Positions 1-58,632 of a stretch of 58,632 bases of DNA are shown in pieces. How positions within the stretch are numbered: position 1 is the first letter of the stretch; each line of letters starts with the position of its first letter. Below the pieces are notes generated by a model, which did no database searches, had not been told where the DNA came from, and was given only the letters and a program-made list of their open reading frames with translations. The DNA is from Patescibacteria group bacterium (GTDB lineage Bacteria; Patescibacteriota; Minisyncoccia; Phycocordibacterales; SBAW01), in the NCBI GenBank assembly GCA_019752125.1, contig JAIEMM010000005.1:1-58632 (forward strand). The letters are read 5' to 3'. A program made the translations under genes and the position numbers.

Positions 1-907
1 GATTCACTTGCTCTTCGATGGCAAGTTTGAGCACTGTGAGCCTGATTGGTTCTGGCAACCAAACATACGAACTTGATGTGGTAGCAGATAGTATGTGTCT
101 CGCTCGCCCTAGCATCTTCCTTGCGGCCTCACGATGCGGGAACACTTTTACTTCCAGTATGTTCGCCGCCCCCACATAAGACTGATCTGTGAAGTCAGTT
201 AGCGTTGCTTGTCTGACTACCGCAAGAGCTGAAGCGGCGATCTGTGGAAACATCGCTTCGAGTTTAGCGAAACTTGGGTTGTGTATTTTCTTTCCCAGCT
301 TCACCTGCCTGATACGTAACGGCACTGTCGCAGCAACAAGCGAGAGAAATATATCGATCCCGTATCCATACACCGCCTCGACCGGTACTGTGCCCACCAA
401 CACATCTAAAAATAGACGGTTGAAAGCGAAATCGCCTGCAATTGGCTGACGAACTCGCTGTCCGGTAAATCCGTAGATAACCGGGTACGCGAAATGATTG
501 GTTGAACTCCCTTCAAATCGACTCCTCTCGTAAAGCGGGGTTACATAATCGGCTTCGCCACTCATTAACGGGTCGAGCAGTCGCCGCATCCAATCTTCAG
601 TAACTGACGTAATATCAGTATCGATCGTAACGCAGAAATCAGCATCTTCCTTACGGGCCACTTCAGTAAAAGACAGAAGATTCCTACCCTTTCCCGGCTC
701 TCCCTGAGGCACAATACTTGTCTTGGGATAGTAGGTGATTTCTTTATTGAACACCTCTCTAGTACCATCAACACTATTACTATCAACGTTTACAATGCGT
801 GCCGATGTAAGACCGGGCACAGATCGTAAACCCTTATCGACGATACGTGTAACCGTACCAATCGTCCCAGCCTCATTCAGGCTAGGTAAGCATACGAGCA
901 CTTTCAT
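1..907 (-). CDS. GT-A glycosyltransferase, glucosylglycerate/mannosylglycerate synthase-like (partial; runs off the left edge)
   Basis: Absent from the ORF track because there is no stop in the window. Hand translation from ATG 907 (RBS AGGAGG) gives MKVLVCLPSLNEAGTI...VDSNSVDGT...GKGRN...IDTD...YVTPLYERSRFEGSSTNHFAYP...RQPIAGDFAF...YGIDI, open to position 1. Confidence 0.8.
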   Translation of the reverse strand, partial: MKVLVCLPSLNEAGTIGTVTRIVDKGLRSVPGLTSARIVNVDSNSVDGTREVFNKEITYYPKTSIVPQGEPGKGRNLLSFTEVARKEDADFCVTIDTDITSVTEDWMRRLLDPLMSGEADYVTPLYERSRFEGSSTNHFAYPVIYGFTGQRVRQPIAGDFAFNRLFLDVLVGTVPVEAVYGYGIDIFLSLVAATVPLRIRQVKLGKKIHNPSFAKLEAMFPQIAASALAVVRQATLTDFTDQSYVGAANILEVKVFPHREAARKMLGRARHILSATTSSSYVWLPEPIRLTVLKLAIEEQVN

Positions 908-924
908 TTAGCCCTCCTGTGCTG

Positions 925-1473
925 TTATTTTTCCGTCTCAAAGCGTGCCACCTCGGCCTCATATCGAACCCGCAAACTCTTCCATGCAGGTTCGTCGCTG
1001 TATTCTTTTGTAAGGTCCAGGAAGTATTTCTCCTTGTTTATCAAGAATTCTTGCTTTTTTTTGTCCGGCACAAGCTTGACATAAATGCTATTTATTTGCA
1101 AATCTGCAGCCTTAATGACCACCGCTTCCCGACCCGCTGCCAATGTTCGAGTGTACATATCTTGATATTTTTTCATCTCGTCTGAAATACTTTCGTCATA
1201 TGAAACTGCCTTAACGAGTTGCAGGACTCGAGAACCAAACGCAGCTTCAAGTTGCTCTTCAGTCACTCCCGTGTCTTCAAGCACGTCATGGAGAATAGCC
1301 GGGATTACTATATCTTTTGGATAACCAGCCTCCAAAAGAGAGAAGGCAACCCTGAGTGTATGTAGAATTACCGGTTTAGGGTTGTTGCCAGTCTTAGCGT
1401 ATTCGCTAACAAAAAAGCTAATGGCTTTCTCAATCTCAAACCCATCTTCTGGCGAGACGAATATATTAAACAT
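925..1473 (-). CDS. HD-domain hydrolase, RelA/SpoT-hydrolase (Mesh1/SAH)-like
   Basis: HTLRVA...ILHDVLEDT...VIKAAD...N motifs. Confidence 0.75.
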   Translation of the reverse strand: MFNIFVSPEDGFEIEKAISFFVSEYAKTGNNPKPVILHTLRVAFSLLEAGYPKDIVIPAILHDVLEDTGVTEEQLEAAFGSRVLQLVKAVSYDESISDEMKKYQDMYTRTLAAGREAVVIKAADLQINSIYVKLVPDKKKQEFLINKEKYFLDLTKEYSDEPAWKSLRVRYEAEVARFETEK

Positions 1474-1490
1474 GGCTCCATGTTACCAAA

Positions 1491-1517
1491 GAAAAAGGCG
1501 GTCAGATAGACCGCCTA
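1491..1517 (-). terminator. Intrinsic terminator-like hairpin after the HPrK-like gene
   Basis: AGGCGGTC-agata-GACCGCCT hairpin followed by a U-tract on the minus strand. Confidence 0.6.
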
Positions 1518-1527
1518 AATTACTCAG

Positions 1528-2466
1528 TTAATTTATGTGACCTTTTATGTAGTCAGTCACATCCTTTAGAGGTCCTGATACATACATCATGGAAGGAACC
1601 CGGATAAGGTGCTCGATTAGGATTTTCCTTTTGCCGAACAACTCTTCGGTATCCAACGATGGTACGTAGCCCAAAAACTCCAGTTCCGCACCAAACAACG
1701 CTATTGAGGTGGCACGGATGTAACGCGAGAAGTTTTCGTTGAGATACAATCTTGTGACCACGCCGTCTGCTGGCCTCACAAACAACCCCTGCAGTGTATC
1801 GTCGACATGAACCAAAAACGAACGCGCTATGTCAACAGGAGTTGTCTGAACTTCTATTCCTAACTCGTCAGGCATCCGAAAAACCTTATGAAGCCATGGA
1901 TCCGTTCGAATTGGAGGAAACAGACTTAGCGTGTCTGGGAGATTACGTCGCATGGATTCGTAGCGAAGATGGAAATACTTTGTCCCATTCCTCGCAACTA
2001 CTTTTTGTCGTACCGAATCAAAACCGAGCTGGACTAAATCATTCCCTATTAGCTTTCCTCCATGCCACCGACACAAACCTAACGCCGTGGAAGTTTTTCC
2101 AGCGCCCTCTTTTCCAAAAAGCATTACTGCTCCGGAACTGAAGCCTACCGCGGCTGCATGTGCGGTGACATAACCCGTCTGTTGATTTTGTAATTCAACA
2201 AACGGCAGGGCCGCATACACTAACAAGTCTCCGCTCTGAACCAGGGATACTGGTCCTTCCACTTCAACCTGCCGGTCTCCGTATCTAACCTTGGGCGTAG
2301 CTGAAACTCGGTATCTAACCGTGTACTGATAGCCCGTATTTCTCTGCTCTACAGTTAGCCCAGCAAAATTCGACTCACGAGCCGTTTTCTGCAAAGCTCC
2401 TACGAGGTCTGTAGCTGATTCGACCCCGATTAACTGCCCGTCAATGCTTAGCGTGTAGGTAAACAT
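1528..2466 (-). CDS. HPr kinase-related P-loop kinase
   Basis: HAAAV...GKEGAGKTS (Walker A)...GNDLV motif order typical of the HPrK/PEPCK fold. Confidence 0.7.
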   Translation of the reverse strand: MFTYTLSIDGQLIGVESATDLVGALQKTARESNFAGLTVEQRNTGYQYTVRYRVSATPKVRYGDRQVEVEGPVSLVQSGDLLVYAALPFVELQNQQTGYVTAHAAAVGFSSGAVMLFGKEGAGKTSTALGLCRWHGGKLIGNDLVQLGFDSVRQKVVARNGTKYFHLRYESMRRNLPDTLSLFPPIRTDPWLHKVFRMPDELGIEVQTTPVDIARSFLVHVDDTLQGLFVRPADGVVTRLYLNENFSRYIRATSIALFGAELEFLGYVPSLDTEELFGKRKILIEHLIRVPSMMYVSGPLKDVTDYIKGHIN

Positions 2467-2474
2467 TGAACCTC

Positions 2475-3665
2475 CTATAGTTCAAGCATCCATGGTCGGA
2501 AGTTAAGAATCTCCTGCACATAGTCCGCAGAGAGCATATCCTTCTCGACCAAACGCTCAACCTCCACCGGATCAACATCGTTGCTTGTTGCCACATGCAA
2601 CATTGCCGGCGGCAGCAGCGTGTCACCACAGCGAGTTAAGGCTGACACAGTGCAACGAACATTCAGTTCGATAGCGATGCTCTTGGAAAGCTTCGATACT
2701 AGATACCCCATCACCCTGCCTGTGTGATAAACAGGATTTTTACCGGCCCAAGACTCAAGCGTATGGACACGGTGAGACGAAATGACACCGTTGAGCGAGT
2801 TCCCTCGACCCACAATGCCCTCTTCGCCACATTCAATACAGCTCCCAAGTCCTAGCATGTACTGGTGCTGATATGGGTTCACCCGGACGACTATTTTTTG
2901 ATTATTGCCTGCGAACCGACCTACAAGAGCTGTGAGTTGCTCTTCATGGTATTTGATCAATTCAAGATATCGCTCTCGAGACGGTGTATGGATACTAATA
3001 GTAGGTACACACAACACCGCCTCCAGCTCGTTTCCTCGACGCAATACCATAACCTTAATGTCTTGACCGATTTCCGGAAACCTTGGGATGGCAAATCCAC
3101 CTACAGGCTCCCAAAAATATCGCTCCAGCCGATACGCGAGCATTTCAGCCAACGTCGGCGGCCAATGACCAACACAGAAGGAAGTGTCATTGGCTCTGGC
3201 ATGATCCGCATCAGGGATGTCTGCTCGGTCGCGAGGGGTGAACCAGTGTGCGACCTTCGTATGCTGAGTTGCATTGGGGTCGATAATAAGATCTTCGGGA
3301 GTAATGCGTGGCAAAACCTTGCTAAGATAGTTCCACACTGCATTATGCTGGATCTCTTCGATACCAATCGCCTCACCTCCGAACGTATTCGTCATTCGAC
3401 CATTCACCCGCACCACAACAGGCGCGAGGCGATTGCACTGACTATAGTCGTTTTTGTAGTAACCAGCGCCGATATAGAGTTTGTCCACGTTGTGGTGCGG
3501 GATAAGCCCATACCTCTGTAGACACTCTCTTGAAAAAGCGATGGACACTTCGTTCGCCAGAGCATCTGCAAGAGAGTCAGGATGTCCGACCCCTTTACGC
3601 TCTACTACTTCGACCGGTAGCACTGCGGGGTCAAAGTAGTCCTTCGTAATATTCAGATAGTTCAC
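2475..3665 (-). CDS. mat: Methionine adenosyltransferase, archaeal type
   Basis: VEVVERKGVGHPDSLADALA, HHNVDK, GQDIKVM, GRGN, GKNPVYHTG motifs. Confidence 0.85.
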   Translation of the reverse strand: MNYLNITKDYFDPAVLPVEVVERKGVGHPDSLADALANEVSIAFSRECLQRYGLIPHHNVDKLYIGAGYYKNDYSQCNRLAPVVVRVNGRMTNTFGGEAIGIEEIQHNAVWNYLSKVLPRITPEDLIIDPNATQHTKVAHWFTPRDRADIPDADHARANDTSFCVGHWPPTLAEMLAYRLERYFWEPVGGFAIPRFPEIGQDIKVMVLRRGNELEAVLCVPTISIHTPSRERYLELIKYHEEQLTALVGRFAGNNQKIVVRVNPYQHQYMLGLGSCIECGEEGIVGRGNSLNGVISSHRVHTLESWAGKNPVYHTGRVMGYLVSKLSKSIAIELNVRCTVSALTRCGDTLLPPAMLHVATSNDVDPVEVERLVEKDMLSADYVQEILNFRPWMLEL

Positions 3666-3677
3666 TTTGATTCCTCC

Positions 3678-4406
3678 TTACAAAAGGTCGGTGATTCGAG
3701 CTTTTTCCGAGACAGTGAATGTTAGGCCTCGGACCAACACAGCAGGCACCCCCTCTCCAGCTTGACCCATGAGAATTGAAGCAGCTGCAGCAATCTCATC
3801 AACCAAAGCAATACGAGGATGCGACACGTTGCCAAACAGATCAACTTTTTCAGCAGTTTCTATGGCACCGATACCAGCGATACCAATAGCCATTCCAACA
3901 GAACCGTCTCGATAATCTCTTCCGCACGAGTCGTTGATGATTACCGCTATGGTCTTGCCTGTGTGCTCGAGAACTCGAGCACGAACAACACGTGCGCTGT
4001 TGTCGGGATCTCGAGGCAGAAGCACAACCCGACCCGCCTCATGAGGCGCAATATTTGATCGGTCCACTCCCGAACTAGAGCCCACGAAACCTAGTTTGTG
4101 TCGCGTGATAATCATGCGACCTTTTACAGCTAGGACTTCTTTTGCTTCATCGAGATATACCTGCACCAACCGAGGATCTCGACCGGTCTGAGCGGCAAGC
4201 TGAAGAGCTTCCGCAGACGCAGTAATCGTTTGAAGGTCCACAACGGCCCCTTCGGCTTTAGAGACAATCTTTTGAGCCAAAACGAGTACGTCGCTGTCTT
4301 CGAAACTACCCGACGACTCAACGGCCCTTATTAAAAGAGCCGGCAAATCATCGCCTGGGTTAATAAGCGGCAAAGTGCCTATCGCACGCACGGTGTATGA
4401 TCCCAT
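3678..4406 (-). CDS. cofE: CofE-family (F420-0:gamma-glutamyl ligase-like) protein
   Basis: LPLINPGDDL, QKIVSKAEG, GVDRSN, LLPRDPD, DEIAAAASILMGQ, PAVLVRG. Confidence 0.85.
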   Translation of the reverse strand: MGSYTVRAIGTLPLINPGDDLPALLIRAVESSGSFEDSDVLVLAQKIVSKAEGAVVDLQTITASAEALQLAAQTGRDPRLVQVYLDEAKEVLAVKGRMIITRHKLGFVGSSSGVDRSNIAPHEAGRVVLLPRDPDNSARVVRARVLEHTGKTIAVIINDSCGRDYRDGSVGMAIGIAGIGAIETAEKVDLFGNVSHPRIALVDEIAAAASILMGQAGEGVPAVLVRGLTFTVSEKARITDLL

Positions 4407-4540
4407 GATTTTCTCCTTGTGAAGAACAGGTTGCAGAACTTAGCATCTGTCGGCTACTTTTCATTAATTTTTGAGTTTTGTCAACGTCATTTTATTTAAC
4501 ATTGCCAAGTGAGAAAACCGCTCCACTTTCCACAAAAGCA

Positions 4541-4567
4541 GAAAACCGCCAGCAGTGGCGGTGTTTC
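4541..4567 (-). terminator. Hairpin terminator downstream of tRNA-Ala
   Basis: ACCGCCA-gcag-TGGCGGT with flanking A/T runs. Confidence 0.55.
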
Positions 4568-4576
4568 TGTCTTTTG

Positions 4577-4649
4577 TGGACCCTACCGGGATCGAACCGG
4601 TCGCCTCCTCATTGCAAATGAGGCGCTCTACCAAATGAGCTAAGGGCCC
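4577..4649 (-). tRNA. tRNA-Ala(TGC)
   Basis: GGGCCCTTAGCTCATTTGGTAGAGCGCCTCATTTGCAATGAGGAGGCGACCGGTTCGATCCCGGTAGGGTCCA; cloverleaf, G3:U70 pair, CCA not encoded. Confidence 0.97.
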
Positions 4650-4700
4650 GAACGTCAATAATATATACCAGAAACCCAAAAAAACATAGTCCAGGAGGGC

Positions 4701-5144
4701 CTATGATTTGGGGGTTTCTACACTAAGCTCGTCGATCTTGGCAGCCAAGATGAAGTCGTTCTCTGAAAGACCATCAATGGCGTGAGTGGAGAGTTCGACG
4801 CCCACATTATCGTACGAAACGGTCATGTCTGGGTGATGATTCTCCCCTTCAGCAATAGCAGCAACTTTGTTTACAAAGAGGATAGTTTTTTTGTAGTTAG
4901 GGAACGAGAAGCTGCGTGCAAGAAGGCCGGCACCTTCAACAAGAGTCCATTCTGGGTTGAGTTGCTTAAGAAGCTCCTCAGCCTGCTCTTTTGTAAGAGG
5001 GTCTACTCCCCCTTCGCATGGAATGCAGCGCTTGCGGGCAAGCGGAAGGCTTTCATTATCAACAGCGATATCGTCGCAATCCTCAGAAGAGCTTTGGTCC
5101 TGTGCAGGAATGTCTTTGTCGTCGAATAGTTCAGATGAAATCAT
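4701..5144 (-). CDS. phhB: Pterin-4-alpha-carbinolamine dehydratase
   Basis: CIPCEGG, AEGENHHPD, STHAIDGLSENDFILAAKID. Confidence 0.9.
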   Translation of the reverse strand: MISSELFDDKDIPAQDQSSSEDCDDIAVDNESLPLARKRCIPCEGGVDPLTKEQAEELLKQLNPEWTLVEGAGLLARSFSFPNYKKTILFVNKVAAIAEGENHHPDMTVSYDNVGVELSTHAIDGLSENDFILAAKIDELSVETPKS

Positions 5145-6139
5145 AGAGATGCAGAATATCCCCTCTGGCCTCTGCGGGCAAGCTCAACAATATGAGTTAG
5201 GAAGTCAGTAAGGGTTGAACCAACCGCCGCCACAGCTTTTGGAAACAAAGATTCTTTCGTCATACCCACACCCGCAGCGTTATTTACTTCTAAAAAGTAC
5301 ACGCCGCGCTTACTTACGATAAAGTCAGAGCGTGAGTAGTGCGACAAGCCCATTGCCTCATGCACCTCGCGCGCATGTTGCATAAGCTGATCTTTTTCGT
5401 CCGCAGTAAAGTTACCCGGCACACGTTCTGTTGTCTCCCCGCTGTATTTTGCATCGTAGGAAAAGAATCCGTGTTTTGGCGGTGGGATAATTTCAACTGG
5501 CAGCAATGCGTACGTTTTCTCTCCACGGAAATTGTCGATAACCCCAACCGTAGCTTCTTTGCCGCGGATAAATTCTTCTATAAGGATTTTCGGAGAAATA
5601 TCGAATGCTTTATGGAGCGCTGGTTCAAGGTCATGAAATGTATGTACAACGGTCGCGCCAACGGATGAGCCGCCTATTGCAGGTTTTACTATCGCAGGAT
5701 GCGGAAAACTACGGAATAGTTCGAACGCTCTCCTTTCCACATCCTCAACTTCGTCTCTATCAATCAGTACTGCATGCGCAGTCTTGATACCAAGCTTCGA
5801 CACAAGTTCTTTTGTGCTGTGTTTGTTGAAGGCAAGAGATGATGCAAACGCATCAGAGCCTGTATACGGCACCGCCACAGCGTCTAGAATGCGCTGTAGC
5901 TGGCCGTCTTCGCCATACTCTCCATGGATCACATTAAACGCCACATCTATACCGCGCAGCGCCTTTTCAGGCAGCACTGGGGCGCCGTGCAAATGCCACT
6001 GGCCGTCACGACCAATAAAAATATCGCGCGCTTCGTATTTATTTTTATCAAGCGCTTCAAGAATAGCTGCGCCGCTCTTAAGCGACACATCATATTCGCT
6101 CGACGGTCCACCTCGAAGTACTCCGACTACCGTTCTCAT
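5141..6139 (-). CDS. ddl: D-alanine--D-alanine ligase
   Basis: GGPSSEYDVSLKSG, HGEYGEDG, KPAIGGSSVG, SRSDF, LEVN. Confidence 0.93.
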   Translation of the reverse strand: MRTVVGVLRGGPSSEYDVSLKSGAAILEALDKNKYEARDIFIGRDGQWHLHGAPVLPEKALRGIDVAFNVIHGEYGEDGQLQRILDAVAVPYTGSDAFASSLAFNKHSTKELVSKLGIKTAHAVLIDRDEVEDVERRAFELFRSFPHPAIVKPAIGGSSVGATVVHTFHDLEPALHKAFDISPKILIEEFIRGKEATVGVIDNFRGEKTYALLPVEIIPPPKHGFFSYDAKYSGETTERVPGNFTADEKDQLMQHAREVHEAMGLSHYSRSDFIVSKRGVYFLEVNNAAGVGMTKESLFPKAVAAVGSTLTDFLTHIVELARRGQRGYSASL

Positions 6140-6153
6140 ACCCCTATTCTAAC

Positions 6154-7413
6154 CTACAATCCGCGCAAAGGGTTTCGAAGTTTTTTGTGATATGTGATAG
6201 CAAAACGGTGCGCCTCTGCGTTAGCTAAAAGAATGTCTCGTTCGCGCCCAGCTATCACTTCTCGCTTGCCTTGGATAGAACGCGGGCGATGTTTTTCATC
6301 TTTAACGACACCAATGACAGGAATTTGTATGCCGTGTTCTTCTAGAACTTTTGTTGCTGCATTTATTTGCGCAGTGCTCCCGTCTACCGCAATCACGCGC
6401 GGCATCGGCCATTCATCATGGCCCAGGCGACGCGTAAGCACCTCTGTAAGCGAGCCTGCATCATCTCCACCCTTCGCTGTTTTGATTTTAAATTTACGGT
6501 ATTGATCTTTATTTGGATGGCCATCTTCAACAACGACCATCACTCCAACTACTGAAGTGCCTCCCATGTGGGCAATGTCGTATGCCTCGATGCGTGTATT
6601 GCCTACAGTGCTACCAGTTGAACGGTATTCGTCTTTGATAAGAGAAACATCTTGAATGTGTTGCAGTGCAAATATCTGCCCGCGCAAACGTGCAGCTTCT
6701 TCAAAGTCTTCTGTCTTTGCTGCAACTTTCATATCTTTCTCCAAGCTCTTAATAAGTTCTACTTTCTTACCCTGGAAAAGCAGCGCAATGCGGCGAATGA
6801 TTTTTCTATAATCAGTTTTTGAAATTTCTCCTGTGCAAACCCCCGGACACAAACCTATGTGGCGGTTAAAACAAGCCTTACCTGGTCCGCCAGCTGGCGG
6901 AGGAAAACACTTATCATCGCGGTACGGAAAAATCTTCCGAATTATTTTCATCGCGGCTTTTAATTGCAGACCGTGAGGAAAGGGTCCGAAGATGTGCATG
7001 TAGTCATCCGGATCCTGCATAGCTAGCTCGCGCCCACGAACATAGCGGATTATTGGGAATCCGCCAGCTGGCGGACTATCTTTCGTTATTACAACGTAAT
7101 TCCAACTTTTGTCATCTTTGAGGTCAGTGTTGTGTTTAGGCTTGTGCGTCTTAATTAAGTTCGCTTCAAGAAGTAGTGCTTCCAAGACAGAGTCTGTCTC
7201 GCGCCAATCTATCGCCTGCGCCTTCTCAAGCATCTTCACAAGCAACGGCCCGCGAGCCTTTGCCAAATCAGGAGAGAAATAGCTTCGCACACGGCTACGC
7301 AGAGATGTCGCCTTCCCTATATACAAAACCTCCTTGTTCTTACCAAGGAAAAAATACACCCCCGGCCCATCCGGGATCTTTTTCATGTTCTTTCTGAATT
7401 GCTCGAGGGTCAT
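6154..7413 (-). CDS. uvrC: Excinuclease ABC subunit C (short form: GIY-YIG, UVR, RNase H-like; no HhH tail)
   Basis: PGVYFF, YIGKATSLRSRVRSYF, FEEAARLR, RIEAYDIAH, VDGS, EAHRFAITYH. Confidence 0.88.
   Translation of the reverse strand: MTLEQFRKNMKKIPDGPGVYFFLGKNKEVLYIGKATSLRSRVRSYFSPDLAKARGPLLVKMLEKAQAIDWRETDSVLEALLLEANLIKTHKPKHNTDLKDDKSWNYVVITKDSPPAGGFPIIRYVRGRELAMQDPDDYMHIFGPFPHGLQLKAAMKIIRKIFPYRDDKCFPPPAGGPGKACFNRHIGLCPGVCTGEISKTDYRKIIRRIALLFQGKKVELIKSLEKDMKVAAKTEDFEEAARLRGQIFALQHIQDVSLIKDEYRSTGSTVGNTRIEAYDIAHMGGTSVVGVMVVVEDGHPNKDQYRKFKIKTAKGGDDAGSLTEVLTRRLGHDEWPMPRVIAVDGSTAQINAATKVLEEHGIQIPVIGVVKDEKHRPRSIQGKREVIAGRERDILLANAEAHRFAITYHKKLRNPLRGL
6886..6901. repeat. Short palindrome TCCGCCAGCTGGCGGA inside uvrC (copy 1)
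   Basis: Perfect 16-bp palindrome, identical to 7060-7075; encodes PPAGG. Confidence 0.75.
7060..7075. repeat. Short palindrome TCCGCCAGCTGGCGGA inside uvrC (copy 2)
   Basis: Identical to 6886-6901; variant at 28136-28154. Confidence 0.75.
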
Positions 7414-7485
7414 AATTTGACAACACCATTATACCATGATATTACTGCAAACAAAGTTCCTCTCGCTCAAATAAGGATTCGTTCG

Positions 7486-7830
7486 ATGACCCGTGACGAA
7501 GCTTTACATACGGTTGTGCTCTCTAGCCTTTGGCCGGAAGAAATTCGTGATCAAAAATCTGCCGAAGCTTATTTCAATAGGTTGCCAGATGAAGCGCTTA
7601 TTGCCTCCGCGCAGAAGATCTTGGCGGCGCACACGCGACATTTCAAAGCTTGGGAGAAGTTCGGGAACGAAAACCGCAACCTTCCACTAGAAGAAATGGT
7701 TCGGAAATTTCTGAGTGAAGTCGTAAGAAAGGATCCCGAACGTACTGCAGACCTTCAACTGATCCAGGGAATCTGGCGCAACCCCAAACCACCAAACCCC
7801 TTCCTGTCTCCCGCCTCGCAACAAGTTTAG
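7486..7830 (+). CDS. Hypothetical protein (ORFan cassette)
   Basis: ATG 7486 with AAGGA RBS, TTGACA upstream, hairpin terminator 7813-7848. Confidence 0.6.
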   Translation: MTRDEALHTVVLSSLWPEEIRDQKSAEAYFNRLPDEALIASAQKILAAHTRHFKAWEKFGNENRNLPLEEMVRKFLSEVVRKDPERTADLQLIQGIWRNPKPPNPFLSPASQQV

Positions 7831-7881
7831 TTGCGAGGCTTTTATTTTCTAAAAAAGAAAAACTCCGGTTTGAGACCGGAG

Positions 7882-8412
7882 CTACTCTGCCGCAAGAAGC
7901 AAGTCCTTATCTTCCCCAAGTTCAAGCAGGGCTCGTTGGATTGCAGAACCAGTGGGCATGCGCTGTGCCAGCTTCCTCACCTGCTGAGGAGAGATTGTCC
8001 GCCGTTGCAATTCGCGCATAACCAGATCGTAGAATGGCCGATCGATTTCCTCGAGCCCGGCGATCTGCGTGACTTCGCGCCGGAAGACTCCGAGCCGCAT
8101 CAGATCTTCTACCTGGTTGAACTCGCGAACAATGTCGAGAGCTTCAAGATAGATTTTGATGCGACTTCTTTTACCTCGCCTGATGGACGGACGCACAGTC
8201 AACATTCTTGTTCCGTCCATTGTTTTGACGCGGCGGCCGAATAGCGGCTCGCACACCAAAGAGATATTCGGTTTGAACTCGAGCAATTGCTGCTCCGTCA
8301 CTCCCGGCTTGCCGCGCAAAAGCCAAAGCCATTTGCGCCAAACGTTTACTCTGGGCTGTGATGCCCAATAGGCAATCCAGCAGTAGATATGGGCAATCGG
8401 TTCTTCGTTCAC
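7882..8412 (-). CDS. Hypothetical protein (ORFan cassette)
   Basis: GTG start with AGGAGG RBS; terminator CTCCGGT-TTGAG-ACCGGAG plus U-tract at 7851-7881. Confidence 0.6.
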   Translation of the reverse strand: MNEEPIAHIYCWIAYWASQPRVNVWRKWLWLLRGKPGVTEQQLLEFKPNISLVCEPLFGRRVKTMDGTRMLTVRPSIRRGKRSRIKIYLEALDIVREFNQVEDLMRLGVFRREVTQIAGLEEIDRPFYDLVMRELQRRTISPQQVRKLAQRMPTGSAIQRALLELGEDKDLLLAAE

Positions 8413-8488
8413 TTCACCCTCCTGGGGTTTTAAATGGGGCTGAGCACTGTACTAGAGGCTCTAAAGCCTAAGTATATCATGTATTTCG

Positions 8489-8513
8489 CTGAGCAAGGTC
8501 GAACCTTGCTCAG
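8489..8513. repeat. REP-like palindrome CTGAGCAAGGT-CGA-ACCTTGCTCAG
   Basis: 11-bp arms; related copies at 13682 and 14102. Confidence 0.7.
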
Positions 8514-8516
8514 TTT

Positions 8517-11195
8517 TTATCTCCCCTTCAACACCCGCTTGAGATATTTACCGGTGTGAGAATTCTTATTGTTTGCCACATCTTCTGGGGTGCCTTTTGC
8601 AATAAGTTTGCCGCCACCAACTCCACCCTCAGGACCAAAGTCCAACAAGTAGTCAGAACTCTTGATGATATCCATATTGTGTTCAATAAGAACGACTGAG
8701 TTCCCCGCCTGCACCAAGCGGTTTAAGATATCGATCAATTTCTGAACATCTTCGTAGTGCAGACCGACTGTTGGCTCATCGAGCAAGTAAATTGTTTTCT
8801 GCAAGTGAGGACGGTAGAGTTCTGCAGAGATTTTTACGCGCTGCGCCTCGCCGCCAGAAAGTGTTGTTGCTGACTGACCAAGGCGCAAATATCCCAAACC
8901 TACTTCGCCAAGCGTTTTAAGGCGATCATGAATTGCAGGGATGTCGTTAAAGAAATCGAGCGCTTCCTCCACCGTCATTTCAAGCACATCGTAGATGCTC
9001 TTCTTTTTATATTTCACTTCGAGCGTCTCTTTCATAAAGCGCTTTCCATCGCAGACATCGCAGGTCACATACACGGTCGGCAAGAATGACATTTCAACGG
9101 CAATTGTGCCGTTACCTTCGCAGGCCTCGCAGCGCCCTCCACCCTTTGCGGTTTGTACGTTAAAGGAGAAGCGATTTGCTTTCCATCCGCGCGCACGCGC
9201 CTCGGTCGTTGAAGCAAACATATCGCGAATAAACGTAAACGCACCTGTGTACGTTGACGGGTTTGAGCGTGGAGTACGGCCAATAGGCGACTGGTCGATC
9301 AAGATTGCACGAGAAAGATTCTCTGCGCCTTCAAAGCTTGCGACATTGAAAAGTTTATTGGTGCGGTAGCGCTTGTCGAAACGCGCACGAAGGTTTTCGT
9401 ATAAGATTTCATAGAGGAAGGTTGATTTGCCTGAGCCAGAAACTCCGGTAACCGTGACGAGTTTGCCAAGCGGAAGTTCTGCTGAAAGATTGTGGATGTT
9501 AAATGCTTTGCCACCTTTGATCTTGATCCACCCTCTGTCTTTTTCGCGGCGTTCATCTGGGACTTCAATTGCCTTTTCACCACGGAGGTATGCGAGCGTT
9601 ACTGAACCGCTGTCGTTTTTCTTTGCAGTAAGAAGTTTTTCAAGTTCGCCCGCAACAACGACGTTGCCGCCGTGCACACCAGCACCTGGGCCGATGTCTA
9701 CCAAGTAGTCGCTGGCATAAATAGTGTCTTCATCGTGTTCAACAACAATGATTGTGTTACCAAGATCACGAAGATCAACAAGAGTTTTAATCAAACGTTC
9801 GTTGTCGCGCTGGTGGAGGCCGATAGTTGGCTCGTCGAGAACGTACAACGCACCTACAAGGCCAGAGCCAAGCTGTGAGGCCAAGCGAATACGCTGCGCT
9901 TCCCCGCCAGAGAGCGTGTTGGCACGACGGTCGAGCGTTAGGTAATCCAACCCAACGTTCAACATAAACTTTAGGCGTGCTGTGATTTCTTTAATAATTG
10001 TCTTAGAGATTTCTTGATCTTTTTTCGACAGTTCTAGTTCTTCAAAGAATGTATACGCATCCTGAATAGACATGTCTGTGAGCTGAACAATATTTTTTGC
10101 GTCTTTCGGAATGAAAACTTCTGTTTCTGAACCGTCCCCTCGCTGACCTGCAGGTGAAGAAGCAGAAGTTTTCGTGGAGTTTTTATACAAAAATACATTG
10201 AGTGCTTCTGGGCGCAGACGCATACCGTGACAGACAGGGCACTTCTCATCGCTAAAGAAATGCTTTGTTCCCAAACCATTACATGCTGGGCAGGCGCCGT
10301 AGGGAGAGTTGAACGAGAAGAGACGAGGTTCGATTTCAGGGAAAGAGAATCCATCGTATGGACACATAAACTTTGCAGAGATAAGGCGAGATTTCACTGC
10401 CTCTTCTCCTGTGCCTGGCTCTTCTACCTGGACCAAGCCATCAGTTTCCTCCAATGCGCGTTCTACAGCTTCAGAAAGGCGTTCAAGAGCCGCTGCTTTC
10501 GAGCGTGTAAACTCCGGTACGAGAATTTCATCAACAAGCACAGAGATATCGTGCTTCTTATGTTTTGCGAGAATAATTTGTTCGCGAAGGCTCTTAAGCT
10601 CTCCATCAACTTTTACGCGCTCATACCCTTTACCGAGTAGATCGTACAAAAGTTGGTAGTACTCGCCTTTCCTACCTACGACAACAGGCGCATAGATTCG
10701 TACGACATCTTCGTTGATATTCACGCCCATAACGGTGCGAGTTTTCTTCGGCGTAGATTTTGTAACACTGTCTACAATGCTGTGAATAATTTCTTCGTTA
10801 GAAAGTTTTTTGATTTCGCGGCCGCAGGTAAGGCAGTGTGGTTTGCCGACACGTGCAAAGAGAATACGCTGGTAGTCGTAAATTTCTGTAATAGTCGCAA
10901 CCGTTGAGCGCGGGTTGTTTGAACGGCTCTTCTGGTCGATAGAGATAGCTGGTGAAAGACCGGTGATCTCCTCAACATCGGGCTTCTGCATCTGGCGCAA
11001 GAATTGGCGTGCGTAGGCAGAAAGAGACTCGATGTAGCGGCGCTGGCCTTCAGCAAAGATGGTGTCGAACGCCAAAGATGACTTGCCGCTGCCCGACAAG
11101 CCCGTAAATACAACCATCTTATTCCGCGGAATACTCAGCGAAATATTCTTGAGGTTGTGCGTCTTTGCGCCTTTTATTGTTATTTTGTCTTCCAT
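8517..11195 (-). CDS. uvrA: Excinuclease ABC subunit A
   Basis: GLSGSGKSSLAFDT, two LSGGEAQR ABC signatures, zinc-binding CxxC pairs. Confidence 0.98.
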   Translation of the reverse strand: MEDKITIKGAKTHNLKNISLSIPRNKMVVFTGLSGSGKSSLAFDTIFAEGQRRYIESLSAYARQFLRQMQKPDVEEITGLSPAISIDQKSRSNNPRSTVATITEIYDYQRILFARVGKPHCLTCGREIKKLSNEEIIHSIVDSVTKSTPKKTRTVMGVNINEDVVRIYAPVVVGRKGEYYQLLYDLLGKGYERVKVDGELKSLREQIILAKHKKHDISVLVDEILVPEFTRSKAAALERLSEAVERALEETDGLVQVEEPGTGEEAVKSRLISAKFMCPYDGFSFPEIEPRLFSFNSPYGACPACNGLGTKHFFSDEKCPVCHGMRLRPEALNVFLYKNSTKTSASSPAGQRGDGSETEVFIPKDAKNIVQLTDMSIQDAYTFFEELELSKKDQEISKTIIKEITARLKFMLNVGLDYLTLDRRANTLSGGEAQRIRLASQLGSGLVGALYVLDEPTIGLHQRDNERLIKTLVDLRDLGNTIIVVEHDEDTIYASDYLVDIGPGAGVHGGNVVVAGELEKLLTAKKNDSGSVTLAYLRGEKAIEVPDERREKDRGWIKIKGGKAFNIHNLSAELPLGKLVTVTGVSGSGKSTFLYEILYENLRARFDKRYRTNKLFNVASFEGAENLSRAILIDQSPIGRTPRSNPSTYTGAFTFIRDMFASTTEARARGWKANRFSFNVQTAKGGGRCEACEGNGTIAVEMSFLPTVYVTCDVCDGKRFMKETLEVKYKKKSIYDVLEMTVEEALDFFNDIPAIHDRLKTLGEVGLGYLRLGQSATTLSGGEAQRVKISAELYRPHLQKTIYLLDEPTVGLHYEDVQKLIDILNRLVQAGNSVVLIEHNMDIIKSSDYLLDFGPEGGVGGGKLIAKGTPEDVANNKNSHTGKYLKRVLKGR
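10113..10173. repeat. In-frame palindromic element (family B) in uvrA
   Basis: GAAAACTTCTG...CAGAAGTTTTC arms; 31-nt core 26/31 identical to the uvrB element at 12603-12661. Confidence 0.75.
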
Positions 11196-11197
11196 AG

Positions 11198-13354
11198 TTA
11201 CTTTTTATTCGATAGCTTTGCTTTCGGCTGCTTCCCCATCAATACCGTAATTTCGTCTCGAAGGATAGCAGCAGTTTCGAAGTCGAGTTCCTTAACAGCA
11301 TCTGCCATCTGCTTCTTCTTGTCGGCAATAAAGCGGCGAGGATTCTTTTTGTATAAGTCTCTGTCTATGTCGAGCAGCACACCAACCGCCTTGCCGTGTT
11401 CTGTACGTAGGTGGTCGGTAATATCGTTAATCGCTTTTTTGATAGTAATCGGTGTAATGCCGTGTTTTTTGTTGTATGCAAGCTGTATCTCACGGCGGCG
11501 CTTTGTTTCACTCATCGCTTTCTCAAGCGAGCCTGTCATCTGGTCGGCATACATAATGACGCGACCGTGTACGTTGCGGGCTGCACGACCGATAGTTTGA
11601 ATAAGCGATGTTTCAGAACGTAGGAAGCCTTCTTTGTCAGCATCCAAGATGGCAACAAGCTCAACTTCTGGGAGGTCGAGGCCTTCGCGGAGAAGGTTCA
11701 CGCCTACAAGCACATCGTACAAACCCTTTCTGAAATCGGTCAAAATAGTAATACGGTCCAGGGTCAGCACTTCACTGTGGATATAGGCTGCTTTAAATTT
11801 TCTGTCTTTCAAATATTCAGAAAGATCTTCGGCCATCTTTTTAGTAAGCGTTGTAACAAGTACACGACCTCCGTGTTTAATTACTTTCTCTGCTTCGTCT
11901 AAGAAATCTTGGACTTGGCCTTTCTGAGACGCTTCATCCGCACCACGCCCTCCTCGCTCGCTCGGGCCGCTATCGCTTCCACTCGCTCGGATTGCGGGTG
12001 CGGATTTCGCTCCCGTAACAGGTCTAACAATAATTTCTGGGTCTATAAGACCAGTTGGGCGAATGATTTGCTCAACAATATTCTTTCCTGATTTTTCTTT
12101 TTCGTATGCGCCAGGTGTTGCAGATGTATATATTCTCTGGCCAATGTCCCCTTCAAATTCTTCGAACTGAAGCGGACGGTTATCTATTGCAGATGGAAGG
12201 CGGAAGCCGAATTCAATCAAGTTTTCTTTGCGTGCGCGGTCGCCGGCATACATGCCGCCAATCTGCGACACCGTAACATGGCTTTCGTCGATGATAGTTA
12301 GGAAGTCTGGAGTTCCATCTGCCTTGTGTGGGAAGTAGTCAAGCAATGTATATGGCGGCTCACCTGGTTTGCGACCACCAAAATGACGAGAATAGTTTTC
12401 AATGCCTGGACACACGCCGATCTCGCGGATAAGTGCGATGTCGTGGTTCGTGCGGCGCTTCAAGCGTTCTGCCTCAAGTACTTTTCCAGAGCGCTCAAGT
12501 ATTGCGAGACGTTCTTTAAGTTCGTGTTTGATATCTGCGATAGCGCGATTGCGTTCATCTTTTGGAGTAACGTAGTGCTTTGCTGGAAAGAGGAAGAGCG
12601 AAGAAAAAGCATTTTTTGAAGCGTCCCCTTGATGTCCTGCAGCTGAAAAAGATGCTTTTTCGGAGCGACTTATTGCATCAATAATCCTAACTTTAGAAAT
12701 AATTTCTCCTTCAAATTCAACGCGGTACAAGATGCGTTCACCTGTCGGCATAATCTCAACACTGTTTCCAAGCGCGCGGAATTTGCCAGGCATCAAGTCT
12801 GCTGTCGTGCGTTCAAAATATATGGCGATAAGTTCGCGGATAAGATCTGCGCGATTCTTTTTCATCCCCGGCGCAAGTTCCAAGTGAACTTTGCGATATT
12901 CTTCTGGGCTCCCTAGAGAATAGATGCAGGAAACAGAGGCAACGATAATCACATCGTCGCGCGTAAGTAATGCCTGGGTAGACGCATGGCGGAGACGGTC
13001 AATTTCTTCATTGATCTGCGCTTCTTTTTCTATATATGTATCTGAATGCGGAACGTAGGCTTCTGGTTGATAGTAGTCGTAGTAAGACACAAAATAGTGG
13101 ACCGCATTGTCTGGGAAAAATTCTCTGTACTCTTGTGCGAGCTGTGCAGCGAGAGTTTTGTTATGAGCGATGACAAGAGTCGGTTTGCCGATTTGCTGAA
13201 TGACATTTGCAGCAGTATAGGTTTTACCCGAACCAGTCACGCCCAAAAGCGTCTGGTGTTTTTCACCTTTTTTAATGCCTTTCACCAACGCTTCAATAGC
13301 CTTAGGCTGATCGCCGGCTGGTTTGTATTCAGATTTGAGTTTGAATTTCCCCAT
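11198..13354 (-). CDS. uvrB: Excinuclease ABC subunit B
   Basis: GVTGSGKT, YYDYYQPEAY, DESH, NLLREGLDLPEV, GRAAR; start moved to ATG 13354. Confidence 0.98.
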   Translation of the reverse strand: MGKFKLKSEYKPAGDQPKAIEALVKGIKKGEKHQTLLGVTGSGKTYTAANVIQQIGKPTLVIAHNKTLAAQLAQEYREFFPDNAVHYFVSYYDYYQPEAYVPHSDTYIEKEAQINEEIDRLRHASTQALLTRDDVIIVASVSCIYSLGSPEEYRKVHLELAPGMKKNRADLIRELIAIYFERTTADLMPGKFRALGNSVEIMPTGERILYRVEFEGEIISKVRIIDAISRSEKASFSAAGHQGDASKNAFSSLFLFPAKHYVTPKDERNRAIADIKHELKERLAILERSGKVLEAERLKRRTNHDIALIREIGVCPGIENYSRHFGGRKPGEPPYTLLDYFPHKADGTPDFLTIIDESHVTVSQIGGMYAGDRARKENLIEFGFRLPSAIDNRPLQFEEFEGDIGQRIYTSATPGAYEKEKSGKNIVEQIIRPTGLIDPEIIVRPVTGAKSAPAIRASGSDSGPSERGGRGADEASQKGQVQDFLDEAEKVIKHGGRVLVTTLTKKMAEDLSEYLKDRKFKAAYIHSEVLTLDRITILTDFRKGLYDVLVGVNLLREGLDLPEVELVAILDADKEGFLRSETSLIQTIGRAARNVHGRVIMYADQMTGSLEKAMSETKRRREIQLAYNKKHGITPITIKKAINDITDHLRTEHGKAVGVLLDIDRDLYKKNPRRFIADKKKQMADAVKELDFETAAILRDEITVLMGKQPKAKLSNKK
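11936..12005. repeat. In-frame palindromic insertion in uvrB
   Basis: ATCCGCACC...GGTGCGGAT arms; encodes the non-canonical segment SAPAIRASGSDSGPSERGGRGAD. Confidence 0.6.
12603..12661. repeat. In-frame palindromic element (family B) in uvrB
   Basis: GAAAAAGCAT...ATGCTTTTTC arms; core TGAAGCGTCCCCTTGATGTCCTGCAGCTGAA. Confidence 0.75.
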
Positions 13355-13419
13355 AAAGGACTTGACAGTATAGCACAAAACGTTACATTCAGCATAGATA
13401 CACGAAAGGGAGGCTCTGT

Positions 13420-13647
13420 ATGAAAAGATCTGGGCTCGGCGTCTTTCTGATCTGCTTAGCGATAAGTCTGGGCATTGGGTTCTTCGTCGCCAAGGATCTC
13501 GAGGGGTCCTTGCACGTGACCTCGACGCTCCAATACTGGGGTGCCATCACCTTCATCTGGCTCATCGGCTGCTGTGTAGCCTTCCTGGTCTTCGCGGCTC
13601 TACTCTTCGTGATCCCAGCCCCCAAGGTCCAGCAGACCATCAACTGA
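13420..13647 (+). CDS. Small two-TM membrane protein (ORFan cassette)
   Basis: GGGAGG RBS, TTGACA-16-TACATT promoter, hairpin terminator ~13652-13681. Confidence 0.65.
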   Translation: MKRSGLGVFLICLAISLGIGFFVAKDLEGSLHVTSTLQYWGAITFIWLIGCCVAFLVFAALLFVIPAPKVQQTIN

Positions 13648-13681
13648 ACGTACCGCTCTCGAAAGAGGGCGGTTTATTTTT

Positions 13682-13701
13682 GAGCAAGGTCCGACCTTGT
13701 C
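13682..13701. repeat. REP-like palindrome (CAAGGTC-C-GACCTTG core)
   Basis: Same family as 8489 and 14102. Confidence 0.7.
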
Positions 13702-13742
13702 CAGCTAAAGAAAAACTGCTCCACAAAATTATGTGAAAGCAG

Positions 13743-14027
13743 TTACGAAACACATTCCGGCGGCTTGTCCGTCCAGCCGAGTTTACTCCGAAGTTGGGTG
13801 AATTCCGGCTCCTCGAGCATAAACTCCACAAAAGTGATGGCATTGCCCTGCCGGTCCCGGCCTTGGTGAGTGACACCAAACACGTGCTGGACACCCAATT
13901 CCTTGTCGAGCGAATACCACTCATCTATCCGTGGAAGTACTGGCCAGCGATCTTTTTTGTAGATGACTGGGTTCATATGGTTTTCACCATCGGGAGAAGA
14001 CCAGACCTTCAACCAAAATTCAATCAT
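13743..14027 (-). CDS. Hypothetical protein (ORFan cassette)
   Basis: GGAGG RBS before ATG 14027; TTGACA-16-TAATCT upstream; flanked by REP-like palindromes. Confidence 0.6.
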   Translation of the reverse strand: MIEFWLKVWSSPDGENHMNPVIYKKDRWPVLPRIDEWYSLDKELGVQHVFGVTHQGRDRQGNAITFVEFMLEEPEFTQLRSKLGWTDKPPECVS

Positions 14028-14101
14028 CTCTGCCTCCAAGCAGGTTGGTGTTCTGGCAAACAGATTACATTAGACCCCTGAGCTGTCAACGATTTGAATT
14101 A

Positions 14102-14120
14102 GACAAGGTCCGACCTTGTC
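14102..14120. repeat. REP-like palindrome GACAAGGTC-C-GACCTTGTC
   Basis: Perfect 9-bp arms; same family as 8489 and 13682. Confidence 0.7.
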
Positions 14121-14196
14121 CAACAAAAAAAAGAAAAGCCATCGACCAGGATGTGAGTGAACACATCTGATCGATGGCTTTGGTTGCGCGCGTCGC

Positions 14197-14604
14197 CTAG
14201 CTCTGGCAGGAGCAGGTAGCGCAGATCGCCGTGCGTGGTCTCAGCTTGAAGAACGCGAGGTGAAGGGCGCCGACGATGCCGAACACTGCGGCGTGAAAGA
14301 AGAGCCTCTCTGGCGTCCAGGACGACATGCTCACGCCGATGACGGCAGTGTAGTAGATGCCGGTAATGAACACTGCCAGCATGGCGAGACCTCGAAGACG
14401 AGAATCCGCCGGATTGCGCGGGCAGGTCAGCCAGACGCCGGCCAGGCCGATGAGCGTCGATGCCACCCAGATGCCGAAGAAGCCGTAAAGCCAAGTATCG
14501 TTGATCCGGCTTGGATTGATGTCGGTGAAGCCGACAAGCATGGCCGCATAGACGAATGCAGTGGCCAGACACCAGAACATCCCAATCATTTTCTGTCTCT
14601 GCAC
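14197..14604 (-). CDS. Four-TM membrane protein, GC-rich, C-terminal CxxCxC
   Basis: AGGAGG RBS, four hydrophobic segments, terminator AAGCCATCGA...TCGATGGCTT at ~14135-14181. Confidence 0.65.
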   Translation of the reverse strand: MQRQKMIGMFWCLATAFVYAAMLVGFTDINPSRINDTWLYGFFGIWVASTLIGLAGVWLTCPRNPADSRLRGLAMLAVFITGIYYTAVIGVSMSSWTPERLFFHAAVFGIVGALHLAFFKLRPRTAICATCSCQS

Positions 14605-14673
14605 AATTTCCTCCTATGCTTCGGCCGCAAGATAAAGCGGTCAGATATATTTTTACTACAGAAATTTAGTCTG

Positions 14674-15966
14674 TCAATTACCTTTATATGTTTCTAAAAA
14701 CGAATTTTTAAACTGCTCAAATTGCCCGTTCAAAATTGATTCGCGGATGTCACTGCAGAGCTTGGTGAGGAAATAGATATTGTGCATGCTGGCAAGAATA
14801 GGCCCCAATATTTCGCGTGTGCGGAAAAGGTGGTGCACATAGGCGCGGGTATGATTCTGGCACGTTGGGCACTGACACCCTTCATCTATTGGAGAGTAGT
14901 CATATTGATGCTCAGCATTTGGAATTTGAATCTTCCCGCGCTTTGTATACAAACCTCCATTTCTTCCATTGCGAGTTGGAGTAACGCAGTCGAACGTATC
15001 AACACCGTGCGCAGCGCCAAGAAGAATATCTTCAGGCTCTCCTACTCCCAAACCATGCACTGACATGCCTTCTGGAAGTTCTGTAAGCATTGCAAGAGCG
15101 GATTGCAGAGAATGGTCGCCGTATTTGCGACTGAATGAACCGCCGAGGCCAAACCCATCAAAACCCATGTTACCGATGGTTCGTGCGCTTTCGCGACGGA
15201 GGTCGTCAAACTGCCCTCCCTGCCCTATACCATAGATACCCTGCTTAGTATTTGCATCGAGGTTCTGTCGATGTGTGCTCAAAGAACGCTTTGCCCACGC
15301 GTGCGTTCTCTCCATCGCTTCTTTTTGTTCCTCATAACTATCGGTAGGTGCGGTGCACTGGTCAAAGGCAAAAAAGATATCTGCACCGAGACGGTGTTGA
15401 ATCTCTACCGAGCGCTCCGGAGTAAAACGATGAAGCGAGCCGTCGAGATGTGAGGTAAAAGAAACTCCCTCGTCATCTACTATCGCAAGTTTTCCATGGC
15501 TAGTTGCAAGATCTTCATCGTATACAGCCGGCGCCGACGAAGAAAGATCTCCATCAAAAGATCCTCGGGGATCCTCGCTCCCTTCGGGAGCTTTCGCCAG
15601 ACCATTTTGCTGTAAATCTTTCTTCTCTGGTGTAAATTTTGAAATCTTTTTCCCAAATCCAGTTCCAAGAGAGAATACTTGGAAGCCGCCGGAGTCTGTC
15701 ATCGTTGGACCGTTCCAGTTCATAAACTTCGCAACACCTCCCCCTTTTTCAACAGCATCGAGTCCTGAAAGATAGAGGTGATACGTGTTTGCGATGAGAG
15801 TTTGAACACCGAGGGATGGAAACTTTGCTGATTCTATACCCTTTATGTCTGCCTTAGTGGCCACAGGCACAAAGGCCGGCGTCAAAATATCGCCACGGGG
15901 TGTATGCAAAACACCCGCCCTTGCGGACGAGTGCTTTGCTTCAATTGTAAGTCGAACTGGAGGCAT
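14674..15966 (-). CDS. tgt: Queuine tRNA-ribosyltransferase
   Basis: ANTYHL, TDSGGFQVFSL, DTFDCVTPTRNGR, CxCxxC...H zinc site. Confidence 0.95.
   Translation of the reverse strand: MPPVRLTIEAKHSSARAGVLHTPRGDILTPAFVPVATKADIKGIESAKFPSLGVQTLIANTYHLYLSGLDAVEKGGGVAKFMNWNGPTMTDSGGFQVFSLGTGFGKKISKFTPEKKDLQQNGLAKAPEGSEDPRGSFDGDLSSSAPAVYDEDLATSHGKLAIVDDEGVSFTSHLDGSLHRFTPERSVEIQHRLGADIFFAFDQCTAPTDSYEEQKEAMERTHAWAKRSLSTHRQNLDANTKQGIYGIGQGGQFDDLRRESARTIGNMGFDGFGLGGSFSRKYGDHSLQSALAMLTELPEGMSVHGLGVGEPEDILLGAAHGVDTFDCVTPTRNGRNGGLYTKRGKIQIPNAEHQYDYSPIDEGCQCPTCQNHTRAYVHHLFRTREILGPILASMHNIYFLTKLCSDIRESILNGQFEQFKNSFLETYKGN
15539..15625. repeat. In-frame 87-nt palindromic element (family A) in tgt
   Basis: GAAGAAAGAT...ATCTTTCTTC arms; core homologous to the apbE element at 21901-21987. 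Confidence 0.8.
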
Positions 15967-16454
15967 TACTGCGCGCTTGTTCCTTCTGTTGGTGCTGTTT
16001 TTTGTGCACCGACGAGGGTTACTTCGAAGATAAGAGTTGAACCGCCTGGAATTGGTCCGTAGTCTTGCATACCATATGCAAGCATTGGTGGAATGATAAG
16101 TAAACGTTTACCGCCAACCTTCATGCCCTGCAGACCTTGGTCCCATCCTGCGATAACACGTCCTGTACCAAGAGTGAACCTAATAGGGTCTCTTCCTACA
16201 GAAGAATCGAAGACGGTTCCGTCTTGTAATTTGCCTGTGTAATGAACGCTAACGAGATCACCCGCTTCTGCGGTATCGCCAGTGCCGACGATTTCATCTT
16301 GAACTACGAGTTGTTGGTCAGACATAGATGCTGCTGAAGTTTGGCTCGCCTGCTGTCGCGCGAGCATTAAAGGATTAAGTAATGCGAAGAAAAATGCGAC
16401 TACGACAAGCGAGGTGGTAACCGCGATGCCAGTTGTTAATTGTTTACGAGTCAT
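15966..16454 (-). CDS. FKBP-type peptidyl-prolyl isomerase with N-terminal anchor
   Basis: VHYTGKL, FDSS, VIAGWDQG, IPPMLAYG, LIFEV. Confidence 0.93.
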   Translation of the reverse strand: MTRKQLTTGIAVTTSLVVVAFFFALLNPLMLARQQASQTSAASMSDQQLVVQDEIVGTGDTAEAGDLVSVHYTGKLQDGTVFDSSVGRDPIRFTLGTGRVIAGWDQGLQGMKVGGKRLLIIPPMLAYGMQDYGPIPGGSTLIFEVTLVGAQKTAPTEGTSAQ

Positions 16455-16458
16455 ATAC

Positions 16459-16905
16459 CTACAGTATACCCAAAATATGAACGTTAGTAATCATCAGAGA
16501 AAAGGCGAATAAGGCAACAAGTGCCCCACTAAACAACATCTCAGACTGCTGAATTTGTATATGAACGAAAAAGGCAACTAGCACCGCAATAGTCATCATA
16601 GTTCCAATAATCCCAAGTGCCCATGGAATATATGGCTCAGACTCTACCGCAATACGAGCCAAGTTCTTACCAAAATTGTTTAAGAACGATGAAGCGGCAC
16701 TTCCAACTGCAGCTGTTTGAGAACTCTCAGCTACTGCGACTGAAGGGGCTACTTGCTGGACATATAACCCAGACACGAACATCCCCTCGCCTGCCATAAT
16801 TATTGCAACAAAAAATAGTAGCCAATTTTTGCGCAATATATGCGGCCTATAGGAGTTGTGGTGCGAAGGCACAAAATGCCGATGGAGATGCGTGTGAACA
16901 GACAT
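16459..16905 (-). CDS. Hypothetical membrane protein
   Basis: HFVPSHHNSYRPHIL N-terminus, three hydrophobic segments. Confidence 0.65.
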   Translation of the reverse strand: MSVHTHLHRHFVPSHHNSYRPHILRKNWLLFFVAIIMAGEGMFVSGLYVQQVAPSVAVAESSQTAAVGSAASSFLNNFGKNLARIAVESEPYIPWALGIIGTMMTIAVLVAFFVHIQIQQSEMLFSGALVALFAFSLMITNVHILGIL

Positions 16906-16961
16906 ACAAATATGTTACCACAAGTGGTATAGTGCCTCCGGACATTACATGGAGGTGTTCC

Positions 16962-17480
16962 ATGAACAAGCGTGCCAATATCGTTCAAATTGAGTTCTTC
17001 CTGGTGAACACGCGGGCGAATTCGCTGGAATCACTGATGGCAGACACTCATTCACGTAACGCAGATGGCGCTGCCCTGAAATTTACTCTGCGCTTCTTTG
17101 ATTCAATGGGTGAAGTTACCGCCATGTCACTGAGACTTCATCGGTTGGAGCGATGGAAAAAGCGTCTGGAAATCTGCGTAGCAGCCAAAACAGGCTGGCG
17201 ACAAGGGGTTGCTGATTCTCTCCATCAAACGGTTTCCAGGTGGATAGAGCAGGTAAAGGAATCCTGCGTTACGTGCGCTATTGACCAACTCCATCTTGCG
17301 ATTGATAGGCATGATGAGATTGCGGTCGAGCAGCCCGACCGCTCCTTCCGACCTCTTCGTGGAGACGAGACCTACGAGACGTTAACTTCGGTGGAAAAAT
17401 CGAAAGGCGCATGGATATTTATATTCAGTCCAAACAACTTGACTGGCAACCTTAATGAATCTGTAAGTTACGTAATGTGA
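16962..17480 (+). CDS. Hypothetical protein (ORFan cassette)
   Basis: GGAGG RBS before ATG 16962; terminator AAACAGCCC...GGGCTGTTTTT at 17482-17511. Confidence 0.6.
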   Translation: MNKRANIVQIEFFLVNTRANSLESLMADTHSRNADGAALKFTLRFFDSMGEVTAMSLRLHRLERWKKRLEICVAAKTGWRQGVADSLHQTVSRWIEQVKESCVTCAIDQLHLAIDRHDEIAVEQPDRSFRPLRGDETYETLTSVEKSKGAWIFIFSPNNLTGNLNESVSYVM

Positions 17481-17531
17481 TAAACAGCCCAACTCTCCCG
17501 GGCTGTTTTTTCTTTGCTATACTTTTTATTG

Positions 17532-18293
17532 ATGAAACGGTTTCTCTTTGGAACATTTTTATTCCTAACTCCTACACTTGTATTCGCTGCAGGGTTTGCG
17601 AAGCAAAGTATTTTCCTTTCCTCCACCGCACCAGTGGAAGGCCAGACGGTTTTGATTTATGCATCTGTGTCAAACCCAGCAACTACCGTCTTTAATGGGA
17701 CTCTTCTTATCAAAGATGAGGCGTCAGAAATTGGTAGCGTTCCTGTATCATTAAAAGCTGGAGGGGCAGACAATGTATCTGTTTCTTGGAAACCAAATGC
17801 TGGCACACACACCATTGTTGCAGTCTTGAAAGACGCAGGAGGCTCTACGCTCGAAGAAAATAAAGAAACTTTTACTATTGCAGCAACTTCAGTTACTTTT
17901 TCCACAACTCAAAGTGATGACGTACAGCCTTCAACTGCCATCCAAGAATCTATTACCAATGTTTCCCCAGTGGTCGCAGAATACACGTCTCCAGTATTGA
18001 AGACGATCGATTCTGGTCGCACATTTGCGGCAAAGAAACTAAACTCTGCGCTCGACTGGTCAAAGTCACAGATAGCGACATCATCCAAGGCAGCTGCAAA
18101 CATGAGCGATACGGAGGAGAAGAAAAGTTCTCTTATGCAAACAGCATGGAGAATACTCGCAACCGTTGCGCTTTACGTAGTAACAATACTTCTCTATATA
18201 GTCACAAACGTTGGAGTCTTCTACCCTATTCTTGCGATAGGGTTTCTCTACACTCTGTGGAGACTATGGCGTAAATATCGCCGAGGCTACTAA
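17532..18293 (+). CDS. Secreted/membrane-anchored protein with CARDB/Ig-like domain
   Basis: Signal peptide, VSVSWKPNAGTHTI Ig-like motif, C-terminal TM helices. Confidence 0.65.
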   Translation: MKRFLFGTFLFLTPTLVFAAGFAKQSIFLSSTAPVEGQTVLIYASVSNPATTVFNGTLLIKDEASEIGSVPVSLKAGGADNVSVSWKPNAGTHTIVAVLKDAGGSTLEENKETFTIAATSVTFSTTQSDDVQPSTAIQESITNVSPVVAEYTSPVLKTIDSGRTFAAKKLNSALDWSKSQIATSSKAAANMSDTEEKKSSLMQTAWRILATVALYVVTILLYIVTNVGVFYPILAIGFLYTLWRLWRKYRRGY

Positions 18294-18313
18294 CTATTTA
18301 GTTATCTTCCCCT

Positions 18314-18341
18314 CCTTCGCTAAAGCTACGGACGGGCACGG
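18314..18341. repeat. REP/MITE-like motif CCTTCGCTAAAGCTACGGACGGG supplying the VKOR stop codon
   Basis: Imperfect hairpin overlapping the gene end; resembles a recurrent CPR repeat (recalled, not searched). Confidence 0.45.
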
Positions 18342-18739
18342 CAATGCCATACCGCAAGGACAAACAACAGGAGGCTTGTTGCAGCTGAGATGCCGCAGTA
18401 CAGGCAAAGTGCGCCGATCACAAAGAACTGGAAGAGTTCAAAGCCAATTGAGAATAGAAGGCCTATAGCTGTGTAGGTGAGCATTCCAAAACGAAGACCT
18501 TTTGATTCTGGATCTATAGCGAGCAATACTGCGAGAGCGAGCATATAGACGTAGTAGACAAGACCAATGTATGAAAGTGGTACGCCAAGTAACGACGAAT
18601 ATTGACTGTTGAGAACTATTTCACAACCGCCCACTGCACAGGTCGGGATAAGGCCAAGGAAGTGATAGTACGCAAGATATAGCGTGTCACCAATGCCGAT
18701 AAACGACGCAGCTATGAGCCAATATGGTGTGAGTTTCAT
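18326..18739 (-). CDS. Vitamin K epoxide reductase family protein
   Basis: C..GGCEIVLNSQYS, LGVPLSYIG, CLYC motif. Confidence 0.9.
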   Translation of the reverse strand: MKLTPYWLIAASFIGIGDTLYLAYYHFLGLIPTCAVGGCEIVLNSQYSSLLGVPLSYIGLVYYVYMLALAVLLAIDPESKGLRFGMLTYTAIGLLFSIGFELFQFFVIGALCLYCGISAATSLLLFVLAVWHCRARP

Positions 18740-19311
18740 TATTTAAATTCTACACTGTCCAGAAGCTCCTGGAAATCATGGCGCATTGGGTCATTTTGAT
18801 CCATCCACGACACGGCAAATAAGAATATTTTTCCATCATGTTCTACAGCAACAGCATCTGACTCATATAATCCACTGAAACGGTACGCCACTCCATCTTC
18901 CCCATCTATATTTTTTGGAGTAAATGTTTTGTCAGGAGAGAGGTTGAAATTAGAGATTGTTGCGTTGCGTACCCACTGCTCAAGATCAGGGCTGCCTGAA
19001 ACTGGAATCTCTATAACAGAAATTGCAGTTGGGCCCTCGCTCATATCAGGCACAGTTGTAGATGCGTTAATGAGTGTCAGTACATGGATTTCTGCACTCG
19101 CATATGAGTCGTGACGTACGGTAAGGGTGTAGGTTTTTGGATACAGGAACTCCAGTCCGACTTCTTGTGACGTATACGTCAGAGAATCTTTTTTATCTGG
19201 TGTTTGTAAAAAAGCAAACATCAATCCAAAAATAAGAAACCCTACCCAGATGAAGACGATGCCCGAGGCAATGCCGAGATAGATCCGTGATTTTAGTTTG
19301 GTTGGTTTCAT
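18739..19311 (-). CDS. Membrane-anchored hypothetical protein (PsbP-like fold possible)
   Basis: N-terminal TM, GLEFLYPKTY, C-terminal LLDSVEF. Confidence 0.6.
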   Translation of the reverse strand: MKPTKLKSRIYLGIASGIVFIWVGFLIFGLMFAFLQTPDKKDSLTYTSQEVGLEFLYPKTYTLTVRHDSYASAEIHVLTLINASTTVPDMSEGPTAISVIEIPVSGSPDLEQWVRNATISNFNLSPDKTFTPKNIDGEDGVAYRFSGLYESDAVAVEHDGKIFLFAVSWMDQNDPMRHDFQELLDSVEFK

Positions 19312-19847
19312 TTCAGTAAGTCTTTAAATTTCTGTTGCACTTTTTCAACCTTAGGGTCGATAACAAGCTGGCAATACCCTGCTGATTTATTGCGCTCGTA
19401 ATAATTTTTGTGATAATCCTCGGCTATATAAAAAGTGTCGAGTGGGCGGACCTGGGTAACTATAGGTTGAACGTGTCCCGCTTTGTTGATGACATCTATA
19501 TAGTGCTGAGCTTTTTCCTGTTGCCGAGGGGTTGTATAAAAAATTGCAGAATTGTATTGCGTACCAATGTCATTATCCTGTCGGTCTATTGTCGTTGCGT
19601 CATGCGTTGCAAAAAACACGCGCAGCAATTCTTCAAACGCAATCTCGTCTGGATTGTATACAATTTTAATAACTTCTATGTGTCCGGTTTTTCCACCGGA
19701 CACCTGTTCGTATGTTGGGTTGGCAACAGTACCACCGGCATACCCTGGCTCGACCGACTTCACTCCTTTGAGCATTTGAAAGACGGCCTCAGTGCACCAA
19801 AAACATCCGCCTCCAAACACTATTGTTTCAGTATCCACATCTTGCAT
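19308..19847 (-). CDS. msrA: Peptide methionine sulfoxide reductase A
   Basis: GGGCFWCTEA, GYAGG, AEDYHKNYY, GYC. Confidence 0.96.
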   Translation of the reverse strand: MQDVDTETIVFGGGCFWCTEAVFQMLKGVKSVEPGYAGGTVANPTYEQVSGGKTGHIEVIKIVYNPDEIAFEELLRVFFATHDATTIDRQDNDIGTQYNSAIFYTTPRQQEKAQHYIDVINKAGHVQPIVTQVRPLDTFYIAEDYHKNYYERNKSAGYCQLVIDPKVEKVQQKFKDLLK

Positions 19848-19874
19848 TTTACACCAAATATCTTATTATCGTTT

Positions 19875-19999
19875 TTCTGGAAGCCGTTTCGTCGTACTTT
19901 CACGTACTATGACGGACGGATGGACATGCGGACCTTGTAAGGCACCTCCCAGACCTACTACGTTGTTTGCGAACTGCACGTTCGAAACGGCTTCCAGAA
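19875..19999 (+). ncRNA. Structured RNA candidate, possibly 6S-like
   Basis: 17-bp perfect terminal inverted repeat, rod-like internal pairings, putative TTGCAT-16-TATTAT promoter, downstream terminator. Confidence 0.45.
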
Positions 20000-20006
20000 C
20001 TTATCG

Positions 20007-20040
20007 CGGCCGCGACTCTTTGAGTCCGGCCGTTTTTCTT
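20007..20040 (+). terminator. Intrinsic terminator
   Basis: CGGCCG-C-GACTC-TTT-GAGTC-CGGCCG-TTTTT. Confidence 0.7.
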
Positions 20041-20041
20041 T

Positions 20042-21184
20042 TTATTTTAAATATTTCTTCCCTTTAAGTTTCTCAGGCAAATAGCTTTCTTTATCGTAAA
20101 GTTTATAGCCTTTGTGGTAATCCATATCTTTCATAAGCTTAGTCGGAGCGTTTCTGATTTTGAGCGGCACAGGCAGGTTGCCATGCTTTTTTACATCAGC
20201 AAGAGCTTCAAAGTACGCATCGTAGCTTTTACGGCTCTTTTTAGATTCAGCCAGATACGCAACGCCGTGCGCCAAATTTATCTGAGCTTCGGGGTACCCT
20301 ATTTTTTGGCAGGCTTCAAAAACAGCATTCGCAACAACAAGCGCCGTTGGTTGCGCCAGCCCAATATCTTCACTGGCAAAGATAACCATGCGTCGTGCAA
20401 TAAAGAGCGGATCTTCTCCCGCATCAACCATACGCGCCAAGTAGTAGAGTGCAGCATCGCCTTGGCTTGCCCGCATAGATTTTATAAACGCCGAGATGGT
20501 GTTGTAGTGCTCTTCGCCCCTCTTGTCGTAGCGTAGATGTTTTGACTGAACAGTTTCTTTTAGTGTCTCAAGCGTAATTTTCCCATACAACTTCTGCGTG
20601 TTCTCCAATACCCCTATCGCCTGTCGTGCATCACCGGCAGCAAGCTGCACAAGCCAATCTTTCGCATCTTTAGGAACCTTGAGCTTCGTACTTTTGATGA
20701 TTTTTTCCATATCATCCTCTCCGTGTTCGTTCAGTACAAACACGCGGCAGCGGGACAAGAGCGCAGGAATAACTTCAAACGAGGGATTCTCTGTTGTCGC
20801 ACCGATGAATGTAATGTCGCCACGCTCTACAAAGGGCAAAAGAAAATCCTGTTGCGCTTTATTGAAGCGATGGATTTCATCAATAAACAGAATCTTTGGC
20901 TTTCCAGAAAAATTTATCTTGCCAGATTCAAGCACGCGCTTAATATCTTCCTTGCCGGAATCAACTGCAGAGAGTTCGAAAAACTCTGCATCAAGTGCGT
21001 TCGCGTAGATGCGCGCAAGTGTTGTTTTGCCGCTGCCTGGCGGCCCCCACAAAATAAAAGAGAAAAGATGCTTGCCTTCAATCGCTTCACGAAGTGGTTT
21101 TCCTTTACCAACCAAGTGTTCTTGGCCAAAGAAATCATCCAGGTTCTGGGGTCGTATTCTTGACGCCAAGGGCTCTTGCTGCAT
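20042..21184 (-). CDS. rarA: Replication-associated recombination protein A
   Basis: PLASRIRP, WGPPGSGKTT, IDEIHRFNKAQQD, GATTENPSF, ISAFIKSMR. Confidence 0.96.
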   Translation of the reverse strand: MQQEPLASRIRPQNLDDFFGQEHLVGKGKPLREAIEGKHLFSFILWGPPGSGKTTLARIYANALDAEFFELSAVDSGKEDIKRVLESGKINFSGKPKILFIDEIHRFNKAQQDFLLPFVERGDITFIGATTENPSFEVIPALLSRCRVFVLNEHGEDDMEKIIKSTKLKVPKDAKDWLVQLAAGDARQAIGVLENTQKLYGKITLETLKETVQSKHLRYDKRGEEHYNTISAFIKSMRASQGDAALYYLARMVDAGEDPLFIARRMVIFASEDIGLAQPTALVVANAVFEACQKIGYPEAQINLAHGVAYLAESKKSRKSYDAYFEALADVKKHGNLPVPLKIRNAPTKLMKDMDYHKGYKLYDKESYLPEKLKGKKYLK

Positions 21185-21237
21185 GTAGCTAGTATACATT
21201 TTGGGCTATAAAAACCCATTGTGATATAATTTCAAAC

Positions 21238-21714
21238 ATGAAAAAATTCCTTATCGGCGGCATCATAGTGGTTCTCTTGGGAGGGTATGCACTGTGGGCA
21301 GCATCACGTACATCACAGCCAACAACTGTTACGGGTAACCAGACCGGGTCAGTCTCAGCAACAACTACTCCTGGTACAGGTGTAGGCATCGGCGACACGT
21401 CAAAACCTGGCGATGTTACTCCTGCCCAGTACAAAGATGGCGCATATACTGGCAAGGTTGGCTCTGCGGCACCGTATGGCAACGTACAGGTACAAGTAAC
21501 CGTCGCAAGCGGCAAAATTACAAAGATCGATTTATTGCAAAAACCTCAAGGCCCAGGCGAAACAAATGAGATTGCAGCCCGCTCATTCCCTATCCTTGTG
21601 CAAGAAGCTATCACAACACAAAACTCGCACGTAAACATCGTTTCAGGTGCGACTCAAAATGTAGAAGGCTTCAACACCTCACTCTCTTCAGCGCTCCAGC
21701 AAGCACAGATCTAG
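21238..21714 (+). CDS. Extracytoplasmic FMN-binding (flavinylation substrate) protein
   Basis: N-terminal TM, YKDGAYTG, YGNVQVQVTV, IVSGAT flavinylation-type motif. Confidence 0.85.
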   Translation: MKKFLIGGIIVVLLGGYALWAASRTSQPTTVTGNQTGSVSATTTPGTGVGIGDTSKPGDVTPAQYKDGAYTGKVGSAAPYGNVQVQVTVASGKITKIDLLQKPQGPGETNEIAARSFPILVQEAITTQNSHVNIVSGATQNVEGFNTSLSSALQQAQI

Positions 21715-21718
21715 CCCA

Positions 21719-22573
21719 ATGAAAGAAACTCGATTGATCATGGGAATGCCCATCACAGTCGAGGTAGCGGAGCAAAAAAGCCCCGAAGCTTTTTGCGCAG
21801 ATGCGATGGAAGAGGTGTTTTCGTATTTTGTTTCAGTAGATGAGCGATTTAGTACTTATAAGGAAACTAGTGAGATTTCAAAAATTAATCAAAGCCTCCA
21901 CGAACAAGCTTCTTTCACAAAAGTCCTCGGGGGTCCTCGGTTTCCTTCGGAAACCTTGCGCCAGACTTTTGCTCAAGAACTTGTTCGCTTTGGTCTTAGC
22001 GAAGATATGCTAGAAGTTCTGGCTTTGGCAGAAAAAACTAAGAAAGAGACAGCTGGCTACTTTGATATTCACCTGCCTGCCCAGGCAGGAAAACCCGATG
22101 GCGGCATTGACCCATCAGGCATTGTAAAAGGCTGGGCAATTAAAAATGCTGCAGAACTTTTGAAAGAAAGAGGTGTAGAAAATTTTTACATAGAAGCGGG
22201 CGGTGATATCCAAACCAGCGGCATGAATGCAGAAGGAAATGAATGGAACGTGGGCATCCGCAACCCCTTCAACAAAAACGAAATAGTCAAAGTCATATAC
22301 CCACGCGGGCGCGGGGTTGCTACATCTGGCAGCTACGAACGCGGGAATCATATCTACAACCCTCTCGCCCCAGAAGAATCTTTACGCGAAGTTGTGAGCA
22401 TCACTGTCATAGGCCCAGACGTACTTGAAGCAGACAGGTTCGCAACCGCTGCATTTGCTATGGGGCAGAAAGGCGTTGAGTTCATTGAAACTTTGGGTGG
22501 TTTCGAGGCATACTCAATAGACAAGAACGGTATAGCGACTATGACTAGTAAGTTCCTGGAATTAACACAATGA
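21719..22573 (+). CDS. apbE: FAD:protein FMN transferase
   Basis: MGMPI, DPSGIVKGWA, EAGGDI, VATSGSYERGNHI, ADRFATA. Confidence 0.92.
   Translation: MKETRLIMGMPITVEVAEQKSPEAFCADAMEEVFSYFVSVDERFSTYKETSEISKINQSLHEQASFTKVLGGPRFPSETLRQTFAQELVRFGLSEDMLEVLALAEKTKKETAGYFDIHLPAQAGKPDGGIDPSGIVKGWAIKNAAELLKERGVENFYIEAGGDIQTSGMNAEGNEWNVGIRNPFNKNEIVKVIYPRGRGVATSGSYERGNHIYNPLAPEESLREVVSITVIGPDVLEADRFATAAFAMGQKGVEFIETLGGFEAYSIDKNGIATMTSKFLELTQ
21901..21987. repeat. In-frame 87-nt palindromic element (family A) in apbE
   Basis: CGAACAAG...CTTGTTCG arms; inner GGTTTCC-TTCG-GAAACC hairpin. Confidence 0.8.
22072..22089. repeat. Short palindrome CCTGCCTG-CC-CAGGCAGG inside apbE
   Basis: Encodes LPAQAG; related copy at 53287-53306. 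Confidence 0.65.
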
Positions 22574-24057
22574 ACATAAACATTCCCTTTGTGGATGCAT
22601 TTTTGAACCGCATTACGATGTACCGCCTTGTGCTGTGGCATCTTTTGTTTTTGATTGTCGTTGCTTTTGTATTGAGCTTCTTCAGTCTTTTCTCATTTAC
22701 TCCATGGGCACTGCTCTTCTCATTCTTTCTTATCATCGCTGCGTGCTGGGTAACCAATGAAGCGATCGCCTGGGTCTTTAAGGTTACACCAAACACTGAG
22801 TCGGTATATATTACGGCGTTTATTTTGACACTTATTTTAAACCCTGTTGCGTTTAGTAACTTCACCGGTGCACTGATGCTCGTTATTGCTAGCGTCGTAG
22901 CTATAGCTTCAAAATATGTACTCACGATTGATAAGAAGCATGTGTTCAACCCTGCAGCTATCGGAGTTGCAGTAACTGGCGTGGTATTTGGAACCTACGC
23001 AAGCTGGTGGGTAGGCGGCACGCTTTCCCTTCTTCCTTTTGTGTTTATCGGAGGCTTGCTTGTAGTACGAAAGGTGCAGCGCTTTGACCAGCTCTGGGTT
23101 TTCTCTGCAGTCGCGCTTGCTGGCGTGGCTATACATTTCTTGCCCCACAACCCCTTCAACTCTATCTGGCAAACAATTCTCCATTCTTCTCTTCTGTTCT
23201 TCGTAAGTATTATGCTGACGGAGCCCCTCACCTCTCCGATAACACGCATGCACCGCTTTATCTATGCTGGCATAGTCGCACTATTCTTTATACCGGAGGT
23301 TCATATAATGTCGTTCTATTTCTCTCCCGAAACTGCACTTCTCGTTGGCAACGTCTACGCCTATGTAGTTAGTCCAAAGGTTCGTCGAGTACTTACACTT
23401 AAAGAACGCAGCCAGATTGCTGAAGGCGTATATAATTTTGCGTTTACCGCAAACAAACCATTTTCATTTAAGCCGGGGCAGTACTTGGAATGGACATTGG
23501 GCCATACAAAACCGGACCAGCGCGGTAATAGACGCTACTTCACTATCGCCTCTTCTCCTACAGAAAAAGAAATCCATCTTGGTATAAAAACCTACGAACC
23601 TTCGAGTACGTTTAAGAAGGCTCTCCTTGCGCTTGAACCAGGCGACACTCTTTCAGTTGGACAGCTATCAGGCGAATTTATCTTGCCAAGAGATCCGGGC
23701 AGAAAAATTGCATTTATTGCCGGCGGTATCGGCATTACCCCATTCCGTTCGATGATTCAATATTTGGTAGATACTAACCAGAAACGCGACACTGTGTTGC
23801 TATATTCAACCAAAAAAGAAAATGAGTTGGCGTATAAAGAAGTCTTTACTGAAGCAGAAGAAAAAATTGGCCTCAAAACATACTACGACAATAGAATAAC
23901 GACAGAGGAACTCATTCGCGAAGTCCCTGACTACAAAGACCGCGTCTTCTATATCTCAGGACCCCGATCAATGGTCGTAGCATTCGAAAAGACACTCAAA
24001 GAACTCGGTGTTCATCGCCGCAATATCAAAATCGACTTCTTCCCTGGCTTTGCCTAA
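22570..24057 (+). CDS. RnfD/NqrB-like membrane domain fused to an FNR-type FAD/NAD-binding oxidoreductase
   Basis: SKY...KHVFNPAA and MLTEPLTSP in the TM region; FKPGQY, RRYFTIASSP, IAGGIGITPFRSM, YISGP. Confidence 0.85.
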   Translation: MNINIPFVDAFLNRITMYRLVLWHLLFLIVVAFVLSFFSLFSFTPWALLFSFFLIIAACWVTNEAIAWVFKVTPNTESVYITAFILTLILNPVAFSNFTGALMLVIASVVAIASKYVLTIDKKHVFNPAAIGVAVTGVVFGTYASWWVGGTLSLLPFVFIGGLLVVRKVQRFDQLWVFSAVALAGVAIHFLPHNPFNSIWQTILHSSLLFFVSIMLTEPLTSPITRMHRFIYAGIVALFFIPEVHIMSFYFSPETALLVGNVYAYVVSPKVRRVLTLKERSQIAEGVYNFAFTANKPFSFKPGQYLEWTLGHTKPDQRGNRRYFTIASSPTEKEIHLGIKTYEPSSTFKKALLALEPGDTLSVGQLSGEFILPRDPGRKIAFIAGGIGITPFRSMIQYLVDTNQKRDTVLLYSTKKENELAYKEVFTEAEEKIGLKTYYDNRITTEELIREVPDYKDRVFYISGPRSMVVAFEKTLKELGVHRRNIKIDFFPGFA

Positions 24058-24125
24058 ACATTTTTTGACTTTTTGAGTTTCGTATTGTATTTTTCTTCCT
24101 AGATCGCAACTCGAAAGGATCGCCG

Positions 24126-24473
24126 GTGAGAACCATTTTATCTCTGTGCGCTGTCCTATGGAGCCTGTCGCCCGCAGTAGCGCAAGCTCAAAGATTTCCT
24201 CAGCCTGAAACCACCATGGAACTGTCTAGGGATTGGATCTTCCGCTCAAGTTCAAGCAAGACCATCCTTAACTGCACGGTCTTGGCAGGAGGTACTCTAA
24301 AGGTGCTGGGGCGCGACAACGAGTACGTATACGTTCTCTATACTCCCCCACAAGGGCCACCTAGTCCGAACTGCAGCGAACTTCGGATCCTTTGGGATGA
24401 TATCGACTATCTCAAAGAGGCCGAACTTGAAAACCGGAAGTTGCGAAAACTTCTGGAAGGAACCTCCAAATAG
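24126..24473 (+). CDS. Hypothetical secreted protein (ORFan cassette)
   Basis: AAGGA RBS, signal peptide, terminator ~24474-24497. Confidence 0.55.
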   Translation: MRTILSLCAVLWSLSPAVAQAQRFPQPETTMELSRDWIFRSSSSKTILNCTVLAGGTLKVLGRDNEYVYVLYTPPQGPPSPNCSELRILWDDIDYLKEAELENRKLRKLLEGTSK

Positions 24474-24665
24474 CCGCCGACAAGGTGGCCTTTTTTATTA
24501 TCATTCCGTCGTGAACTCCAAATGCCAACGGGGCTTTAATTATTTTTGCAAAATTTATAGCGTCTGACATTTTCATCCGTGGCCTAATTTAGTGATCTTC
24601 ATATTGCCAGTATAACAAAAAGGTTTTATAGTGCCCGTGTCCTTTGTACCAACCCGGAGAGTTCG

Positions 24666-24926
24666 ATGAACTACCGAAAAGAGCTTGTGAGGCGAGGAAT
24701 ACCCGACCCTGAAGCTGGAGGTCGGCGAGTGCTGGGCTGGGTACTGATTGGCGCGATTGTGATGGCCGCAGTCCTGATCATCTACCCGCCGCGGTCAACC
24801 CGATGCTTCAACAGCATCGATGCGTTTTTGAAGGAATATCCGAACAGCAAACAGTGGTTCCAGAACGGGTTACGGACCGGCTGTCCGGACGAGGAGGTCT
24901 CCATAACCTTCCGTCGCTGGGGTTAA
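24666..24926 (+). CDS. Small single-TM hypothetical protein (ORFan cassette)
   Basis: GGAGA RBS, TTGCCA-17-TATAGT promoter, terminator CCTACATC-GAAA-GATGTAGG. Confidence 0.6.
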   Translation: MNYRKELVRRGIPDPEAGGRRVLGWVLIGAIVMAAVLIIYPPRSTRCFNSIDAFLKEYPNSKQWFQNGLRTGCPDEEVSITFRRWG

Positions 24927-24973
24927 TCTCAGCACCGAAACGTTGCCTACATCGAAAGATGTAGGTTTTCTTT

Positions 24974-26650
24974 TTATTTTCCCTTCGGAAGATCCAAGTG
25001 CGCCAAAGCGTCGCTGAAGGTAGAGCCGACTTTTTTGCCAGGGTTAAAGATGTTGTGTGGGTCAAAAATTTTCTTTACTTCCAAAAATAGGGCGTACATG
25101 TCGGCGCCGAACATCTTTTTAACGTACGGGGTACGGATAAAACCATCGTTGTGTTCCCCACTAATGGAGCCGTGATATTCGAGTACCAAGTCATACACTT
25201 TATGTGACAGTTCATCGATTATGCGCGCCGTGTCAGTGCGGGTTGGGTCAACAAGCGGAATGATATGAAAATTGCCATCGCCTACGTGGCCCGCAACAGT
25301 GTACATCATATTTTTTTCGTATGGCTTCAAAATAGCCTCGAGCTTTGGCAAAAACTCTGGAAGCGTACTGGGAGGAACTACGAAGTCATCGATAAATGGC
25401 GCCGTGCGCTTCCCACGAACTTTCTGGCGCAGCAGGTTAAAGCTCTCGCGGCGGATGGTCCAATATTTTCGCGCAGCCTTTTCGTTTTTCGCGACACGGG
25501 TACTTACTTTGGGATTGTTTTGCTTAATCTCCAATGCCAACTCCTCTGCTTTTTTAAGAGCTTCCTCTTGAGTATCCGCACGGAACTCGATCATAAGCAC
25601 CAGCTTCGGAACGCCTCCTGTTAAAATCATCCCGATCTCAGGCAAGAAAGAAATACCGAGCGAAATAATTCCCGCCTTCATCTGCGTCGCAAATTCTGGG
25701 AAATATTTTACTGCCAGTTTAAACGTATTGTCATCGTAGGACTCAAAGCTATCAGGTTTTTTCTCAAGCACTTCTGGAACAATTTTTCCAAGCTCAGAAA
25801 GAGAGTCTAGGAATGCGATGGTCATTGCAGCATACGGCTTTGGGTGTACGAGTTTAAATTTTATTTTTGTCACAATACCAAGTGTTCCCTGAGAGCCAAC
25901 CATAAGGCGCGCAAGGTTAAGAGAATTCTTACCATCGCCTATATCCCAGAGGGCATAGCCTGATGAATTTTTCTCAACAGTTGGCTTATTTTTGTCTATA
26001 ACATCCCAGTGGTCTCGCACTATGCGGGCAACACCGCGATATACGTCTCCTTCAAGCCCTGGTTCGCGTAATTTGAGCTGTAGAGGGTCGCCGCTGAGGT
26101 TTTTGAGCGTATGTACTTGTCCGTCTGCAAGCACCACATCAAGCTCTTCTACATACCGAGCAGTCTTTCCATACTTAAGATTCTTCTCCCCGCCTGAGTT
26201 ATTCGCGACCATTCCACCAACCGTGTTGATCTGTCGTGACGCAGTATAGCTTGGAAGTTCTAGATTCTTTTCTTGTGTCTTTTTATCAAAATCGCGGAAA
26301 TACATTCCCGGTTCAACGACAGCATATCCACCATCTGGTGAGTCATGGAGTTCAAGCAGCTTGTCGAAGTGTGTCGTCATATCGACAATGATCGATGTAT
26401 TGAGCGGCCCGCCCGACATATCAGTTCCTGCTGAGCGCGCAGTAATAGAAACCGTGCTGTCTGGGCTTATTTCTTTTTGGTGCACCGCATAGCGAACCGC
26501 AATGCCCAGATCTGTCGCATCTTTTGCTTTAAATACAGCACCAGGTTTTACAACAAAAAGGCTCGCGTCGCGAGAATACTTTTCAAGCGTCTGCGGAGAG
26601 TCTTCAACCTCACCACGCACAAGTTTCCGCAGGTCATCTCCAAGGGACAT
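24974..26650 (-). CDS. FAD-binding oxidoreductase (GlcD/D-lactate dehydrogenase family)
   Basis: AGTDMSGG, VGGMVANNSGG, GSQGTLGIVT, GHVGDGNFH, GEHNDG, FDPHNIFNPGK. Confidence 0.9.
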   Translation of the reverse strand: MSLGDDLRKLVRGEVEDSPQTLEKYSRDASLFVVKPGAVFKAKDATDLGIAVRYAVHQKEISPDSTVSITARSAGTDMSGGPLNTSIIVDMTTHFDKLLELHDSPDGGYAVVEPGMYFRDFDKKTQEKNLELPSYTASRQINTVGGMVANNSGGEKNLKYGKTARYVEELDVVLADGQVHTLKNLSGDPLQLKLREPGLEGDVYRGVARIVRDHWDVIDKNKPTVEKNSSGYALWDIGDGKNSLNLARLMVGSQGTLGIVTKIKFKLVHPKPYAAMTIAFLDSLSELGKIVPEVLEKKPDSFESYDDNTFKLAVKYFPEFATQMKAGIISLGISFLPEIGMILTGGVPKLVLMIEFRADTQEEALKKAEELALEIKQNNPKVSTRVAKNEKAARKYWTIRRESFNLLRQKVRGKRTAPFIDDFVVPPSTLPEFLPKLEAILKPYEKNMMYTVAGHVGDGNFHIIPLVDPTRTDTARIIDELSHKVYDLVLEYHGSISGEHNDGFIRTPYVKKMFGADMYALFLEVKKIFDPHNIFNPGKKVGSTFSDALAHLDLPKGK

Positions 26651-26669
26651 AAACCCTATTATACAGCTG

Positions 26670-28121
26670 TTATTTCAACACGTTCCAAATATTTGGATCT
26701 TCTGAGCCGTCGAACTTGAAGACGGAGACGCCGCGGACGCCGAGTTTCTTTGCGAGGGCAACTTTGTCAGCAATAGCTTTTGAGTCGCTCCACCACACGA
26801 TGTTAAACGGAGGTTGGAGAGAGGTTGCAAGCGCGCTTTGGGTATATACGTCTGTTGGAGGCAACACTGTATTGCCCCCCGCAGCTACACTGCCAGGAAC
26901 ACTCGCCTGGTCTGAAAGCGACTGAGTCTGTGCTGTCGATTTATACATAAACGAGAGCTCGTTTGCGCTGTTGCGCGATGGTGTTACACCAAGGAGCGAC
27001 GCAAGTTGCGTTGCATAGTTTTGGTTAAAGGCCCATTGAAGTTTGTATTGGTATCCGGAGCCAGATGATGTGACCTTATATTCGTAGCCATAGGTTGGCA
27101 CACCAATAAGAATTTTCTTTCTATCTATAGATTGTGCTGCAAGGCTGACGATAGTCTCTACCCATGTTGGGTCAGCAACTGGAACGTATGGTTGGGCGCG
27201 TGATCCGTTCAAAAGTGTATCAATTGACCCTTGGTCATACGCCATGATCTGTACGCGGTCACAATATTTGTTTATAGCAGCATAGTCGTTAGCATACTCA
27301 GTTGAACCAGCGGGTGGCGTAGCGCCAATACCATAGCGATGCTCAAGCGGCATACGCGCCTCGATAGAGCAATATACCCATTTGTTACCCATGCGCTGAT
27401 ACAGACCTTTCAAGAACGTTGAGAAGTAATCCTTTGTTTCCGCTTTTTTTGCCTCAAAGTCGATATCTATACCGTCAAAGCCCTGCGCTTTTACAAGCGC
27501 GGCAATCTGGTCCTCCATGGCAACACGCTTCTTTGCGTCGCTAAGAACTGCGTGTTCAGCATCGCCATCTCCCCACATAACTGTTGGGATAACACGTACA
27601 CCCTTTGCTTTTGCAGCTTTGATAAATGAAGTCCACGGCTCAGCATTAATATCTCCTGCGTCGGTCACAAGGCCACTACTGGTGACCGTGTATTGAAACG
27701 GGCTTATGTGCGCAAGTTGAGAAAGATGCGGCAAAACATCTGCAGTGCCCTTCGTTGCGTGCCAGTATGGAATCCACCCGCCAAATTCAAGCGGCTTAGT
27801 ATTAGCCGCGGAAGCAGCTGTACTGAGATCTGTATTTAAAATACGCAGCGCTGCTTGAGTCTTAGGGCCCACAACACCATAGCTAGATCCTGAACAGGTA
27901 ATCTTGTTCTGACACTGGAATTTCTTAACTGCAGTAAGAGTTGCTGGACCGAATGTGCCAACATTGTTGCCCGCAGCAAGGAAGTTTTGTGAGATAAGAA
28001 TATTCTGGAGATTCGTAATATCATCTCCCGACATTCCTATAGACATCGTACGCGCCAATGCACTACTTGGAACAAGAACCAGCATAAAAGCTGCGATTAG
28101 TATCGCGCGTTTGAACATCAT
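26670..28121 (-). CDS. GH18 glycoside hydrolase with peptidoglycan-binding domain
   Basis: Signal peptide; FGPATLTAVKKFQ and GVVGPKT PG-binding motifs; DGIDIDFE, IMAYDQ. Confidence 0.88.
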   Translation of the reverse strand: MMFKRAILIAAFMLVLVPSSALARTMSIGMSGDDITNLQNILISQNFLAAGNNVGTFGPATLTAVKKFQCQNKITCSGSSYGVVGPKTQAALRILNTDLSTAASAANTKPLEFGGWIPYWHATKGTADVLPHLSQLAHISPFQYTVTSSGLVTDAGDINAEPWTSFIKAAKAKGVRVIPTVMWGDGDAEHAVLSDAKKRVAMEDQIAALVKAQGFDGIDIDFEAKKAETKDYFSTFLKGLYQRMGNKWVYCSIEARMPLEHRYGIGATPPAGSTEYANDYAAINKYCDRVQIMAYDQGSIDTLLNGSRAQPYVPVADPTWVETIVSLAAQSIDRKKILIGVPTYGYEYKVTSSGSGYQYKLQWAFNQNYATQLASLLGVTPSRNSANELSFMYKSTAQTQSLSDQASVPGSVAAGGNTVLPPTDVYTQSALATSLQPPFNIVWWSDSKAIADKVALAKKLGVRGVSVFKFDGSEDPNIWNVLK

Positions 28122-28135
28122 AATTTTATTATAGC

Positions 28136-28154
28136 ATCCGCCAGTTGGCGGGAT
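28136..28154. repeat. Intergenic variant of the CCGCCAGCTGGCGG palindrome
   Basis: ATCCGCCAGTTGGCGGGAT. Confidence 0.55.
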
Positions 28155-29974
28155 TATCTACGAGCCTTCGTACGATCCATTTCCGTCAGCCCTTGTTTAC
28201 GTAGACGTACAGAGAGCGGAGTTATTTCAAGATATTCATCTTCAACCATAACTTCCAATCCGCGTTCAATAGTTATCTCGTACGGTGGAACCAAGTTCAT
28301 CGCCTCGTCAGTACCTGAAGCTCTCATGTTTGTGAGTTGCTTGCCCTTGGTTGGGTTTACTGTCATTTCTTCGCCCTTTGATGTGTTGCCGATAACCATG
28401 CCCTCATATACTTCAGTAGCTGGTTTGATATAGAGTGTTCCGCGATCCTGCAAGTTCCAGAGCGAGAAGCCGAGCGTCTTGCCTGATGCCATAGAGATCA
28501 TAGAACCTACCGCGCGTTTTACGATTTCGCCGGCGTATGGGCGGAATTCTACGAAACGTGATGAAAGAATGCCTTCGCCTTTGGTATCCAAGACGAATTG
28601 GCTGCGGTAGCCAAGGAGGCCGCGTGTAGGGCCTTCAAATGTAAGGCGGACTCCATCGCCCTCGCCCATCTTGATATCTTTGAGAATAAATTTGCGTGTG
28701 CCCAAGCGCTCGATAATTGCGCCCTGGTATGTGCTTGGAGTGTCGATAACGACTTCTTCAAACGGCTCGTGCTTTTCCCCGTTCACTTCATGGAAGATAA
28801 CTTGTGGTTGAGAGACCTGCATTTCGTACCCTTCACGGCGCATGTTTTCCAAAAGAATCGCAATGTGCAATTCGCCGCGACCAGACACTTTAAATACATC
28901 GCCGCCGCCTTGTGCGCCGCCCGCTTCATTGCCGAAATCAACTTTAAGGCCCACGTTTACTTCAAGTTCGCGTTCAAGGCGTTCACGGATCTGGCGAGTT
29001 GTAACGAACTTGCCTTCGCGACCTGCGAACGGCGAGTTGTTAACCAAGAAGTTAAGGGTGATCGTAGGCTCATCGACTGCGATTGCTGGCAACGGTTCAG
29101 CATCTACTGAGTCGCAGATAGTTTCTCCGATGAAAATGTCTGTAAGGCCTGCAATAAGGACGATGTCCCCTGCCTGCGCTTCTGTTGCTTCGACTTTCTG
29201 CAAGCCTTTGAAGCTAAACATCCTGATAACCTTGCCGGTACGAACTTCGCCGGTTGGCTTTTTGATAGTTACAGACTGACCTGTTTTAATTTTGCCTTCG
29301 TAGATGCGGGCAACTGCCAAGCGGCCAAGGAAGTTGTCGTAGCCGAGGTTGAAAGGCTGCGCGCGGAGAGGCTTGTCTTCCAAACCCTTACCTGCTGCAG
29401 GAACTTTCTCCAAGATCATATCCAAAAGCGGAGTAAGGTCTGTTGATTCGTCAGTGAGTTTGCGCTTTGCGATGCCCTGGCGGCCAATGGCATACATAAC
29501 TGGGAAGTCAGATTGTTCATCTGTAGCACCGAGTTCCAAGAAAAGTTCAAGCACTTGTTCTTCTGCACGTGCAGGGTCTGCAGCTGGCTTGTCGATCTTG
29601 TTAATAACAACGATAGGCTTGAGGCCAAGCTCAAGAGACTTCTTCAATACAAAGCGGGTCTGGGGCATTGGGCCTTCCTGTGCGTCAACAACAAGAAGCA
29701 CAGAGTCGATAGAGCGGAGCACGCGCTCAACTTCAGAACCGAAGTCTGCGTGGCCCGGAGTGTCTACGATATTGATCTTTACGTCTTTATAGAAAATTGC
29801 CGCAGGCTTCGAGTAGATGGTGATACCGCGTTCGCGCTCGAGGTCGTTTGAGTCCATTGAAACGCCTTCTTCTGCAGCGCCAGTCTGGCGCATCAAAGCG
29901 TCGGTCAAGGTAGTCTTGCCGTGGTCCACGTGAGCGATAATTGCAATATTTCTTATTTCCATAGTTTTAAACAA
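28154..29974 (-). CDS. typA: Translational GTPase TypA/BipA
   Basis: [51 protein letters not shown]. Confidence 0.97.
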
Positions 29975-30027
29975 AAATGCGGGCGATTCCCGCGATTACC
30001 CTCATACAATACCAGAAAAATTGATTT

Positions 30028-30324
30028 TTACAACATCTGTTTGACCTGCTCGCCTATCATCTTTTCAATGCGGCCTTCGAACATGCGAAGCATGAGGGGA
30101 AGCTTTGCATCGACTATAAATTCTTTCTCATCCACCACGAGAGTGCCTGAAATATGCTGGCCTTGGCCAGTAAATGCGAAAGTGAGTTTGTTGCCCTCCC
30201 ACTCCTCTTTTTCAATAGTGAGTTGGTCTTTAACCTGAGGGTTTACCTTAACCTGTTCGAGTGCAGATTTTACACGGTCTATTCCTTGCTGTGTTCCGAA
30301 TTTATTTGGTACTTGGATATGCAT
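30028..30324 (-). CDS. Polyhydroxyalkanoic acid system protein family (PHA_gran_rgn-like)
   Basis: WEGNKLTF, ISGTL, KLPLMLRMFEGRIE pattern. Confidence 0.6.
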   Translation of the reverse strand: MHIQVPNKFGTQQGIDRVKSALEQVKVNPQVKDQLTIEKEEWEGNKLTFAFTGQGQHISGTLVVDEKEFIVDAKLPLMLRMFEGRIEKMIGEQVKQML

Positions 30325-30369
30325 TACTAGAGTATATAAAGTCAGGGGCGAACGTGCTAGCATGCGTTC

Positions 30370-31656
30370 ATGAAAAACCCTGGGGAGCAGATATGGGACG
30401 TGTGCGTTATAGGAGGCGGCCCTGCCGGCATGATGGCGGCTATTAGCGCGGCCGAACTTGGCGCCGAAGTCATCCTTATTGAAAAGAACGCTACGCTTGG
30501 CAAAAAACTCCTTATAACCGGTGGCGGACGCTGCAATGTCTGCAACGCACAGGAAGATGTACGAAAACTGCTTTCAAAATTTAAAGGCAGCGATAAATTT
30601 CTTTTTTCAGCATTTTCTCAGTGGGCTACGAAAGAAACGTTGGACTTTTTCCATTCGCACGGCATGGAAACAAAAGAAGAAGCACTGATGCGTGTATTTC
30701 CAGCAAGTAATACAGCGCAGTCAGTATGGGATGTATTGGTATCAGACCTTAAAAAATATTCTGTAACAGTACTTTCAAACTCCCCCGTCGTACATATGGA
30801 GAAAGAAGGAGAAGAGATTATCTCTGTAACACTGAAAACCCCCACAAAAGGAGCTCGCGGGGCAGGTAAAGAAATTCGGGCAAAAAAATTTATTTTGGCA
30901 ACAGGCGGCAAATCACGCCCAGAAACAGGTTCAACTGGTGATGGGTATGAGTGGTTAAAAGAAATTGGCCACAACGTTACTGGAACAAACGCTGCACTAG
31001 TGCCCGTAGAAGTTAAAGATTCGTGGGTAAGGAAACTTGCAGGTGTGAGTGTGCCGGAAGTAAAAATCAGCATCTTTCAAAACGATGTAAAGCAAGATTC
31101 TAAAATTGGGAAACTACTCTTTACTCATGTCGGCGTAAGCGGCCCCACTATTTTAAATATGAGCCGTGATATTGGAGAGCTTTTGAAATATGGAGAAGTG
31201 GTGCTTGAAATAGATTTCTGCCCAACCCTCGCCTACGATGCGCTCAATACGAAGCTCCAAAAAATATTTGCTGCGAACGACAAGAAGAAACTTAAAAATA
31301 GTTTGGCTGATGTACTTCCTTCAGCGGCTGTTCCAATACTTTTAGCTGAAGTAGATATTGATGGCGAGACGCCATGCAACAGCGTTACACGCGAGGTACG
31401 CCTTTTGCTTATGAAAGTACTTAAACACGCTTCTATGGAAGTAACCAAACTACAGGGTATGGAAAAAGCGGTCATTACCTCCGGCGGTGTCGTTCTTGAA
31501 GAAGTAGATTTTAAAACAATGCAGTCGCGCCTTTTCCCTAACCTCTATCTCATTGGAGATATATTAAATGTAGACAGGCCGTCCGGCGGCTACAGCTTGC
31601 AGCTGTGCTGGACGACAGGACACGTCGCCGGCACACACGCAGCAAAATACTTATGA
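30370..31656 (+). CDS. HI0933/BaiN/YhiN-family flavoprotein
   Basis: GGGPAGMMAA, GKKLLITGGGRCN, ATGGKSRPETGSTGDGY, LFTHVGVSGP, GGYSLQ. Confidence 0.92.
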   Translation: MKNPGEQIWDVCVIGGGPAGMMAAISAAELGAEVILIEKNATLGKKLLITGGGRCNVCNAQEDVRKLLSKFKGSDKFLFSAFSQWATKETLDFFHSHGMETKEEALMRVFPASNTAQSVWDVLVSDLKKYSVTVLSNSPVVHMEKEGEEIISVTLKTPTKGARGAGKEIRAKKFILATGGKSRPETGSTGDGYEWLKEIGHNVTGTNAALVPVEVKDSWVRKLAGVSVPEVKISIFQNDVKQDSKIGKLLFTHVGVSGPTILNMSRDIGELLKYGEVVLEIDFCPTLAYDALNTKLQKIFAANDKKKLKNSLADVLPSAAVPILLAEVDIDGETPCNSVTREVRLLLMKVLKHASMEVTKLQGMEKAVITSGGVVLEEVDFKTMQSRLFPNLYLIGDILNVDRPSGGYSLQLCWTTGHVAGTHAAKYL

Positions 31657-31690
31657 AAAGAAAAACCGCCAATCTCGAAAGATGGCGGCG
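31657..31690 (-). terminator. Intrinsic terminator of the rRNA-like RNA
   Basis: CCGCCA-TCT-TTCG-AGA-TTGGCGG-TTTTTCTTTT on the minus strand. Confidence 0.8.
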
Positions 31691-31701
31691 AAGAATGAGG
31701 T

Positions 31702-31990
31702 GAGGAACTTGGTTTAGGCTTAGAAGATTTAACGCTCCCGAGACGCTGACCGAGAGGTCAGTTCTCTGGCGGAACTTGGCTGCACCTAACGGCTTAACCT
31801 ATGTCTCCCATATTCTCCATGAGCTGTTACCACTCATAGATACTCGAATCCAACCGCGACCCTTTTCATACGGGGCTGTAACCCTCTGTGGCGCTACTTC
31901 TCAGAAGCTTTTTATAAGGTCTTTGGTGGCCTTGGCCCACTCCAGCCGATTTCTCAACCGGAATCTCGTTTGATTTCTTCCTCGTTCCTC
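31702..31990 (-). ncRNA. Stand-alone ~290-nt RNA resembling 23S rRNA domain I (about H12/13-H22)
   Basis: Ordered LSU motifs AAGAAATCAAACGAGATTCC, GCCACAGAGGGTTACAGCCCCGTA, GAGTA-stem-GAATATGGGAGA, AAGCCTAAA; helices kept by compensatory changes; GAGGAAC/GTTCCTC closing stem; own promoter and terminator. Confidence 0.8.
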
Positions 31991-31997
31991 TGAGTGG

Positions 31998-32026
31998 AGT
32001 CTACACCTAGAAAATACTGGTTGCAA
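31998..32026 (-). promoter_or_regulatory. sigma70-type promoter of the rRNA-like RNA
   Basis: TTGCAA (32026-32021), 17-nt spacer, TAGACT (32003-31998); predicted +1 at about 31990-31991. Confidence 0.7.
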
Positions 32027-32046
32027 GACGTTCATGCAGCCCACTC

Positions 32047-33180
32047 TTAATCGACCTTAAATAGTCGTTGATATTTTTTATCTTTTCCTTTGCGCCATGC
32101 GGCAAGCAGATACCCTGACATAAAACTCATAACAAAGCCTGCTCCGCCAAAACCAGCCGAAAGAAAAATTGGTTTGCCGGGCACTTTCCCAATGTACGGC
32201 ACGCTACGTTTTGTAGGAAAAAAGATTCCACTCCAACCACCTTCGTGTTTGTGCGATGCGTCGATCCCAAGCACAGTGCGAGAAAATGTATGCAAACTGG
32301 TGTGATATTTTTCTTCTGTGTTTTTATTTTTTTGATACTGTGCCTCCTGTATATCTTCGCCTCCTACCCACAAGCGGTTCCCGCCGAAGCTCCGTATGTA
32401 GTGGTACGGGCGCTCAATGTCCGAAGACACCGACGAGCGAAACAGCTTCTTCATGTTGTTCTTTTTATAGGAAAGTACAAACGTACGGATACGGCCAACA
32501 TGTTTTGCATACTGAGGCAACAAGTCGAGACCACCTGTGGCAACAATAACTTCTTTGCACGATATAACGTTTCCATTTTCCAAATGCACCTGCGCAACTG
32601 TTTTTTGGGTAGCGATTTTTGAAACAGGCGCATTGTATGTGATGCTGCCACCATGTTTTTGTATTCCACGTTTTAATGCCTTCAACAGTGCCTGGTTGTT
32701 TGACTGGCCTTCATCTACAATGGTCAGGGCAGAATAAAAGTTTGGGTGGAGTGCGCGTGCATCTTCAGTAAACGTAACGTTAGCGCCAATTTTTTTATAC
32801 AATTCATATTTCTTCCTGAGTATCTCTCTCCCGCGCTCGTGTGTGCTCACAATATGTCCAGGCAGACGACGCGTCTCAAAATGAACCTCCCCTTTTCTAT
32901 GTGCAAACGCCTCAAGATGCTTGAACCCCTCTTCTGAAAGATTCCATATATCGCGTGCACCTGCGAGGCCAAACTTTTTCAGCACATACTCCCAATCTAT
33001 ATCTGCATCGTGATTCATCTCTGCTGTGGAAGCGAAGCTCGCGCTTTCTGTACCGGCACCCTTTTCAAACACTGCGACAGAGTATCCGTCTAACAATAGA
33101 TGGTACGCCGCAGACAACCCGGCAATACCGGCCCCTATCACAACCATGTCGTATATCTTTGTATCCTGATCCATTTTCAT
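32047..33180 (-). CDS. FAD-dependent oxidoreductase (DAO/PuuB-like)
   Basis: VVIGAGIAGLSAAYHL, VIVATGG, GFGGAG. Confidence 0.85.
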   Translation of the reverse strand: MKMDQDTKIYDMVVIGAGIAGLSAAYHLLLDGYSVAVFEKGAGTESASFASTAEMNHDADIDWEYVLKKFGLAGARDIWNLSEEGFKHLEAFAHRKGEVHFETRRLPGHIVSTHERGREILRKKYELYKKIGANVTFTEDARALHPNFYSALTIVDEGQSNNQALLKALKRGIQKHGGSITYNAPVSKIATQKTVAQVHLENGNVISCKEVIVATGGLDLLPQYAKHVGRIRTFVLSYKKNNMKKLFRSSVSSDIERPYHYIRSFGGNRLWVGGEDIQEAQYQKNKNTEEKYHTSLHTFSRTVLGIDASHKHEGGWSGIFFPTKRSVPYIGKVPGKPIFLSAGFGGAGFVMSFMSGYLLAAWRKGKDKKYQRLFKVD

Positions 33181-33187
33181 GGAGCTT

Positions 33188-34657
33188 TTATTTATCCAAA
33201 TCTAGAACTTCGTCCATACGAATTTTCTCTACGAATTCTGGGACGTGTGAGACAAGAACCATCGCACCTTCATATTTATTGAGAGCTTCAGCAATAACAG
33301 GAATATGGCGGAAGTTTATATGGTTGGTTGGTTCGTCGAGAATAAGAAGGCCTGGGCGGAGCAACATCAAGCGCGCAAAGGCAACGAGACCCTTCTGCCC
33401 CTCTGAGAGATTTCCAATCTTTGCATAGACAAGGTCGCCAGTGATCAAGAAGCGTGCAGCCATGCGGCGCAGATCTTCCTCAATAAGTTTTTCCATTACC
33501 GCACCAAGCTCTTGGTAGACGGTTTTATCAAAATCCAAGTTCGAGAAGTCTTGGCGGTAATACCCCACACGAGTGCCTTCCAAAATAGTTGTTCCCTCTG
33601 CTGTACCGTTAACAATACTTTCAAGGAGAGTCGTTTTACCGATGCCGTTAGGGCCTCTCAAAAGGAGGTGCTGATTTCTCTTAAGTTTTATTTCTGCCTT
33701 ACGCTTTGTCTCCTTACCATTCTTTATTGTTTTAAAGCTGGTGATAGTAAGAATGTCGCCGATCAAATCTGGCTGTGATGGAATGACAAAGGGAGCAATG
33801 GTGCGGTCTTCTTTGCGCACATCAACAATCTCCTCTTCAAGCTCTTCTGCTTTTTCGCGCATGCGCTTTGCCACCATACGCATCTGGCCTCCCTTGTTCG
33901 CAAAGAAGTTAGCTTTGTCTTTATTTTCTTGAATCTGCTTTGCGAGGAGTGCATTTGCGCGGTTTTCTTTTTCAATACGTATTGTGATTTCCTTCACCAC
34001 GTCAAAATAGTTACCGACATACTGCTCTACCTTGTGTGTATGTACGTCCAAGTACAGAACTCCTTGTGTAAACGAGTTTAGGAATTCTGCATCGTGAGAA
34101 ATGACGATAACTGTCTTCTTATATTCCTGGAGGAATTTCTTGAGGTGGTCGATACCCGCCTTGTCGAGATTGTTTGTAGGCTCGTCCAAAAGCAAAAGGT
34201 CCGGGTCTTGTATAAGCGCAGAGGCAAGGAGAAGACGCGCCTGCTGTCCACCAGAAAATGACTTAATGATACGGTCATGGTCTGGGATGCTCAGATTTAC
34301 TGCATCAAGCACCTTGTCGATGCGTGGGTCGATATCGTACTTCTTTTCTGTAAACATCTTCTGGAAAAAATCACGGATGGTGAGTTCTAGGTCAGGACGA
34401 GGAATAACTTGGCGAGCTGTTGCTACGCTCATTCCCTCTTCGACAATAATCTCTCCTTCGGCTGTATCTGATGAATCCAAATCAAGTTCGCCTGTAAGCA
34501 ACTTAAACAAGGTGCTCTTACCTGCACCGTTCTGCCCCATGAGGGTAATCTTCCCACCACGGCGCACATTGAAGCTCACCTCATCAAGGATTTTCTTTTT
34601 TGGTCCGAAGTCGAAAGACACCTCTTCGAACCGAACTATAGTATCGCCCTTAGCCAT
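33188..34657 (-). CDS. ABC-F family ATPase (ribosome-associated)
   Basis: Two ABC domains (GQNGAGKST/SGGQ/LDEPTNNLD; GPNGIGKTT/LDEPTNH), helical linker, no TM. Confidence 0.9.
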   Translation of the reverse strand: MAKGDTIVRFEEVSFDFGPKKKILDEVSFNVRRGGKITLMGQNGAGKSTLFKLLTGELDLDSSDTAEGEIIVEEGMSVATARQVIPRPDLELTIRDFFQKMFTEKKYDIDPRIDKVLDAVNLSIPDHDRIIKSFSGGQQARLLLASALIQDPDLLLLDEPTNNLDKAGIDHLKKFLQEYKKTVIVISHDAEFLNSFTQGVLYLDVHTHKVEQYVGNYFDVVKEITIRIEKENRANALLAKQIQENKDKANFFANKGGQMRMVAKRMREKAEELEEEIVDVRKEDRTIAPFVIPSQPDLIGDILTITSFKTIKNGKETKRKAEIKLKRNQHLLLRGPNGIGKTTLLESIVNGTAEGTTILEGTRVGYYRQDFSNLDFDKTVYQELGAVMEKLIEEDLRRMAARFLITGDLVYAKIGNLSEGQKGLVAFARLMLLRPGLLILDEPTNHINFRHIPVIAEALNKYEGAMVLVSHVPEFVEKIRMDEVLDLDK

Positions 34658-34681
34658 CGCTCTAAGGTAGCGTATTTTTAC

Positions 34682-35323
34682 TTATTTTGAAAGCTTTTTC
34701 TTCACTACCTTCTTTATCGGTTTTGCCTCATCAGCCAAACGCCACATATACCACGAAGCAATTGATGCATGTTCGCGCCAGTCTTTTGCCAGCTTTTCCA
34801 TCTGTGCAGGGCTTGGGAGTTTTTTGAGACCGTAAAAGATCTGAAATCCTTTTTGAACACCTAAGTCCCCTGTTGGAAGCACGTCCAAGCGCTCAAGTGT
34901 GAACATTAAAAACATATGCGCAGTCCAAACACCAATTCCCTTTACTGCTGTTACGTGCGCAATAACCTCCTCGTTGGTCATCTTCTTAAACTTCTTATGC
35001 TGCACAGTGCCATCTACAAACTTTTCAGCCAAGTCTTTTATATATGAAGATTTTTGAGACGAGAGTCCTGCCTCACGCAATTTCTGCAAAGGCATTGCAA
35101 GCACATCTTCAGGCGTAGGAAATCTCTTATTAGGAAAGAGTTCAGTGAAACGTTTAAAAATAGTTGCAGCAGCTTTTCCAGAAACCTGCTGGTACACGAT
35201 AGAGCGGACAAGTGCTTCAAAGGGCTTGGCTTCACGGCCAAGTTTTGCTTCGCCGTGTTTTTTGATCAGCGCAGCAAAGCGCTTATCTTTTTTGAGAACC
35301 TTTAGGGACGCTTCGTATGCCAT
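34682..35323 (-). CDS. alkA: DNA-3-methyladenine glycosylase II (HhH-GPD)
   Basis: SIVYQQVSGKAA, GLSSQK, KGIGVWTA, LPTGDLGV. Confidence 0.88.
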   Translation of the reverse strand: MAYEASLKVLKKDKRFAALIKKHGEAKLGREAKPFEALVRSIVYQQVSGKAAATIFKRFTELFPNKRFPTPEDVLAMPLQKLREAGLSSQKSSYIKDLAEKFVDGTVQHKKFKKMTNEEVIAHVTAVKGIGVWTAHMFLMFTLERLDVLPTGDLGVQKGFQIFYGLKKLPSPAQMEKLAKDWREHASIASWYMWRLADEAKPIKKVVKKKLSK

Positions 35324-36027
35324 TGGTAGAGCGTAATAGCTGCCGCTGCTGCAACGTTGAGAGATTCTGCGTGCGGTTCGATCGGAATAGAAATAACTTT
35401 ATCGCAAAGCTGAGTAACTTTACCTAAGCCTTGAGCTTCGTTACCCATAATAAAGACTGCTGGTGTATCAAACACTTCTGTGTGTAGTGAGTTTTTACCC
35501 TCGCCTGCCAAACCATAGACACGATAGCCTTTCTTCTTTAGATCAGAAATAGTTTGCTGAAGGTTTGAGATAGAAACAAGTGGTACGGTAAATGCTAGCC
35601 CAGCTGATGCCTTGATAACTGCGCCGCTAATAGGTGCCTGCTTTACGCTTGGCATAAGCACTGCACCTGCACCAAAAGCTGCAGCTGAACGAATCACCGC
35701 GCCGACGTTGTGGGGATCTTGAACTTCATTGAGCAGCACGATGGGTTTTGAAGTATCCGTAGGCTGCCACTTTTCGTACGGAATCAAAATGCTTGAAAGC
35801 GAGATAAGTGCCACCGCGCCTTGATGTGGAGCGTTTCTCTCAACCCAAGACGTTGCCTTGCGTGGGTCGAGTACTTCAATAGGCACACCGCTTTGCTGCG
35901 CGAGTTTTTTCAACCCGCCGTCCTTCATGTCCTTTGCAAAATAGACGTGGCGCACTGCAAGCGGAACGTTCTTAAGCGCTTCTGTGAGCGCATGCCTACC
36001 GTATATGTAAATTTTATTTTGTTTCAT
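35302..36027 (-). CDS. rlmB: TrmH/SpoU-family rRNA 2'-O-methyltransferase (RlmB-like)
   Basis: YGRHA, HQGAVA, QDPHNVGAVIRSA, GNEAQG, SLNVAAA. Confidence 0.8.
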   Translation of the reverse strand: MKQNKIYIYGRHALTEALKNVPLAVRHVYFAKDMKDGGLKKLAQQSGVPIEVLDPRKATSWVERNAPHQGAVALISLSSILIPYEKWQPTDTSKPIVLLNEVQDPHNVGAVIRSAAAFGAGAVLMPSVKQAPISGAVIKASAGLAFTVPLVSISNLQQTISDLKKKGYRVYGLAGEGKNSLHTEVFDTPAVFIMGNEAQGLGKVTQLCDKVISIPIEPHAESLNVAAAAAITLYQWHTKRP

Positions 36028-36746
36028 TATATTGAGATTACGCTTTCGAGCTTTTCAAACCACAGTTCGTACCCGTCTGATGATGGATGAAATCCATCTA
36101 TCGCTAGATATTTTTCAGGATCAGCCCGAAATGGGTCGATTGCTGGCGGTTCATACAAATTGATGTATGTAGCACCCTCCTTCGCGGCCATAGTGCCAAA
36201 TGCCTCATGAAAGCGCAAGGTGAGCTTTGTATACGATGGTCGTATAGGTTCTGGGAAAATTGTTGTAGCGCCGACATCTCCCGCAGACATTAGTATTGTT
36301 TTACTGCTGTGCTCAACTGCTGTGCGTACGCTTTCTGACAACACATCAGCTGTTTTATTAGGATCGTGAAAACGTACGATGTCATTGCCTCCAACCTGAA
36401 TCAAGATGACGTCGTAGTTTGCAAGTTTTGCATTTTCAAACTGTTTTTCTATGTCTGCAGCAACAGCACCCGACACTGCCCTATTTTCTACATAGCTTGC
36501 TCCCATAGAGACAGCTACCCGCCCCGCAACAGAATCTTCAGGGCGTGTAGCGCCCACACCTACACCAGTACTGTCACCCAACACAAGCAATGTTTTTGAG
36601 TAGTTATTGCTCAGCTGCGTATAGCACGTTGTCTCCCCTATGAGAGCCTGCGTAATTTGGTATTTTTGAAGAAAGACAACGCCCCAATACGTGAGCGGAG
36701 CCGCTGCGAGCATGAGGAGAAATACAATGAAAAACAGAGTTTTCAC
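36027..36746 (-). CDS. SGNH/GDSL hydrolase
   Basis: LGDSTGVG, GGND, DGFHP. Confidence 0.9.
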   Translation of the reverse strand: MKTLFFIVFLLMLAAAPLTYWGVVFLQKYQITQALIGETTCYTQLSNNYSKTLLVLGDSTGVGVGATRPEDSVAGRVAVSMGASYVENRAVSGAVAADIEKQFENAKLANYDVILIQVGGNDIVRFHDPNKTADVLSESVRTAVEHSSKTILMSAGDVGATTIFPEPIRPSYTKLTLRFHEAFGTMAAKEGATYINLYEPPAIDPFRADPEKYLAIDGFHPSSDGYELWFEKLESVISI

Positions 36747-36748
36747 AA

Positions 36749-37417
36749 CTATTGAGTCACCGTGACGCTTTTGATCACTACTGGTTCAAGAGGTCGGTCG
36801 CTTGAGTCTGTCTTCACTTTATTGATTACTTCTACAACGTCCATACCCTCTGTGACTTTTCCAAAGACCGTATACTTTCCATCGAGGAAATGGTTATCTA
36901 TTGCATTGATAAAGAATTGGCTGCCTGCAGAATTTGGCTGGCCAGTATTTGCCATCGCTATCGTACCTGCAAGGTTACCCATATTTGCTGAGATTTCGTC
37001 AGGAATGGTGTAGCCTGGGCCGCCTGTACCCCATCGTGCCTTTTGCGAATCATCTTTTGTAAGAGGGTCACCGGCTTGGTCCATAAAACCTTCTATGACT
37101 CGGTGGAATTTTACTCCATCATAAAAACCTTCCTGGGCAAGCTTTGTGAAATTCGCTACAGTTTGAGGTGCGATTGTCGCGAAGAGCATGAGTGAAATGT
37201 CGCCCTTGTTTGTGTGTAGTGTGACAGTCATAGGTTGATCTCGTATAACGTTAGGTTCAGTAGTTGATGCAATTTTTACCGTGCTCGTTGCCTGCGCTGC
37301 AGCAGGATCCTGAACAGGAGGCGTTCCTGATAAATACCAGTACCCTCCACTAAGCGCAAGCACCGCTGCCATAAGTCCAAATCCAATTCTCCACATATGC
37401 TCCAAATTATATCGCAC
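36749..37417 (-). CDS. Cyclophilin-type peptidyl-prolyl isomerase, membrane-anchored
   Basis: FHRVIEGFM, GTGGPGY, AMAN, GSQFFI, YTVFGKV; true start may be 37396. Confidence 0.92.
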   Translation of the reverse strand: MRYNLEHMWRIGFGLMAAVLALSGGYWYLSGTPPVQDPAAAQATSTVKIASTTEPNVIRDQPMTVTLHTNKGDISLMLFATIAPQTVANFTKLAQEGFYDGVKFHRVIEGFMDQAGDPLTKDDSQKARWGTGGPGYTIPDEISANMGNLAGTIAMANTGQPNSAGSQFFINAIDNHFLDGKYTVFGKVTEGMDVVEVINKVKTDSSDRPLEPVVIKSVTVTQ

Positions 37418-37505
37418 ATATATAGTGTAGACGAGACTCCTAGACTAAATTAATAAATATGGTATTTTGTCGAAGTAACGTAGTTCCTCTAGAGGGAGAG
37501 AGCCA

Positions 37506-37892
37506 GTGCTGAGAATATTGTTTGTGGAAGACGATACAGGTGTCCGTGAAGCTGCGTTGCGGATGCTTACCCGGCTTGGCCACACAGTGGTGGCTGTCGA
37601 TAAGGCAGAATTAGCCTTAATCGAATTGGGTCGCGGCACCTTCGACCTCATCCTCACCGACGACGACACTGGGTCGGACATGCGCGGCCGAGACGTGGTC
37701 AAGAAAATTCGTAGCGATCCGTTCTTTCGAGAAATTATGCATATCCCCATCATCATTCAGTCTGGCAACATCACTGAACAGGAGGTGTGCGCCCTGAAGG
37801 CTGTGTTCCTTCCCAAACCCTGGGGAGTGCAGCAGCTGAGAGACGCTCTCGACGCTGCTGTGCTAGAGCAGACAGGGTCGCTCTTTCGGTAG
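37506..37892 (+). CDS. Single-domain response regulator (receiver)
   Basis: ILFVEDD, DLILTD, IIIQSG, LPKPW. Confidence 0.8.
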   Translation: MLRILFVEDDTGVREAALRMLTRLGHTVVAVDKAELALIELGRGTFDLILTDDDTGSDMRGRDVVKKIRSDPFFREIMHIPIIIQSGNITEQEVCALKAVFLPKPWGVQQLRDALDAAVLEQTGSLFR

Positions 37893-37930
37893 CGACAAAA
37901 CAAAGGCGATCTTCGGATCGCCTTTTATTT

Positions 37931-38818
37931 TTACCAACTGCCTGATGAACCGCCACCACCTGATGAGCCTCCCCCGAACCCACCAAACCCTCCGCCCGAG
38001 CGGCCACCCCCACCAAATCCACCTCCTCCTATCCACCATGGAATATGAGCCCCTGTAGCTTTTGCTGCGGTGTAATATTTTGAAACAATATAATCGAGCA
38101 ACAAACCGAACCCTATTAAGACCACCGTCATCAACCCTCCCCACACAAGTGCGAAACTGAATACGGCCCACACCCCCACGCCCAATACCCCACCCACAAC
38201 TCCTCCCGCCCACCACGACTTACTTCGTGCCAACACGGCAGCAACCCACTGCAGTATAAAGAACACTGCGAAGAAGATAACTTCGACGGTGTTTCCAGAA
38301 AATGGGAATGAGGATTTTTGTTCAGTAGCTGTATATTCGTTTTGTGTCGCTGCTTCGATGTTATGAACTGCTTGTATCACACCTTCATCAAAAGCCCCTG
38401 CTTTGAGATTTGGAGTGAGGTCGTTATTGATGATGCTCTGTGCGACGCTGTCTGGCAGTGCGCCTTCAAGACCGTACCCAACTTCAATTCGAATTTTATG
38501 TTCTTCTACTGCAAGCAATAGGAGCACGCCATTGTCTTTATCTTTTTTTCCGATTTTCCACTCTTGAAACAGTTTCTCTGCATAATTCTCAACATAATCC
38601 CCACCCATATTTGGAACGGTGACAACGGCAATTTGGTTTGACGTAGACGCTTCAAACTGCTGAAGCTCGGTATTAAGATTCTGCACGGTCTCTGTAGAGA
38701 GGACATGTGCAAAGTCGTTTACATAACCAGTTGGATTCCCTGGTGACGAATACGCAAAAGCCGGCGTCGCATAGAACGCCGCAACAAATGCTAGCGCTAT
38801 GACGAGCCGGCTTTTCAT
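37931..38818 (-). CDS. TPM-domain protein (YgcG-like)
   Basis: VNDFAHVL, WKIGKKDKDNGVLLL, RIEVGYGLEG, Gly-rich C-tail ending in W. Confidence 0.92.
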   Translation of the reverse strand: MKSRLVIALAFVAAFYATPAFAYSSPGNPTGYVNDFAHVLSTETVQNLNTELQQFEASTSNQIAVVTVPNMGGDYVENYAEKLFQEWKIGKKDKDNGVLLLLAVEEHKIRIEVGYGLEGALPDSVAQSIINNDLTPNLKAGAFDEGVIQAVHNIEAATQNEYTATEQKSSFPFSGNTVEVIFFAVFFILQWVAAVLARSKSWWAGGVVGGVLGVGVWAVFSFALVWGGLMTVVLIGFGLLLDYIVSKYYTAAKATGAHIPWWIGGGGFGGGGRSGGGFGGFGGGSSGGGGSSGSW

Positions 38819-38819
38819 A

Positions 38820-39395
38820 TTAGAGGTTTACCGTAGGAGGAGTTTCTGTGCCTTCCTGAGCTTTGAAGAGTTCGCGTGTATGGAAGCCAAACATTTTTGC
38901 TACGAGCGAACCTGGGACCATCTGTACACTCGCGTTGTAGCTTGCAACCATATCGTTGTAACGCATGCGCTCAACCGCAACACGATTTTCCGTACCAGCA
39001 AGCTCTGCCATCAAACCCTGCACCGTATCAATAGATTTGAGCTGAGGATAGTTTTCCATCACCACAAGCAAGCGAGCAAGCGAGCCTTCAACTTGAGACG
39101 CTGCTGCAGCCTGCGCATCTGGAGTTTTTGCACCTGCGTACTGTGTACGTGCCTGTGCGATTGCATCAAACACGGTCTTCTCTTGTGTCATTGCACCCTT
39201 AACTGAATTTACGAGGTTGGGAATAAGATCAAAGCGGCGCTGGTATTGAGACTCTACCTGTGCCCACTGCTGGTCTACAGCAATATTTGCCTTAACCAAA
39301 CCATTATATTTCGCGAGTCCGTAGAGCAGAACAAGTGCGAGAACAACAATACTAATTATTGGCCACGTAAGCCATTTCTTAAATGAGTTTTCCAT
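38820..39395 (-). CDS. lemA: LemA family protein
   Basis: QYQRRFDLIPNLV, ENYPQLK, GTENRVAVERMRYN. Confidence 0.95.
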   Translation of the reverse strand: MENSFKKWLTWPIISIVVLALVLLYGLAKYNGLVKANIAVDQQWAQVESQYQRRFDLIPNLVNSVKGAMTQEKTVFDAIAQARTQYAGAKTPDAQAAAASQVEGSLARLLVVMENYPQLKSIDTVQGLMAELAGTENRVAVERMRYNDMVASYNASVQMVPGSLVAKMFGFHTRELFKAQEGTETPPTVNL

Positions 39396-39419
39396 ACTGC
39401 AATTATAGAGTCCTTTGGC

Positions 39420-40130
39420 CTATATTCCAAGCCCACCCAAAAACTTGCCCGCAGCAAAGGTAATCACCATCGCCACCGTACCACCCGCCAAGACACGCGC
39501 TATTGCTTTAAATTTATTTGCCCCACCTGCATAGGCGCTCAAGAAGCCAGTGACGATAAGAACAAAGAACACTGCGGCCAACATAACAGGGATACGGTAG
39601 CCAGCAGGGGCAAGCATGACAATGGCGAGGGGGATGATTGCACCCACAAAGAAGGCGCCCGCGGAAGCGACTCCTGCATGTAGAGGGTTAGCAAGTTCAT
39701 GTTGATCTATTTTTAATTCTGCTTCAACATGCGCTGCAAATGCATCGTGCGCGGTTAATTCTTCTGCAACCTTAAGTGCAGTTTCCCTACTTAAACCTTT
39801 TGATTCGTAAATGTGTGCAAGTTCTTCCAGCTCTTCTTCCGGTTGGGTTTCAAGTTCCCTACGCTCCTTTTCCAAAAGCGCTCTCTCTGTATCACGCTGG
39901 GTACTGACAGATACATATTCTCCCGCCGCCATCGACAGCGCACCTGCAACAAGACCAGCTACACCTGCAGTTAAAATAAATGCTCTAGAGTCGGAAGCGC
40001 CGGCAACACCAACAATGATAGAAGAAACGGATACAACGCCGTCTTGAGCGCCAAGTACTGCCGCGCGTAGCCAATTGAGCTTACTACTCACCCCAACATT
40101 TGATTCAAAATGCAAATTGTCCATATACAA
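39420..40130 (-). CDS. VIT1/CCC1 family metal transporter
   Basis: WLRAAVLGAQDG, SMAAGEYVSVSTQRD. Confidence 0.93.
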   Translation of the reverse strand: MYMDNLHFESNVGVSSKLNWLRAAVLGAQDGVVSVSSIIVGVAGASDSRAFILTAGVAGLVAGALSMAAGEYVSVSTQRDTERALLEKERRELETQPEEELEELAHIYESKGLSRETALKVAEELTAHDAFAAHVEAELKIDQHELANPLHAGVASAGAFFVGAIIPLAIVMLAPAGYRIPVMLAAVFFVLIVTGFLSAYAGGANKFKAIARVLAGGTVAMVITFAAGKFLGGLGI

Positions 40131-40138
40131 TAAGTTTA

Positions 40139-40645
40139 CTACATCTCTTCAGATTTAATTTTCTCGATAAGAGGACCTTGCGTGCAAGAGAACGTGAAGC
40201 CGTTGATGTCCACGTTGTGAGTAGTGTGATGTGGGCGCTCAATTTTTACCACAGTAGCTCCCCCACGCTCTAGATGAGCCACCATTTCGTCATACGTTAT
40301 CTGCGTTCCATACACCTCAATATGGTCGTATGAGTCGATTTGGGAATTATCAGGTTTTTGATCTGAAAGTTCTATGAACCACGTCGGTCCGAGCGCTGTT
40401 TCAATTGGTTGTTTCAACTTTATATACGCAATGCGACGCCCGGAAATAATCGTTTGATGGATATATTCACCTGCCCATTCAAACATTGCCCGCATCGCTT
40501 CAAAAGACTCGTGAGACCCGCACTTATAACAGAGATGGTCTGGTGCTGTTTTTCCTACCAAACCATGGCTTTCGGCAAATGTATTGAATAGGGCAATGGA
40601 AAATTCTGCGCCTTTAAAAAACTCATCGATTGTTTTAGGATACAT
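40139..40645 (-). CDS. YecM-like VOC family protein
   Basis: DHLCYKC, ISGRRI, IEL, DHIE. Confidence 0.7.
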   Translation of the reverse strand: MYPKTIDEFFKGAEFSIALFNTFAESHGLVGKTAPDHLCYKCGSHESFEAMRAMFEWAGEYIHQTIISGRRIAYIKLKQPIETALGPTWFIELSDQKPDNSQIDSYDHIEVYGTQITYDEMVAHLERGGATVVKIERPHHTTHNVDINGFTFSCTQGPLIEKIKSEEM

Positions 40646-40650
40646 ATATT

Positions 40651-41652
40651 GTGAATTATAAACTGCTTCTCATAGGTGGCATGTTAGTTGGGTTTATCGC
40701 AGGAGGAGCCAGTGTATGGGTATATACGGGTGGAACGAGCGCCGAAACATATATTCCACCCCTTCGTCTCAAGGGACAGTATGCGCTTGTGTCTCCCATC
40801 CTTGCCTGCCAAGCACCCAACTATAATTCCACCCCCGAAAACAGATCTCTTGAACAAAAACTCCAGGCTGTTATTGATTCAGACAAGAGTGCGGGTAAGG
40901 CTTCTGAGGCTTCTGTATACGCTATACAGTTCAATACAGGTATCTGGGCTGGCGTACATGAAAACGAACTGTACGCTCCTGCAAGCATGAACAAGGTTCC
41001 CTTACTCATTGCCTACTTGGAACTTGCGCACGAACAGCCATCAATTTTGCGAAAAGAAGTTTTGTATAGTGGACCACGAGCGGGTACTACTAACGATGAA
41101 GAAACAGTTGCCCTTATGGTCCCCGGAAAAACATACACGATCCAAGATCTTCTCTATCGACTTATTGTCTATTCTGACAACGACGCAAAAGATTACCTAC
41201 ACGACTTTATAAACCAGCAACTTGTAGATTACGTGTACAGCGATTTCGGTCTGCCTGTACCTGACGTACATGACACGGGCGATTCTCTATCTCCAAAACA
41301 ATATTCGTTCTTTTTCCGCACACTATATAACTCAACATATCTAGACCCAGAGATGTCAGAGTTGGCTCTAGAATTATTGAGTAAGACAACGTTCACGCAA
41401 GGGTTGGTTGCGGGTGTCGCCACAAGCGATATGGCAACGACGACAGTAGCGCACAAATTTGGCCTTCGCGTTTTCCCTTCGCCTCAAACGGACCAGAACA
41501 ATATCACGCAAGAACTAAGCGACTGCGGCATTGTATACACAAGCCCCAACCCATACTTTATCTGTGTCATGACAAAGGGTTGGAATACAGTTGACCTAGA
41601 ATCAACCATTGCGGATGTGTCTCGTGCGGCATATCAATACTTCGCACAATAA
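40651..41652 (+). CDS. Class A beta-lactamase-related serine hydrolase
   Basis: ASMNKVP (SxxK), YSDND (SDN), AHKFG. Confidence 0.85.
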   Translation: MNYKLLLIGGMLVGFIAGGASVWVYTGGTSAETYIPPLRLKGQYALVSPILACQAPNYNSTPENRSLEQKLQAVIDSDKSAGKASEASVYAIQFNTGIWAGVHENELYAPASMNKVPLLIAYLELAHEQPSILRKEVLYSGPRAGTTNDEETVALMVPGKTYTIQDLLYRLIVYSDNDAKDYLHDFINQQLVDYVYSDFGLPVPDVHDTGDSLSPKQYSFFFRTLYNSTYLDPEMSELALELLSKTTFTQGLVAGVATSDMATTTVAHKFGLRVFPSPQTDQNNITQELSDCGIVYTSPNPYFICVMTKGWNTVDLESTIADVSRAAYQYFAQ

Positions 41653-41690
41653 AAGAAAAGCCGCCCAGGAATGCTGAGCGGCGCCGACTA

Positions 41691-42485
41691 TTACGAACGT
41701 ATTGCGTCGATGAGACCGAATGTAAGGGCTTCCTGGGCCGTCATGTCGGCCTCCTTGTCACAGGCCAACTCAATCTCATGAGCACTACGCTTTGTGCGCT
41801 TCATCATGATTTTTTCGATCTGCCTCTCGTTTGGCTCAGCAAAAAAAAGCATCTTTTCGATTTGACTTCGGTCCTTCAAGGTCTTGAGCGTGACATCCTT
41901 GTACCTTGTATGATGGATGAGAATTTTTGCATGAGGAGAGGCCTCCCGATGATCGCACGCTTGGAGTATCACCGCTGCCATAGAGCGTGCGTAATTGAGA
42001 ACCACTCCGACACGTCTACGAACGCGGGCGCCGCGAATATAATCGTAGATCTCAAGTCCTACTCGCGTCTGTCCACCATCACTCTCGATCCTAAATTCAA
42101 GCGTGTCGGTATTTCCAGTTTCTTCGGCAATAGTGAGCAGCTTGCGTATGCGCACGCCCATTTCTTCGTCCACAGAACCGGAGATGATGATGATTCCTTG
42201 GCGCGCAAAGCCTTCAGGATTTTCAGGCTGCCGATTGAATCGAGTCATCTCTGCATCTTCAGGAAGAGTGCATGTAACACAGCCCTCCTTAAATGGGCAG
42301 GCCCCACCACACCATTTACGTGGGTTACCATCAAACGGACGACGGAAACCCTCGGGCTCGCCATCGTTCAATGACTTACACCTAAGCGCGTGCTCAAGCG
42401 CCCACCGCTCTCCTCTCATCAGAGCCACTGCATATTCTGGATTGAGTGCGAGAAGCGCATCGGTATCGACTACCTTTTTGGTCAT
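41691..42485 (-). CDS. Divergent ClpP-like protease with Cys-rich N-terminal domain
   Basis: IESDGG, ARSMAAVIL, ILIHH, MTAQEALTFGLID; GAGG RBS before ATG 42485. Confidence 0.75.
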   Translation of the reverse strand: MTKKVVDTDALLALNPEYAVALMRGERWALEHALRCKSLNDGEPEGFRRPFDGNPRKWCGGACPFKEGCVTCTLPEDAEMTRFNRQPENPEGFARQGIIIISGSVDEEMGVRIRKLLTIAEETGNTDTLEFRIESDGGQTRVGLEIYDYIRGARVRRRVGVVLNYARSMAAVILQACDHREASPHAKILIHHTRYKDVTLKTLKDRSQIEKMLFFAEPNERQIEKIMMKRTKRSAHEIELACDKEADMTAQEALTFGLIDAIRS

Positions 42486-42544
42486 AGACCACCTCACGTA
42501 TGTGCTGAAATTCTAAAAGAGATACTACAATAAAAATTATAGAA

Positions 42545-42588
42545 GTCTAATGGCAAGACAGCGGCCCTTGAAGCCGTTAATTGGGGTT
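42545..42588 (+). pseudogene. Degenerate internal fragment of tRNA-Gln
   Basis: 41/44 identical to 42880-42923; no acceptor stem, incomplete T-arm, U33 replaced by C. Confidence 0.75.
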
Positions 42589-42616
42589 AGAAAAAGAAAA
42601 AGCGGCACTAAGGCCG

Positions 42617-42787
42617 CTAGAATTGTTTCGGAATTATGCCACAGCAAGTGCAGCGCACCGACAAAGGCCACACTTCGAGCGAAAATTCCTCCTCTTCAGG
42701 AGTTAGCTTCTCGCCACGGTGTATTTTGTCATGGACACGCTTAGTCTCATTAAGCTGCTCAGAAAGCTCCTGAAAGGTCATTGCCAT
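42617..42787 (-). CDS. Small hypothetical protein (C-terminal CxCC)
   Basis: GGAGG RBS; terminator AGCGGC-ACTAAG-GCCGCT plus U-tract at ~42591-42618. Confidence 0.5.
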   Translation of the reverse strand: MAMTFQELSEQLNETKRVHDKIHRGEKLTPEEEEFSLEVWPLSVRCTCCGIIPKQF

Positions 42788-42870
42788 CGCTCTCCCCTCC
42801 AATCTAATTTCTTCCTATATCTAATCACCAATTCGCAATATCTTCAATTTTTGATATTCTCTGTATGTAT

Positions 42871-42941
42871 TGCCCGATCGTCTAATGGTAGGACAGCGGC
42901 CTTTGAAGCCGTTAATTGGGGTTCGAATCCCTGTCGGGCAG
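42871..42941 (+). tRNA. tRNA-Gln(TTG)
   Basis: TGCCCGATCGTCTAATGGTAGGACAGCGGCCTTTGAAGCCGTTAATTGGGGTTCGAATCCCTGTCGGGCAG cloverleaf. Confidence 0.95.
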
Positions 42942-42947
42942 CAGAAT

Positions 42948-43280
42948 ATGAATGAGTTTGAAAATGAGAATATTTTTGTCGGACCTTCGCAAATTGAGGG
43001 TCTGGGCGTTTTTGCAAAACGAAATTTTGTGAAAGGAGAAACAGTGTTGAGATGGAACCCAAAAGCTTTGACGGAGCAGGAATTCAAAAATATTCCCCCT
43101 GAACAAAAGCGATACCTTTTTAAACTTGAAAATGGAATAAACGTTCTTATGCAAAGCCCAGAGAAATTTGTTAATAGCTCCGATAGCCCAAACACCCACA
43201 CTGTTGGCCAATCAGATGTTGCGATACGAGACATAAAAGTTGGGGAAGAAATCACAAGCAACTATCCGCTTGGGGATTGA
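42948..43280 (+). CDS. SET-domain protein
   Basis: SQIEGLGVFAKR, FVNSSDSPN, AIRDIKVGEEITSNY. Confidence 0.85.
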   Translation: MNEFENENIFVGPSQIEGLGVFAKRNFVKGETVLRWNPKALTEQEFKNIPPEQKRYLFKLENGINVLMQSPEKFVNSSDSPNTHTVGQSDVAIRDIKVGEEITSNYPLGD

Positions 43281-43308
43281 AATTCGCTCGTTTGTTATAG
43301 TTATTTTA

Positions 43309-43635
43309 ATGCTTGAAGGAACTATAGTTGAAAACAGTCTGGATGACAGAGCTGTATTAGATAGTCTAGAAATTCTACGAAGTTGGACGGATGAAGACTG
43401 GAAACTACACCAAGTCCGCACGACAAGAGAGACTGCCCTTGGGCTTGCAGACCATCTTGTGGAAGGGCCTTGGTACGTACATTTTTGGGAACGCGGGAAA
43501 GACGATGTCCTTGTTGTCTTCAAACACAAAATCTTTGATATACAGCATTCAGATAAATCAACATGGAAAGATGCTGTTGCCTACGGCAAATCTATAGGCA
43601 TCCCTGAGGAACAATTAGATTTTTTGATTGATTAA
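43309..43635 (+). CDS. Hypothetical protein
   Basis: IVENSL...PWYVHFW...AVAYGKSIGIPEEQLDF looks like a conserved-hypothetical pattern. Confidence 0.7.
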   Translation: MLEGTIVENSLDDRAVLDSLEILRSWTDEDWKLHQVRTTRETALGLADHLVEGPWYVHFWERGKDDVLVVFKHKIFDIQHSDKSTWKDAVAYGKSIGIPEEQLDFLID

Positions 43636-43679
43636 AGTTCCAACTTCGTACCACACACCCAGCAGCGTATAATTAAAGT

Positions 43680-44042
43680 ATGAAAAAAGAGCTGAATCTT
43701 GTAAAAGAATTTCATGAGAAATTCCACCAACCTGTATTGAACAAGGCTTCTCTTATTCCCTCCGACCGATCAGATAATCGGTACCGCCTTATGAAGGATG
43801 AAGTTGAGGAATATCTTATAGGTGTTCATAATGGAGATATAGAGAATGTTGCAAAAGAACTTTCAGATATCTTATACGCAGTATACGGAACAATCCTCGA
43901 GCATGGCCTTCAGGACAAAATGGAAGATGTATTTACGGAAGTACATCGCTCAAACATGAGTAAGGATTACGATGAGTACAAGATGGTTAAAGGTTCAAAT
44001 TATTTCAAAGCTGATATCAAGAAGGTTCTAGGGTCTCAATAA
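43680..44042 (+). CDS. MazG-like/PRA-PH nucleotide pyrophosphohydrolase
   Basis: VKEFH, DEVEEY, KELSDILYAVYG, EVHRSNMSK. Confidence 0.85.
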   Translation: MKKELNLVKEFHEKFHQPVLNKASLIPSDRSDNRYRLMKDEVEEYLIGVHNGDIENVAKELSDILYAVYGTILEHGLQDKMEDVFTEVHRSNMSKDYDEYKMVKGSNYFKADIKKVLGSQ

Positions 44043-44383
44043 AAGTTCCAGTGAGGTCTAGCAAACATTAGAACACATTTTTGCAATTTAATTGGTGTCA
44101 GACACCAATTCTGAGGATGCATCAGCTTGTATGCCTCATACAAAGGCTTCTGAAACTCATCGTGCCCGAAGTAATCTTTTCCTTTACTGGCGTACAGCTC
44201 CTGCAACTGTGAAGCCATCTGAGCGAATTCGGGAGACGAGATGCAGTGTTTGTACGCATCACAGGCATCGCGAAACAAATCTCCTATTTCATGCTCACCG
44301 GGTTTGCCAACGAAACGCATATAGAAGTTATTTTGACGTCGCTTGAACTCGTCAAAATCCAGAAGCGGATCTTGATTTTTCAT
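44036..44383 (-). CDS. Hypothetical protein (ORFan; C-terminus runs through a palindrome)
   Basis: AGGAG RBS; 115-aa ORF. Confidence 0.5.
   Translation of the reverse strand: MKNQDPLLDFDEFKRRQNNFYMRFVGKPGEHEIGDLFRDACDAYKHCISSPEFAQMASQLQELYASKGKDYFGHDEFQKPLYEAYKLMHPQNWCLTPIKLQKCVLMFARPHWNFY
44090..44110. repeat. REP-like palindrome AATTGGTGTC-A-GACACCAATT
   Basis: Perfect 10-bp arms. Confidence 0.6.
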
Positions 44384-44489
44384 AGCACGACTCCTCTGTG
44401 TCGTTTTGCTCTGGACAACATCCTACCACAGTTGATGACTTTTTAATGTAAACAGTGTAAATTCTTTTTGGAACAGAGGGGATATCCGC

Positions 44490-45014
44490 ATGGATCAAGA
44501 TATGGAAAGTGCTATTCGTTTTTACGAAGAAACGCGGGCCGGAAGCTTTGGGCGCCAGGCCCATCACCACTTTATGGAAGCGATGAAGCAGGGCTATGCC
44601 GCTACACCCACTAAGGGCACGTTGGCCGAACTCCCTGGTTCAAAGACCATCGAGTATGTCCACGGGAAGTGGCGCACCATCGACACTTATATCGTCACGC
44701 CGAACAGCTCATACAGTGGCGGCATGACGATGTTGTACTACGGACCTCTCCCAGTGTTCGTGATGCAGTACGCTGGCTACTACGAGGGACGAGCGATCCA
44801 TTGTCTGAAAGCCGCGCTGAAGCATACCTACGATGCCGGCAAGTTCAACGGCGGCCGAGGTCCAGGTCTTTTTTCGTTAGCGGGATTCACCTACGTCAAT
44901 CACGTGGAACATAGCGACTTCTTCGGTCTATCCCGGGGTAAAGAGTGGATCTGCGATATGTCGGGCAACACCATCGGTTGGCACGTGTATCAGTCAACCT
45001 ACATGCTCGAGTAA
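44490..45014 (+). CDS. Hypothetical protein, DUF5680-like
   Basis: W..IDTY, MQYAGYY, LKAAL, GGRGP, G.E.I pattern; terminator at 45024-45053. Confidence 0.55.
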   Translation: MDQDMESAIRFYEETRAGSFGRQAHHHFMEAMKQGYAATPTKGTLAELPGSKTIEYVHGKWRTIDTYIVTPNSSYSGGMTMLYYGPLPVFVMQYAGYYEGRAIHCLKAALKHTYDAGKFNGGRGPGLFSLAGFTYVNHVEHSDFFGLSRGKEWICDMSGNTIGWHVYQSTYMLE

Positions 45015-45054
45015 GCAATCGTATAGGCCGCCAATCGGCGGCCTATTTCTTTTC

Positions 45055-45540
45055 CTAAATCTCTCCCCCTTTGCGTGCCGCATCGATAGCAGCAACGTCG
45101 ATCTTTTTCATTGTCATCATTGCATCGAATGCGCGCTTTGCTTCTTCCCCACCCACGGCAAGCGCCTCTGTAAGGGTGCGCGGCGTGATCTGCCAAGAGA
45201 GTCCCCATTTATCCTTACACCAACCACACTCGCTCTCTTGCCCGCCATTTCCCACAATTGCGTTCCAATAACGATCTGTCTCTTCTTGATTGTCTGTTGC
45301 GATCTGGAAAGAAAATGCCTCGCTTTGTTTAAACACTGGGCCACCATTAAGACCCATACAAGGAATCCCGCAGACGGTGAATTCAACCGTCAGCACATCA
45401 CCTGCCTTGCCGCCTGGAAAATCACTCGGCGCCTTAAATACATTGGTTACTTTGCTGTCTGGGAAGGTTGCTGCGTAAAAATTTGCCGCTTCTTCTGCGC
45501 CCTTATCAAACCAAAGACAAATTGTGTTTTTAGATATCAT
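45055..45540 (-). CDS. VOC/PhnB (3-demethylubiquinone-9 3-methyltransferase-like) family protein
   Basis: CLWFD, LNGGP, AFSFQI, CGWCKDKWGLSWQI. Confidence 0.92.
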   Translation of the reverse strand: MISKNTICLWFDKGAEEAANFYAATFPDSKVTNVFKAPSDFPGGKAGDVLTVEFTVCGIPCMGLNGGPVFKQSEAFSFQIATDNQEETDRYWNAIVGNGGQESECGWCKDKWGLSWQITPRTLTEALAVGGEEAKRAFDAMMTMKKIDVAAIDAARKGGEI

Positions 45541-45601
45541 GGTTGTTATTTTATAGCGACTTGCGGCAATGTACAAAACGATCACTGGTATACTTTAAGA
45601 G

Positions 45602-46165
45602 ATGAAAGAAAGTTTCGCGATCGTAGCCGCTCTCCTCGCCATTGCGGGCAACCTTCCGTATCTCATCGATATTGTTCGAGGACGCGTCAAACCCCACCCC
45701 TACACATGGTTTGTATGGAGCATTGTCTCCTGCATTATCTTTTTTGGGCAAATTGCAAAAGGTGCAGGTATAGGAGCACTGCCAACGGGCGCGTCAGAGA
45801 TCTTTACCATTATTATCTTCCTCTTCTCACTCAAGTACGGGTTCAAAGGAATTACGCGAACGGACACAGTGTTTCTTATTGCTGCTCTCGCGGGGTTGAT
45901 ACCGTGGATAATTACAAAGGATCCGACGCTGTCGGTAGTGATCGCGGTTGGGATCGACCTTATAGCGTTTGCGCCAACACTCCGAAAAACTTGGAGGCGT
46001 CCTGACACAGAAACCCCCATTCTGTACGGCTCCAATGTCCTGAGACACGCACTAGCCCTCTTTTCACTTCAAACATATAACCTCGCAACCACACTCCATT
46101 CAATAGTCATGATAACGACCAATGCATGGATGACCGGTACTATTCTCTTGCGGAAAAAGAAGTAG
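45602..46165 (+). CDS. Multi-pass membrane protein
   Basis: PY..DI.RG..KP..YTW and PT.RKTW..P.TE motifs; about six TM segments. Confidence 0.75.
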   Translation: MKESFAIVAALLAIAGNLPYLIDIVRGRVKPHPYTWFVWSIVSCIIFFGQIAKGAGIGALPTGASEIFTIIIFLFSLKYGFKGITRTDTVFLIAALAGLIPWIITKDPTLSVVIAVGIDLIAFAPTLRKTWRRPDTETPILYGSNVLRHALALFSLQTYNLATTLHSIVMITTNAWMTGTILLRKKK

Positions 46166-46183
46166 GAGTATACTTAAAGACAT

Positions 46184-46657
46184 ATGGATACTGATTTAGA
46201 TAACGCTCGAAAAGACGCCCTCGCATTTCTTACACGTAACAAAATCGGGGTGCTTGGAACAAGCTCATCCGAAGGCAACGTTCATGCAAGTATGGTGTAT
46301 TACACCGCAGACGCTGATTTTAATATCTACATCATTACGCTTATGAATAGCCGCAAGTTCAAAGCGATACAAGAACATCCTCAAGTCGCGTTTACTGTAT
46401 CGGTACCCGATGTACCTCAAACATTACAAATCGAAGGTGTGGCGATGGACATATCGCTTGACGAAGGCGCTGCAAAAAAGAAAGACGAACTCTTTGCAGT
46501 TCTTGATTCAAATAACTGGTTTTACGCACCAATTACAAAACTCGATCCCACAGAGTCAGTGGTTGTCTGGATCAAACCTACATGGATACGTTGGGCAGAC
46601 TATGCTTTTGAAGAAAGTGGGAATAAGCATATCTTTAAAGAAATTCCTTTACCATAA
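46184..46657 (+). CDS. Pyridoxamine 5'-phosphate oxidase-like FMN-binding protein
   Basis: GVLGT, SRKFKAI..HPQVAF, LQIEG. Confidence 0.8.
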   Translation: MDTDLDNARKDALAFLTRNKIGVLGTSSSEGNVHASMVYYTADADFNIYIITLMNSRKFKAIQEHPQVAFTVSVPDVPQTLQIEGVAMDISLDEGAAKKKDELFAVLDSNNWFYAPITKLDPTESVVVWIKPTWIRWADYAFEESGNKHIFKEIPLP

Positions 46658-46664
46658 TAAAAAT

Positions 46665-47135
46665 ATGAGACGAACACTATCTCTTGTTGTGTCCCTGCTG
46701 TTAGCCTACAGTGCCGCATTTATTGGCTCGATCTTTACGGTAGGAACCATCACAACCTGGTACGCAACACTCGCAAGACCAACACTAAGCCCTCCTAACT
46801 GGTTGTTTGGGCCTGTATGGACAATTCTGTATGCACTTATGGCTATAGCTGCCTGGAGAATCTACGAGAAAAAGAAGGGTAATAAAAAGACAATGCGTCT
46901 TCTGTGGATATACGTCGCACACTTGGCAGTGAATGCCTTTTGGTCAATTTCATTCTTCGGTCTTCATAGCCCCGCACTTGCGCTTGCTATCATAGCTGTT
47001 CTCTGGCTCTTGATTGTGTATTTGATGGTGAGTTTTTACCGCGTGGACCGTACGGCCGGTCTTCTACTAGTGCCATATTTGGCATGGGTGTCCTTTGCTT
47101 CATACCTCAACCTTTCGATCGTCCTGCTAAATTAA
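46665..47135 (+). CDS. tspO: TspO/MBR tryptophan-rich sensory protein
   Basis: WY..L.RP...PPNWLFGPVWTILY, LVPYLAWVSFASYLN. Confidence 0.93.
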   Translation: MRRTLSLVVSLLLAYSAAFIGSIFTVGTITTWYATLARPTLSPPNWLFGPVWTILYALMAIAAWRIYEKKKGNKKTMRLLWIYVAHLAVNAFWSISFFGLHSPALALAIIAVLWLLIVYLMVSFYRVDRTAGLLLVPYLAWVSFASYLNLSIVLLN

Positions 47136-47171
47136 CCTAAAAGTCCTCCATTCCGTGCCATACTTAAAGGC

Positions 47172-47267
47172 ATGGAAAACAAACACAAGGCAGCTGGTAA
47201 AGAATCTATGGTGATTAGGGCTCAAAAGCAGAAAGCCGTAGATATAAAAAAGAAGAAAAACAAATAA
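47172..47267 (+). CDS. 31-aa basic peptide MENKHKAAGKESMVIRAQKQKAVDIKKKKNK
   Basis: Hand-found; TG-C-CATACT -10-like box 6 nt before the ATG. Confidence 0.4.
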   Translation: MENKHKAAGKESMVIRAQKQKAVDIKKKKNK

Positions 47268-47296
47268 AAAGGATCGGGTTATACTTAGTAGGTCTT

Positions 47297-47650
47297 ATGA
47301 ACGAGAAGCAGTTGTGGAGCTACTTTTTAGAGAGGCAAGTCTCTCTTTCTACCCCTCTTAACCGTAAACAGGTGTGGGTTAAACGTGAGGATTTTGAAGT
47401 AGTAAAAACCTACTTTATGAAAGATTTCAACATCCTCCATCCAAATCGTAGCTTCCGTTCTCACGGCTATTTTTTGCATATCCAGTGTGTTGACCAAGGC
47501 GAGTATGTCCTCGTCCACCGCGACATGGCCAACCATGCGCGCTTCTTCCCTCTCATTGTGCTTCACTTCTTTCTAGATGTTCTTCCGTACATGGTCCTCG
47601 CGTGGCGGAAGCGTGTTTCTTTTTATTCTATCTTCACAAAACCGCAGTAA
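47297..47650 (+). CDS. Hypothetical protein
   Basis: 117-aa ORF; -10 TATACT upstream. Confidence 0.6.
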   Translation: MNEKQLWSYFLERQVSLSTPLNRKQVWVKREDFEVVKTYFMKDFNILHPNRSFRSHGYFLHIQCVDQGEYVLVHRDMANHARFFPLIVLHFFLDVLPYMVLAWRKRVSFYSIFTKPQ

Positions 47651-48382
47651 TTAGCGGACGTAGAAGCTTGCGCGAACAGTAACCATTATTTGTTTCTGGA
47701 TAGTTGAGGTGTCGTACTGACCGTAGTCTTCAACATTGGTTGAGTTAGGTGCAAGCACCTGCACTACACCAGATGACGCTGTTTTGAGTGGACCAACCTT
47801 TCCTCCGCCATTTTGTGCAATCTGCAGTGCACGAGCTTTTGCATCCTTCACAGCTGCACCAAGAAGGGAGATGCGCATGCTTGAAAGGTCGGAAACAAAA
47901 TATTGAGGTTGCGATGGAGACACTACCGTGCCAGACGAGACGGCTGCACTGAGCGCAGCTATGGAACGCGACATCGTGTCGATAGTGCGGACATCGCTTG
48001 AAGTTACCGTAACTGAGTCGTTGATTGCATACGTAAGAGGTGCGTTCTGGTCAGACGAATAGTTCTGATATACAGAAACTGCGGCAATCGTGACAGTCGA
48101 TGATGCAAGATTTTGTTTTCTGAAATACTCAGCTATGGCAGCGGCATCGTTTGAAACATGCGTGGAGTCCGCAGCAACGGAAGAACCGTAGGAGGTTCTT
48201 TGCAAATTTATAACCCACGTTGCCTCATCAGCGACCGCCTCCTGCGAGGCAGAACCTGTGGTTGTGATCATGTCATCCTGTCCGCGTGCGGAGATTCCCC
48301 AGCCGACAATCCAAAGTCCAATAATAAGTGCAGCGCCTCCGATAATGGTTGGTATAACGAGCGGACGATCAAAGAATTTCAT
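47651..48382 (-). CDS. SIMPL (DUF541) domain protein
   Basis: TTTGSA, AVKDAKARA..IA, ASSGVVQV, YGQYDTSTIQK. Confidence 0.85.
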   Translation of the reverse strand: MKFFDRPLVIPTIIGGAALIIGLWIVGWGISARGQDDMITTTGSASQEAVADEATWVINLQRTSYGSSVAADSTHVSNDAAAIAEYFRKQNLASSTVTIAAVSVYQNYSSDQNAPLTYAINDSVTVTSSDVRTIDTMSRSIAALSAAVSSGTVVSPSQPQYFVSDLSSMRISLLGAAVKDAKARALQIAQNGGGKVGPLKTASSGVVQVLAPNSTNVEDYGQYDTSTIQKQIMVTVRASFYVR

Positions 48383-48386
48383 ACTC

Positions 48387-49439
48387 CTATTCAAACACAC
48401 GATACAGGGCAAGTTCAAGCGGTATGGCAGGTATAGGCGCTCGGTTCATATCTAAAAGAGCTGTTATAAGCTCTGCGAGCAAGGCTGCATTGAGAGCAGC
48501 TCCCTTTGGGCCAGCGAATTCTGAGAGGGTTTGTATATCATCTTCACTAAACTGTTCGCTGAGTTCTTTTGTAAGATCAGGCGCAAAACGGATCAACAAT
48601 ACCGCACGGATTTTTGCGAGTGCAAGCAACGTAAACACTTTTGGCTCAGTGCCCCCTGCAATCGCCGCATGGAACACGGTGAGGGCCTTTGCCATATCCT
48701 TCACAGAGAGCGCTTCCAAAAATTCATTAACTGTTTTAGATGATGGCGCACCAACAACACGCGCAACTTCTTCTTCAGAAAGTTTCTTATCTTCTGAAAT
48801 AGTCAGTACCTTCTGCAAAATACCGAGCGTATCGCGGAAGGAACCATCTCCCATAAGCGCAACAAGCTCAGCTCCTGCAGGAGTGATTGAGCCGCCCTCT
48901 TTCTTTGCGACATCGAGCACAAGCTTTTTAAGTGTTTCGTGCGAAGGATTTTTAAACTGGAATACTTGGCAGCGCGAGCGGATAGTTTCTGGAACCTTAT
49001 CAAGCTCTGTTGTCGCTAATACAAACACGACATGTTCAGGCGGCTCCTCAAGAGTTTTAAGCAGTGCCCCCCACGCAGCACCTGTAAGCGCGTGCGCTTC
49101 GTCTATTATGTAGAACTTATACGTCGACTCAAACGGTAGCGTTGCAACGCCCTCGCGCAGTTCACGAATTTCATCGATGCCGCGATTGCTGGCCGCATCC
49201 ATTTCATAGATGTCATTGTCGCTTGTACCAACAGCATGTGCGAGCGCGCGCGCCATAGATGTTTTTCCTGTTCCTCTGCCGCCAGCAAACAAATAGGCGT
49301 GTGCAATTTTCTTCTGTCCAACAGCAGCGGTAAGGACCGCAACAATAGTGTCCTGGTCGCGGAATTCAGAAAACCCCGCAGGCCTGTACTTACGGTACAG
49401 AGCAAGCGGGGCTCGCTGTAATGTAGGTGGTTTGGCCAT
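48387..49439 (-). CDS. dnaX: DNA polymerase III subunit gamma/tau (short)
   Basis: LYRKYRP, GGRGTGKTS, DAASNRGID, IIDEAH, LKTLEEPP, SRCQ. Confidence 0.95.
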   Translation of the reverse strand: MAKPPTLQRAPLALYRKYRPAGFSEFRDQDTIVAVLTAAVGQKKIAHAYLFAGGRGTGKTSMARALAHAVGTSDNDIYEMDAASNRGIDEIRELREGVATLPFESTYKFYIIDEAHALTGAAWGALLKTLEEPPEHVVFVLATTELDKVPETIRSRCQVFQFKNPSHETLKKLVLDVAKKEGGSITPAGAELVALMGDGSFRDTLGILQKVLTISEDKKLSEEEVARVVGAPSSKTVNEFLEALSVKDMAKALTVFHAAIAGGTEPKVFTLLALAKIRAVLLIRFAPDLTKELSEQFSEDDIQTLSEFAGPKGAALNAALLAELITALLDMNRAPIPAIPLELALYRVFE

Positions 49440-49454
49440 CTACACCAGTATATA

Positions 49455-49829
49455 TTATTTCTTCTTAGAAACCTTTTTTACTGCTTTTGTAACCGATTTC
49501 TTTGCTCCAGCATCAATGTGCGCCCAAGTACCCATAAGGTCTTTTTTCATGTGCGCCAGTTCACCCACAGTAGCTCCAGCTGTTTTAGAATAGCGAGCCA
49601 CTACTTGCTGAACGATGGCAATATATTTTTTCTTATCTATATCGCTTACCTTCTCGACGGCTTCCATAACTTCTGCACGTGCTTTAAGCATCCAGCTCTT
49701 TACCTGTTTGCGATGCTGCGATGCGTGGTCTGAACCATAAAACCAATAGGCCCCTGCCGCTGCAACTGCGGCCGCCGCTGCAACTCCGACACCAAGCGCC
49801 ACTCCTGAATTATTTTGTTTTTTAGCCAT
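49455..49829 (-). CDS. Hypothetical protein (YtxH-like anchor plus basic tail)
   Basis: Ala-rich TM followed by YWFYG; Lys-rich C-terminus. Confidence 0.7.
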   Translation of the reverse strand: MAKKQNNSGVALGVGVAAAAAVAAAGAYWFYGSDHASQHRKQVKSWMLKARAEVMEAVEKVSDIDKKKYIAIVQQVVARYSKTAGATVGELAHMKKDLMGTWAHIDAGAKKSVTKAVKKVSKKK

Positions 49830-49861
49830 GGAGCAAGTATACACCCACGGATGATGAAATT

Positions 49862-50185
49862 TTACTGAACGTCTTCAATGTGCTCAGGTGGCGTAGCTGG
49901 TTTTGGTTTTCGAGTAGCGCGTTTCTGTACCCGTGAGAGGAAAAAACCGAGAGCGACATCGATAATACTACGCACCTTTACACCTTCGTTCTTAATTTCA
50001 TGGCGGAGATCCTGGAAATCACGCTCGAGATCATCACTTACATTATTTATTTTGCGAACGATATCGCTTATATCTCGCATTATGCGTGCAATATAGAAAA
50101 GGATAACTCCAACCAAGATAGCAATCAGAATGGTTGAGACTGAGGAAATAAAGAAGAAAATATTCGCGTGCAAAATATCGTTCAT
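49862..50185 (-). CDS. Hypothetical membrane protein (TM plus coiled coil)
   Basis: ANIFFFISS TM followed by a heptad-like region. Confidence 0.7.
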   Translation of the reverse strand: MNDILHANIFFFISSVSTILIAILVGVILFYIARIMRDISDIVRKINNVSDDLERDFQDLRHEIKNEGVKVRSIIDVALGFFLSRVQKRATRKPKPATPPEHIEDVQ

Positions 50186-50189
50186 ACAC

Positions 50190-51155
50190 CTATTCTACTC
50201 TGTCTTCCAAAAAAGCTCCGATTATATTTTCGATCTCCTGTGCATTAGTCGTTTCCATAAGCTTCATTCTCAGTTCCTTCGCTCCAGTAAAGCCTTCAAC
50301 ATACGCTTTAAAGTGCTTCTTCATCAGTGCGAAGTTTTTTATGTCTCCAAGCATCTCTTCAAACATCTTTGAATGCTCTACCGCGACTCGGAGGCGAGTT
50401 CCTAGATCAGGTTTTACCTCAGAAAACAACCATGGGTTACCGAAGATGGCGCGGCCGAGCATTGCACCATCCGCGCCACTCTCTGCAACTTTCTGTTTTG
50501 CATCTTCTAAATCTTTCAAATCGCCATTTCCAAGAATAAGAGTTTTGCTTCCAAGTTCATTACGAATCTCAACTGCACATTTGACCCTCTCCCATCTGGC
50601 AGGCACAGCGGACATTTCTTTGCGTGTACGAGCGTGGATAGTAACCGCTGCTGGCTCTGCAGAGAGAATTTTTGGCAACCATTCTTCGAGAACATCTTTG
50701 TTATATCCCAGTCGCGTCTTCACTGACACAGGGAGGTTTGGAGCCCCTCGCTTTGCGGCTTCTATAATTTCCACAGCAAGTTCGGGTGTCGTGATAAGCT
50801 TCGCGCCCGCGCCCTGTTTTTCAATAGATTTGTCTGGGCAGCCCATGTTTATATCGATTCCGTCAAAACCCAACTCCTGCGCAAGCGCAGCCGCCTTCTC
50901 CATCATTTCTGGTTTTGAAGTAAAAAGCTGTGCAACAATTGGGCGTTCTGCTTCACTAAATTTCAAATCGCGAAGGAGTTTCTCTTTTCCTTCTGGGGTA
51001 GCCAGTATCAAACCATCTGCAGACACAAATTCAGTCCACAGCACGTCCGGTTTGCCGTACTTCGCTATAAGCGCGCGAAATGCCATGTCTGTGACATTCG
51101 CAAGCGGCGCAAGCACGAAAAATGGCTTTGGCAGGTCTTCCCAGAATCCTTTCAT
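50190..51155 (-). CDS. dus: tRNA-dihydrouridine synthase
   Basis: LAPLA, TEFVS, DINMGCP, VSVKTRLG, HARTR, GNGD, GRAIFGNPW. Confidence 0.93.
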   Translation of the reverse strand: MKGFWEDLPKPFFVLAPLANVTDMAFRALIAKYGKPDVLWTEFVSADGLILATPEGKEKLLRDLKFSEAERPIVAQLFTSKPEMMEKAAALAQELGFDGIDINMGCPDKSIEKQGAGAKLITTPELAVEIIEAAKRGAPNLPVSVKTRLGYNKDVLEEWLPKILSAEPAAVTIHARTRKEMSAVPARWERVKCAVEIRNELGSKTLILGNGDLKDLEDAKQKVAESGADGAMLGRAIFGNPWLFSEVKPDLGTRLRVAVEHSKMFEEMLGDIKNFALMKKHFKAYVEGFTGAKELRMKLMETTNAQEIENIIGAFLEDRVE

Positions 51156-51167
51156 AGAGACACCGTA

Positions 51168-51977
51168 CTAATTTTTGAGCTTGTAGTAAACCTTGTCACC
51201 AAAACGCAGGTCAATGTAGTCAAACTCAGAAAGTGCATGGGTTGTAAAGGGGGCGGCTGTCAGCGTTAGAGTAAAGCGCTGGAAAATATCTCCCCCACTC
51301 TCTCCGAGTGCGAATACTATTTCATACCCGCCAGAGCTACTGAGACGAACGTCATTATGCTCATCCACTGTAACTGTTGTGATGGTGGCCGGAGCAATTT
51401 TTTTTGCAAACGTTTCAACTAAGGCAGACAGTGAGTGAAATGTTGCAGGTGTGAGAAATTGTTTAGGTAATGGACCATCTGAAAGTGCGCCGAGGTATAC
51501 CCTGTACACATTGCCTGAATATTCTGGCGCATGTGCATACGCAAGTCCACTTTCATCAAGCAACACACACTGGGTTGAATCTGCAGAAGGACACCATAGC
51601 GCAGAGGGTGTGCGCTCAGCTACTGTGATAGCGACGGTATGGAAATCGAGCGCGCGCACATCAACACTCCCAAGCGTTGGGTACAGTCTGTGAAGATCCT
51701 CTTCTATATTCTTTTTAGGGTAGAGAAAAATGTTTGCTTTTGAAAATAGCCCGGCGTAGCTGCCAACGATATCATCACGAACAACTTCTTCTATTGAAGT
51801 TTGCGGAATCACATTTTCCCCCGACACAGACACGTGCGTAATGCGCAGCAGCGAAGTGTTCGCAACCCATAGGCACAGCAAAAACAAGAGCACGAGAATC
51901 GCAAAAATAATTCCTGCTACTATCAGCAGTCTCTTACGACGTTTCTGTTTAATACTTGAAGATGCAATACGAACCAC
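51168..51977 (-). CDS. ftsQ: FtsQ/DivIB-like POTRA protein
   Basis: Basic N-terminus plus TM, VSG, ERTP.ALWC, YIDLRFGDKVYYK. Confidence 0.75.
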   Translation of the reverse strand: MVRIASSSIKQKRRKRLLIVAGIIFAILVLLFLLCLWVANTSLLRITHVSVSGENVIPQTSIEEVVRDDIVGSYAGLFSKANIFLYPKKNIEEDLHRLYPTLGSVDVRALDFHTVAITVAERTPSALWCPSADSTQCVLLDESGLAYAHAPEYSGNVYRVYLGALSDGPLPKQFLTPATFHSLSALVETFAKKIAPATITTVTVDEHNDVRLSSSGGYEIVFALGESGGDIFQRFTLTLTAAPFTTHALSEFDYIDLRFGDKVYYKLKN

Positions 51978-51991
51978 CTTCTGATTTTAAC

Positions 51992-53278
51992 CTATTTCTG
52001 AGGCTCTATTTTTTCGCGGCCGCCCATGTATGGACGAAGGACTTCTGGGATGGTGACCGTACCATCTTCGTGTTGATTGTTTTCAAGAATGGCAGCCAGT
52101 GGGCGCTGTGAGAAGGCAGTTGCGTCGTTCATGTGGACTGGCTCAAGCGTTCCGTCCGTACGGCGCACGCGTGTGTTCAAACGGCGCGCCTGGAACCCGC
52201 CAATATAGTCAGATGTGTTTGTTTCGCGGTATGTATCTTGGCCTGGCATCCAGGTTTCAATGTCTATTTGTCGCTGGTCTGGGAAACCCATGTCTCCTGT
52301 GCAGATTGAAACTACCTGGTACGGAAGTTTAAGCTGCTGCAACAAATATTCCTGGATTGCCACCATCAAATTCTGTTCCGCCAAGCCGTCTTCGGGCTTA
52401 GAGAACGTTTCCATCTCGAGTTTGTCGAATTGGTGCAAACGCAAAATACCGCGAGTGTCTTTTCCTGCAGCACCTGCTTCACGACGGAAGGCTGGAGTCA
52501 TAGCTGCGTATCGCAAAGGCAATTGTTCTTCCTTCAAGATTTCATCCATGTGTATAGGCCCAAGCGTATGTTCAGCGCTGCCCACGAACACCATGTCGTC
52601 TTTCTCAAAGTAGTAGCGTTCATCTATAGGGTCGAGACGTGCCATGCGGTTCATCACCTGCGAACGCATAAGGATTGGTGGAATCACTGGAGTGAATGGT
52701 TTGCTACTTACCGTAAGACCAGCTCCTTCAATAATTTTTTTAAGAGTTTCCTCTGAAATAAGAGTGTCAAACCCAAAACGCATCATCGCCATTTCAAGCA
52801 ACGCCATGTCGCCTTTCAAATATACAAAACGAGCACCGCTCACTTCTGCAGCTTTTTCGCCATCAATTATTCCTAAATTTTTTCCCAAATCCCAATGAGC
52901 TTTGGGGGCAAATGGGAACTGTGGTTTTTCTCCCCATTGGCGAATTACTACGTTGCCAGATTCATCGGGGCCGATTGGAGTATCGGCAGAAGGGATGTTT
53001 GGAATCTTTATTAAAAGAGATACAAGTTCTTTTTCTGTTGCCTGGTGTTTCTCTTCAGCGACCCTAAGCTCTTCTTTTAAGCGCTTTCCTGCTTCAAAGT
53101 CGCGAGCTTCCTGCGCCTGGTTGCGCTTCTGGTTGATATCGCCTATCTCGGTAGAGTTTTTCTTACGTTCTTCGGCAAGCACTAAAATGCGGTCGAGGTC
53201 TATACCCTCCCGGTTCTTGTTTTTGATTGCTGCGCGGACGATGTCCGGGTTTTCGCGAATGAAAGCGATGTCTAACAT
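51992..53278 (-). CDS. serS: Serine--tRNA ligase
   Basis: MLDI.FIRENP, SAEH, FRREAG, RLHQFDKLE, ENNQ..DGTV.IPEVLRPYM. Confidence 0.97.
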   Translation of the reverse strand: MLDIAFIRENPDIVRAAIKNKNREGIDLDRILVLAEERKKNSTEIGDINQKRNQAQEARDFEAGKRLKEELRVAEEKHQATEKELVSLLIKIPNIPSADTPIGPDESGNVVIRQWGEKPQFPFAPKAHWDLGKNLGIIDGEKAAEVSGARFVYLKGDMALLEMAMMRFGFDTLISEETLKKIIEGAGLTVSSKPFTPVIPPILMRSQVMNRMARLDPIDERYYFEKDDMVFVGSAEHTLGPIHMDEILKEEQLPLRYAAMTPAFRREAGAAGKDTRGILRLHQFDKLEMETFSKPEDGLAEQNLMVAIQEYLLQQLKLPYQVVSICTGDMGFPDQRQIDIETWMPGQDTYRETNTSDYIGGFQARRLNTRVRRTDGTLEPVHMNDATAFSQRPLAAILENNQHEDGTVTIPEVLRPYMGGREKIEPQK

Positions 53279-53286
53279 ATAGGTGG

Positions 53287-53306
53287 CCTGCCTGCCGACA
53301 GGCAAG
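53287..53306. repeat. Palindrome CCTGCCTGCCGACAGGCAAG in the serS-dprA divergent spacer
   Basis: Same family as 22072-22089. Confidence 0.65.
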
Positions 53307-53321
53307 CTCTACAATACTATA

Positions 53322-54191
53322 ATGCGTTTCCCTATAGGACAACTAGAGTTTGAGGACTTCCCAGAGCGGCTTAGAGAAATACCGGACGCACCAGAAAGAC
53401 TCTTTATACGAGGGCGGATGCCGGAAAAAGAACGTGTGCTCCTGTGTGTCGTTGGCTCCCGAAGCGCAACATCGTATGGACGGCGAATCACACACAAACT
53501 TATTGCGGGTTTGGCTCAGTATCCTATTGCCATAGTTTCGGGCCTGGCGCACGGTATAGACACCGAAGCTCACAAAGCCGCACTCGACGTTGGCCTTCCA
53601 ACTATTGCCGTACTTCCCTCCTCACTCGACGAAGCATCTATCTATCCTGCGGGCAATAGTATTCTCGCTCAAAACATACTATTAAAAGGAGGGTGTTTGT
53701 TGAGCGAGAATGAAGCTCCATTTAAAGCCATGTTGCATTCGTTTGCAGAGCGCAACCGCGTAATGGCTGGGATGTCTAAAGCAACTCTTATTATAGAAGC
53801 GGGAGAACGGTCGGGAACGCTTATTACGGCAAAACTTGCCCTCTCATATAACAGCGAAGTACTCGCCATACCCCACGAGCTTGGGCGGCCAACAGGTGCA
53901 GGTGTAAACCGCCTTATCCACGAAGGCGCAACGCTAGTGCGCGACAGTATTGATATCGCCCAATCTCTTGGATTTAAAACAGACCCTTCGACAAGCTCAG
54001 GGCAAGCGACCTTGCCAACCGACCTCACAGACACAGAAGCTGCCGTGCTTGAAATTTTAATTGAGCCTCTTATGCACGATGAAATAATAGAGAGTTTGAG
54101 CGTAGCTACGAAGGATATTCATATAGCATTATCGTCGTTATTGCTTCGCGGTTTGATTATCGAGCGATTAGGAAAAATTGAACGTGTATGA
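53322..54191 (+). CDS. dprA: DNA-processing protein A
   Basis: VVGSR...YG, VSGLAHGIDTEAH, RNR, EA..RSGTLITA. Confidence 0.95.
   Translation: MRFPIGQLEFEDFPERLREIPDAPERLFIRGRMPEKERVLLCVVGSRSATSYGRRITHKLIAGLAQYPIAIVSGLAHGIDTEAHKAALDVGLPTIAVLPSSLDEASIYPAGNSILAQNILLKGGCLLSENEAPFKAMLHSFAERNRVMAGMSKATLIIEAGERSGTLITAKLALSYNSEVLAIPHELGRPTGAGVNRLIHEGATLVRDSIDIAQSLGFKTDPSTSSGQATLPTDLTDTEAAVLEILIEPLMHDEIIESLSVATKDIHIALSSLLLRGLIIERLGKIERV
53984..54002. repeat. REP-like motif CCCTTCGACAAGCTCAGGG in-frame in the dprA linker
   Basis: Encodes DPSTSSGQ; resembles a widespread REP-like repeat (recalled, not searched). Confidence 0.55.
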
Positions 54192-54204
54192 TAGAAGATA
54201 CTGC

Positions 54205-56553
54205 ATGAAGCTTGTAATTGTTGAGTCCCCAGCAAAAGCAAAGACGATCGAAAAGTATCTGAAGGAGGTAGATGCCGCCGGTGACTTTATCGTACGCGCA
54301 TCAGTGGGCCATGTACGCGACCTCCCCAAGAGCAACAAGAAAGCTATCGACATCGAGGCTGGCTTCGTGCCGCACTACGAGGTGGTGCCTGGCAAACAAG
54401 AAGTAATCAGCGACCTCAAAGCACTCGCAAAAAAAGCTGATGAAGTTATCCTCGCAACCGACCCCGACCGTGAGGGTGAAGCTATCGCCTGGCACATCCA
54501 GGAGGAGCTAGGCCTTAAGAAACCAGAACGCATCGTCTTCCACGAAATCACCAAGGAGGCTATCCAAGAGGCACTCGAGCATCCGCGCAAAATTGATGAA
54601 AACCTCCGCCAAGCGCAGGAAGCACGCCGCGTGTTGGACCGCCTTGTAGGCTACGACCTCTCCGGCCTTATTTGGAAAAAGGTACGATACGGCCTGTCCG
54701 CTGGCCGCGTACAGTCTCCTGCACTCCGCATATTGATGGAGCGCGAGCGCGAAATTAGAAAATTCGTACCGCAAACATTCTATGTAGTTTCTGCTAACAC
54801 TGAAACAAAAAAGAAAGAGGGTCTCTCACTTACCGCAAACCGCGACTTGGGAGATAAAAATGATGCCGACAAAGTTATAGACCTTGTTAAAAAAGAAGGG
54901 CTCACAGTTGCAGGCGTCACAGAAACTGAAGCGAAGCGCTCAACTCGCGCACCTTTCACAACCTCGACTCTTCAGCAGGCGGCGAGCTCCCGCCTTGGCT
55001 TCTCCCCTGCCAACACTATGCGCATTGCGCAGAAACTCTACGAAGCCGGCCATATCACCTATATGCGTACGGACTCGACCAACCTCGGCAAGCCAGCTCA
55101 GGCGGCGATTCTCAAACAAATAGAAAAGAAATACGGCAAGGAGTACGCCGTGCCACATGTATTTACTGCAAAATCTAAAAACGCTCAGGAGGCACACGAA
55201 GCTGTTCGCCCTACACACGTAGAAAAAGAATCGCTTGGCACAACTCCTGAACAAAAGCGTTTGTATGAACTTATTTGGGCGCGCACAGTTGCGTCACAAA
55301 TGGCAGATGCAAAAATACTCCGCACGCGCATTACTGCAAAAACAGACACAAATATTGTTGCGTATGAAAAGGCTCACGTAGAGTCGCACACAGGCGACGA
55401 TGAGGTGCAGGAAACTGAAGGTCAGTCGGATTTCGTTACCTACTCTCTTGAGTTTGGAAAAGATAAGAAAAAAGATGGAGATGATTTTGTATTCGTCGCA
55501 AACGGTTCCCGTGTTCTTTTTGACGGATGGCTTAAGGCCGACCCAGCTGCACGCGGAGAAGATGTTGAGCTTCCTGAAGTAAAAGAAGGCGAAACGCTTA
55601 AAGTGAATGATGTCCACGCTGATGCAAAGCAGACAACTCCTCCTCAACGCTACACAGAAGCAGGTCTTATTAAAGAACTTGAAAAACGCGGCATTGGCCG
55701 CCCTTCAACATACGCATCTATTATGCGAACGCTTGAAGTGCGCGGCTACGTTACAAAAGAAGGCCGTGCGCTTACGCCAACAGACACAGGCGATGTCGTT
55801 TCAACATTCTTGGAAGATAACTTCCCTACGTATATCAGCGATACTTTTACCGCAGAGATGGAAGACGAGCTCGACGACATCGCTCAAGGTAAGCGTGAAT
55901 ATGTAAAAACCCTTAAAGATTTCTACACTCCGTTTCTTAAAGAAATAAAAATAAAAGACAAAGAGGCTGGAAAGATTACAGACTTGGGGCCTGCTCCGGA
56001 AGAATTTACCTGCCCTATCTGCAACTCGCCGATGGTGTTCAAACTTTCTCGCCAAGGAAAGTTTATGAGCTGTTCTCGTTTCCCAGACTGTATGGGCGCA
56101 CGCACAGAGTTGGGTGAAGTTATTTCAAACGATCCCGCAAAACCAATAGGCACTCACCCAGAGACGGGGCTACCTATCTATATCCTTTCCGGCCGCTTTG
56201 GCCCGTATGTGCAGATGGGAGAAATGCCAACAGGCAAAGGTTCTACTAAAAAAGCAAAACCAAAACGCGCGTCAATTCCAAAAGAAAAAGATCCAGCAAC
56301 TCTTACAGTTGATGAAGCTGTTCACTATTTGGCACTTCCTCGTCTGCTCGGGACACACCCAGACACTGGCATAGATATCGTCGCCAACACTGGCCGCTTT
56401 GGCCCCTACATCGCCCACCTCACAAAACCTAAAGCTGACTTCCGTTCTATAAAACAAGAAAGCCCATACGATATCACCTTCGAACGCGCACTAGAAATTC
56501 TCAAAGAAGAAAAGAAACGCCGCGGCTTCCGCGCAAAGAAAGTAGCTGAATAA
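54205..56553 (+). CDS. topA: DNA topoisomerase I
   Basis: IVESPAKAKTI, DPDREGE, SAGRVQS, ITYMRTDS, zinc ribbon, two C-terminal GRFGPY repeats. Confidence 0.97.
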   Translation: MKLVIVESPAKAKTIEKYLKEVDAAGDFIVRASVGHVRDLPKSNKKAIDIEAGFVPHYEVVPGKQEVISDLKALAKKADEVILATDPDREGEAIAWHIQEELGLKKPERIVFHEITKEAIQEALEHPRKIDENLRQAQEARRVLDRLVGYDLSGLIWKKVRYGLSAGRVQSPALRILMEREREIRKFVPQTFYVVSANTETKKKEGLSLTANRDLGDKNDADKVIDLVKKEGLTVAGVTETEAKRSTRAPFTTSTLQQAASSRLGFSPANTMRIAQKLYEAGHITYMRTDSTNLGKPAQAAILKQIEKKYGKEYAVPHVFTAKSKNAQEAHEAVRPTHVEKESLGTTPEQKRLYELIWARTVASQMADAKILRTRITAKTDTNIVAYEKAHVESHTGDDEVQETEGQSDFVTYSLEFGKDKKKDGDDFVFVANGSRVLFDGWLKADPAARGEDVELPEVKEGETLKVNDVHADAKQTTPPQRYTEAGLIKELEKRGIGRPSTYASIMRTLEVRGYVTKEGRALTPTDTGDVVSTFLEDNFPTYISDTFTAEMEDELDDIAQGKREYVKTLKDFYTPFLKEIKIKDKEAGKITDLGPAPEEFTCPICNSPMVFKLSRQGKFMSCSRFPDCMGARTELGEVISNDPAKPIGTHPETGLPIYILSGRFGPYVQMGEMPTGKGSTKKAKPKRASIPKEKDPATLTVDEAVHYLALPRLLGTHPDTGIDIVANTGRFGPYIAHLTKPKADFRSIKQESPYDITFERALEILKEEKKRRGFRAKKVAE

Positions 56554-56577
56554 AAAAATCCGGACATTCGTCCGGAT

Positions 56578-56916
56578 TCATTCTGTAAAGATGTACTTGT
56601 CCATAAGCTCTTCTGCGGTCTCCTCGGTGAGCCCAAGAAGGGTAAGGCTGAGGGTCGTGAAATCTCGAAGCTCTTTCATGTTCGTGAGCTGTGGCCCTCG
56701 ATACATCGACAGAACCTTGTGGTCAGGAGGTGAGGCATAGACCCTGAGTTTGATCAGGGCAGACTGTACCGACATGTCCAGGGCGCCGTCGGCCATCTCT
56801 TCGGCCACAAAGCCTGCTTCCATGGAACCCTCCAGACCATTCTGCCTGAGGATGTTCTGTTTGATTTCCGCAATTGCCTTCTTGCGCAAATGCTGATCGA
56901 TTACAATCTCAACCAT
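56578..56916 (-). CDS. Hypothetical protein (ORFan cassette)
   Basis: AAGGGAG RBS, TTGACA-16-TAGAAC promoter, terminator ATCCGGAC-ATTC-GTCCGGAT at 56558-56577. Confidence 0.6.
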   Translation of the reverse strand: MVEIVIDQHLRKKAIAEIKQNILRQNGLEGSMEAGFVAEEMADGALDMSVQSALIKLRVYASPPDHKVLSMYRGPQLTNMKELRDFTTLSLTLLGLTEETAEELMDKYIFTE

Positions 56917-57003
56917 TTTTTCTCCCTTGGAACTTAATTCATTTCTAGTTCTACTAAAAGCCCTGCTTTTGTCAATTAAACAACAAGGAGTAGACTAGGA
57001 GTA

Positions 57004-58581
57004 ATGCCAGACGTACAAGAAATACTCAGTCTTATGCATGGCCCGTCCAAACAGGACGCAGCCTTAATTGAGAAAGCGTATGCCTTCGCAGCAGAGGCCC
57101 ATAAAGATCATAAAAGGCTTTCTGGCGAACCGTACGTCACCCATCTAGTAGAGACCGCAAAAAGTCTCGCCAAGATAGGTATGAGCGCTAAGACAGTAGC
57201 CGCTGGGCTACTCCACGACTCCGTCGAGGATGTCGGAGTTAAACCAGAAACAATAGAGAGAGAATTTGATAAAGAGGTTCGCTTTTTGGTAGAAGGCGTC
57301 ACTAAGCTGGGTCAATTTAAATATCGCGGCACAGAACGCCATCGCGAAAGTCTTCGTAAACTTCTTGTGGCAACAGGTAAAGATGCGCGCGTACTCATCA
57401 TTAAGTTGATGGATCGCCTACACAACATGCGCACACTCGCGCACGTGCCAGAAGAAAAACGCAAACGTATCGCGCTTGAAACACTCGAAATCTACGCCGC
57501 TATCGCACACCGTCTTGGTATGGGTCTTGTTCGTCGTGAATTGGAGGATCTTGCCTTCCAACATGCGTACCCTGAACAATATACAGAGGCAAGAAAACTT
57601 TTAAGTGAGCGTTCTAAAGAAACGTCCGATCGGTTGGAAAAAATGTCACGTGCGCTCAAGACAGAGCTCGGTAAAAACGGTATCAAAGGCTTCCATGTTG
57701 AACAGCGCGTAAAAGGCCTGTGGAGCTTGTGGCAAAAACTCCAGCGCAAAGGTGGTGATATTGAAAACGTGTTCGATATAGCAGCGTTGCGCGTTATTGT
57801 TCCAGATATTACAGACTGTTATCGCGTGCTCGGCCTTGTACACAATCTCTGGCAGCCGCTACCAAATAAAATCAAAGACTATATCGCCTTTCCTAAACCA
57901 AACGGCTACCAAGGACTGCACACAACCATCTTTTCAGGCGACGGCGGCATAGTTGAAATACAAATCCGCACCGAAGACATGCATACAGAGGCACAGTTTG
58001 GTATTGCGGCGCACGTGAAATACAAAGAACCTCCTTTGCAAAGCACCAAAGAGGCGCCCTTGAAAGGCCAAGGGCGCGGAGGAACAAGCTTCGACTGGAT
58101 ACGCAGCCTTATTCCAGGGTTCCGAAAATCACATAACCCTTCGGGAGAAATAAAAGAAAAAGAAGATGTACGTTCTCGCTCCCGCTATGGCGCACCTGAA
58201 ACACCTACGTGGCTTTCAGAACTTGAAGACGAGACGAGTGACCCTGATTTTGAAATGACACTCAAGACCGATATCTTTACCCACCGCGTATTTGCCTTCA
58301 CTCCAAAAGGAGATGTGGTAGACCTACCTGCCAACTCAAGCCCAATAGACTTTGCGTATGCAATCCATTCAGACATTGGCGACCATGTCTTTGGTGCGAA
58401 AGTAAATGGCAAACTTGTTTCGCTCGACACAGTGCTCCACAATGGCGACATTGTTGAAATTCAAACAAAGAAAAATGCAAAACCTAAACCAAAATGGTTA
58501 GATTTTGCAAAAACCACACTTGCCAGACGCCATATCCGTAACGCTCTTGAAAGAGACGGGGCTTCTATCGCGCGGAAATAG
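57004..58581 (+). CDS. rel: RelA/SpoT homolog (HD, synthetase and TGS; lacks ZFD/ACT)
   Basis: SGEPY..H, LHDSVED, DRLHNMRTL, KDYIAFPKPNGYQGLHT, EIQIRT, DFAYAIHS. Confidence 0.93.
   Translation: MPDVQEILSLMHGPSKQDAALIEKAYAFAAEAHKDHKRLSGEPYVTHLVETAKSLAKIGMSAKTVAAGLLHDSVEDVGVKPETIEREFDKEVRFLVEGVTKLGQFKYRGTERHRESLRKLLVATGKDARVLIIKLMDRLHNMRTLAHVPEEKRKRIALETLEIYAAIAHRLGMGLVRRELEDLAFQHAYPEQYTEARKLLSERSKETSDRLEKMSRALKTELGKNGIKGFHVEQRVKGLWSLWQKLQRKGGDIENVFDIAALRVIVPDITDCYRVLGLVHNLWQPLPNKIKDYIAFPKPNGYQGLHTTIFSGDGGIVEIQIRTEDMHTEAQFGIAAHVKYKEPPLQSTKEAPLKGQGRGGTSFDWIRSLIPGFRKSHNPSGEIKEKEDVRSRSRYGAPETPTWLSELEDETSDPDFEMTLKTDIFTHRVFAFTPKGDVVDLPANSSPIDFAYAIHSDIGDHVFGAKVNGKLVSLDTVLHNGDIVEIQTKKNAKPKPKWLDFAKTTLARRHIRNALERDGASIARK
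58030..58082. repeat. In-frame palindromic insertion in rel
   Basis: CCTCC...GCGCCCTTG-AAAGGC-CAAGGGCGC-GGAGG just after the synthetase domain. Confidence 0.5.
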
Positions 58582-58632
58582 ACTAGAGAGAAAAACTACT
58601 TGGATCGAAGGTATTTTCGTCTGCGATTTTTT

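Follow-up and report, generated by a model that had tools for sequence, protein, structure and literature searches.

An intergenic element in the window (the whole 58,632-nt stretch of DNA analyzed here) resembles part of 23S rRNA. It is a 289-nt RNA-like unit (31702 to 31990, minus strand) that is collinear, helix by helix, with H12 to H22 of 23S rRNA domain I, including the H18/H19/H20 junction. We regard it as very probably a real functional RNA gene. As judged from sequence and model comparisons, its likeness to rRNA is beyond chance, its homology to 23S rRNA is real but remote, its fold is conserved, and it is a dispensable, accessory element. We infer its transcription, uL4/uL24 binding, and physiological role from the same comparisons, which suggest an undescribed RNA that may act through ribosomal proteins (r-proteins). 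The reading we prefer, in which a selected but accessory RNA gene imitates the nucleus of 50S assembly and its product probably binds uL4, uL24, or both, seems to us possible, with chances somewhat short of even. Below, G000 is the source genome (702 kb), G069 is the second carrier, and G035 and G015 are sister species that do not carry the element.

The element is flanked by a flavoprotein gene in convergent orientation (stop at 31656) and by a DAO-family gene (stop at 32047). As an earlier sequence-only reading had noted, no other rRNA sequence flanks it; the neighbors are protein genes, and the real 23S rRNA lies on other contigs. The same reading had proposed a promoter, TTGCAA-17-TAGACT, and an RNA running from GAGGAAC to GTTCCTC with a 7-bp closing stem, and all of these are present on the minus strand, on which every element feature given below is located. 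The −35-like box (TTGCAA, 32021 to 32026) is followed after 17 nt by a −10-like box (TAGACT, 31998 to 32003), 7 nt before the RNA start; the latter resembles TATACT, which is 5- to 8-fold enriched just upstream of start codons in G000. The RNA body (31702 to 31990, 289 nt) starts at 31990 with GAGGAAC and ends at 31702 with GTTCCTC, and these ends form the closing stem (31984 to 31990 with 31702 to 31708). A single-stranded 3′ tail, ACCUCAUUCUU (31691 to 31701), unpaired in the minimum free energy (MFE) fold, leads into an imperfect, GC-rich terminator-like hairpin with a T-run (31656 to 31690) that abuts the stop codon of the flavoprotein gene. The proposed promoter and intrinsic terminator stand as far as the boxes, hairpin, and T-run are concerned; a simple consensus scanner made no call for either (8/12 promoter matches, below its cut-off). 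The element has no coding potential, with stops in every frame and indels of 2, 2, 2, 9, and 2 nt between G000 and G069. Contigs from two runs of one study span the junction between the flavoprotein gene and the element with 0 differences, and no variants are listed within the element.

A lack of homologs had been named in advance as grounds for discarding the element. One homolog exists, with conserved unit boundaries and compensatory changes. The G069 copy, from another species of the genus, is 73% identical and occupies the same locus downstream of an ABC-F gene; the adjacent ABC-F coding DNA of the two genomes is 75.4% identical. G069 keeps the promoter-like boxes, the closing stem, the 3′ tail, and the terminator. 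Its −35-like box reads TTGCAC at an equal distance from the RNA start, and the counterpart of the −10-like box is TACGAT, after 16 nt. The tail is identical except at about its last base, where the alignment puts a 2-nt gap, and the terminator-like hairpin with its T-run is near-identical. The conserved block extends from the −35-like box to the terminator T-run, and the flanks beyond it are not alignable. Within the block, the ends, the core, and a proximal part of an insertion described below are 75 to 95% identical between the copies, and helix strands and apices are 19 to 30% identical.

Homology between the two genomes starts at the −35-like box despite a different upstream gene (DAO in G000, ABC-F in G069). 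That the block begins there whatever gene lies upstream argues for independent transcription of the element. Viewed as a candidate 3′-UTR-derived small RNA (type I), the element has boxes conserved in position in both copies and no terminator after the upstream stop codon, with a promoter that the scanner leaves uncalled. The RNA could be a product of its own promoter or of processing at the 3′ end of ABC-F mRNA. The ABC-F ATPase gene (33188 to 34657, minus strand) is the upstream neighbor common to both carriers, and in both the element follows it on the same strand. In G069, the −35-like box begins ~5 nt past the ABC-F stop codon, and because this gap holds no terminator, ABC-F transcripts must enter the element and stop at its terminator; in G000, too, the stretch from the DAO gene to the element yielded no terminator. 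The same arrangement would suit a cis-acting 3′ end module that ends or stabilizes the ABC-F (and DAO) mRNA against 3′ exonucleases, its rRNA ancestry being incidental and a trans function absent. We consider such a module unlikely, since a stabilizer needs neither conserved 23S-junction residues nor a single-stranded tail nor promoter-like boxes, and since the start of the conserved block ignores the identity of the upstream gene. Moreover, four relatives (G035, G015, G066, and G075) manage at this locus with ~7 nt between the convergent genes, without the element, and the terminator-like hairpin is absent from G035.

Matches to an nhmmer profile, the Rfam large-subunit (LSU) model, and reciprocal R1 matches agree on the collinearity with domain I that the sequence-only reading had proposed. 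A domain I nhmmer profile built from the 23S rRNA genes of 12 relatives had its sole significant match over the whole 702-kb genome at 31865 to 31911 (E = 3.3e-4). LSU_rRNA_bacteria (RF02541) matched the element alone with 29.5 bits (E = 1.8e-7, model positions 251 to 470) and the G069 copy with 33.8 bits; both fall below the gathering score of 50 bits, and a genuine 23S piece of similar extent, taken as a control, scored 156.8 bits. Conversely, a model built from the element matched the H19-H20 region in 51 of 86 other family genomes, each place checked being a real 23S rRNA gene. Real 23S genes match positions 85 to 132 of the covariance model (CM) R1, which scores 338.2 bits on the G000 element and 327.7 bits on G069, and the real 23S of G082 aligns end to end with the element architecture. 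The motifs singled out earlier (AAGAAATCAAACGAGATTCC, AAGCTTCTGAGAAGTAGCGCCACAGAGGGTTACAGCCCCGTA, GAGTA-TCTATGAG...CTCATGGA-GAATATGGGAGA, and TCTTCTAAGCCTAAA) are all in place.

Relative to 23S rRNA (RF02541), the element keeps H12, H13, H14, H18, H19, H20, H21, and H22 in collinear order, together with conserved junction residues and the GAGUA and AAG.CUAAA motifs. It differs in standing outside any rRNA gene, in the absence of H11, in the replacement of the H13, H21, and H22 loops, in a ~76-nt insertion in H22, and in one flipped H14 pair. Its helices had been described as reduced, which holds against the expanded 23S of this genus only; ordinary metagenome 23S genes have spacings of 79 to 80 and 24 to 26 nt, compared with 74 and 23 nt in the element.

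The RNA body has an MFE of −95.1 kcal/mol in G000, and the folding z-scores are −2.77 (G000) and −3.77. Threaded on the Rfam LSU structure, it contains an H12-like 2-bp hairpin (31966 to 31973) and an H13-like hairpin with a GAAA tetraloop (31941 to 31962). The latter had been recognized as a GAAA-capped arm, and G069 keeps the GAAA loop on an apical stem that differs. The H18/H19/H20-like three-way junction (31850 to 31929, element positions 62 to 141), the counterpart of the uL4/uL24-binding 23S fragment, is the high-confidence part of the Rfam LSU alignment, with high posterior probability. Its H18 strands are 26 to 61% identical between the copies and mostly still paired, with 4 pairs changed on both sides. 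The GAGUA motif and the H21-like hairpin (31816 to 31845; 9 bp, 7-nt loop) follow; the description of this stem as rewritten but paired is apt, with standard pairing at 9/9 positions in G000 and G069 alike and double changes at 2 of them, and its loop differs from the 23S consensus. The H22-like stem (31805 to 31809 with 31722 to 31726; whole feature, 31722 to 31809) carries the element-specific insertion, which by threading spans ~76 nt (31728 to 31803). The copies share 85% identity over the proximal 33 nt of this insertion, and its middle is replaced (19%). Derivation of the insertion from another rRNA region was considered and rejected, there being no significant match. The sequence CCAAGTTCC is present twice in the element, at positions 212 and 279. 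Finally, the GCCU 3′ strand of an H14-like long-range helix (31716 to 31719) pairs with GGGC at 31935 to 31938, with 4/4 pairs standard in both copies (G.U in G000, A-U in G069) and the third pair inverted with respect to the Rfam consensus. The 3′ motifs of the element can pair in several other ways, and because of these alternative partners the long-range GGGC/GCCT pair of the sequence-only reading is retained as a candidate.

Over the two copies, the 68 threaded pairs give 136 cells, 94.1% of which are standard pairs. Pairing is kept through double changes at 6 pairs and through one-side changes at 9. In controls with partners slid by 1 to 3 columns, 37.1 to 57.0% of cells were paired, with 0 to 1 double changes, a comparison that favors the threaded structure because it was derived partly from one of the two copies. 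G069 alone keeps 62/68 pairs of a structure defined from G000 and the Rfam 23S structure, and with two sequences only, the covariation is weak in statistical power.

These pairing data bear on whether the element is a nonfunctional relic, a captured or duplicated 23S fragment in decay. A relic would be expected to score below the Rfam gathering score and to be scattered as the element is, in 2/88 family genomes and lost from close relatives. We nevertheless judge decay highly improbable, as the copies have kept 73% identity against 75.4% for the flanking coding gene while the flanks beyond the unit became unalignable, and as both the share of standard pairs and the 6 compensatory double changes (in two sequences) point to a maintained fold. 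The unit is, furthermore, an exact structural subdomain with H11 removed, bounded by a closing stem and furnished with conserved promoter-like boxes and a terminator. A near-identical match to the host 23S, which would have marked a pseudogene, is not seen: the element matches the 23S of G035, used as the host proxy, at only 78.6% over 42 nt, and over their region of overlap, the G035 and host 23S share 97.9% identity.

The proxy is needed because the 5′ half of the 23S of G000 is not assembled. This gap, between contigs C7 and C12, would leave room for a split 23S rRNA, one segment of which is encoded apart from the rest and then incorporated into the ribosome, and the earlier reading had allowed that the host 23S might lack this very segment. 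We find a split scarcely conceivable. G069 has a complete 23S (model positions 1 to 2925, 2359 bits) in addition to the element, which refutes both ideas there, and G035, by whose 23S G000 is judged, has a normal domain I. The loop motifs that are universal in H13 and H22 of 23S are also missing from the element, which has in addition lost 2 nt of the conserved AGGAAaAGAAA strand.

Rfam searches of the window, with GOLLD, ROOL, OLE, HEARO, and raiA among the families covered, gave no match at the gathering score. At E ≤ 10, the region and the element alone yielded LSU and otherwise only chance-level matches. The suspected overlap with an existing noncoding RNA (ncRNA) family therefore did not materialize as a full-length match. 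Annotation pipelines would overlook such an element, since it falls short of the gathering threshold for rRNA and fits no ncRNA family. Within the open-access literature consulted, no stand-alone rRNA-subdomain RNA is described. An anti-Shine-Dalgarno role of the 3′ tail was dropped because the regions upstream of genes show no enrichment of Shine-Dalgarno-like words (GGAG, 6.7% versus a 5.6% background) and the 16S rRNA of the genus itself is without the canonical anti-Shine-Dalgarno core.

Searches of the other 86 family genomes (2/88 carriers) did not find the element, and neither did searches of additional genomes sampled from the order, 397 by BLAST and 150 by CM. Both carriers fall in one clade (100/99 support), where they represent two of four species; G035, whose ABC-F is 98.8% identical, and G015 lack the element. 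We postulate that the element is the older arrangement at the locus and was lost from the other two species of the clade. Several apparent further copies were rejected: G082:C9 is the real 23S of that genome, a second match in G062 was weak and unconvincing (16.1 bits), and the top matches in G204, G190, G186, G174, and G198 lie within 23S genes (in G190, only the downstream side aligned). A metagenome pattern scan returned at least 116 stretches, and all 80 loci fetched were real 23S genes with the ordinary spacings given above; the spacing limits were too generous for the scan to be informative on stand-alone relatives. A plasmid search gave two 44-nt matches over the H19-H20 core region. 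A phage search for the element gave no match, and three patterns run over viral contigs gave 0 matches.

The gene for a DAO-family FAD oxidoreductase (32047 to 33180, minus strand) stands between ABC-F and the element in G000 only and is probably a later insertion. Clear orthologs occur in 3 of 79 other genus genomes and in 1 of 300 sampled order genomes, never beside the element. DAO was rejected as a travelling partner, given these orthologs elsewhere without the element and the presence of the element without DAO in G069, and a recent joint insertion was rejected because the G069 copy and the clade tree point to the element as older and DAO as later. A contig scan with the DAO protein gave one locus (38% identity), on a contig ending at the gene. 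Downstream of the element is the convergent flavoprotein gene in G000; in G069, a PHA-granule-like gene and BipA follow on the same strand.

Besides ABC-F and BipA, the locus holds a third ribosome-associated gene, for a SpoU-type methyltransferase. This company, together with a patchy distribution of the kind seen in conflict-related genes, is compatible with a decoy that titrates or misdirects something other than an r-protein, be it an assembly factor, helicase, nuclease, toxin, or phage factor; the structural evidence for a decoy is identical to that for the reading we prefer. However, no defense or toxin genes were found in the neighborhood of the element, the phage and viral searches gave no match, and no toxin or modification enzyme is known to us to act on H18-H22, so that a decoy appears distinctly unlikely.

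Our preferred reading, an RNA that would act through r-proteins, starts from the junction. The sequence-only reading had named a uL24-binding region, and the junction indeed maps to E. coli 23S nt 281 to 359 (H18/H19/H20), a fragment described in PMC6426284 as binding only uL4 and uL24. According to the account in PMC9935924, uL24 and domain I nucleate 50S assembly, and inter-domain contacts within the ribosome involve H11 and the loop of H21, the first of which the element lacks and the second of which it has in altered form. By the comparisons above, the ~290-nt product has the fold of a single, self-contained part of 23S domain I (H12-H22), in which the H18/H19/H20 junction is best kept in sequence and the peripheral loops are replaced. 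We speculate that it presents the surface to which uL4 and/or uL24, proteins of early 50S assembly, would bind. In trans, the RNA would take up unbound r-protein, serving as a buffer or sponge or else sensing how r-protein and rRNA are balanced. The logic would be that of r-protein leaders that mimic rRNA, realized here in a free-standing RNA. Action through uL4/uL24 is a tentative proposal, and the fullest version, a free-standing paralogue of the 50S assembly nucleus that serves as a buffer or checkpoint in trans, is coexpressed with ABC-F, and lies next to bipA, we hold to be rather doubtful. The uL4 and uL24 genes are on contig C2, away from the element, and no extra copies of either were found; both are single-copy in carriers and noncarriers alike, and therefore no dedicated partner marks the carriers.

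Binding of uL4 could also be exploited in cis, by an r-protein-sensing attenuator in which it sets read-through into the PHA-granule-like gene and bipA of G069. An rRNA-like uL4 site followed by an intrinsic terminator is the layout of the S10 leader as described in PMC10931766, and in G069 the two genes do follow on the same strand. Against this arrangement, G000 has a 1.3-kb opposite-strand gene between the terminator and those genes, and G069 has a TATACT-type box (the type enriched before starts in G000) between the terminator and the next start codon. In addition, no alternative anti-terminator pairing was identified, and the downstream genes are not r-protein genes. We therefore regard attenuation as improbable.

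If the fullest version of our reading, a paralogue of the assembly nucleus acting in trans, is correct, the element would be the first case of a trans-encoded RNA mimicking an entire rRNA subdomain, and nature would have supplied a minimal model for the opening step of large-subunit assembly. As a gene in its own right, it would retain the fold of the whole subdomain where that assembly starts, in ultra-small bacteria with minimal genomes, in which spare noncoding DNA is rare. Should uL4 or uL24 be bound, it would represent a new way of coupling r-protein supply to assembly, and structural and single-molecule studies would gain an assembly nucleus that has been excised by nature and folds by itself. 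Whatever its mechanism, the element indicates that rRNA segments can duplicate and then live independently.

Three known kinds of RNA invite comparison. The rRNA pieces of apicomplexan mitochondria are described in PMC10948144 as short, separately encoded RNAs homologous to parts of rRNA, and in this respect the element is like them. Such fragmented rRNAs replace a continuous rRNA and join ribosomes, whereas the element coexists with a complete 23S in G069. Bacterial Y RNAs, free-standing tRNA-like ncRNAs according to PMC4201824, are like the element in imitating part of an RNA of the translation machinery. Their template is tRNA and they have a dedicated partner gene, Ro60; the template of the element is an rRNA subdomain, and no dedicated partner gene was found for it.

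To our knowledge, rRNA mimicry by regulatory RNAs occurs only as short stretches in r-protein mRNA leaders. Leader sites that mimic rRNA are known for uL1, uS8, and bL20, as well as for uL4 in the S10 leader of E. coli. There, an extra-ribosomal RNA reproduces the rRNA site of an r-protein, as we propose for the element, whose junction resembles such a site in both sequence and structure. In the account given in PMC10931766, uL4 on the S10 leader is outcompeted by a 23S fragment with its site, and the leader works with a Rho-independent terminator; the element likewise keeps the 23S region of uL4 (the H18-H20 junction), followed by an intrinsic terminator. Unlike leaders, the element follows ABC-F, with ABC-F or DAO on one side and the flavoprotein or PHA-granule-like gene on the other, and matches no Rfam leader family. 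Leaders are short 5′ UTR parts of r-protein operons with only local likeness to rRNA, whereas the element is ~290 nt long, has its own promoter-like boxes, and is, by the comparisons above, homologous to the whole subdomain from H12 to H22.

The element occupies the minus strand of a 390-nt gap between a DAO-family (FAD oxidoreductase) gene (32047 to 33180, minus strand), which lies upstream of it in the host genome (G000), and a convergent HI0933-type flavoprotein gene (30370 to 31656). Promoter-like boxes (TTGCAA, 17 nt, TAGACT, then 7 nt to the RNA start) are followed by an RNA-like body from GAGGAAC at 31990 to GTTCCTC at 31702, an 11-nt tail, and a terminator-like part, made up of an imperfect GC-rich hairpin plus a T-run adjoining the convergent gene's stop codon. 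This layout is precisely the one described in the sequence-only reading; a simple consensus scanner called neither the promoter nor the terminator. The 289-nt body has a minimum free energy (MFE) of -95.1 kcal/mol (z = -2.77), and 2 of 200 shuffles were equally stable. The flavoprotein gene has final codons and a stop (31640 to 31656, plus strand) unlike those of the close relative G035 and encodes a protein longer by 2 residues; because the T-run abuts this altered end, the two converging units have their last bases in common.

The G000 assembly (702 kb, 14 contigs, 98.9% completeness) is sound at this site. Independent contigs, assembled from two runs of the same study, cross from the flavoprotein gene to the element and show 0 differences; the site is also covered by a run of another study. 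The independent contigs of runs X1 and X2 both break off at 31990 to 31995, right where the RNA body begins, at a depth of about 5 to 7, which could reflect low-depth chance or branching of the assembly graph.

For domain I, a nucleotide profile built from the 23S genes of 12 relatives had a sole significant match in the whole genome, at 31865 to 31911 (E = 3.3e-4). Searched alone, the 289 nt matched LSU_rRNA_bacteria over model positions 251 to 470 at 29.5 bits (E = 1.8e-7; gathering score, 50); the copy in a second carrier species, G069, scored 33.8 bits, and a control, a true 23S fragment of similar extent from a metagenome contig, scored 156.8 bits. The kinship to 23S domain I that had been claimed from the sequence is upheld by both models. 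That below-threshold match was the element's only relevant one to an Rfam family, and none was full length: at E ≤ 10, the 901 nt around the element gave no relevant match, and at gathering score the window yielded two tRNAs and nothing else. These tRNA genes lie at 4577 to 4649 (minus strand; 65.8 bits) and 42871 to 42941 (plus strand; 61.7 bits).

Threaded on the Rfam structure of a 23S from the same genus, the element would form H12, an H13 in the form of a plain GAAA-looped hairpin, and the long-range H14 as GGGC with GCCU, one pair being flipped. A short H18 precedes H19 and H20, followed by GAGUA, H21 (9 bp with a 7-nt loop), H22 lengthened by an insertion of ~76 nt, and a U-A pair bracketing the subdomain; there is no H11, and the element as a whole is closed by a 7-bp stem. 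Among universal 23S features, those absent are the loop motif of H13, the consensus H21 and H22 loops, and two bases of the AGGAAaAGAAA strand; the H18/H19/H20 junction is the best-kept part. The strong helix reduction noted earlier holds against the genus's own 23S, which is the expanded one, but not against metagenome 23S genes, which among the matches listed have spacings of 79 to 80 and 24 to 26 nt versus 74 and 23 nt in the element.

One rival explanation is that the element is a piece of a split rRNA. In the G000 assembly, the 23S is represented by its 3' part alone, at the beginning of a contig. The closest relative, G035, whose 23S is 97.9% identical to that of the host over the common 437 nt, has a normal domain I (model positions 15 to 565, 420.7 bits). 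The element matches the G035 23S over 42 nt only, at 78.6%. G069 encodes a complete 23S (model positions 1 to 2925, 2,359 bits) on a contig other than that of its element. With G035 as a proxy for G000, these results speak against a copy of the host 23S and against a missing piece of it, two of the outcomes that the sequence-only reading had named as refuting. Separately, the host 23S (contig C12, 438 to 646, outside the window) carries an insertion of ~209 nt relative to the G035 gene near model positions 2035 to 2046, a candidate intervening sequence or intron remnant.

Among 60 relatives, a BLAST search with the element gave only a 39-nt match to 23S. The 1.5-kb stretch from the ABC-F ATPase gene to the flavoprotein gene, searched against 80 genus genomes, revealed one homolog of the kind the earlier reading had called for, G069:C1:119528-119871, with 73% identity that spans the entire unit but not the DNA around it. 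There, the unit lies ~5 nt past the ABC-F stop codon and is followed by a PHA-granule-like gene and bipA; neither the DAO gene nor the flavoprotein gene is present at that locus. The conserved block starts at the -35-like box (TTGCAA in G000, TTGCAC in G069) and ends at the terminator T-run, and the DNA beyond it does not align. Both copies have a -10-like box at 16- to 17-nt spacing, with the RNA start 7 to 8 nt beyond. ABC-F identity between the two genomes is 82.8% for the protein and 75.4% for the DNA, so the noncoding unit roughly matches the adjacent coding DNA in conservation. The closing stem is identical, and the tail and terminator hairpin are nearly so. Identity is 88% in the 5' end, from the closing stem to the H13 base (positions 1 to 34), 75% in the H19-H20 core, 76% from GAGUA to H22, 85% in the proximal insertion, and 95% in the 3' end (AAGCCUAAACC plus the closing stem), and it is 26% in the H18 3' strands, 30% in the H13 apex, and 19% in the middle of the insertion. 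No reading frame is kept: stops occur in all frames, and the indels are of 2, 2, 2, 9, and 2 nt.

Pairing was counted on the uncorrected MAFFT alignment of the two copies, using 68 pairs from the 23S-structure threading and three element-specific hairpins. Standard pairs fill 94.1% of 136 cells; 6 pairs (four in H18, two in H21) have both bases changed yet still pair, and 9 have a change on one side only and likewise remain paired. Eight cells are unpaired (2 in G000, 6 in G069), part of those in G069 reflecting misplaced indels in H18 and H19, where the stems pair in its own numbering. Sliding the 3' partners by 1 to 3 columns left 37.1 to 57.0% of cells paired, with 0 to 1 double changes, although these controls are biased toward the structure because G000 and the 23S model served to define it; the independent figure is that 62 of the 68 pairs hold in G069 alone. 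Covariation from two sequences has little statistical power. The G069 copy has an MFE of -88.7 kcal/mol (z = -3.77). The predicted fold is conserved, and the element, judged by comparison of its copies, is real and carries signs of selection; the interpretation first placed on it is supported. A relic is another rival explanation, against which stand the high share of standard pairs and the double-sided changes.

RNAalifold favored different partners for some 3' motifs, G069 could form AGCC/GGCU, as H14 of true 23S reads, and CCAAGTTCC occurs twice in the G000 element (RNA positions 212 to 220 and 279 to 287), with the internal copy kept in G069; the predicted folding of the 3' third is therefore tentative. 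The 5' strand of the closing stem is able to pair with either CCAAGTTCC copy, and an AAGCC motif is likewise doubled. Partial duplication of the 3' end may have given rise to the insertion, and two folds may alternate in the RNA.

A covariance model built from both copies (338.2 bits for G000, 327.7 for G069) matched 53 of 88 family genomes at E ≤ 0.01, a set in which the unpublished G382 enters counts only. Apart from the two copies, matches scored ≤32 bits at model positions ~85 to 132, and each place inspected was that genome's real 23S. A full-length alignment in G082 (25.1 bits) turned out to be domain I of that genome's real 23S; a second match, in G062, was weak and unconvincing as a further copy. 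By BLAST, 4 of 401 sampled order genomes matched (G000, G069, and two with short core matches of 39 to 50 nt); in a covariance search, 89 of 151 did, the five best other loci all lying within 23S genes. Phage, plasmid, and viral collections gave no relevant match, and the loci among the matches listed in a metagenome pattern scan were real 23S genes. The element is known from two species so far, and its distribution is narrow.

In an ABC-F tree of 13 rows (G000, G069, and the 11 relatives with a full-length ABC-F in the fetched locus, others being omitted), G000, G069, G035, and G015 form one clade (support, 100/99). In G035, whose ABC-F is 98.8% identical, and in G015, the ABC-F and flavoprotein genes converge ~7 nt apart with no element, and the covariance model finds only their real 23S. 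The simplest history is that the element was already 3' of ABC-F in the clade ancestor, was lost from G035 and G015, and was later separated from ABC-F in G000 by insertion of the rare DAO gene upstream of its putative promoter; exchange between close species by recombination may also have occurred. The DAO gene, an accessory one, starts 7 nt past the ABC-F stop; clear orthologs occur in 3 of the 79 other genomes of the genus (~54% identity), 1 of 300 sampled order genomes (46%), and one Saccharibacteria MAG (38%). Its best NCBIfam matches are weak (ThiO, 61 bits, far below the cutoff).

The canonical anti-Shine-Dalgarno core is CCUCC. The G000 16S is absent from the assembly, and the genus 16S end, read from G035 (L221; ...GUGGAACAAUUCAAAUG) and G069 (L222; ...GUGGAAUCAUUCAAUU), is without this core. 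Upstream of 436 long G000 ORFs, Shine-Dalgarno-like words are not enriched, and -10-like words (TATACT, ATAAT, TGCTA) are enriched 5- to 8-fold at -20 to -3, which suggests that G000 mRNAs are mostly leaderless.

The element is thus a conserved, structured noncoding unit, homologous to a self-contained 23S subdomain and found alongside a normal 23S. According to one study, E. coli 23S nt 281 to 359 (H18/H19/H20) are the minimal fragment binding uL4 and uL24, and those two proteins only (PMC6426284). Another describes domain I with uL24 as forming first in 50S assembly and uL4 as following, and H11 and H21 as contacting other domains (PMC9935924); the loss of H11 and the altered H21 loop fit an RNA with no need to dock into the ribosome. 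A third describes r-proteins as binding, in mRNAs, to mimics of their rRNA sites, uL4 doing so at the S10 leader beside a terminator (PMC10931766). The RNA would be transcribed from its own putative promoter, and its function would rely on the best-kept part, the uL4/uL24 junction. From this junction and the published assembly roles and mimicry, we tentatively propose, at somewhat short of even chances, that the element binds free uL4 and/or uL24 in trans and buffers or senses early assembly.

ABC-F transcripts must also read into the element, as no terminator intervenes, and a rival explanation is a cis-acting 3'-end module; the promoter-like boxes are conserved with the unit. Attenuation of downstream genes is a further rival; the terminator-like part and, in G069, the genes beyond it, bipA among them, speak for it, and the convergent gene beyond it in G000 speaks against it. 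The element could also be a decoy for a factor other than r-proteins. ABC-F, bipA, and a SpoU-type methyltransferase are weak evidence of a ribosomal theme, since neighborhood counts for little in a genome of only 0.7 Mb.

Compared with known classes, the element does not qualify as a gene or fragment of 23S, as a piece of a split rRNA, as a pseudogene in decay, or as a member of any Rfam noncoding RNA family, and it is in the wrong place for an r-protein leader and much larger than one. In the open-access literature searched, we found no description of a stand-alone rRNA-subdomain RNA of this kind; if it does act in trans on assembly proteins, it would be categorically new. The rRNA-mimic leaders would be closest to it in working, but unlike them, the element is a free-standing gene and a true homologue of an entire subdomain.
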